Shown in pieces: positions 1 to 47,408 of a stretch of DNA of 47,408 nt (position 1 is the first letter of the stretch; the number at the start of each line of letters is the position of its first letter). Below the pieces are notes generated by a model, which searched no databases, was not told the DNA's origin, and saw only the letters and a list, made by a program, of their open reading frames with translations. The stretch is from Klebsormidium nitens (lineage: Eukaryota; Plantae; Klebsormidiophyceae): contig DF237573.1 of the NCBI GenBank assembly GCA_000708835.1, positions 1 to 47,408 of the forward strand, read 5' to 3'. The position numbers and the translations under genes are program-made.

Positions 1-1327
1 GGTCACCCATGTTTAGAACCTTGTTGGTAGAGTCGAGCATTGCCCGGCCAAGATGCAGACTTGTTTAGGGATCGATCTAAGGACAGACACACTTCATACA
101 TGTATGCCATGAGAAGCCTATGGCCTATTTGGCTACGTGGCAAGTACGAAAAGAGACCATCGCTGCGGCGGTCGCGGCCGCAGGACTGATTGCGCGCGCA
201 ATCAGCTAGAACAATCATTATAATGCAGCTAATTTCAAACTTGTACGTGCATATGTCGAATATATCAACATGCATGCATGACGCGTGAAATGCATGGGCC
301 GCGGTACGCCACTCCAGGGCGGCGGGGTGGCATGTTGGCGGCCAGCTTATTGGTGCCACATGTGCGCAACGTACTCATTGTATGAACTCGGAATGTTTGT
401 ATGCATGATGTATGCATATATGGAAGCTAGGATTATGATATAGCGCGCGGCTGCGACGGGAGGCTATATCAGCTGCTGTTAAGCATGCTGATAATGAGCC
501 GCGCATATGAATAACACAAGGCTGACATGCAGAGCGCGAGCTAGACTGTCAATATACGTGAGTCTGGCATGTGGCGGCCCGCCCATGCACGATAACGATC
601 GAATTACATGATGATTTTCAAATGATCCCAATCACATCGCCTGTCAAGACCTGTTACTCAACCTTATCGGGCGGCCGCACCTGGCCCACAAGGATCCTTG
701 GGCTACACATGTTCTCACAAACTGAGACGTAATCCGAACATCATAACCTAGCCTATATCATTTATATGATACAATTCTTTGTGTCAGCATGCGTGATACT
801 TCTCACGGACCGAGGCTAGGCTAGCCTTTTGACAAGCAACCCGCGCTTTGTCACCTGCTATGAATTATGTACTCCCGCTATCGTTGTAAGCGCACTACAG
901 TAGGCTCAGTCCAAAACCTAACCGTCTTTTTCTAGCTACCTACAGCCGGTCGTTACAATTCAAATTTTTAAACCCGGTCAACAGTTGCTCCACTTCTCAG
1001 CCGCCAGTTGCATTAGCGCCAACTCTTGGCAACGTCGCGACTTTTTGACATCTAACAAGGTCTTGGAGCTTGAACGTCTATTTGATCATCATAAATGTCA
1101 ACCCAATCTGCTCGTAGACCTTCCATTTGCGTACCTTGAACGGCAAAAACATACGCAACTCCTTGACCATCTTAGAGCGTGTCTCTATATGACTCGATAT
1201 GCAGTACATGATATTCCCAGTTAGTAAGGTAGTACTTGGCCTGTACAAAATCGAATGCTACACGTGCCCTACAAGGGGCAGGAAAGTGCAGCTTCTGGAG
1301 CGGTCTCGCGTGTTTGACTGCGCTCAA

Positions 1328-4300
1328 TCAGTGCACCGCGTCCCAGGCCTTCCTGAGCACCTTCGTCAGCTCGGCCATTTGGAGCGGCTTTGCGATGTAC
1401 CTGCCAGAACGCCGCACAGAGCAAGTTGGACACGCGACTCAACGCGAAGGACACGAAGCACCAGCCAGACAATCATGACTATGCTGAACGGGGATTCTAG
1501 ACGAATCGTCGTCCGAATCTCGGAAGTGATACAAGGCTCCAGGGCCGTCACAAAACTGACGTCACCGCTGCCTGCTCAAATCCGTCAATCACAGGGCGGG
1601 CGGGGGCACTGACAGGTCCATTCCGGCGTCGGTGCACGCCTTGCGCTCCTCCTCGAGCACCGCCGCGGTCACGGCCACGATGACGGGCCGCGGGAAGATC
1701 TGCTTCCGGATCTGCCGCGTCGCCTCCAGCCCGTCCATCTCTGCGCGCACGCACCGATCACAGCGTCAACATGCTGGACACCGAGACAACGGACCGCAGT
1801 GACAATCACACAAATGCAGTGAACTTGAACGGACGGGGATTGCGGAGGCTGAGACTGGTTTTGTGTGAACCGGTCCCCAAGAACGTGCGTACTCTGGTGT
1901 CGGCCCGCAGATCCAGCGGCCCAGCGCTGTGTGCGGGGTGTTCACCTGGCATGAAGCAGTCCATGAGGCAGACGTCGTAGCGCTGCCGCTGCAGCGCCTC
2001 GAGCGCCTCGACGCCGTTGCCGACGCAGTCCGCGGAGTAGCCGATGCGCGACAGCAGCCGCACCAGCACGCGCTGGTTGATCGGGTTGTCCTCCGCCGCC
2101 AGAATGCGCAGCGGGTACTGCGTGCCCATGTCCGCAGGGTAGCTCGCCAGGCTGCTGCTGCGCAGCTTGCTCAGCGACTGCACCGCGGAACGGAGCGGGG
2201 GAGCCAAGGACGGGGTCAGCACGGTGGAAGTGACAAGAGGCCACCCGGGGTGCGGCAAAACACTCAGAGGGCCCGAAAATAGTTGGCGGACGGGTTATTA
2301 TTGGCGGGTGAAGTCGACGTCAGTGTAGTGGGAGATCCAGTTTAGAAAACCTCTTTGGGCTACGCAGCCGTAGAGGAGAGTGTGCTCTCCCCTGCCAAGC
2401 CCTATTATAACTATTTTGTGCTTCTGATCACTCTGAGCATTAGAAAGCAAGCGTTCCGAAGCTTGATATGAAATGTCCGGTAAAGCCTTGGATTCCTGTG
2501 CCCGCCGGCTGCGCGCGCACCTGGACGGCGGACGCGGCGAAGACGTGGACGAGCGCGTTGAGCAGCTGGGAGGACTTGATGGGCTTGTTCAGCTGCGCCG
2601 TGAACTCGATGCCCTCCGCCGCGAGGCCCTCGGGCGCGCGCCGGCCGTGCAGGTTCAGCAGCAGCAGCGGGATGGCGCGCTCCACGTGGCACGCCTGCAG
2701 GCAGCGCATGAGCGCGGGGTCGCGCCGCTCGACCTGCCGGTGGTCCACGATCACCAGGCTGAAGCCCTGCCCCTCCGTGCGGCCCATCTGCGACCACCAA
2801 CAGGACCGGCTCAGCGGGTTTGCTTTGAGGGAGCTGCCAGAGCTCGGCATCGTGGAGAGACTCACAACACTTATGGGGAGCGTCTTGACGTTCCGGAGAG
2901 CGCAATTGCAGACATTGGCAACTCGAACAAGGAGCCTCTTCATGCGGGCAACACGTTGGCGGCCTCAAAAGCCCGGTCCTTGTTAGAGACGAAGCAGGGC
3001 AGGGGGGAGCGCTCACGAGGTCGAGCGCGTCGGCGCCGGTCTCGACGGGCAGCGGGCGCATCTTCCAGCCGCGGAGGAGCTGCTCCAGCATCTTGGTGCT
3101 GCCCGCGTGCGCGATGCCCGCGATGAGCAGCACGCGCTTCTTCTCCAGCGCCTCCTGCACGTTGTCCGGCAGCATGCGCCGCTGCGCCGCGGGGAGCGCG
3201 CGCACGCGCACCGTGAAGTGGAACGCGCTGCCCTGCCGCACCTCGCTCTCCACCCTGCGCGCCACGCCGACACACTCTCCGTCAGGCAGACAAATGATTT
3301 GCACGGGCCCCAGCTGCCTTTGATCATCTGAGAAGACGAGCTCTCATGGCTAGCGGCAAAGGCTGATACGGCACTTCGACGTGCGAATGAAGCGACGGGA
3401 CGAGCCTGGCGGAGTCGGACAGTTTTTGGCAGAAACGTAGGTTTTGAATGGGCCCCTCCGCGCTAGAACAGGGTAACAACGCTGGCGACATACTTATGAG
3501 GCTCTCTCGCTTCCGAAGAAGCAGCACCTTGTGCCTGATGGACACCGGGGGCGAGCACCATCAGTGGTCAGCCAGCAGCGCCGGGAGCAGAGTTTGCGAC
3601 TCACCAGATCTTACCACCCATGAGCTGGCACAGCTTTGCACAGATGGCCAAACCCAGCCCGGTCCCGCCTGCAAAGCAGACACGCCACGTCAAGATTTCA
3701 CAATCCAAATAATCGACGACAAGGTAGAGGTGCGCAGAGAGGTCAGGAAGAAGCATCGGTAACCCTGTCGTAACGCGATATTCAGCGGGTGGCGCTTCCC
3801 GACACCTCGAATTCCCAAAATCCTGGCAGCTTCTGTTTTAGGAGAGTGGTGAACCTATTCCATTCGCGCGGGTCGTGCTCACCGTACTTCCTGGTGGTGG
3901 AGGGGTCCACCTGCGAGAAGGACTGGAAGAGCGCGTGGCTGCGGTCGGCGGGGATGCCGATCCCGGTGTCCTGGCACACCACGTGCAGCTCGTACACGCC
4001 GCCCACCGACCCGCCCCGCGAGCAACCCTCCCCGCCCGCCCCCTCGTACTCCTCTGCTGCGCCTCTCACGCCCTCTGCGCCAAACTCGCCGGACGTGCTG
4101 GACCCGGACGCGGCGCGCCTGCGCAGCTTGGGGCTGGGCGGCACGCTGCTGCTGGCCGGGGTCGTCTCGCCGGAGGCGTTGACCGACACGCTGCGCGACG
4201 GCAGCAGGCCCTCCGCGTCGGCCTCGTACACCCCGGGCAGGGCGGCACTGGGGCGCGGCGACGGCGGCTGCGCTGAGGCGGGCTCGTCGTCGTCCGCGGT

Positions 4301-7300
4301 GATGATTCGCGCGGAGACGGAGACGGAGACGGAACCGTGGGCCGTGAACTTGACGGCGTTGGTGAGCAGGTTCACCAGGATCTGGCGCAGCCGCGACACG
4401 TCGCCCAGCAGCACGTCCGGGACCTTCGCAGTGACAAGTAACAAACGGCTCACACAGGGCCAGGAGGGGGCGGACCGGAGGCAAGCTCGAAGTGTCGAGC
4501 CTTTGAGCGATGGTCCGACGTTGTAGACAGCTACCTCCGAGAATTGATGCTTAGCACTTCCGCACCAAAGAGCGGCTAGATTTCTTGTCTGCAACAAGTC
4601 TGTGCTTCCAGTGATGACAAGATCTCAAGGAGCAAGCTTCATGCTCGCTTCGACGAAGCCACCAACTCATGGGCGCTCCAAACGGGGGCAGTGCACTCCA
4701 AGAAAACTTTGAAAACAGCAGGCTCCATGTTGGGACGGGAGGGAGCGCGGGTGCGGCGGTGGTCGCACCGATTCGTGGATGTGGTAGACGAGCTCCAGTC
4801 CTTTGTGCACGGCCTGCTGCGTGACGAGGTCGAGGCTGTCCTCGATGCAGTCGCGCAGGTCGAGCGGGACCTCCTCCAGCTCCATCTTGCCCGCCTCGAT
4901 CTTGCTGTAGTCCAAAATGTCGTTGATAATGCCCAGCAACGCCTCGCCGCTGCTGCGGATCGTGCTCGCAAACTCGCGCTGGTCCACGCTCAGGGGGCTG
5001 TCCAGCAGCAGCGCCGCCATGCCCAGCACTGCGCAAAGCACCGCAACGCCAATCAGGGGTGAGAATCACAGAGAAGGAGCGTCCAGCACGCACGAGGGTC
5101 TTGAGCAAGCGGGATGAGCCCGCCGACCTCGACAATATGAGAAGGCAGGCACGAAAGCAGTCTGACATCAGGAAACCAACGGCACCGGCTCCCACGACCA
5201 TGCTGCTCGCGCTGCGGGAGCTTCTGATGGAGGAATGGACCGACAAGAAGGACTCCCTCAGCAAACAACAAGCGTCCAAATTCTTTTTGAGACGACATCA
5301 AGCAAGAATTAACGCCGCAATTGCTCACCGGCGTTCATTGGAGTTCGTATCTCGTGCGACATGTTACTCTGCACAGGAAATAGCAGGCCCGACAGTCAGC
5401 AAAGCGCTAATAGGAGCTATGAAGTCGTTGGCGTACACACATCTCAACCTGTCATCCAGTGTTCTGGTAAATTCCCTGCCTGTCAGCAAAGAACACTAGG
5501 CTTGTACTTGCTCGCAAAAGCATCCCTGACCAAAAGAAGTCTTTGATTTTTTATATGCAATCTCCACTTCTGGCAAGTTCTTCAATGTGAGCATATTCTG
5601 CCGCGCTGCTGACCAGGAAGGCCCCCTTGGCGGTGTTGGCTTTCTCTGCGGCGGTCTTGGCCTCGCGCAGCGCGTCCTCCTGCTGGTGGCGTGCGGTGCG
5701 GTCGGTCATGACGCCGCACCACTCCACCGCGCACGGCGTCATGCGCTGCGGCAGCGCGTGGATGTGCACCCACCGGTGCTCCTCCTCCGCGGCCCTGCGC
5801 GCGCAATAATCATTCAATAAGGCGGTGCTGAAGCACAGTGCGTCGCTGCGCTAGGGTAGTCAAACGCGCGAGCTGCGAAGGGCCTTTTGATTACATGAAG
5901 TTTAAGGTGACGGAAGAGTCAAGAGGGCGAGCGCCGCTTATGATTTCATTGCACCCTTCTTGGGTGCCGTGCTCGAGGCCACCACTTTACTGGCACTACA
6001 AAATGAAAAGGTATGTCGGAAACAGTTAGAAGTGCACGCCCGCCCGGGACTGCGCTGCCTGCTCTCCCTGTACGTTGGTCAGGAGGTCAATAAGCGCAGA
6101 GCTTCTTCACGATCTCGCGGCAGTCTTATGAGAAGGTCGGAGCACACGTCGCGAGGCGGCCACTCACTTGCGCACCCGGCACTCGACGTCGAGCGGCTGC
6201 AGCGTGTCCCGCGAGGCGGCCAGCGCGTCTTGCAGCGCGGCGGCGTCGGCGGGGTGCATGAGCGCGGTGAGCAGCGCGGGGTGGCCCATGAGGCGGTCCG
6301 CGTCCACGCCCAGCACGTCCAGGATGCCCTGGCTCACGAACGGGAACGTCGCGCTGCCGTCCGCGCACAGGCAGTACCGGAACACGCCGCCGGGGACCGC
6401 GTCCGTGATCCTGCACAACGGTCGGGCCAGAACCTATCTCAAAAAGTTGCACTCAGAGCACCCTGAAGACATTAAAGAAAAGGTCGCTGGCAGTGAATTG
6501 GCCAATGGACCATTATAAGGAGCATTGGAGCTCTGCTGAAACGAAAACATGACGACGGGTTCGAGGGGCGAGCAGACCGCCGGGGTCAAAGCAATTGAAA
6601 GGTCTCGCCTACTCTGCGCAAGAAGCAGCAAACGGGGAAAATGTTTTGTGTCACCGTTAACTTAAAGAAGCCATCAGCGAAGTCAAAAGCGTTCTACCAA
6701 AAGCTGCTTTTGGGCAGAGTGATTCGAGGAACGCGGCATGGAAGGGATTGGGCTCAGCGCGTACCTCTGCAGTTCGCGCTTGGAGCGCGCGAGCTCCTCC
6801 TGCGCCTGCACCTCGGAGGTGATGTCGCGCACCGCGCCCGTGTAGACGCACGCGGTCCAGCCCAGGTACTTGTAGTGCTCGCCGCTCACGGGGTCCACGT
6901 ACACGGGGCCCGGCACGGGGCGGTCCTTGCGGCACATGTACCGGTTCATGAAGTCGACCTGCGAAATAGGGAGCGCTCAGAGGAGGGGCTAACGAGTAAG
7001 AAGCAGGCGAAGCTGTCATCCCGGAGACATTCCTCGAGCTGGGATCCTCAGCAAAGCTACTGAAGACGTCTTCACGGGTCTGGTAGCGACGAATGGACTT
7101 TATCCTTCCTAGCTCCAGAGCTCCGCTCGAGACTTGAGTCAGAAAGGGCGAAGCATCATCTTGGACAAGGTCTTTCAACTCGTGCAGATCTCCAACAGTC
7201 ACCTGCGATTGCAGCTCGAGCAATTTCTGCCATTTACCCCTCAGCGTTCAGTTGGCAAGGCGGCCGATTGGAGCAGTCAAAAGGGTCGCGAATCCATGTC

Positions 7301-10007
7301 GAAGCTTCCTCAGCCGCTCCAAAACACTTGAGACACCGAGTGGTCACTTTTCTTGCGCGCTAGCCGGTCATCCTGGCTTGGGTGCAGGCTCACCACGTTG
7401 GTGCCCTCGCCGAGCCTCTTGTACTGCGCGATGCTGGGATGCTGGTCGTCGGGGTGCACCAGGTCCATCCACGGCGTGCCCAGGAATTCCTCCATCGTCA
7501 TCCTGCGCCAACCAGAGTCTCCGAGTCACCAATAGTCCACAAGAGTAGGCCCAAACCGTTAGAGCAGAGTTTGTATCTATCACCGTGCGGTAGTGCAAAG
7601 TCTTCCACAGCCTGCGTATGGAAGGAACTCCGGGTGCAAGTACACAAGATGCTGGATCTGTATAATTTCTTTGTCCATGAAGTATGTATATTTCAAATTC
7701 CCTTTGTGGGCAGTCACTGTAGATCGAGCTGCTCCAGGAAAGCAAGCGACGGAGACGGCAGGTGACCTCCTGTCTTGCACCTCGTAATCGGCAGGGCACG
7801 TTCAAATCACGCAACTTATGTTTGGCACACCATGATTGTGGTCTCACCCCAGCATCATGGGCAGTGCGGGGGAGACGCGCTTGAAGAAGACGCCGTTCGT
7901 GTCTGCTCGGTAGAGCGCGAGGTGCGGCAGCTTCCAGTAAATCTCGTGGTCTACCTCCTGCCGCTTGCGCTCGTGGATGTCGCGCTGCCACCCCACATAC
8001 CTGCGCGTCAGCGGGGACGCCCTCAGAGGCTCACACGAAGATCACTATCCGACCTCTTTGCAACGTTCCAGTTTCCTCGACCTATGTGCAACAGTTGCCT
8101 CCAGGCCTTTTCCCCAAGTCAAGAGCAGATGGAATTCACAGAATGTGTCAATTGACAGAAGTGGGTCTGAGGGGGTGTATCACAATGTCCAGGGATTTGA
8201 TGGAGGGTATTGCAGCCGCAGATTTCTGAGGCCGGTTTTGCAGTAAGTGGAGACTCACCCTATCAGCCGTCCCTCGAGCGAGAAGCGCGGCCGCCCGTAT
8301 TCCTGAGAAAGAATCAACCAAGTAATCAGTGCACAACCAAGCAACTGCAAAGCTGTCTGGTACGTGGTCAAGACTGCCCTTCAACAAAGCAAGGCCCAAC
8401 TCATTTCGAACTGTGGAAACTGTGTAGATGTTTCCAAGTAAGGGGAAAGCAGTTTCCCTGGGGCCAGCGGTTCACCTGCACCCAGCGGTACATCATGGGG
8501 TCTTCCCCGCTGAACTGGGCAATGGTCTCCTGGTCAAATGTCGTGGCAGACGATGCAGGCGTCTCAGGGTCCGCCCCCGGGGTGCTGGCGCGCGACGACG
8601 TCTTGATGCGGTACTCCACCTGGAACACCTTGCGCCCACGCACAGCGCCCGCCACGCATGCCTACAAAATAAGGAACGATTGGTGAAGATATGCAGATGG
8701 TGGAGGCAGCTGTGACAACATGTTTTGCCAAGGATGTTAAACAAGGAACAGATGATGGGCACCGGTGGGAATGGGGGCGGCTACAGAGGCAGCACGGAAA
8801 ACAAGTGGAGATAACAAATGGTGGAGAGTGAAAGCAGAGTGCCTGGGAGCGTCACCGGCATGCATGTTGAAACAGACTGCGACAGACAGCAGCTTGAGGA
8901 AGACAAGGTCACATTGCCCCTGAGCTGGTAGAGCCCACGGGGGGGCTCTTTGCGTCCAAGTATGCCTGTCCAAATATCTGGCTGTGCGGCAGCTGCTCAG
9001 TTGAGCACCGCAAATGCTGCTGCCCAACCTTATACTTGATCGAGGTAACCTGGTTTCTATATGTTGCCTGCTCTCTTTATTGTCAGACAGTCCACGACCA
9101 CTTACTCAACCTAGCCTGCCGGAAGCGCAGGAAAGGTTTGCTTACACACTTCTAGAAGCGAGAAGAACAGAACTGTGGATGCAGGCTCCCACGCTCCTTC
9201 CCTGTGTTTAAGATGGTTGCACTTGCAAGACACTCAGACTGCTTGGCCTCTGCAGGGATGCCCCTTCTGGCGGACGGCTCTTGCCAGCCTCCGCCAGTGC
9301 CACCAAGGAACTGGTTTTCTTACCCGGACGTTTTCCACATCGTGCCTGTGCACATTCCTTTCCCAGTCTGCATCGAACATGTCGTGGAGCGCTGGCACCG
9401 TAAAGTCCAGCCAGCCAGAGTCCCCCCCCTCCTCCGCTCGCGCCGCTGCGTCCCCGCCTGTCATCCACAGTGCCACAGGCGGACCATGCTCCAGCATCTG
9501 CTCGCTCTCCGTGGGGTCCAACTGCGCTCCGAGTTCCGTCACAAAGCGAACCCGCCTCCTGAGCACTGCTCCTACGCTGGACCCATCCGCACTGCTATCC
9601 TTGAGGGTTGCTGACAAGAGCCGCGTCACGTCCTCGCACTTCACGCCCTTGTCGCTCAATAAAGCAGCCGGCGGGGTTCCCCCCTGCCCCGCCCCGTCCG
9701 CTCCCTGTCCCTGTGCACCACTGCGAGGGGTCATGTCTTTCGGCGTGCGCTTCCCAGGAGGCGCACATTCCTCCTCTCCGCAGGCGATGATGGAGAGCGA
9801 CAGCCCACTGCGGCTGCGGCTGCGCTTCTTGGAGGCTGGCCGGGAGCGGGCTCCATCCTGACGCCCTGCCACATAGGCTCCAAGGGTTAAGCCCAGCAGT
9901 AAGGGGGCCGTTGGCATAAATACTCCCCCCCCCATGCCCACTGGCCCTTCCACGTTGCCTGGCCCTTGATTCCAGAGCAAGGGAGGCTCCAATCGCGGGG
10001 ACGCCAT
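1328..10007 (-). CDS. Hybrid sensor histidine kinase: N-terminal hydrophobic segment, 3 PAS/PAC, HisKA, HATPase_c, degenerate receiver, canonical receiver (~1211 aa, 17 exons)
   Basis: Exons (minus strand): 10007-9324, 8661-8476, 8302-8259, 8000-7848, 7502-7394, 6958-6765, 6410-6168, 5794-5614, 5368-5329, 5028-4769, 4423-3883, 3668-3605, 3254-3017, 2787-2521, 2177-1946, 1740-1614, 1400-1328. All introns are GT-AG and phase-consistent; total 3636 nt. Motifs: H-box [17 protein letters not shown]-box [15 protein letters not shown]1 DTGIGIP, F-box [10 protein letters not shown]2 GGTGLGLAI, receiver LRILAAEDN...LMDCFMPEMDG...YIAKP. The start ATG is the least certain part. Confidence 0.93.
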
Positions 10008-10579
10008 GTGGGTTCCGACTGATTAGAAAGCAAAAACCAGAGGGGGTTTGCAATGACTGCGCCTGGCAGGACTGCCCTTTCTGTCAGCATTTACGCTCGC
10101 CCTGAGTGAATCGCTACAGCATTGAAACAACAACAGGGACACCAGATCGCATATGGCAATCAGTTCAATGTTGGGTTTTGGCAGATAGCTCGCACCGCCC
10201 GGGCTTCAGACTCGTCTCCTGACTCTTAGACCTGTTACAAGACTTTGAGCCAGTGGCCTCTGCTAATGACACCGATGAGCACGCTCCATTGTCTATCCGA
10301 CCTCGCCGCCTGGTTTTCTTGGTTTTCTTGCACCCTGGCAATGGCAATAGAATGGAGCAAGTTGGGAAGATCCGAAATACTGAATGAGACTGGCCAAGGC
10401 AAATCTGTTTGGATACTTGCTGTCCAGAGGATTGACGGTCAGAATATCTCCAGGGTTGTGCAATGACGGATTGTGGAACTTGGAAGGGCGCAGCTACGTA
10501 TTCTCTGCTGCAGAGAAAAAGTTGACTACCAGGACATCAATGGTCGCGCCGCGCGGTATCTGATAACCCGTCACCAACC

Positions 10580-10618
10580 TACCTATGCAAAATGTACACA
10601 GTACATCATGCATAGGTA
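10580..10618. other. Imperfect 39-bp palindrome (hairpin/cruciform) in the divergent intergenic region
   Basis: tacctatgca-aa-atgtac-aca-gtacat-ca-tgcataggta: 10-bp plus 6-bp stem, 3-nt loop. Confidence 0.6.
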
Positions 10619-10899
10619 CCGGTATACACATCTCATGTGTTGCTTCAACAAGTCTGACATCTGACAATCCTGGTCTGATGACCTAGTGCCAAACCCAACT
10701 TACCGTACGATTGAAGTTACTGTACCGTACTATGTATTGAATTCCTTGCCCATCCAAATTTGATCCAAGCCGTCCGTTATTGTATCGAACCGCCAATAAC
10801 AAAATTGAGGGGCTCACCATTCCCATGCCGGCCGAACATAACGTCAGCTTTTCAGACACTCGGGCTCAATAAGTAGTACGGTACTACCGGTACTCGGTA

Positions 10900-11096
10900 G
10901 CACGACCTTTTCACACCACCTCAGTTCGAACACGTTTTTCTTCACTTGTTTGATTTCAGACTAGCCTCTTAACCCATGGTTAAGACCCTTGTAAACTGTC
11001 AGGAGATGCCTTAACCAGGAAACTCTCTGCTCCAATAATTTGGCAAAAAAAATCACACAAAGCCACAAGAACTTTTTGGTGTGAGAAAGGTCGTGC
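10900..11096. mobile_element. Old non-autonomous TIR element (MITE-like), ~200 bp
   Basis: Left arm gcacgaccttttcacacca (10900-10918) matches the reverse complement of the right arm (11077-11096), gcacgacctttctcacacca, with one indel. Degenerate inverted symmetry continues ~25 bp further out. Central hairpin cttaacc-cat-ggttaag. No clear TSD. Confidence 0.55.
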
Positions 11097-11739
11097 GGCG
11101 TGCCACTACGGGTAGGTAACGACCTACCTATAGGCTATGGGCACGCGGGCACCTGCCTAGGATAATCGTCACCGTCCGACGCGTAGCATTTCACCGTCGA
11201 TGCAGATCGAAGCTGGCCGATATGAACCTTTGAATTTGAAACGGCACGTTGAACTCCAATCCCGAGTGCTCGACAGAGTGACCCAGTCTGGTAAAAATGG
11301 TGACCCATTGGCATTGTCAGTGTCACGATTCACAGGCATTGTCGCAGGCAAGGACTTTGACAGATTTCCAAGGGCTCAAGTCCTTCCCGTTGATCACACT
11401 GATGCCAGCAGATTACGATGGGTAGGCCGCAGGATGGGCTTTCACTGGAAGACGTAAAGAGTCAAGGCGCGATAGATGATTAGGCCCGGGGTCACTGTGC
11501 GGATGATCTTCGAGCAGACCATCAGCTGGGCTGCTTGAAGCATGCCCCTGGCTCACTTTTATGCATACCGTAGAACAGAAAGACAGGCATGTTCCGATCC
11601 TGACCACACGACGAGACTGCATTTGGATTGCAGCTTTTACCTGCAAGGAAGCAATTTTGCAGGTTAACGTGATTGCTTTGGGGGTGATCGCATAGCAATT
11701 GCAGTCAAGCTCGGCTGCCCAGTTGGCCAGCTGAGCAGG

Positions 11740-14700
11740 ATGCTTGGCCATGCGCGACGCTGGATGACCATAGCCATCCTGGTCACCGGCCTTGCAATCG
11801 GCGCCTGCGGCGACACACTTCCTGCAGATGGTGAGTAGCAGAAATGACCACATGTGATCTTGGGGTCGTGATTTGACAGACTGTACATGAAGCGCGAGCG
11901 GCTGCATTGCAACCTGAAACCAGCCCTTCTAGTCTCAAGGTGGGACTGAGCTGTGCCTCTTCTTTTTGGACATCCTTCTGTCAGCAGCTAATCGAGCTTC
12001 TTGGCTGCATAAATACCCTTCTTAGCATTGGTGAAGCTGCTGGAGAACCGAGTCTGTTTGACCAAGCTGCAGCACTTCCTGCACCAGAGAAGAACAGCAT
12101 GAACATGCTTTCCTGCCATGCCGGTATGGGAGATTTCCATGAGGGAGCTTCCCAAAGAAGCCTTGTTCAAGGAGCTGCGTACAACCATGTGGTTAAACCA
12201 CATCACAGACTCCTGTATGAAGGAGCTCTTTGATTCCAGAAAGGCAAAAGCGTTTTTACTAAGCAGATTGCAGACTCTGCTCATGCCTGCAATGTTTTGT
12301 CCTAATCTGCATGGCTGTTATGCTGGTTTTTATGATGTCCCCTTCATGCTCGATAGCTGACTGCTGTAAGCATCCACCAATGCTGCTGTCTTACGCATCT
12401 CAGGGTCACAACCATCTTTATAGCCCCGCTAATGTAGCCATTTCTGGCCACAATATGCTGACTGCTGCCTGTTTTACCGCAAGTTGGAGGTCTGCATCTA
12501 CATACGCATCTTCGTCAGTAGCTTCGATGTGATTTGCTAATGTGGTTCTCAAGCAGGCATCCTGGAGTCATGAAGCGATTCTGTATACAAGAGTAACAGC
12601 CATTGCAGTTTCCGTATTTCGAGGCTCTTGTCAGCTCTAGGTTTGACATCATCAGTGGCAGCTACAGTTGCCCAACCTTCCTCAATCTGGCTGAAGGTCC
12701 GAAAAAGGGTGGCCCAGGATGGAAAGGCGCAACTTGAGCTTGAAAACGATAGGCAAGGACCGTCCACATAAGCAGCAATCTGTCTGACCTTCTGTACCCC
12801 TTAGCCAAACACCAGGCTAGGTAATCCTTCAATGGCTCACAGCTCCAAGTGGTGGCTTGACAAGCAACACTGCCGGGCCTTCCTTGTGAGGAAAGCCTGG
12901 TGAATATTGAGTCTGCATCTTCCCATGCCCTGAAGTTACCACATTCGTCTTTTGCACAGTGCGTGCGCTCCAGGGCCTGCTGTCGGAGCTGGGTGCTCCG
13001 GTCACGCTGGCAGGGAGTTGGCAGGGCCAGGATCCATGTGCCACCAAGTGGCGGGGCATCGTCTGTGACATGGGCAGCCCCCAGAAGGTGGTCACCCTGT
13101 GAGTGCGGAGCTAGATGGCTATATTCAAGTTATCTCTATCCCCCACCTCTGATCTGAATGCTCACGTTGCCGTATCGCTTGGCTGCAACACTGCGCCTGC
13201 TTCTGTTCAGAAGAGTGTGGCTTGCTGGGGAACTCCAAATTGCAACCTTGAGATTTCTGTAAGTCGGGAAGCTTGAACAGCAGGTAGCTGGTGTAACTGC
13301 CAGACTGCCTATCTGCTACTTGGTCTCATCCCAGCTCTTTGTCCGTACACAGGGACCTGAGCGGCCTGCGGCTGTATGGCGCCATTCCCCCCAGCGTTGG
13401 GCTGCTGGTAAACTTGCAGAACCTGTACTTGGCACGCAATGGCTTCTCGAGGTCCATCCCGGTGGCAGTGGGCAGCCTGGGCCAGCTGCAGAGCTTCGAC
13501 GTCTCCAACAACTCGCTCTCCGGGACAGTGCCCGCCATCCTCGCAGCCCTGCCCCTCACCGCACTGTGAGCGGCATCCGCGCACCTTGCCAAGGGCCGGA
13601 TCTTCCCTGAATGTCGGAAAGAACCGGGTTCGTTTGGCTGCAATCAGTTCCTGCGAGCTGCTTCAATGCACCAAGTACCCGATCGACATTGCGTATAGGC
13701 GTCTTATGTACGACAACTACCCCATCTAAACGTTGGTGGCACACACTCAAAGAGTGGCCCGGAAGGGAGTCTGCAGTGACACCTACTAGCCACAGTAGTA
13801 GACTACCCTCGCGTGTCTCTGGAGCATATGAGCAGCGTTTCTGCAAACCTTTCTGCCCCGCTGACCTCACCAACCTCGTTTGTGCAGGTACCTGCAGGGC
13901 AACTCCTTTCTCCCCCCCCTCCCTGCTGAGCTGAACCGCATCCTCACCCTCAAGGTCGACCCCTATCTGCTTTCCGCTGCACCTGCCCCTGCCCCAGCAG
14001 AAGCCGAGCCTCTGTATGCTCCAAATCCAATTCCTAATTTGGGCGCTCCCAATCCCTTTCCTTTCCTGGGGAATCAGCCAAACTCACGTGACCCGGTCCT
14101 GGCAACAAACGGAAGCCAGACCGGCGGCCCTCTAGTCGGTAAGAGTCTGCTCTCGGAGTCGACTTCAGGTATCTCCCGCTCAGCTTCCAAATATCTCTTG
14201 CTCATCGATTAGTCCTGCCCTTGAGGTTTCCTGCTTCATACCCTTTGGACCACAGAAGGATATCCGGCAAAAGTCGCTTGACCATGCATTCCCTAGATCT
14301 GTCTGGCCCTCTCATCGAGAAAGGCAGAGAAGTGACGTCTCTGTCCGCCCCTGGGTCGAAACCTTCAATCTTCTCCCTTTTCCCCAGGCGTGCCCAGCAC
14401 AACCCCGAATGCATCTGCCGGCGGGTGCACGGAGGGTCCCTGGACCTGCTTCTGCAATGGCGGCTTGCCCGGGCAGCAGCAATGCAATGGAACACGTGGG
14501 AGCTTCGAGCCCTGCAATTGCACGGCGACCAGTAAGAGCCGGTTACCTTCGTTGCAAGCCAGGATTGATCGGCGCTTCTTTAGTAGATTCCCAACAGATT
14601 CTGCAAAGCTGAAAGGCTGATGCTTACAAAATTGCTGTAAGACCTACCTTTCAAAATGGTCATGGGGAGCTGCGGCCGTCAGCTCACCGGTTAGAGGAGC

Positions 14701-17700
14701 CCCACGACTACGCACCACGTTTCTCAAGTACTGGATGTTGCCCATCGTTGTCAAAGCCCTTGAGGGGCCACTCGGCTCCACGGTCTGGGCACGCTAAACC
14801 GCATCCGGGCCCCTCCACGTTTATAGATCTCGCTTCTGCTGACTCTCTGTGTTGCGTGCAGCGTGCATGGCCTGCCCGGCCGGCACGGTGGTGCGGCCCA
14901 CCCAGGGTCCTGCGTGCGACTGCGTGGCGGCCCTGCTGCTCCAGCTCAAGCTGCACAACGCCACGCTGAGCGCATTCACAACCGCCGACGAGAGTGCCTT
15001 TCTCACAAACCTGGCAGCCACGCTGGGGGTCCAGCCGCAGCAGGTAATACTGCTCGCACTCTGGAAACGCTGGACAACTGCGAAACTACGATTGGATGCC
15101 TCACGGTATAACCCAGTGCCCTAACGGACGCATAGACTAACCAATGGAGCAACACCTTGCACTGGTCTTGGCGGGAAAGCCGGGGTCTGTTGCCGTCCTC
15201 ATGGCGGTACTTGCCAGACTCTGGGAGACATTCTGCAACGTTCTCAACCGTCAAAAGTCACCTTTCTCTTTCACACTTCCACATTTGCACCGCTCTCACA
15301 GGGCCCTGGCTTTTCCTGCCACGTCAAACCCCTGCCGCTGACGTCACAGTTCGCAATGTCGTCTACAGTTGACGGTGTCGTTGCGCGAGGCCGGCAGCGT
15401 GATCCTCACGGTGCTACTGACTCCCCTCACCGGGCTCGCTCTGCCGACCAGTGCCGCCGCGACCGTCCGCACCACACTAGGAGCAGTGGGAAGCGACCCT
15501 GTGTACGGCCCCTATGACGTCATGCTGGTGCAAGATCAAGGCTCGTCAGGTGGGACCATTTTCCCACGTAGGGTATCCTTGCCCAAACTCGAGGCGTGTG
15601 CCACGTACACCCGCTGTAATCCTTCTAAGGTGTGCCATACGAGGCCTTGAGAAGCGTTTATCGCTCTTCATTGGATTACATTCCTCTCCCCACTAGATTT
15701 CTGTGGACGCCGCGATTCACGGGCATTAAAATCACTCGAATGGCGCACCCCTACCTCGATGGCGAAGAGGGCCAACTTAACTTTCCGGGCGTCCTCTTTC
15801 TCTGGTGCAGCGCGCGCGGTGTCGCCCTCCGCTGCTCTTGTTGCGGGCGGCCACTCGTTCGCCAAGACGACCCCCTTTTGGATCGGCATGCTGGTGCTCA
15901 ACGCGGCGGCCATCGCTAGTGTGGTAGGGGCCCTGCTGTACTGCCGCCACCGAAGGGGCAAGAAGGGCAAGCAGCTGACGTCATTCCGCCACTTCGTGCA
16001 TCACCAGCATTCCGTCAGCGCAGAGAAGCCGACCCACTCCGTCAGCCCAGCTGAGTCGGCAGGTAAGAAAGTGCTCCATTTGGCTGAGCGAATTTGAGAA
16101 CCGTCTCTCGCCTCTTCTTCCTAGTCGGCGGCCAGGCTGCATCGTTGAGAACCAGTGCATCGTACCGAAACTCTCAGAATCCAGGGACGGAAGGTCAGCA
16201 ATTTTTTACCACGACATGGGTTTCAAAACCCCTTTTCAGAAAGTTCTCATGGCGCTACTCTCCATCATTCCTGGAATCGCTCCCCAAGGACCACATCCAG
16301 ATAAATCCACATCACTGTTCTCTCCATGTTTGAAAAGACGCAAGATTCACCTTTTTGACCCGCTTCGGTTCACCTTGCAGTAGATCCAAGTCTGAACTTC
16401 AGCTTTGGCCTACGGCGCGGCTTGAGCGGCGTCCCGCACGACGAGGGCGGCCCTGACATTGTCGCCCGCTACTTCAGCTTCGACGAGCTGCACCAGGCAA
16501 CCGGCGGGTTCGACGCCTTGCACAGGATCGGCCACGGTGGCAGTTCTATAGTGTACCGGGGCAAGCTCAAGGACGGTGAGCGCACGTGGCCGCACGTAGT
16601 GCAGCTTGCGAGGCTGAAGTGGAGAACAGTCTCAATTGCTTTGTCTTCCCGAGTGGCATCTTGTGGCATGTCGTTTTTGCGCCGGCACGACGTCATGCAA
16701 GATCTTTATCGCTCTCGCGAGCACGTGCAAGCATTTGGTGTGGCTGCGCTCTTCGCAGAGGCATCCCGCATGCGAGGCCCGGGCTTTCCACAGCGCGCGT
16801 CAGAGTCTCGACTCCGGGGTCATGAGAAGATGGGTTACAAAGCTACCGCTTTCAAATCGAGGGATGGTAGACTTGCGAGGCAGGATTCTTTCTAGTTCTA
16901 TAACCTGCCCCGTCCTGCTCTTATAGAAGCCAGATCTCTGAGCTGCGCTGCTGCCCCCCTGCGTGCGCAGGCCGCACGGTGGCGGTGAAGCAGCTGAGCG
17001 TGTCGAGTTTGGCGGGCGTGGGCGACCGCGAGTTCTTGCTGGAGGTGGCGCTGCTGTCGCGGCTGCACCACTGCCACCTGGTGCAGCTCGTCGGCTACTG
17101 TGGCGATGCGCACGAGCGACTCCTCGTCTACGAGTACATGCCCGCTGGCACACTGCGCGAACACCTCAACGGTTAGCGCCGCGCCGGTCTGCTGTGCACG
17201 GCCTCAGAATCGGCTCATACATTGGCCATTGATACTTTTCTTGAAGCTACGTTGCCTTGACATGAGAACGACCTCCTAAGCTGATTCAAAGTGGTGCAAG
17301 GACTGCTCGCCTTTCTGAGGAAAACTTGGAACTTGGCAAAAACGTTCATGTCGAAAGCTTTCATGGGGATTGGATTTCTCCCGTCTGGCTATTCGTCAGA
17401 CGCCTGTCGAATTCAACGTAGGCCATCCTTGGAACGGAAACGTCCTGTTGCTGTCCTCTTGCGTGTCTTCTACTTTCTTCTGAGGCAATACCCAATCTTT
17501 CCCCTCTCAGCCAGGGCCGTCTTTCCTCCTATCAGTCTGCAAATTTCCCGCTCACGGCGTAGCTGACGTTTCATGTGTGCAGCCCCAAATGGGCGGGTGC
17601 TGGACTGGCCGACGCGGCTGCAGATCGCGCTGGGCGCGGCGCGGGGCCTGGAGTACCTGCACGAGGCCGCCAACCCGCGGGTCATCCACAGGTGCGCCCA

Positions 17701-20353
17701 TCCGCGCGCGTGCGTCTCATGTAATTGCCGGCGTTTGGCTAGGCGGACGGTGCTAGCACTACCTTTGACAACAGGCGTAAGAAGCCGATAAGGCAACGGT
17801 AGCCGCGGATGCTTTCGACCATCCTGAAGCATAGAAAAAGGACCCTGTTACGCTTTGCATTGCGACTTGGGTCCTAAAAACGAGGTGGAAAGATTGCCGT
17901 GGACGACCTCTGTGCAAGGTCCTTCTGAAAGAAAGGCTGATGGATCGTCTTCGCCTTGTACAGGGACTTCAAGAGCTCGAACATCCTTCTAGATAAGAAG
18001 CTGCGGGCCAAGGTGCGTGTCAATTGTTCCGCCTCTGCTCGTATAATGAATAGTCACATCAGGTCAGCTGGTTGCACGGCCCCAATTTAGGAAAGGAAAA
18101 CGAAGTTGCAAGCCCTATGAGTTTTAGCGACAAAAATAACAAAAGTGAATAAAATAATGTTTTGGCAACTTAATCGACAGCCAAAGTGCAGAAACATGCG
18201 CATGTCTCCCCCCCTTTCTCGCGCCTTCTCAGTTTGCGCCGTGCTGACCGGTGCGCTCGCGCGCTGCTGGCCGCAGGTGTCCGACTTCGGCATGGCCAAG
18301 CAGATGGCGGAGGGCAGCCCGCTCGCGTCGCCGCACCTGACGCAGGTGCTCGGCACCTTCGGCTACTTCGCGCCAGAGTACGCCATGATGGGGCGGGCCA
18401 CCACCAAGGTGCGCACAGTTGCTAGGCGACGCCATCCCCATTTTATGCGAACTTCGTCTCGAACGCTACGCTTTACTTCTAATGTGGCCTGACATTTTGG
18501 AAGCATATGGTCGTCTGAAGCGAAAGCTACGTGTGCGCACGAAGATTGTGGACCCGTACTAAGGTGCTGACGCATACTCTCGCTGACGGGTCACGGGAGT
18601 CCCGTTCGTGGTGCAGAGCGACATCTTCAGCTTTGGCGTTGTTCTCCTGGAGCTCATCAGCGGGCGGGCCCCGGTGGACATGTCCCGGCCGAGGGGCCAG
18701 GAGAGCCTCGTGTTGTGGGTGAGTGTACCGGTCAAACTTTTCTGGTGGGCTTGCGGAAACGGATCACAAGGAAATCAGCGGTCGCATGTAATTCTCGCAC
18801 AAGCGGACATCAGGCCAGGCCGCAGTTGGGGGAGGTAGCATATTGATTCTGCTTCCGGGATCTATACGGAAGCCTCCTTGTCCGCTAAAGCGGCCTGCGT
18901 TCCGTGTAGCCCGCATCCTCTCAGTCGCCTGCGTTTTTCTTCTCGACATCCTCCGCTTCTCATTGAGATTCAAGTGCGAGCTTAGAGCGGTCAATCAACA
19001 CAGGATGTCAAGAGATTGTATCCGGTCTCCGTGTCCACGTAAAGTCCTCTTGCACGACGGAGACCGCTCGCGCCTCCACGTTGCTTTCCCGGCTTCCTCC
19101 GGCATCAGTCTCTCAAACTCTCTCTCTAAGTCCCCCTTCGCCCCCTTCGTGTGCCCCGCCAGGCGTCCCCCCTGCTGCACGACGAGCAGCGCGTGCTGGC
19201 GGAGGTGGCGGACCCGGGCCTGGCGGGCCGCTTCTCCCCGCAGGACCTGCAGCGCCTCGCGCTCCTCGCGCTCGCCTGCCTGCAGCCCGACCCCGAGCAG
19301 CGGCCACGCATGCCCGCCGTCGTGCAGGTCAGCCACGCCCGGCTGCCGCGGAGAGCAGGCTGGATGCACTCCTGCCTGCGCAACCGCTGTTGCTAAAGAG
19401 AGTCCTTCCATGTCATAAAGCTTACCGGGATTGCATGGAATTGCGCTCGCTATTGAATCGTAAGCGTCCGAGGCACGCGTCTGATCGTTTGTCCCGGGCA
19501 AGCCGAAAGCGGTCAGTGGCAGTGAGTCTACCGAAGGTGCATTCAGATGAGCCGAACTTCGCGTCTGTTGTTTGTACTGCTGCGCTGAGAATTTGACTCA
19601 AGTTGAAAACACGCCAAACAACAGTCCTTGAGCCCTGAACCGCCTCAAATGGCAGCCGCTCGGCATCGCGCCGGCTCTAGTCTTCGTGGCACGTTCTCAC
19701 ACATTGATTTGGGCTGTGCAGTCCATCCAGACGCTGCTCCCTGAGAACCAGCCCGCCCGGAGCGGGCCCTCCAGCTGGGCCAGGGAGGTCAGCGACAGGG
19801 TGAGCCGAACGCACCGACGTCGCGTCGCCTGACATGTCCGCGAACAGCATCTGGAGCCTTTTAAAGAAGCCGCCCCAAATGTCTCTTTCTGCCGCCTCGC
19901 TACGTTCGTGACTCGCTGTCATTGAGTTTTTTCAATTGCGCCCCGCGTTTTAAAAGGGGGCCCAGTATCACATCTGTTTCCGCGCCTCCTGTGCTGCTGC
20001 ATTTCGGGTGCTTCAGACTTAACGGGCCGCGTATGTGTTGCCGCGCGCAGCTGACCCAGAGCTTCGACCCGCCCGCCTCGCGGCGCAGCAGCTGGGGCAA
20101 GCGCGGCATGGCGCGGCCGCTCGTGTCGGGCGCCAGCGCGTCCACCTCGTCGCATAGCTCAGCATCCCCCTCCCAGGTTAGCGGGAAACACGCACTCGGG
20201 CAGCGACGAGCGTGGCGCTTGCTCCGAATTAGCGGGTATCTGTGTTGAGCTGCTCTCTGAGCGCCACCTTTTCAGAGTAATGTCCACAACCCCGTTTGGC
20301 ACGGGCACTTATTCACCAATCCAGAACGTGTACCTCTCAGCGGCCCCACTTGA
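11740..20353 (+). CDS. Receptor-like kinase (Pelle/RLK, Extensin subfamily-like): signal peptide, LRRNT + ~4 LRR, Pro-rich linker, Cys-rich WxCxC segment, ALE2-type ectodomain, TM, NCRK-like RD kinase (~890 aa)
   Basis: Exons: 11740-11830, 12960-13098, 13353-13565, 13888-14138, 14388-14531, 14862-15043, 15369-15549, 15811-16062, 16381-16575, 16971-17171, 17583-17691, 17964-18012, 18277-18408, 18617-18718, 19163-19327, 19722(or 19731)-19799, 20051-20176, then an uncertain terminal exon (20276-20353 is one option). Motifs: [55 protein letters not shown] followed by [43 protein letters not shown]. Confidence 0.92.
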
Positions 20354-22257
20354 AAGAGAGGTTGAAGCAGAGTCCGGCCCACTCAGGTTACTGACATGGA
20401 GATACCACTCTTGCGTCTTTTTCTGGGGACTGGGCTCGTTGATTGCTGTGCACCGATGCCTTCGAAGTCCTGGTTTTTAAAGTACTCATTCTTGCTGCGT
20501 TTGTTGGAAGGTGAAGACTTGAGGCTTGTGCCTTCAGAGGCACACAGAACCGTTCAATGATGCGTGAAATAGTTTAAGTCGCTGACTCAGGGAAGAGTTA
20601 AGCTTCAAGAGACCAGCTGCCTGTAAATCGTGGTCCGTTGCTTCTTGCAGACGTCCGACCAGAAGTCGACGAGCAGTATTGGAGAAGCGATACGAAAGAC
20701 CTGGGTGGAGGTTACAAGCAAGCTGAAACCAGAGGACGGCTCACAGGCTTAGGTGAAACGATCGTTACCGTACACTTTTCTAACCATGGCTACTGCAGAA
20801 GGCTGCCATTGGGCCCGAGTCCTAGAACATAAGGTCAACGTTTCCAATGTAACGGTCCAACAAAATTCGGTCTAACCGTCACACGGTAGAAAGGCGAATC
20901 GATCACGTCGTCGACAATTTCGGCCTCTTTGATACATTGTCTGGCTACACAAGAGCTAATCAATCTAACGTAGTGTCTTCCAGGTGCTTACAGTAAAAGA
21001 AGCGTACGGAGGGGTGGACCAAGCAAGCAAATCCATCATGTGCATACCGTACATTCTTCTTGACTTAGCTAAGTACAGCAGAACAAACCCTGAAAGTGTT
21101 ACCTTGAAGGTTGCATTGCGACGTCATCCATGAAGCATTTTAGACGTCCGCCTTAAACCACAGCCGCACATCCGTTGCTCGGGCAACATCGTACTCATAT
21201 TTTCTCAGTGGCGAAGTGGACAGAGTTCGGCCGTGTATGTGGTCGCCGCCCGTACGTTCAACACCTACCTGTACGCTTATGGAAGCAGGAGGGGTCCCGG
21301 GGCGCCTCGCCTAGCGGCCGCCGCCCCTGCTGGCCCGTGGCACACCGGGTTGGCCTGGGCGGCGGCAGTGACAATTGCCAATCAAGTGCACACTACTTAT
21401 GCCGATCTGCATGAAGACACATGCATATATTCGTTAAAGGGATGCGCAATCGAATGAGTATATGGCCGGAACGAGCGGGCGGCCAACCGTTCCGAGTTCG
21501 TCCATTCAAGCACGTTTGGCAATGTATACTATTACGGTCCGTCTAATGAGTCCACGTATATAATTAGACGGCATGGGCGGCCGCCGCCACCATGCAAGAT
21601 TATACGCTTCAAAATTGCCCTAGGTTTAGCCCGCCGCGCGGGCTTAACTTGATCATGTGTAAGGGCGAGACTCGTGCACAGCGCGCAATCGTACTAGGAG
21701 TTGCATGGATATGGCTGGCAGCTTAGTAGCCCAAATTCTGCTATAGCTGATCGAATTTCCAACTCGCCAACTTTGAGGAGTTAAAAACTCATGGCATGTT
21801 GGCAAAACGAGCGTAGGAGCATCAGCGCCCGGGCCGTCAGCGAGTTTGCCTCCTTCGACTCGCGACACAATCGCTGTTGCCCCGTTGTCCCCACTGAGTA
21901 AGCGATGCACTCGCGTATCATTACTGGATAACGCCCGGATGTGGGGTCAGATCAGAGATCGCGGGCCATCCCCGCTAGGCCGCTGGTACTGGCCCGCGCG
22001 GCACGCCATGACGAGCTGCGCGGCGCCAGCGCGACCACTCAGAGTCAACGAGCGCACGCGCTCCGACGGGTTTAGACGGTCACGTCCAGCGCGGCCGCGC
22101 GGCCGTGCATCTTTCAGTGTGCGCGGCCCCGGCCGTCCCTTGTAAATGCGCAAGCGGCCGCGCGGCTGCATGATCGAGTTTTGAGGCCCGGGTGAAGCCT
22201 GTTGTGGCTGATACCTTCAGGCAATTTCTGACCGGAGCGGCAAGCCTGAAAGCCATC

Positions 22258-23214
22258 ATGGATGAGCCGGCTGCAAGTGGACCTTGCGACTCGCTACCAG
22301 ACGAAGTCCTGCTTCTCATTCTCTGTAGGCTCGCTGTGCAGGACCCTCCTTCCCTGCTTGCGGCGACCGTTGCGTCAAGGACCTTTGACAGGCTGGCGCC
22401 GCCTCAGTCCGCGCTCTGGAAACACGTCTTCTACAAGGAGGTGCAGGCGTCGCCTCCGTATGACTCCTTCGAAGCACGCGCGCTTGAGAAAGAGATCGAG
22501 GATTTCGGTGGATACAAGAGTCTCTTTGTAGCTCATGTGAAGGTGGACTCACATTCGTCCTCTTCCAGGAGCCGCAATCTGAACAAACACAGTGAAAGTC
22601 CTGATGTGGAGATTTCCACATTCTTGTATCTGATGCGGACACGGGATGGCCGTCTCTTTTTCTGGGGAGGGGGGACGGAAGGAGAGAGTAGCAAGCGGGG
22701 CACGCTGCTGACCACCGGAGAAAAACGCTTCCCCTTTAGCGCCCAACTGCATCCTCTCGTTCGAAATGCAGAAATACGAGAGCTGACGCACGGTAGGCGT
22801 TGGGAGCCATCTCTCACTCTGGTTTATTAGAAGTCGACTGTCAAGGCTGCGTCCGGGCAAGAAGGTGCCCGGGTAAGGGTCTGGACCATGACCCTGTCCC
22901 TTAATCTCTACCTCCAAGCTACGTTAGACTGGAAACCCCTTCCGAGGCGTGACCCAACCGTCAAGACACACCCCACGTGTCTGAATTACCCAGGGCATCA
23001 CCGCACCAAGCTCTGCTTGTGCAACAAGATGGACTACGGAGTCAGCTTGGGGAGCAAGCACGAGAACGTGAGCTACTGCACGCTCGGCGGCGAAATTGAC
23101 CTCGGAGGGACGGCCCATGCAGAAACCTTTCCCGTCATGGATCTGCGCGATTGGTACTTTTGGAAGGAAGCTTCTGAAAGGAGAGCGGAGAAACTTGTAA
23201 GATTGCACAAGTAG
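22258..23214 (+). pseudogene. Intronless F-box protein gene, copy A, interrupted by an in-frame TAG at 22828-22830
   Basis: N-terminal F-box-like motif CDSLPDEVLLLILCRL. ORFs 22192-22830 and 22888-23214 are in the same frame. The TAG aligns with Gln in copy B (WEPSLTLVY*KSTV vs WEPYLGYIFQRSTV), and homology continues to PVMDLRDWYF. Confidence 0.85.
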
Positions 23215-23899
23215 CAGATCCCGGCCCTTTGTAGTATTTTGCAAGAAAGACATGTATTCTGCAAGTCGATCGAACATTTAGATCCATTCAGACCTCTTTC
23301 CGGTTCTCACGTTGGTGAAGGCATCTTTTTCTCGACTAGGTCCTTGTTCCTATGCACTGCACATAAGCTGTTTGAGGACTCAAAGCGGCATCTATGAGCA
23401 AAGTGAGCGGATTGTGGAGTCCACGGATTCGTCTCAGTGTTCCGATCCTTTCTGGAAGCCCGACTTTTGTGGCATCATCTCTGCGCCCCGCAAGCTTGCT
23501 CTGTGTCATACATAAGCTCTGCAGTACACCAGCTAGCTATTGGAGAAGGCATATATTTCCTTGCGACTGGCAGCGTTTTTTCGATAAGCAATCTCCCCAT
23601 CTAGAGGCCAATCATGTGATGTGATTAAGGCACGATTGAACTTTATCCGGAAGGCTATACATACCGGAAGACACATGGGAATATAAGGTTGATTTGCCAA
23701 TCCATCTTCGCCTGCTTACGATATATCAGCTATACATGGAGGCAAACCGTATAAGGTAACCGTATAGGACCCGGGTTTCAGTTCGGGCGATATGCCTCAT
23801 ATCTTTCGGGTTGATTGCACGCATGTTCCACGTATCAACTGCCGCCTACACGTGGGTCCAATCATATAGCCACTGAGAATTTTTTTAGTGCTCAACGTA

Positions 23900-24975
23900 C
23901 TCAATTTTGCTTGCCGCGTGATCCGCTGCATGAGTGTGCTGATCGCGGGCTACTAGCACGGTCGACTGTGTCAATAAGCCTGTTAGACGAGAAAGCTTAG
24001 AAAGCATCCTAATTCGCCTGAACATACAACCTGTTTTTATCTAGCAATGTGCTGCCATAATTCTACGACGATATTAAGTTTGACGTGAGCCGCCGACCTG
24101 GTTAGATTGCTGAATGTGCGCTACGTCTCCTTCTTGAAATTGAAATCATGGACGATTGCGCGGTCAGTATTTAAAAGAATTTGTCTGTTTTGAGTATGAC
24201 AACAGCCCTCTGAATCTTTCCAGCTCGGCCATGCTTTTTGGGCCATAGGCTGGCTGCTTCGCCATCAAATGCTTGGAACAAGTCTGGATCGCTTGCTCCA
24301 TCTTCAATCACCTGTTCATCTACGATAGTTGACGTGATCCGCTGAAAGCTCTTCCTTTCTTCGCCGAGATTTTCCTGCTTGTTGAACCCCTATAATGGCT
24401 TCCAGGTGTCCTGCTTCGCATGCCGTTTTGTCGTTCTGGCCGCTCTTTTCATTGGCATCCTCACCCATCGGTCTGCTTTCACCTCCATTCCTCTCCGCAT
24501 CTCTCTTGAGGAGCCTCTCAAAACGTTCGCTCCACGAAAATGAACCCCTGAGGCAGTTGCGCTGATGTCTGTCCCGCCCTTTTCTTCCTGATGAGCTCTA
24601 TCAACAGCTATCTAAAAGTCACGCGTCTCTGGGTCTGCTCCGTTCCCCGCGCTCGGTGCTCGACTCGACGTTCGCTCGCTCGCCCATCATCTGAATCTGC
24701 CGGCAAAGAAGAGCGTCTTTCCTCCCCATATATCACTTAGAATTTGCTCTTTTCCGGTAAACTACTGAAGAGCTACCTCTAGTCGCTAATCCTGAAGCCG
24801 TGTCCCTAAGAATCTCGGTGTTCCGCTTCGACTTTCTTTTTTTGCGTCCCACCCTTCTCGTTCCCCGCATAGATGCCGTCCTCTTCGAAGCTGATGCTTC
24901 CTGGCGCCCCTCGTCAACCTCAGACACGATGATCGCCTGACAGCTTCCAACACCAGCCTTTCAATGAGAAGAAGA
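23900..24975 (-). pseudogene. Decayed duplicate of the 3' exon(s) and intron of the uncharacterised gene at 27032-31016
   Basis: Nucleotide homology to ~26960-28070 with several frameshifts (e.g. IVSEVDEG...EDGIYAGNE vs IVSEIDEG...DDGIYAENE). No upstream exons are present. Confidence 0.8.
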
Positions 24976-25236
24976 AGCAAGCAGAGCCTCGCAGCGGGCA
25001 CGCGCGGCTTTCCGCCGGCGCCAGACCGGCGGGGGCCCGGAAAATGGTAAAGCGCGGCCGCCGCGCGTGCTTTTACAGTGAGTCTACCGCGCGAGCCGCC
25101 GGGCGGCACGCTTCTGGACAGTGCGCAACCGGCCGCCCCGCTGCGGTCGTATTGGCCCGTCGTCTCTGACTTGAACAAAAAGAGATGTCTACTCAATCAG
25201 CCGTTTGGACGTTGTGAAGTCATAGGCAGTTCGTGA

Positions 25237-26187
25237 ATGGTGCACCGGAAAAGCTTTGAAGGCATGGGTGAGCTGGTTGCAGCGAGTGGACCTTGCGACT
25301 CGTTGCCAGACGAAGTCCTGCTCCTCATTCTCCGCAAGCTCGCTGAGCAGGACCCCCCTTCCCTGGTTGCGGCGACCCTCGCATCAAGGGCCTTTGACAA
25401 CTTGGCACCACCTCAGTCTCCGCTCTGGAAAGACGCGTTCTGCAAGCAGCTCCAAACATCGCCGCCCTGTGACTCACCAGAAGCACGGGCGCTTGAGAGA
25501 GAGATAGAGTGTTTTGGTGGGTACAAGGGGCTCGTTGCAGCGGTGAATGCGGGCTCAGAGAATCTGAACAAAGTCAGCGGGAGTCCTGCGAAGTCCACTT
25601 TCTTGTATCTGATGCGGAAGTTGAATAGCGGCCGTCTCGTTTGCTGGGGAGGAGGAACCGAGGGTGAGACTAGCAAGCGGGGAAATCTCATGCAAGCCAG
25701 CAAAGATACAAGCTTCATGTTCAGGGCACAAGTTCATCCTCTCCTTCGAGCCGCGGAAATGCGGGAGCTGATGAAAGATGAAAGTTGGGAGCCATATCTC
25801 GGCTACATCTTCCAAAGATCAACGGTTGAGTCAGATTTTGAGAGGTCGAGAGGAGTCCTGGTGAGGGTCTGGACCGTGCCTGTGTCCGTGGTTACCTTCT
25901 TCCAAGCTACCTTGCACTGGCAGCCCCTGCCGGAGCGCGATCCCAACTTTAAGTCACACCACATGTGTCTGATCTACCCCGAGCGTCACAAAGCCGAGCT
26001 CTGCTTGTGCAAAAAGATGGACTACGGAGTCAGCTTGGGGAGCAAACAAGAGAACGTGAGCTACTGCACAATCATTGGCGAGATTGAACTCAAAGACGTG
26101 GCCAGTGCTCAGAACTTTCCCGTGATGGATCTACGCGACTGGTACTTTGGAAGGAGGTTGGGGGATGGAGATTGGTCGGACTTGTAG
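25237..26187 (+). CDS. Intronless F-box protein, copy B (316 aa; second ATG at 25264), with an unrecognised C-terminal domain
   Basis: Uninterrupted ORF with F-box-like CDSLPDEVLLLILRKL...LWK and end-to-end similarity to copy A. Confidence 0.85.
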   Translation: MVHRKSFEGMGELVAASGPCDSLPDEVLLLILRKLAEQDPPSLVAATLASRAFDNLAPPQSPLWKDAFCKQLQTSPPCDSPEARALEREIECFGGYKGLVAAVNAGSENLNKVSGSPAKSTFLYLMRKLNSGRLVCWGGGTEGETSKRGNLMQASKDTSFMFRAQVHPLLRAAEMRELMKDESWEPYLGYIFQRSTVESDFERSRGVLVRVWTVPVSVVTFFQATLHWQPLPERDPNFKSHHMCLIYPERHKAELCLCKKMDYGVSLGSKQENVSYCTIIGEIELKDVASAQNFPVMDLRDWYFGRRLGDGDWSDL

Positions 26188-26506
26188 CGCCACACATACA
26201 CCGAGTTCTTCAGGGCAGTTGTTGCAAGCTAAACAAGATCCATGCCGACAGCCAGATCCATCCATCCAATCAGTTGTCAAATTAGAACGAGACACACATG
26301 ATTGCAAACAACTGACCAGAAGGAGCCAAGGGTGACGGCCCCTTTGATGCCCGTTGAGATATGAACGGCACGTTTGGACTTAGGTCCCTTTTCCCATGCA
26401 GTGGATTTCCGGGCAGTCCTCTAATCAGATCGCCGTACATCAGCAAAGTATGGGTTCACACGTCAAACCGCTATTAGGGGGCCGCACCGACCTCCTAAAA
26501 ATCATG

Positions 26507-26554
26507 TTTACGTCCATCACCCACAGATTTTACGTCCATCACCCACAGATTTTA
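26507..26554. repeat. 22-bp tandem duplication
   Basis: tttacgtccatcacccacagat x2 followed by ttta. Confidence 0.85.
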
Positions 26555-27031
26555 TGTTACATCAACTGCATCTTTGTACACCAGCAAGCTAGTACATAGC
26601 ATGATTATTGCCCTGCGATTAGCAGCGGTACCCTAATTTGAAGCAATCCACCTAATATAGCCGATGATGTTGATTCAGATAAAGAAACGTTTCAACTAGG
26701 TATTCGTCGATCATTCTTCTATCGAGGATAATGCATATACCGTCCATTTGACTTTACAGTACCTCGCCTGCTTCCGATGTCAGCTTCAAGGAGAATTGAT
26801 TGTAGTGCCGGGTCCATTACTCGGTGTTGTGCTTGATTTCTTCAATGATCAAAGCATGATCGAATCTGTAATCCTGCTCGGTGCATGACCTCTTGCCAAC
26901 AGGTGGGCAGAATCATATGGGCTGCACTGAAACTTTGCTCAGCACGATCAGCTCATGTATACAGCTTGCTTCGCAGCATTGGTTGGGCCGATCTGGGCTC
27001 CTAGCGGGTCCACTCTGCCGTGCTTGAGCTG

Positions 27032-30000
27032 CTACCAAGATATCAAGAAGCGGTCGACAACCTTGCACTGATTTGCCTGGAGACAAACGAAGCGCTTCTT
27101 TGATCTTAACAATTTGATGCTTTTATGGACTATATAAAGTTTGGCCTGGTCCACCCGATCTTATTACCGCACGCGGCGGGCTACCTCTAGCTTAGAAAAG
27201 TCTTTGCATGGAGATTGCTCAGTCATATTCTACCTCTCATAATCTCTGTCTACAGTACGACTCCACTACTCTAGAAGTTGTCCAGCTCACTTGTGCTCTG
27301 GGTCAAAGGCTCGCTTCCAAACCCGACGAAAGTCTGGGTAGGCAGATCCAGCGCAGTCGCTTGAACTCCTACCACCTGATCAGCAAGAATAGATGACGTC
27401 TTCCGGTGAAAGCTGTTTCTTTGACTACCAAGCAACTTACTCCTCCGTGAATCTTCTACAAGACTCGCTCCCGAGTCTCCAGCTTGGAACGGCCGTCCGT
27501 CGTTTTGGCCGTTCGTGTCCCCCACATCCTCCTCCACAGGCTTGCTTTCACCTCCATTCCTCTCATCATCTCCCTGGAGCAGCCTCTCAAACCGTTCGCT
27601 CCACGACAAACGGCCCCCTGCGGAAGTTGCGCTGATGTCTGTCTCGCCCTTTTCTTCCTGATGGGCTCTACCAACACTTGTAGAAAATTCACGCGTCACT
27701 GGGTCTGTTCCATCCCCCTCGCTTCCGTTGCTCGACCTCGGACGTTCCGGTCGCCCATCATCTGAATATTCCGTCAGACAAGGGCGTCTTTCCTCTCTCG
27801 TCAAGCCGACTAGATAGGGTTCGCTCCTTCCCGTTAGACCTGTAGAAAACCTCCCCCTATTTGCTAACCCCGAAGCAATTAGCCTCTCGTCTTCCTGAGA
27901 CTCTCGATGTTCAGGCTCCGCTTCTTCTTCTGCATCCCACCCTTCCTCGTTCTCCGCATAAATACCGTCGTCTTCACCTTCTGAAGATTCGTGGCTGGTT
28001 ATTAGCCCCTCGTCAATTTCGGACACGATGGTCGCTCGGTATGAGTCCATTACCAGCTTCAGATACTGCAGAAACAAAAGAGGCAGTGACTTGCCAAGTG
28101 ACCTGTGCGTAGGAGTGCTTTCAAATGGGCAAGTCGCCAAGCATTGCATAGAAATGCACGCAGCAACAAGAAGGCAATGAGGAGCTAGCTCTGCTTAAGA
28201 CCCAACCAAAGCCTAGTGCAATCGAAAGGCGGTCTAGTGGTCTTGCTTTGAAGTACCTGCTCAGGAGGCCCTCGTTGAAAATGGTTGACAGCACTTTGAA
28301 GTGGAGTCTCAAACGAAAGTCAGGACGCACCGACTCCCCAAACGAAGCGCATACCTGATAGGCTGATATCGTGCCTCGTCCACGTTCGCCCCGCGACATT
28401 TTCCGACTGTGGGTTGACTCTAGTTGGCCCTCAAAGAACTGCTCAATAGCATGGCACAGCTCTGCATAAAGGCGGGACGTTTGAGAAGACGAACTCATCT
28501 TCTATGAAAGCTACGTGCTTTCAAATGTACCTCTCCATGCAAGCGGTCTGGAAACGAAATCTTTGGAGCGGGTCAGATCATCTTCTGACTTACAAATTGC
28601 AACCAATGACGATGTAGCTCTGCGGCAGAGGTTGTAAAACGTGAATCCTTCTTTTTTACCAGCGAAAGTACCGCTGAGCTTTCTCTTTCCATGCGGAATC
28701 CGACCGAACCCGGAAACGCTCCAAGCAGCTTTTCCCTATGGTCTGAAGCCTCTCCTTCCAGAGGTCAGTAGTGGCCGCCAGACGATCGCGAATGCTTTAC
28801 CTGCCAGCAGCGGCCCTCCGGCGACCTTCCCCAGCACTGCTCGCGTCATGCTGACGGTCTGCTCTTTGCGCAACGTAGCGGTGGCAAGCCCGGCGTCCGT
28901 GTTCCGGCGAACGTGGGACGGATTCCGCTGCAGCTCGGCGGACACCTTCTGGCGGCAGTACAAAAAGAACTCTAGATCGTCCTGCAATGGCGCGCACTGC
29001 GGTCTATCAGAGTTTACGTCAGAGCGGGGCCCTGGGATTGCAATTACAGCGGAACGATAGCAAGAACAACATGATGGGTGTTGCCTGGAAGCAGATAAAC
29101 GCACGTGAATCGTCATGCCAGTGGTGAATAGATTGAGGTCTTCGATCCTTTATTGACTCCGCTCATGGGTCAAGGTGGGGATCAAAGGCGCAACAGATCA
29201 TTAGTTCATCGAAGAGTTCGGAAAATTAGTCAACATGAGACAGAGTTCCCTTTTGCAAGTCACTTGCAATCCATGAACCTCCCTCTGCTTCGTTCCGAAC
29301 AGGTACGATAACTTTGTGGCTTCGGAGTGAGGGTCTGCTTGCCCTCACATTCGAGTACTGCCCTGCCAGGAACCCCGCAAGACTTGCAATGGCTGGGTGA
29401 AGATCCTGCTGCTCGCCCCTGGCCACGTTACAAAGGAGCTCCCACACTGCGCCCTCAGCCTGCAAGATGCACAGCTTTTTGTAGGCAGACAGGATGAATT
29501 ATGCAGGCAGATTCAAGTGTACCAGATGCAGGCAGCAAGGTCTGTTGGCACTACTAAGCACTGCCGGGATGAACGCATCGCTCAGTAATGTTCTTATTGT
29601 TCTGCTCACAGCATTCTCGGTCCAAAAGGTTGTCAAGAAGCCTCGGCTTAGCGTCACTGAAAAATGTCCACAACATGAGTCAGGTCGGAGAGTGGTCAAA
29701 AGGTCAAAGTCTTATTCGAAATTTTCATTGAGCGGTGCAGTCCTCACCAGTTGGCGGAGTCCGTACTTCTTGCGGTATGTCTGGAGCAGAAACACTGCGA
29801 ACGAAGCGTTTCCTTCCAGTACATCAGAGCCTGAAGTGCTGGGGGCATCTTCTGCGGAGTGGTCCGAGCCCTGGCTGTCGTGGCTCCGCCTTCGGCTCTG
29901 AGTGTAAGCGTCGACTGCGGCTTTCTGCTCTGAGATCTCGAGGGCGTACCGCTTGTCAAAGAGCTCGTCAATGGCCTGCAGAACTGGGACGGTCTCAGGA

Positions 30001-31016
30001 CGAGTGGTGGCAAGGGCTTGACAAGGTAGCAACAAAATAGCAGGCCGGAAGCAGGAAGCTGAGCACATGTTCAACGCAGTAATTGGAGTGGTGCAGCTAT
30101 GCCAGACAAAGCTTTTGAACCGTTTGGAACAGGCATACTTTGAGCAGAACCCTTCAGAGTGATGCTTTATTGGTTGCCATATCAGGCAAGCCAGGTGCTC
30201 AGATGTGCTCGGGGCATCTCAAGGGATTCCACTGCTTCAAGCTCAGCTATGAAACACCAATTCAGAGCAGCCAACACAAAGTTTTCCGCTTCTTGAAGTG
30301 GTTGTAGTAAAGCCCTGAAGTGGTAAAGCTTCTGCATCCTAGAGACCCTAGTGACTTGATTTGTTCTGCATTCCAAGAATTTGCAACGTACCGCTATCCT
30401 GGGGACTTACTTTGAGGATCCAGTTCAGTGGTCGCTGTTTGACGGGGCCCCTTGGCGGCGTCAGCGCTGCCGCCACCTCCTCAAAGCGCTCCGCAGTTTC
30501 CACCACAAATGGCAACGCAAAGTCCTCTGCTCTTAGCTCCCTAGCCTCGGCATTGGACCAGCGTGTCATCACTTTACTGCCCACTTTTGTGAGTGACGCA
30601 CTCTGCCCCCACAGCTTCTCGAGGTGCTGCCTAGCTTTGTGGCCCCTAATCGACCCTTCCAAGCCACTGGCAAAGTGCAGCTCTTCTGGCATCACGTCCG
30701 AGTACTTGCGACCTGAACTGGAGGCCAGATTAGCTGCAGAGTGCGGATCCTCTTGGAAGTCTCTCACCTCGTGAAAGACTTGCTCAGAGTCTTGCATTAA
30801 GCCTTCTCTTTCATTCGACCAGCTCACTCTCCGTTCTGGTGTGGTTTCAAGGTCAGGCGACATCTCCATCTGCAGCACGGCTGTGTATCCTCCCTGGTCA
30901 TCCTTGGAGTACTTTGCCCCAGAGGAGAGCAGCAGCTCCATAACCAGCTGCCGCCGCTCGGGACTGAGAGAAGACAAGACGAGCTCGCGGCGCTCGGGCT
31001 CGTGTGGCACCGCCAT
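27032..31016 (-). CDS. Uncharacterised multi-exon protein (~655 aa) with a helical core and an acidic, probably disordered C-terminus
   Basis: Phase-consistent GT-AG exons 31016-30411, 29975-29748, 29459-29349, 28981-28801, 28461-28355, 28065-27376, and a tentative last exon 27076-27032. The junctions give continuous domain-like text: RPLNWILK|AIDELFDKRY, KKYGLRQL|AEGAVWELL, GQYSN|DDLEFFLYCR. Confidence 0.75.
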
Positions 31017-32160
31017 GCTTCCGCAAGCCTGAGGCCAAATTGAAAGGAAAAGGCCCTTTTGTCAGCTATCGATGGCGGATGCCACTACCTATTTGCAAGC
31101 ATCATGCGCAACCCCCGCGAAAAGGTGGAACGTCCCTTCAAGTCACAGAGGCTGCATCATGCATGTTTCGTATACCCAGAGAAGCCTGAACAGAAACTCA
31201 ATTGGATGTGGGCCCAGGGCCCCAGGTAGCTACAGCCTACAAGGTCAATCGAATGCACTGGTGCAGAGAGTCACACGACTTCTGGATCTGCTGCTGCTGC
31301 TGGACTCGTGTACCGTATGTACCGTTGCAAGCGTCCTGTTCAGATTTGATTGCGGGAACACAGGATTTGAAACTCGGTTGCCCGAATCAAAACCTTGACC
31401 TTGTACAATCTGCGCGCGCGGTGAATGCAAGCAATTCTGCACCATGGGATGGAAGTGACTCCACCGTCGATATAGCGGCTGGGGTTTGCGCGCGGCCGCG
31501 GCCGCGTCGCGGGCCGGCGCTTATAGTAGCCTTCAAATAAGCATATGGCGCATATGCCACCGCAATAGTTGGTATGCTAAGTTGGCAACTGCAGTTTAAA
31601 TGTGCACATGCGCCCGGCGGACCCGCGGTGTACGTACAACAGTTATTATTCAACACATCTGCATCTCTTGCCATAGTAGTGTGAATAAAGAATGCGCGCT
31701 TGACATGGTGGGCGCCGCCGGGCCCCAGCTGGTCACCCGGCAGATCATGTACTAACGCGACACAAGTTAATCACCATGGATATACGCGCGCGCAATAGAT
31801 ACTACTGTAAAATGGGCTCCCGAATTTCAGCTCAGTAGCTGCTCGAGTCCACAATCTACACAGGCGTGCTCATGGTTTGATAGCAATCAATACATGACAA
31901 TCTTGGCATTGTCGTGGTTTACAAACCGAGCTTCTGATTGAGTCTACCTTTGACTCCAATCGGAGGTAGATGAAAATGTGAATTGCGTGACTTCGCTCAT
32001 GATTACATGGATGCCTCCAGACTCTCGACTGTGTTGAGCCGCGTCAAGATCATCGTACTGATCATGCGATATCAACAGAAGACGTTAGCTTGGATGGCGG
32101 ACCCTTTGAGCCGTCACATAAATAAGTTAGTAGCTGTCAAGTATCACAGTTGGCATCTTG

Positions 32161-34695
32161 TCAAGCTGCCTCTCCCCCTTCAAGATTCTGCTTTTTCTAC
32201 CGGTATGCAGCTTCCAAAATCTTAAGGTTCGGCCGGCCGCCAGCCTCATTCGGGAAGATGTAGTCGTAGTACTCCTCCATGCCCTGCGGCGTATTATCCG
32301 CCTCCAGATTCGGCCGTTTCCGCTTCACCTTCTTAGGCATTTTCGCCTCTACCTCCTGCGCCTTTTCAGCGTCCGGGCCGCTACCTTGCTCAAAGTCCCT
32401 CCAGGCTTCCAGCAACAACACTCTTTCTTCCTTGAGATCCGGAGACGCGGCCTTGAGTGACTCGTGGGCGCGCTCGTAAACGGCGCGCGTGCGTGCGTCC
32501 CTTTCTCGTTGTTGGTCTTCTAGTAGACCATTGTCCGGATCCCGTTCTTGCTCCGCGGCCTCGATCTCTTCCTCGAGGGCAACGCTGCTCTCGAATTGGG
32601 CGTAGCTCATCCACACCTGCCGGGCAAGGGGGCGGCAAGGTCAGTAAAGGAGGACTCCACGCATCCGTGGCAGCTCGTTCAAGAATCAAACAGGGAAAAG
32701 GATACATGTATCCTTGGCTTCTCGCGACGCTTTGTAACAGTGTTTAAAGTGCCCAACGGCTCCATGGTGATACTTCTTCAGGAACACTTCCAACTTTGAA
32801 TGGTAAGGCGGTGAGCGAACAAACGTTCAGAAACACTAAAAGCACTTAAAAGTGGGCCTGAGGATCACCACTGAGCACAAAAGGCCGCCAGATCGACAAG
32901 CTGAGTGCGGAGATGACCAATCAGAAATTGGCCGATCTCAAAACCAAACTTTTTCTGTATTTCGTAAATCATTTCCCACGTCCAATACGTACGATTTAAA
33001 CAACGCCGCAACGACTTCTTAAAGCTGCAAACAAGCACAAAAAAGAACACCGCCCATTTGCCCAACCCCAAAGGTCCAAGAAAGATTCCCTGTACTTGCA
33101 CAAACAAGAACGATGTCGAAGTCATATTCCCCACCTTGACGTGCTTCGTCCGGTTGAGCAGCCGCTCCGTACAGCTCGCGCGCGCGCCCGTACTCGCCCT
33201 CTCCGATCTCAAAGTCGATGTACGCTTTTCAGAGCAGCTCCGGCGTGTCCAGCACCGGCTGCGCGATCGCCAGCTCGAAGATGCCGCGCGCGCGGTCAAA
33301 CTCGTTGAGCGTCCGCTCTAGTTCCGCAAACTTGGTCCAGGCGTAGCAGCTGCTAGGCGCCCACTCTAGATACTTCTCGTACAGCTGCCGGCACCGGTCT
33401 ACCTCGGCCGGCGTCAGCTCGATGCGATGTACGTCCGGAAGATCTGCACAGCGAAAAGGAAGGGCGTCCGAAAGGGTCCAAGAAGCAGCGGAACAGAAGC
33501 GGAAAGAACAGGAGGAGAATAAGAGGGCAAACTACCTTTGGGTCTGTTTGGCGTCTTCCACGAAAATACCAATCTGGGGTAGAACAACATGGATGTCTTA
33601 AGAAGTTAAGCAAAGCAATATATCTCCGTCTATCTCAGAGGCCACAATGCCAGGCAGAATGTATATTGCTCTTTCGATCATGTGTGGGAAGGACCATGGA
33701 GATAAACGTCGCAGCCGTCTGTGTCCTGCTGCACGAGCACAGCCGATGTAACCAGGAACCAACATCCCCACACGACCAAAAAAAGAAGTGCATCTTTTTA
33801 AAACCGCATACTAGACGATTGCAGCCCGCAGCACGCACCTTGTCTTTGGGCGCCATCCCAAGGGCAGTCCCCAGAATCTTTCGCGCTGCCGCAAGGTCCT
33901 TTTGCCGGATCTCGAACTGCGCGGCCATGATCCAGATCTTGCTGAAGCTAAACTTCTTGTGGGGTATCATCCGCAAACACTCGCGGTAGACGTCCCGCGT
34001 CCGCTCCGGGTCGTCCGCCTCTAGTTCCTCGTACAACGCGTAGTTGATCCTGGATATAGAGACCGGGACCAATTGAGAAACCATCTGATATACCTTCTGA
34101 TCGTCGGATACTGGTCTCTCTTTAACCAGAGACTTTCGAAAGCGACGAGCTATCTGTAAAGTGGCACCTGGTCATTGACGTGTTGCCTGTGGACAACCGT
34201 CAAGACGAAAAGGACAATGATCAAGAGTTTGCACAACATCCAAGCGATCGTTTCCGTGCTGGTAAAAGCAAACCAACACAGTCAACAAATGTACACTTTT
34301 TTTAAAGAGCGGAGTTGAACGCGTGTGCTGGCTTACCACAGGTAGATGTATCTTTGCCAGTAGCGCTTCTCCTCTGCAGGCGGGATGTTTGCAATGGCCC
34401 TCTCGTACACCTCCCGCACCTTCTCCGTGTCGCCGTTGCTCTCCTCTAATCGCACGTAGTCGAACCACGCGTCGTAGTTCAGCGAGTTCTTCTTCACGTC
34501 CTCCTCGTATTGGAACCTGGGGGCAGCAGTAAGGCCGTTCAGTAAGTGTGTGAAGTCATTTCGACGCATTCGTTGCTTGTCCCGTCGTATTTCGAATTCT
34601 TCTTCAACGAATGACGAATGTTCAAAAGGAAGGATGATGATAGTCTGCAAGCAATTTCATCACACTTATCAGCTATACACCGGTTCCGTTACTAA
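32161..34695 (-). pseudogene. Partial duplicate of crooked-neck (exons 7-10 with their introns), pseudogenised
   Basis: Exon copies at 34516-34337, 34049-33839, 33443-33135 and 32616-32161 keep GT-AG sites. Lesions: -1 at ~33425, TGG>TGA at 33229-33231, +1 at ~33167, TGG>TAG at 32197-32199. Homology to the main gene ends inside intron 6 (~34695 vs ~38388). Confidence 0.9.
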
Positions 34696-35974
34696 TACTA
34701 AGTGAACGGGCGAGTGCTTGAGGCTAATGAGAGTGTACCAGGAGTGCAACAGGAGCAGAGATTTTTGCAGTCATGTGAAGTTGCGGGTATTCCATAGGGT
34801 AATTGTCTGTTAGTCAGTCAAGGTACACTACAATGCTGGGGTTTTGCGTAAGACATCAGTGTAAAGTGGATTGAAAGCAGCTAGAGTCGCCAAGGTTGTT
34901 CTGGATCAAGTTGCACGAATACATCACCAGTGACTCTCGGATGTATGAGCTTCATAGGTTTGCAGCCAGAGGAGTTACAGATTCATCGAGATTGTAAATT
35001 CTATGGGTGTTGTTCCGCCGCTGCATGGTGTTGCCATTTGTCCACATCCTTATAATGGCCAGGCTGCATGCTTTTTGGCGTTGTAATCATATGGTATACG
35101 CTGCACTTTGAGCTAGCTAAGGCAGTACTGCACATCGATCCTGTCAAGTCGTAGTTCATCATTGTTTTGTTATGGTTTAGGACGGCCGGCAGCCCGGTAG
35201 GCCTGAGACAAATGCGTAATCCTAGGAGCGTTCTTATGTTGTATGAAGTACATGCTGGGCCCAGCCTTACTTGCCTACGAGACCCCAACACGTCTTAATC
35301 AATACCCATGAAGTGCATATATGGTAATCACTAATGCCGCGGCATGTCAAGTTTTATAATATGGCTCACACGTTGTTGAATGATGTTCTCTTTTGATGAT
35401 GCTGCCTAGCTGAGCGCCCTCGCCAGTGCGCCGCCATGGTCATGCATGTGCGTACAGGACTCGTAATATTGCTCGTGCGGTGTTTACTAATGGTAAAAGA
35501 AACCTCGATGAACTGAATGGTATGACGGTCACAATACATGCCGCGGCCCTACTGCATAAGTTACCGAAATGATTTGAAATTGAGCATATCAACCGTTGAA
35601 CGGCTCGATCATGTAATTCACTGAACCAGATAAGTAAACGGGATAAGTTGGACAGATTGCCCGGCGCGCTGCATCCAGCGAGATCCGACCGATGGACAAT
35701 GGAAAATTTGGCCTGCGCATACGATCAAAGGGATCCACTAAATCATGCCGCGTACAGTAACTTGCAGCGGCCCCCTTCTTTCTGGTAAGTTGCAGGGCCC
35801 AGTGCAATGATTCAACTCGATTACAGAACACTTGAACCCGTCAATCTGACGGGGCCGACAATGTGCTGCACTCTGCACATCAGGGGTCGCCAGGTATACT
35901 AATAAGTAGATGCAGGACAGAGCCAACATGTGTATCCCGTGGTAGCTGTGATGTACATACGAAGTGTTGCCCCG

Positions 35975-38900
35975 TCAAGTTGCCTCTCCTCCTTCGAGTT
36001 TCTGCTTTTTCCACCGGTACGCAGCTTCCAGAATCTTAAGATTTGGCCGGCCGCCTGCCTCATCGGGGAAGATGTAGTCGTAATACTCCTCCATGCCTTG
36101 CGGCGTGTTATCTGCCGCTAGGATCGGCCGTTTCCGCTTCACCTTCTTGGGCATTTTCGCCTCTACCTCCTGCGCCTTTTCAGCGTCCCCGCTACCTTGC
36201 TCAAAGTCCCTCCAGGCCTCCAGCAACAACACTCTTTCTTCCTTGAGATCCGGAGACGCGGCCTTGAGGGACTCGTGGGCGCGCTCGTAAACGGCGCGCG
36301 TGCGTGCGTCCCTTTCTCGTTGTTGGTCTTCTAGTAGACCATCGTCGGGGTCCCGCTCTTGCTCTGCGGCCTCAATCTCTTCTTCGAGGGCAACGCTGCT
36401 CTCGAATTGGGCGTAGCTCATCCACACCTACAGAGTGAGAGGGCGGCAGAGTCAGTAAAGGAGGGCTCAGCGGACCCATGGCAGCTCCTTGGTAGCACTT
36501 CTATGATGAATGGGCGCGATAGGGCAAGAACAAAACGTTCACGTTCGTTGCACCTAAATTGGACTCCTTTTTGCACCTGAAAGACGGAGGACTACAGATG
36601 TGCAAGCTGAGGCCCACGTACGTTAAAACACCACATGTTTTCAACGATGACACAGATTCCCGACTACTGCAAACACGCAGCAAATGAACAGCGCCACATG
36701 ACCAGACAAATTCTGAAACAGAATTCATTACTTGCACGGCGACATTTCAGTCCCCACCTTGACGTGCTTGGTCCGGTTTAGCAGCCGCTCGTACAGCTCG
36801 CGCGCGCGCCCGTACTCGCCCTCCCCGATCTCGAAGTCGATGTACGCCTTCCAGAGCAGCTCCGGCGTGTCCAGCACTGGCTGAGCAATCGCCAGCTCGA
36901 AGATGCCGCGCGCGCGGTCAAACTCGTTGAGCGTCCGCTCTAGTTCCGCAAACTTGGTCCAGGCGTAGCAGCTGCTAGGCGCCCACTCTAGATACACTTC
37001 GTACAGCTGCCGGCACCGGTCCACTTTGGCCAGCGTCAGCTCGATGCTGATGTACGTCCGGAAGATCTGCACAGCGAACAGGAAGGGCGTCCGAAACGGT
37101 CCTAGAAGCAGCGGAACAAAAGGGAAACACGAGGGCAACATAACCTTGGGTTATTTTTGGGGTGTTTCCACGAGATACCTTTTCAAAAGTCACACTACGA
37201 AGAAGTTACATTGATATACGCAGAGCATACGAGTAGGAACCTAAACCAACTGCTTCGGAGCTGACGCCTTGCTGGTCCAGAACCTACAAGGGCAGGCGAA
37301 TGTCTGCCCTTTCATTGACTGAGTGGGAAGGACCTTCGAGCGATCAATAACCATCGTAGCAGTCTGTGACCTGCTGAGAGGCACAGCCGATATGACCAAG
37401 AACCAGTATCCCCACTCGGCCAATAAGCACCAGTGCAAGTTTCAAGCCCGCCTGCCAATCTACGAAGGCAATGGTACGCACCTTGTCTTTGGGCGCCATC
37501 CCGATGGCGGTCCCCAAGATTTTCCGCGCTGCCGCGAGGTCCTTTTGTCGGATCTCGAACTGCGCGGCCATAATCCAAATCTTGCTGAAGCTGAACTTCT
37601 TGTGCGGGATCACCCGCAAACACTCGCGATACACGTCGCGCGTCCGCTCCGGGTCGTCCGCCTCTAGTTCCTCGTACAGCGCGTAGTTGATCCTGCATAC
37701 AGGTAGAAAGAACAATTGAGTGTATGCTCTACTGTGCATAGCCTTCTTTAAAGCCTTCTTTCCTTGTCCTTCCCTCTGATCGTCGTGACCTCTTCTTCCT
37801 ATCAAATGCCGCAGACTCGAGGAGACGCACAATATCGATAGTAGCACTTGGTCGAGGACGTGTTGACTCTGTACAGCCGTCAGTACGAAAAATGATACTA
37901 TTGACAAATCGCCAGAACGCCCCATGTGTTTGTTCCCTCTTCTGCCAATCTCCAGATTGTTCCAACACGGCTGATAGTAGCGTTCCGTCCAATCTCAAAC
38001 CCTCATCATGGAGCGAAAGTGAATAGGGTGTACTGCCTTACCACAGATAGATGTATCGCTGCCAGTAGCGCTTCTCCTCTGCGGGCGGGATGTTTGCGAT
38101 GGCCCGCTCGTACACCTCCCGCACCTTCTCCGTGTCGCCGTTGCTCTCCTCTAACCGCACGTAGTCGAACCACGCGTCGTAGTTCAGCGGGTTCTTCTTC
38201 ACGTCCTCCTCGTACTGGAACCTGAGGGCAGAGTTAACGCCGTTCAGGAACTATTTGAACACACTTCAATACGTTGCTTGCCCCGTCCTCGTTCGATTTC
38301 TTCGACGAATTGCAAGAGGACGAATGATGATAGTCTGCAAGCATTTTCGTTGCAGTTGTCAGCTAAACACCGGATCCGTCACCAGTAAGGCCTTGTCCTG
38401 AGCGAAGCAGCGTCAAATGGGAAGATCGCCGATTCTGCAATAGCCAAGTCTTGTGACGTTCCACCCTCGTCAAATCACTGCTGCTCAACTAAACCCTCTC
38501 CCGATGTTCAACATCAATTTCGTCCTCTTCACTGCCGCTCGCACTCACCGCCGCTTGGAGACGATGACGTCCTCGATGGCGTCCCGGTTGCCGTACTGCT
38601 TCTCGAAGGCGGTGAACTGCTTGTACAGGTCGTCGGCCTGGCCCTTGGGGATGTGGTCCAGCGCGTACTTGTAGATGGCGCGCGCGCGCTCAAACTCCTT
38701 GCAGTGCTCCTCGAACTTGGCGAACGCCACAAACAGCTCCTCCGTCTGCACCACGTCATCACACCCGTCAAAAGCCTGCGTACTGGTGAACAGTGCAGTT
38801 CGTGCTGTTGGAATTGGTCCGCGAGAGAGAGGAAGAGAGACGACGGAAGTTGCTTACACATGTCCTGGCAACGACAGGGCCGAGAGCTCTCACGTCAGTG

Positions 38901-41900
38901 GAAGATGCAAAGCAGAGGACTCTGCTAATCGTCCAAAGCGTTTTTTTGTAATTGATCCCAAATAGTCGGACTGGTAAACACTAAGTTAAAAAGCAGGGCG
39001 AATCGCTAAAAGCGGAAGGCAACGAGTAGGCTTCAGAGGCAGAAGAGGCGGCTCAACAAATTAATGCTTTCAAGAATGAATGAGCAAGACTTCAAAAACG
39101 GCAAGTAATTGAGATACGTACGAAAGGGAGCCGTCATTCGGCATTTTAACCAAGCCCTGAGGATTTTAGAGGAAGGCTCGACCAGGGATCGATCAATCGT
39201 CATATGCTTCAAGTCATGGTTACACGAAAAAGGGCGAATAAGGATGATGGGGATAGGTATCGTCTTTCGAAAACAACCGAGCATCCCACAACTCCTACCT
39301 GGCCATCCTCTCCCAGCTGCTCGATCGACCGTTCATACACTGCGCGCGCTCTCGCCACCTCCCCGTTCTTGACTTCGAACTTGGCATACTTTATCCAAGC
39401 CCGCACAGTCGGATGGCACTGCGTGTACCTGTGGGAACAAGGGCCTTCAGCGAAATGGGGCCCTCTGAGTTGCCGACACCTCAAACTAGAATTCTAGGCC
39501 CCGTGCTGTGTCAATTTGCCCGCGGCTGGTGTATGGTGATGATTGAAGCAAGTCCGGAAAACAGGCGCCAGCAATTTAAGTGTAAGCGGACCCTGCGCCA
39601 GTTTCGCAATGAGCATTACAACACCTTGCCAAGTCTGCGAATCCTCTAATCAACGGCCTTCCTTCTGGGCGCTTGAGTGTGCGCTTGCGTCCTTCAAAAC
39701 TTCATGACTGAATTTCGCGCACAAACACGATTCTGGAAGCCCAAAATCAAGTGCTTCATCGCGCTCGAAAAGCAGTGAGTGCGGCTGCGATTGCACGACA
39801 GAGGGCCTTACCGCTCGAAGATCTGGCGCGCCCGCTCGACCTCGTTGTAGCGCAGCTCCATCTTGATGTACGCCGTCCAGCCGTTGTGGTCCGGCTCCCA
39901 CTTCATCCAACGCTCAAAGATCTGTGCGAAACGGCATCCGGCGTGTGAGTTCCTGACTGCTAGGATAAACCACAAATGCTCCACGAAGCCGTCATAACGG
40001 TCGCTGTTATCGCAAAGGGGCTAGATACCCAACCAAACACCGCTGGCGTGAAACTGCAGTGACTCTGGCCGAAGATAATCATCCTCAAAGCCCGCTAGGA
40101 CAAAATCCGCACCCTTTCGAACAACATCCGCCAACTCTTGCAGCCCTCCGCATTGCAGTTGCCAACACGCAAGTATGCAACCTATCCAATAAAGGGCACT
40201 TCGCACACGAGAAAGCCTTCCTCAGCAGTAGCTGTCTAACATTGGTGGTCACCTCAGTTCAAATATTGTGAAACTTCGAACGCTCCTTCTCAAGTGTCGA
40301 CCTTCCGTATCCAATCTTGGACGGACAGATCAGCCAAATACTTTGATTGTACGGTCCGAGATGGTGTACTCGGCACGAAATCCGGCTTAGAAAGGCTTCA
40401 GCTTTAACGCAAGAGCTGTGACGTCATCACAACCGACTCGAGGTCACCCACCTGGCGCGCGCCGGCGACGTTGCCGAGCATTTCCTCCATGTGGATGTAC
40501 TTGTACCAGAGCTGGTCCACGCGCGGCAGCAGGGACACCGCGCGGTCCCACACGTTGCGCGCGTGGTTCACGAACTTGTTCTTCATCTCCATCTCCGCGT
40601 ACTTGAGCCACAGCGTCAGGCTGCGGTAGTCCACCTCCAGCGCGCGCTCCCACACGGACCTGGATGATCGAATTCGGTGTTTCGACGGGGTGTCTTTGTG
40701 TTGATCGTTCACAAACTTTTCGAGCGAGTCTAACTCCTGAAACAAAAGGCAGTGCAGCACTCTTCCTGACAAAAAATCAAAACGGAGAGTGATTGTAAAG
40801 TCAATTGGAACAAGTTATGGTGCTACCTGGGCTAATGGTGTCGGTACGAAGAGGTGATTGAGAAGTCAAAACGTAACTGAGTAAGTTATGTGCTGCCAGG
40901 CTTATCGTGTAATCAAGGTGTAAGTATCCATCCGCTTTCACCGCCGTTGATACACAAACCTCGTGTTCATACATGCCAGCCAAATCACGAACTTTAACGG
41001 GCCAATGGGGGCATTTGATGAGGTGGCCAACAATGGCTTGTGACAGGTACAATCAAAGTTGGATATACCCTCGCTGTAGCTTTTCCAGTAGCACAAACAA
41101 ATATTTGTGAGCGTGAGTGGGCATGCAAGCACTGGCCCACTCCACTGTTAAAAGCATGCGGTACCCAACCGAGCAACTCCGACACCAAACGTCTTTGGCC
41201 GCCAACTGGTAAGCGCACCCCCCCGGATCAACGCCCGCTCTCACCTGGCCCTGGGAAAGTCCTTTTGGCTCTCCTCCCATTGCGCGTACTGCACCCATTT
41301 GCTCTGGTTCCATCGCACGCGCCGTACCGTGTCCTCAAACTCCTTGCGCTTCCGCAGCCGGTATTGCGCGAGCTCGTCCGCATCGGTAATCTGCTGCTTC
41401 GGCGGCCTGGGAGGAGGGCAGAGGAACGATCTTTTAGAAAGATTTCTTTCACTGCGTTGCTCTACTTTGGTACGTCCAACAGAAACCAACGGCAGCATTG
41501 CGCACCCGGATAATCGCAGAACCGCAGAATCAACGCCGTGGTGAGTTCACAGAACTCTTCCGCTCATGTGTAGCCTGGCACGGTTGCGACTCTGGTCAGA
41601 GCGCAATTAGAAGCATTATGAGCACCACCAGTCATCGGGCTGCAAAATCTAGACTTCGGAGTATCACAGGCAGCCTAGACCCATGGACGAATTGATTGAG
41701 CGGAAGATGGATGTTCAAGTTACGGTGCAGGGATAGTCGGGTCACAAGCGTGCAGGGATACTCGGGTCACAAGCAAGGCGGAGAGCAGTGAAGAAAGTGG
41801 CCAGCTCAATTTCTGCAACAAGGTTGCAATATGACGGTTTGTCGACCAGTTCACGATTAAAAGAGACACTCAATGATACTAAGGAAGATACTTACACCCC

Positions 41901-42348
41901 TTCAGACCCCTGAAGATGAGCTCAACAAATGAGGGGTTTTAACCTGTTTTGGGCAGCACTGTTTGACGCAACATTGAGACCTCGCAAACCTCAGGAAGAG
42001 TCAATACAATATCTGAAGTGACAAAACTTGGTAATGGTGCAGCTATGCAGAGCATCCTGACCGCTTGAAAAGGACACCACCCAATGCAAAAAGCGCCACC
42101 CACTACTCGACAAACTCCCTCTTTCTCCAAAAATAAAACCCTAATTCCTGCTTACAAAGCACAAGCTAGTGTATTCCTCACCTGATCTCCTGCTCCTGGT
42201 GCTCCCTCGCCTCCCTCAGCAGCTGCTCCGCTGTGATCTGCACCGGCGCTGGCGTCTTATTCTTAACCTGAGTGGGCCGCGGCAGGCGCACCTCGGTGTC
42301 TCGCTTGGGCAGGTAGGCCAGGCTCGGGTCGCCCTCGCGACTCCCCAT
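35975..42348 (-). CDS. CRNKL1: Crooked neck / Clf1 / Syf3 HAT-repeat pre-mRNA splicing factor (NTC component), ~708 aa, 10 exons
   Basis: Exons 42348-42182, 41406-41245, 40659-40452, 39921-39812, 39428-39299, 38745-38549, 38221-38042, 37692-37482, 37066-36758, 36427-35975 (2127 nt). Diagnostic sequences: [76 protein letters not shown]. Confidence 0.97.
41725..41774. repeat. 25-bp tandem duplication in CRN intron 1
   Basis: gtgcagggata(g/c)tcgggtcacaagc x2, one mismatch. Confidence 0.85.
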
Positions 42349-42940
42349 GGCTGCGAATTGTGTCCTAACTCAAAAACCTTCTACAGTTTGTATGCAGGGG
42401 TTGCGGCCTGCACAGGCTGCAGGGCGTCAAGGCGCCCTGTTCAAATTCACTTCCAAGTTGTTCTCTCGAGTCTGCACAATGGAAGGCTGTCCATCAAGCT
42501 CAAGAAAAGGCATCTTTAGGGGGCTCTTTCAGAGTCTTCAGGACCCATCCCGGCGATCTGATTGGTCATCTAACTCCGTCACCGTGTTTTCAGACTCTGC
42601 GAGTTCACCGCAGCCTGGATGGTGTTAATTATGGGCCAAATTTAACATCTGAAATGGTCGCCGCTTAACTGCTGCTTAAAAGTTTCAGACCTGGAGAGTA
42701 CGCTAACTTAACCGTCATCTACGATTTTCACTTGTGCCCTTAAAGGGCGACAAGAGGCATCCTGCATGCGGCCTATATTAAATGCACCATATCTACAGGC
42801 TGGTGTCAAGCTGTCAGCCTTGTGATGCTTTCTCATTTGCTGGAGGTTGCATTCGGAGATTGCTGCAAGGCGCTAGGAAAGGTGAGGTGAATTGACCTGA
42901 CAAGTGATGTTACTCCTTGTATACACATGCTGTGGGTGTT

Positions 42941-42986
42941 GCAATGACCTGTAATCGTCCGCAATGACCTGTATTCGTCTGCAATG
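42941..42986. repeat. 20-bp tandem duplication
   Basis: gcaatgacctgta(a/t)tcgtc(c/t) x2 followed by gcaatg. Confidence 0.8.
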
Positions 42987-43019
42987 TTCTCTTGGGGGCA
43001 AGGTACTCTGGTTCTGAGA

Positions 43020-43663
43020 CTACTGAGGGAGCGGCCTGAAGGCAGTATATGTGCATTCTCTAAGGAAGAGCTTCTCCAGCTTAGGACACTTGCATGATAA
43101 AGTCTTGACGGCGAAGCTGAAAGCCAATGTGCATGAAGGAGCTCTCTGCCTGATTCCCTCTCCGTCCACCTGGTTTATGTGAGTCTTATTATTATGAACA
43201 AAGAAATGATTGTCCTGATGGCTGGACAATTGGAGAAACGGCAATGTGATGAAGTAAATTACAATAGGAGTAAGAGCTCCCGAAGCTGACGTCCCTTCCG
43301 GAAGACACTCTTGTTATCTTGAGGACACCCTCCTTTACTGTTGTTGGTTCTGACCGTTCTGCAGTGATTGTACTTGAGGCAGAATCGGGAAACGCAACAT
43401 TTCAACCAGCTGGCAGACTTGTGGAAGTTGTTACAAGAACTAATTAGTACCTTCTTTAAGGTCATTGACTTCACTGTTGTATTTGCAACTCCTCTGAACA
43501 TGACTTTCTGTGCTTTTCCAGGAACTGTTGAAGGTGTCAAGAGGAGTGCTGCCTTCACTGACACGTCGCTGGAGCGACTACTATGCAACTTGGGCCGACC
43601 AGGAGCGATAAGAGAACGTAAGCTCTTACAGTCTCCGATAATCAGTTGCTTCTGAAGTGGCAC
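43020..43663 (-). pseudogene. Possible degenerate RNI-like/F-box-LRR gene fragment
   Basis: Cys-containing LRR-like segments in adjacent ORFs: KQLIIGDCKSLRSL, LKKVLISSCNNF, RQLRELLLL, KCPKLEKLFLREC. No coherent gene model was found. Confidence 0.35.
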
Positions 43664-45745
43664 ACACGTCCAGCTTTATATGTACAGCGGTGGTTCTACG
43701 CAGTGGTTCTACGCAGGTGAACCCCACAGCGCACATGTATGCACTAGACACAAACAGACACCAAGTATCCTTGATGGAATCTGTATCTAGAATCCTCACT
43801 AGACCTTAGTAAGCTCAGACTCGCACACTGGAAGCTGTAGCCACATGTGACAGGTTGTGAATGTAGATTTGTCATGCTGGCAGTCTGAATCTTGCGTCTA
43901 TAAATGCTAATACCCAAGTTTCAAATCTTGATGCAAGTCCGAACGCTAGAGCTTGATTCCAAGATGGAGGACTTGCCCACCAACTACTACACCATCAAGA
44001 CTGGCTTCAATCGCTTCTGCACTGATGGCACATTGCGAGCAGCAATCCCGGAGATTGTGCAGAATGCCACGCGTGCATCCTTCGAAGCTTCAAGCGTTGC
44101 CAACCTGTACGTTCTGCAGTGTTTTGAAAACAACCCGTTGAATCTAGCTTTCGGCCCTCTGGATCAAACGTTTTTCTATCAAGTGATTTCGTCAATCACC
44201 GTAGGTGGGCATGGTCCTGCGAATCAGCTTCCTAATTTCACCCCCTGGCAGTTGCAGCATTTCCGCACCTGACAATCCTACGAGCAGTGCGCGATGAATA
44301 TTTGCAGCTTAGACATCCCATCAACGCCCCGCAGCCGGCTTTTGCATCACGAGCAGGTCATCCGCAGATCTTCAATCGGATAGCCAGACAGTACGTCACC
44401 AACTGCGCCAATAATGTCGCGCAGAATCTAGAAAGAAGAATCAAGGGATATCTGGGCTACAAAGCTGCTAAGTACAGTCTGACACCGCCAAACACTCCTG
44501 CACAGCACCAAGGCGCCTGGCGTAAAATTAGAGAGCGGAAGCTGCTTCGGACAATGGTCGATTTCTTCTACGACCATTTTGTCGTCTTCGACTCGTGGAC
44601 GCTCCCGTCACTTCAGGAGTTTCTTGCTTCCAACCGTGCTGGAATCCAACATTTTGAGGTGCTCTCGATTGCTAGCATGGGGCCTCTTGGTGTTTTCTGG
44701 ACGCAATGGTCGCTTCTTTTTGACAAGTTGATAGCCCGCTTCGGTTTTCCGCGCATGGGGGGCGCCTTTCGAGATCCATTTGCCAACTGGACCGAATGTC
44801 TGACATTGTTACGGCAGTGTCTGCGATCGTTTGAACGACACGGAGGGGAAGCGCACTTCGAAGGACTTCCAGGGTTCCCAAGCTTTTCTCTCCTTCCGTT
44901 GCATTCAGCACGGAAAAAGTACGTGACACTGGATTCTTCTTCGTTGTCGGAGGTTTGCGCATCGACTGGGATATAGCCCGGTCCTGCAAACAATCCATTT
45001 TCAACGCTGTTTGATCTGGACCTAGTGAGGCTCGGGGGACCCGTGAATGGCATTGCAAAGGTCATCCGTCAGATCAAAACGGACGGTGTTGGCGTCAGCG
45101 TGGTTGTGGAGAGGGTGGGGTTGGGGAGAAAGCGGAAGCAGGGACCCGTGCTCTTTGCTGCGCAGAACAACAATCTGCCTGCTGTACCGGATTGAATGGC
45201 GTCTCCCGGATGCCGGATCGTCGGTATCGATCTGGAAAGCGCTTCCTGTTTTACGCGGCTGTTCAAGACGGGGGACAGCATGGTGCGGAGACGCAGCAGT
45301 CGATCAGATGTTCATCGAGAGAGTACCGCGAAATGTCGGGTTTTGCAAGTGCGAATCGACGAACCGTCATCGGGGTGGATGGAGAACGATTTAGAGGTGC
45401 GGGATTGGGCACGTGAAGCCCCTCGTAAAGGCCACGGAACGGTGGATGGTTTCAGCGAACGTCTGGATGCGGAGTTGGCAAAAATGGACCATCTTCTTGC
45501 GTTTTTTGGTCAGAGACGATGGGCGAAATCCCGGTGGGCGGGTTGGATGGGTAAGCAGAGGGCGATGAACACGCTAGCAAGTTGCATTCACGGAGATGCA
45601 GCCCAGCTCGTCGTAGGCTTTGGCGATGGCCGTTTCAACCCACACATTCGTGGTCATCCGCCCGCTGCGGTGAAGGGTCTGAGGCGGGCGTTGACAAGAA
45701 GAGGTCGCATGATTGATGTCAATGAATACATGACTCACCAGTCAG

Positions 45746-46244
45746 GTAAGTGGATTCATTTTTGAAGTTTAATCCAGAAACAACCATGTAAACGTTAAAG
45801 AAGTAGGTGACAGTGTCGGACTATCAAAATATCCGAGTGATACGTTGAAGGTGGCTTCAACCAATGATCTACCGCTCAAATTGAATGTCAAATCGTGTTC
45901 ATTTGGACACTTTCAATATGGTTAATAGACGGGCCACCCAGAAGCCACCCAGAAGCCATCAAGAAAAAAGACTCATCTTTGCCGCTGCCAGATTCAGCCA
46001 TGCCAATTGCCATGCACATTATTTGCAAAATCAGCACGAAACATAATTCTTTGTTCACTAATAACTGCAGCAGATAAACTGAATGAACTTTGAATGGTGA
46101 TGCAGCCGCCGCCATTGGTTGTACAAGTCACTGATGCCAGGTCAAAGAATAGATTTTGATAGATGTTGGCACCGTACTCGGGCTAGTCTCATTCTTTCGA
46201 TCACTGTAAGCGAATGGGATTGAGAAAATATTTGCTTGTAACAG
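45746..46244 (+). other. 499-nt spliceosomal intron within the Fanzor gene
   Basis: Donor CAG|GTAAGT and acceptor tttgcttgtaacag|GTATGC. Splicing joins TSQ to VCSEC, the expected continuation after RuvC-II. Confidence 0.8.
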
Positions 46245-46333
46245 GTATGCTCAGAGTGTTCGACCACAAATCTGCGAGCGACCCATCACTACGTGCGAGA
46301 CGGCGACGGAGCTCGGAGCGCCAGTTACTGGGT

Positions 46334-46712
46334 TAGGCCCCGGAACATGGAATATCGGAATACGGAATACCCATTTTTGGGAGCGGAAGAATCCGGAATA
46401 CCCAAATTTGGGCCTTGGAATACTAGAATACAGAATACAGGGCTCTTCCGAGCATACTACACAAACGACAAACGACGGAAAAATTCTTGACTTCGAAGTA
46501 AAAAGACTTCCAAAGCATGCTTCGAACGGAAGAAGATTGTAAAAGAACTCACACGACAAGCGCACTCCTTTCGTACCTTTCAAAATTGTCAAAAGTCACA
46601 TTTGCGAAACGGAATACAAAATACTTGAGCACCCTGGAATACGAAACACTGCCTTTTTGAAAGCTTGGAATACAGAATACTGGGGGTCAAGTATTCCATG
46701 TTCCGGGGCCGA
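46334..46712. mobile_element. 379-bp hAT-like MITE with a 6-bp TSD, inserted in the Fanzor zinc finger
   Basis: Left TIR TAGGCCCCGGAACATGGAATA vs reverse complement of right end TCGGCCCCGGAACATGGAATA (20/21). CTGGGT is duplicated at 46328-33 and 46713-18. About ten subterminal GAATAC repeats. Precise removal restores the frame SYWVRAC. Confidence 0.92.
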
Positions 46713-46863
46713 CTGGGTGCGGGCGTGTGCCAACCGGCTTTGTCGCATCCGGCACTGGCACCGGGATAGGAATGCTTCGCGTAATATGCTGCCGCATATT
46801 TGGCTTTACCAATATGCACACAACGGAGCCAGACCCGTTGCCATTCCAATAGCACTGAGCTAG

Positions 46864-47100
46864 AATCTTTTGAGCTGCGGCCCGGCGTCTAGGCGGCAAA
46901 CCAGCACACGGAGTCTTTGGTCGCGCGGACGGGTACCGTCCTCCGTGGACACTCGGCGTGGACAGGTACCGCCAGGGTTCCCGCGCGGTACCGACCTGTA
47001 GCGGACGCCGCGTGGACGGTGCCGGTAAATTCACTGAACAGTGACAAGACTGCCGGTTTCCAGCGTTTCCAGTCAATATCGGCCCAAAACCGGCAATCCG
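46864..47100 (+). ncRNA. Candidate Fanzor omega-RNA (fRNA) scaffold
   Basis: Four successive stem-loops directly 3' of the Fanzor stop: 46927-41, nested 46954-47010, 47031-44 and 47051-95. The position matches where TnpB/Fanzor guide RNAs are encoded. Boundaries are unknown. Confidence 0.35.
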
Positions 47101-47281
47101 TCGTCACTTCTGCCATCCCCCCTGAAAAAATAGCCAGCTAGAGTCTTTACATGCGTCGCCAAAGTCCTCTTCTGCCCTTTTCAACCTCCAGACCTCCAGC
47201 CTCATGCCCAACCGTCAGCTTCCATACCTTTGGCAGGTTTTCACCCTTACACTCTACAGTTTTGAGTGCGGTCACAGCGCA

Positions 47282-47408
47282 ATGGACCTCTCAGGCGTGC
47301 ACTCTCAGCTGCAGTCTCTGAAGGTGACCTCAAGGCAGGGCTCTGGGCAAAAAGCTCTGGAAAGGTACAAAGCTTTTGGTATCTTCCAAACTCTCCTTTC
47401 CAGCAAAT
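47282..47408 (+). CDS. Possible start of a further gene running off the window (MDLSGVHSQLQSLKV...)
   Basis: ATG at 47282 with an open frame to the window end. No recognisable motif. Confidence 0.25.
   Translation, partial: MDLSGVHSQLQSLKVTSRQGSGQKALERYKAFGIFQTLLSSK

What the first reader, a model, noticed from the sequence alone, without database searches (positions are those of the whole stretch)
43964..46863. Hidden Fanzor1 RNA-guided nuclease gene, reconstructable from five ORF fragments
Seen in sequence: fragments 43904-44272, 44287-44976, 45192-45416, 45196-45765 and 46657-46863 are collinear pieces of one gene. Removing one intron and one MITE, and fixing four indels and two stops, gives 671 codons. 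The product carries RuvC D (GID[P]G), E (VNEY) and D (RDRNA), plus a CxxC...CxxxxC zinc finger between RuvC-II and RuvC-III. Established knowledge: this motif order, together with FSLLP and TDGV, is characteristic of TnpB-derived Fanzor1 proteins carried by eukaryotic transposons. Inference: this is a fossil copy of a streptophyte-algal Fanzor family with all catalytic residues intact, so a consensus could be resurrected. An internal RKRK (GLGRKRKQG) may be an NLS.
Basis: partly seen in the sequence, partly recalled or inferred. Interest (0 to 1): 0.85.

Follow-up and report, generated by a model that had tools for sequence, protein, structure and literature searches.

The report
Broken Fanzor1 nuclease gene in Klebsormidium
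This is a real but dead copy of a Fanzor1 RNA-guided DNA-cutting gene in the alga Klebsormidium nitens; it is still transcribed and spliced, but it is ordinary, because an active Fanzor1 from this species has already been published.

Summary
The window equals bases 1-47408 of Klebsormidium nitens scaffold DF237573.1. At 43964-46863 (+) it carries one collinear Fanzor1 gene.

The gene is broken by four frame-shifting indels, two in-frame stops and a 378-nt MITE. It also has one genuine GT..AG intron (45746-46244). An intact sister copy (L001, 664 codons, same intron position) confirms each lesion.

A profile of full-length relatives matches solved Fanzor1 structures end to end:
- SpuFz 8gkh, E 2e-48
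- GtFz, E 1e-42
- PpFz, E 2e-35
- TnpB and Cas12f, only about 1e-3

An AlphaFold model of the sister's exon 1 product matches SpuFz at TM 0.63.

Contigs from four public runs reproduce the lesions exactly. They also show the intron spliced out and an upstream spliced leader exon. So the breaks are real and the locus is an expressed pseudogene. It is partly annotated as hypothetical protein KFL_006240080.

Synonymous sites between the window and the sister are saturated while pN is 0.16, so decay is recent relative to their divergence.

No transposon ends were found in the window. It also lacks the 3' RNA element that the sister copies share.

K. nitens Fanzor1 (KnFNuc) is already shown to be active (PMC10530073), and this scan holds 27 other Fanzor notes on this genome. 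Verdict: a new member of a known kind, of low interest.

The parts
42822..42881 (+). Upstream non-coding leader exon of the transcript. Only its 3' part is seen.
   Evidence: Loose contig ends before 43520 match the window at 42855-42879. The donor GT is at 42882. In the run of organism B, an alternative leader exon ends at 43178.
42882..43521 (+). Intron in the 5' leader (GT..AG).
43522..45745 (+). Main exon. It holds the Fanzor1 coding remnant from ATG 43964 to 45741, covering WED, REC, RuvC-I and RuvC-II.
   Evidence: Contigs of four runs cover it with no differences. It aligns with L001 exon 1 along its whole length.
43964..44259 (+). Coding piece in frame 2 (N-terminus, MEDLP...). It ends at a 1-nt deletion.
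   Evidence: hhalign to the family profile, columns 29-106, probability 98.6%. 80% amino-acid identity to the sister.
44263..44973 (+). Coding piece in frame 1 (REC region to the FSLLP motif). It ends at stop TAG 44974-44976.
   Evidence: hhalign columns 119-302, probability 98.3%. The stop is seen.
44977..45192 (+). Coding piece with the TDGV motif and the basic patch RKRK (45127-45138). It ends at stop TGA 45193-45195, which was created by a 3-nt insertion.
   Evidence: hhalign columns 320-358, probability 87.7%..
45196..45233 (+). RuvC-I motif (Asp codon 45229-45231), followed by a 1-nt deletion.
   Evidence: The sister reads GIDPGK here.
45237..45368 (+). Coding piece shifted into frame 0. 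It ends at a 4-nt insertion that restores frame 1.
   Evidence: 77% amino-acid identity to sister residues 426-468..
45376..45741 (+). Coding piece in frame 1. The canonical RuvC-II position holds Gly (GFGDG), and the Fanzor-type alternative Glu codon is at 45724-45726 (VNEY).
   Evidence: phmmer hits to 113 relatives.. The rearranged glutamate is described in PMC10530073.
45742..45745 (+). 4-nt insertion (TCAG) before the splice donor. It puts exon 2 out of frame in the spliced RNA.
   Evidence: Comparison with the L001 donor. The annotated product P0001 reads exon 2 in the wrong frame.
45746..46244 (+). Spliceosomal intron (GT..AG, 499 nt). Its position is shared with all sister copies.
   Evidence: Splice joint in contigs of four runs. 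The same position holds an intron in L001, L003, L004 and L005.
46245..46333 (+). Exon 2, first part (frame 0). It carries the CxxC half of the zinc finger at 46248-46259.
   Evidence: 59% amino-acid identity to sister exon 2, residues 1-29.
46334..46711 (.). MITE inserted in exon 2. It has perfect 19-nt terminal inverted repeats and a 7-nt target duplication, ACTGGGT (46327-46333 and 46712-46718).
   Evidence: The sister has an uninterrupted site. Other copies of its right end occur in other contigs (records 4, 16, 19).
46719..46863 (+). Exon 2, second part (frame 1). It holds CxxxxC at 46726-46743, the RuvC-III Asp codon at 46765-46767 (RDRNA) and the stop at 46861-46863.
   Evidence: hhalign columns 584-625, probability 96.2%. 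86% amino-acid identity to the sister.

Best explanation
The locus is a decayed copy of a Fanzor1 gene. Fanzor1 is the eukaryotic TnpB-derived RNA-guided DNA endonuclease. The copy lies on scaffold DF237573.1 of Klebsormidium nitens.

Its ancestor encoded a protein of about 665 residues. The domain order was WED/REC, then RuvC-I Asp, then the Fanzor-type relocated RuvC-II Glu, then a CxxC...CxxxxC zinc finger, then RuvC-III Asp. One intron sat just after the Glu motif.

The lineage was under strong purifying selection for most of its history. This copy then acquired four frameshifts, two stops and a MITE in the zinc-finger exon.

It is still transcribed from an upstream promoter, with a spliced leader, and its intron is still removed. 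The RNA cannot encode a nuclease, however, because RuvC-I, RuvC-II and RuvC-III now lie in different frames. The annotated 185-residue 'hypothetical protein' KFL_006240080 is an ORF within this pseudogene.

Shown: family membership, the lesions, splicing and past selection. Inferred: loss of function, and that no guide RNA is made here.
For: Genome and coordinates.

Collinear pieces.

Fanzor1 identity:
- The family profile matches SpuFz (E 2e-48), GtFz (1e-42) and PpFz (2e-35). The next best match is 6e-11 (mimivirus L79), and TnpB/Cas12f reach only about 1e-3.
- Relatives carry PF07282 above its cut-off.
- The AlphaFold model of the sister's exon 1 product (pLDDT 77, pTM 0.79) matches SpuFz 9cez at E 5.6e-18, TM 0.63, against TM about 0.2 for Cas12f.

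Intact sister copy and lesion list.

The lesions are not assembly errors. Contigs of four independent runs cover 43520-45748 with no differences and no gaps.

Transcription and splicing: the joint 45745|46245 appears in all four runs, exon depth is 44 against 7.6 in the intron, and there is an upstream leader exon.

Past selection: over 654 codons, amino-acid identity is 73.5%, pS is 0.74 (saturated) and pN is 0.16.

The relocated glutamate matches the description in PMC10530073.
Against: - The runs are only guessed to be RNA. The splice joint argues for RNA, but strand and transcript ends are not resolved.
- No transposon ends and no conserved 3' RNA element were found at this copy. Its origin as a mobile element is therefore inferred from the family, not shown here.
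- A function for the RNA or for a truncated peptide cannot be excluded.
Confidence: 0.92

Rival explanations
1. The gene is intact in the organism, and the frameshifts and stops are errors of the draft assembly.
For: The assembly is a draft scaffold, and indels are a common error type. This is general knowledge; no tool result supports the idea.
Against: Contigs assembled independently from four runs in four studies reproduce 43520-45748 with no differences and no gaps. They also contain the MITE. The deposited gene model stops where the frame breaks.
Confidence: 0.02
2. The locus has been taken over by the host as a non-coding RNA gene, or as a short-protein gene such as the 185-residue KFL_006240080 product or the 229-residue REC-domain ORF. 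It would then have a function unrelated to DNA cutting.
For: Expression is steady across four studies. Splicing is correct, there is a multi-exon leader with alternative first exons, and the locus sits next to a host gene.
Against: The lesions are scattered as expected for neutral decay. The annotated ORF ends in an out-of-frame read that runs into the MITE. No relative shares such a truncated architecture except as a fragment. Pseudogene transcription is common.
Confidence: 0.05
3. The motifs are a chance resemblance, or the gene belongs to another TnpB-like group (prokaryotic TnpB, Fanzor2 or Cas12) or comes from contamination.
For: The single pieces gave no Pfam hit and no PDB sequence hit on their own.
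Against: Profile and fold comparisons place the family with Fanzor1 by more than 25 orders of magnitude over TnpB, Cas12f and Fanzor2. A spliceosomal intron and K. nitens transcripts rule out bacterial contamination.
Confidence: 0.01

Closest known systems
KnFNuc, the Fanzor1 of Klebsormidium nitens characterised by Jiang et al. 2023 (Sci Adv, PMC10530073)
   Same: Same species and same protein family (Fanzor1). It shares the RuvC site with a relocated glutamate and occurs in several genomic copies.
   Different: KnFNuc is reported as intron-less, intact and active (TAM TTA), with 5 copies. This copy has a conserved intron, is broken, and shows no terminal repeats. I could not obtain the KnFNuc sequence, so the degree of relatedness is untested.
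Spizellomyces punctatus Fanzor1 (SpuFz, PDB 8gkh, 9ceu-9cez)
   Same: Full-length profile match (E 2e-48) and fold match (TM 0.63). The FS(L/A)(L/I)P, TDG(V/A)SVSV, DEY-TS, zinc-finger and RD-N motifs all align.
   Different: About 17% sequence identity. SpuFz is intact and acts with a defined omega RNA. The window copy has no recognisable omega RNA region.
Prokaryotic TnpB (ISDra2, PDB 8bf8/8exa) and Cas12f
   Same: Same RuvC plus zinc-ribbon (TNB, PF07282) core and the same RNA-guided mechanism.
   Different: Only the C-terminal 50-70 residues match (E about 1e-3). The canonical RuvC-II glutamate is replaced by Gly here, with the alternative Glu further downstream. The host is eukaryotic, and the gene has an intron.
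Fanzor-only mariner-type elements noted elsewhere in this genome by this scan (for example s1-261756)
   Same: Fanzor1 genes in the same genome, some of them also broken.
   Different: Those are described as bounded by Tc1/mariner-type ends inside giant-virus-like DNA (I did not check this). This copy lies beside a host HAT-repeat gene, has no detectable ends, and has host-like introns.

Membership tests
Fanzor1 | Full-length similarity to established Fanzor1 proteins that exceeds the similarity to TnpB, Cas12 and Fanzor2 | tested here: met
   The profile of relatives matches SpuFz (2e-48), GtFz (1e-42) and PpFz (2e-35) over profile positions 17-630 of 639. Mimivirus L79 reaches 6e-11 and TnpB/Cas12f about 1e-3, and only over the C-terminal part. 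All window pieces align collinearly to that profile.
Fanzor1 | Split RuvC motifs in the order Asp ... Glu ... zinc finger ... Asp | tested here: met
   The codons are at 45229-45231 (D), 45724-45726 (E), 46248-46259 and 46726-46743 (Cys pairs) and 46765-46767 (D). They fall on invariant or nearly invariant family columns D456, E620, C646 and D658.
Fanzor1 | Relocated RuvC-II glutamate: the canonical position holds Gly or Pro, and an alternative Glu lies about 45 residues downstream (PMC10530073) | tested here: met
   The window reads GFGDG at the canonical strand and VNEY about 36 residues later. The family has invariant G586 and near-invariant E620.
Fanzor1 | Fanzor fold (WED, REC, RuvC) | tested here: met
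   Tested on the intact sister's exon 1 product, which is 73.5% identical to the window's codons. Foldseek's top seven matches are all SpuFz, GtFz or PpFz, with TM 0.59-0.63. The window's own product was not folded because it is broken.
Fanzor1 | Eukaryotic genomic host | tested here: met
   The scaffold is DF237573.1 of K. nitens GCA_000708835.1. A spliceosomal intron is confirmed by a splice joint.
Fanzor1 | Adjacent conserved, structured guide RNA (omega RNA / fRNA) region overlapping the 3' end of the gene | tested here: not met
   The fold of window 46780-47140 is no better than shuffles (z -0.56). The 60-90-nt element conserved 100-190 nt after the stop in L001, L003, L004 and L005 is absent from the window. 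The sister's 3' flank is structured (z -2.89). This concerns the integrity of the system in this copy, not the protein's family.
Fanzor1 | Carried within a transposon (terminal repeats, target duplication, or transposase nearby) | tested here: inconclusive
   No bounding inverted repeats were found. Homology to the sisters stops at the coding sequence. There is no synteny. The ends may have eroded. The full genome was not available for collecting copies.
Fanzor1 | Intact reading frame and RNA-guided nuclease activity | tested here: not met
   Four frameshifts, two stops and a MITE, confirmed in independent contigs. Activity cannot be tested with these tools.
Fanzor1 | Nuclear localisation signal | not testable with these tools
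   The basic patch RKRK (45127-45138) is conserved as KKRK in the sister and lies in a low-confidence loop of the model, residues 392-402. This is a lead only.
MITE (non-autonomous DNA transposon) | Short element with terminal inverted repeats, a target-site duplication, no coding capacity, and several copies | tested here: met
   The element is 378 nt long, with perfect 19-nt repeats and a 7-nt duplication. An empty site is seen in the sister. Other copies of its end occur in unrelated contigs. The superfamily was not assigned.

The most novel reading that the evidence does not exclude
This copy and its sisters (L001, L003-L005) would form a separate Fanzor1 lineage of Klebsormidium-like algae that has not yet been described. 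The lineage would differ from the intron-less, mariner-type KnFNuc elements in these ways:
- a fixed intron
- host-like leader exons
- no terminal repeats
- very strong long-term purifying selection
- its own conserved 3' RNA element containing a T-arm-like hairpin (GGAGG-TTCAAAT-CCTCC)

On this reading, the Fanzor persisted as a resident, perhaps domesticated, gene rather than as a jumping one, and the window holds one member that died.
Probability: 0.2. Interest if true: 0.5.

Novelty: new member of a known kind. Interest (0 to 1): 0.25.

Why it matters
It matters little on its own. Fanzor1 is an established family, and an active Fanzor1 from this same species has been published and used for editing. 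This scan has already noted many Fanzor loci in this genome.

What this work adds:
- It corrects an annotation. KFL_006240080 is a fragment of a Fanzor1 pseudogene.
- It gives a clean example of an expressed, correctly spliced Fanzor pseudogene, dated relative to a MITE insertion.
- It points to an intact intron-bearing sister gene with a conserved 3' RNA element in public data. That sister would be the sensible object for any functional work.

Tried and rejected
- Pfam on the six window pieces found no family, even at E 10.
- phmmer of three pieces against PDB sequences gave only chance hits.
- The search for homologous proteins:
  - The 229-residue piece found nothing, which the length filter explains.
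  - The sister's exon 1 product found only itself and one fragment.
  - The family profile found two proteins without names.
  - The taxonomic spread and the K. nitens paralogues could therefore not be listed.
- tblastn of the pieces against the rest of the window found no second copy.
- ARAGORN and Rfam on L001-L005 and L002 found no tRNA and no known RNA family, despite the T-arm-like hairpin.
- An exact-pattern scan of metagenome contigs for the conserved 3' element gave 0 matches.
- A search for terminal inverted repeats around the gene, in the window and in the sister loci, found nothing convincing.
- tblastx of the flanks against the sister loci found no synteny.
- The KnFNuc sequence or accession was not available. 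No supplements are held, and no other paper gives it.
- Two alternatives were considered and rejected: assembly error and bacterial TnpB contamination (intron, transcripts, profile ranking).
Full report
**What is there**

A three-frame read shows one frame open from 44275 to 45765 apart from two stops, preceded by an ORF in another frame from 43904. On their own the pieces match no Pfam family and no solved structure by sequence. Identification therefore needed relatives.

**Relatives**

I ran a phmmer search with the RuvC-I/II piece (45196-45765) against 1.84 billion representative proteins. It gave 113 hits:
- The best hit, P0001 (99% identity), is the deposited gene model of this locus: GAQ90305.1, hypothetical protein KFL_006240080 of Klebsormidium nitens.
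- Its contig is DF237573.1 of GCA_000708835.1, and the window's coordinates equal the record's coordinates.
- The second hit, P0002 (608 aa, 58% identity), comes from a 2970-nt Logan contig, L001.
- About two dozen hits of 640-750 residues at 22-36% identity are full-length proteins. Those tested carry PF07282 (Cas12f1-like TNB domain) above its cut-off.

**Family**

I built a profile from 23 of these full-length relatives (A1). It matches PDB chains as follows:

| Chain | E-value | Extent |
|---|---|---|
| Spizellomyces punctatus Fanzor1 (8gkh) | 2e-48 | profile positions 17-630 of 639 |
| Guillardia theta Fanzor1 | 1e-42 | – |
| Parasitella parasitica Fanzor1 | 2e-35 | – |
| Mimivirus TnpB-like L79 | 6e-11 | C-terminal 50-70 residues only |
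| TnpB, Cas12f and other Cas12 | about 1e-3 to 1e-6 | C-terminal 50-70 residues only |

The window's pieces align to the same profile in order:

| Window piece | Profile columns | hhalign probability |
|---|---|---|
| 43964-44269 | 29-106 | 98.6% |
| 44275-44973 | 119-302 | 98.3% |
| 44977-45192 | 320-358 | 87.7% |
| 46657-46863 | 584-625 | 96.2% |

The RuvC-I/II piece was the phmmer query that found these relatives.

The canonical RuvC-II position reads Gly (GFGDG), and a conserved Glu follows about 36 residues later (VNEY). This is the relocated glutamate described for Fanzors in PMC10530073.

I predicted an AlphaFold model of the sister's exon 1 product (592 aa, pLDDT 77, pTM 0.79). Its seven best PDB matches are all SpuFz, GtFz or PpFz (E 5.6e-18 to 3e-13, TM 0.59-0.63). 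Cas12f follows at TM about 0.2.

**The intact sister and the lesions**

L001 carries an uninterrupted gene:
- exon 1 at 209-1984 (592 codons)
- a GT..AG intron at 1985-2470
- exon 2 at 2471-2689 (72 codons plus stop)

Exon 2 encodes CxxC, CxxxxC and RDRNA.

Aligning the window to L001 gives:
- 1 nt missing after 44259
- an in-frame 3-nt deletion after 44627
- TAG at 44974-44976
- 3 extra nt making TGA at 45193-45195
- 1 nt missing after 45233, within GID(P/L)GK
- 4 extra nt near 45366-45369
- 4 extra nt (TCAG) at 45742-45745, directly before the donor

Exon 2 of the window (from 46245) is in frame with the sister up to 46333. There a 378-nt MITE sits (46334-46711). It has perfect 19-nt inverted repeats and a 7-nt duplication, ACTGGGT, which occurs only once in the sister. 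After the MITE the reading continues through CxxxxC and RDRNA to the stop at 46861-46863.

By arithmetic the ancestral reading would be about 669 codons.

**Are the lesions real, and is the locus expressed?**

Logan contigs of four runs from four studies were laid on 43500-47408. Three runs are of organism A and one of organism B, under coded names.
- They cover 43520-45748 with no differences and no gaps, and they contain the MITE. The breaks are therefore not assembly errors.
- All four runs show a joint that skips 499 nt, from 45745 to 46245, with GT..AG ends.
- Exon depth is about 44 against 7.6 in the intron.
- So these are RNA-derived contigs, and the intron is still spliced.
- Contigs begin at 43520-43522 with unmatched letters. 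These map to 42855-42879, next to a GT donor. In organism B they map instead to 43150-43178. The transcript therefore has a spliced leader with alternative first exons.
- The leader arises in the 500 nt between this locus and a divergently oriented host gene with HAT/Suf repeats.
- Because of the TCAG insertion, the spliced RNA reads exon 2 out of frame. That is what the deposited 185-residue model does.

**History**

I compared the window and L001 piece by piece, each piece in its own frame and with nothing joined. Over 654 aligned codons, amino-acid identity is 73.5%, pS is 0.74 (saturated) and pN is 0.16. Most of the divergence therefore happened under strong purifying selection, and the disabling changes are late.

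Nucleotide homology between the two copies stops exactly at the coding sequence.

Three further loci come from two JGI metagenomes. L003 is degraded. L004 and L005 carry one frameshift each. All three have the intron at the same position.

**What is missing here**

The four sister loci share an element of 60-90 nt, at 85-93% identity, located 100-190 nt after the stop. It contains the hairpin GGAGG-TTCAAAT-CCTCC, and conservation ends at ...CCTAGTTCA. The sister's 3' flank folds better than shuffles (z -2.89). This is what a guide-RNA scaffold ending at an element boundary would look like, but that reading is inference.

The window has no such element, and its 3' flank folds no better than shuffles (z -0.56).

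No inverted repeats bound the gene, and the flanks show no synteny with the sister loci. Whether this copy arrived as a transposon therefore cannot be shown from the window.

**Comparison with what is known**

Jiang et al. 2023 (PMC10530073) tested a Fanzor1 of K. nitens, KnFNuc. It has 5 copies, no introns and TAM TTA. It cleaves in vitro and gives up to 2% editing in human cells.

This scan holds 27 Fanzor notes on this genome, including Fanzor-only mariner-type elements in giant-virus-like DNA (unchecked by me). So the scan has met Fanzors in this genome before, on other DNA.

The present copy differs in three ways: it has a conserved intron, it has host-like leader exons, and it has no detectable ends. 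I could not obtain the KnFNuc sequence to measure the distance.

**Verdict**

The locus is an expressed Fanzor1 pseudogene: a new member of a known kind, of low interest.

Noticed in passing
L001:2795-2879; L004:7083-7173; L005:2865-2955; L003:6615-6675: A non-coding element is conserved at 85-93% identity 100-190 nt downstream of the stop in all four sister Fanzor loci. It is more conserved than the coding DNA. It contains a T-arm-like hairpin (GGAGG TTCAAAT CCTCC), and conservation ends at CCTAGTTCA. It is not a tRNA by ARAGORN and matches no Rfam family. It may be the guide-RNA scaffold or right end of this Fanzor lineage. It is absent from the window.
   Followed up: partly
window 46864-47140: The stretch that a neighbouring note (s1-344204) calls a stem-loop cluster or omega-RNA candidate folds no better than dinucleotide shuffles (46780-47140, z -0.56). 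It has no counterpart in the sister copies.
   Followed up: partly
window 42350-43521: The pseudogene transcript has a spliced non-coding leader with two alternative first exons, ending at 42881 or 43178. It starts within about 500 nt of the divergently oriented host gene, a 708-aa HAT/Suf-repeat protein. A shared bidirectional promoter may explain why a dead gene stays expressed.
   Followed up: partly
window 45280-46336: The deposited gene model GAQ90305.1 (KFL_006240080, 185 aa, hypothetical protein) is an internal ORF of the Fanzor1 pseudogene. Its last 30 residues are an out-of-frame read of the zinc-finger exon that ends in the MITE.
   Followed up: yes
window 46609-46713: Contigs in three runs match only the right 105 nt of the MITE, with 7 differences, and then run on into unrelated sequence on both sides. 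So the MITE family has other, transcribed copies in this alga.
   Followed up: no
L003:3577-3854 and L004:3753-4069: Two sister copies from one metagenome share about 320 nt (68% identity) directly upstream of the start codon. This stretch is not shared with L001 or the window. It could be a 5' element end or a promoter of a sub-lineage.
   Followed up: no
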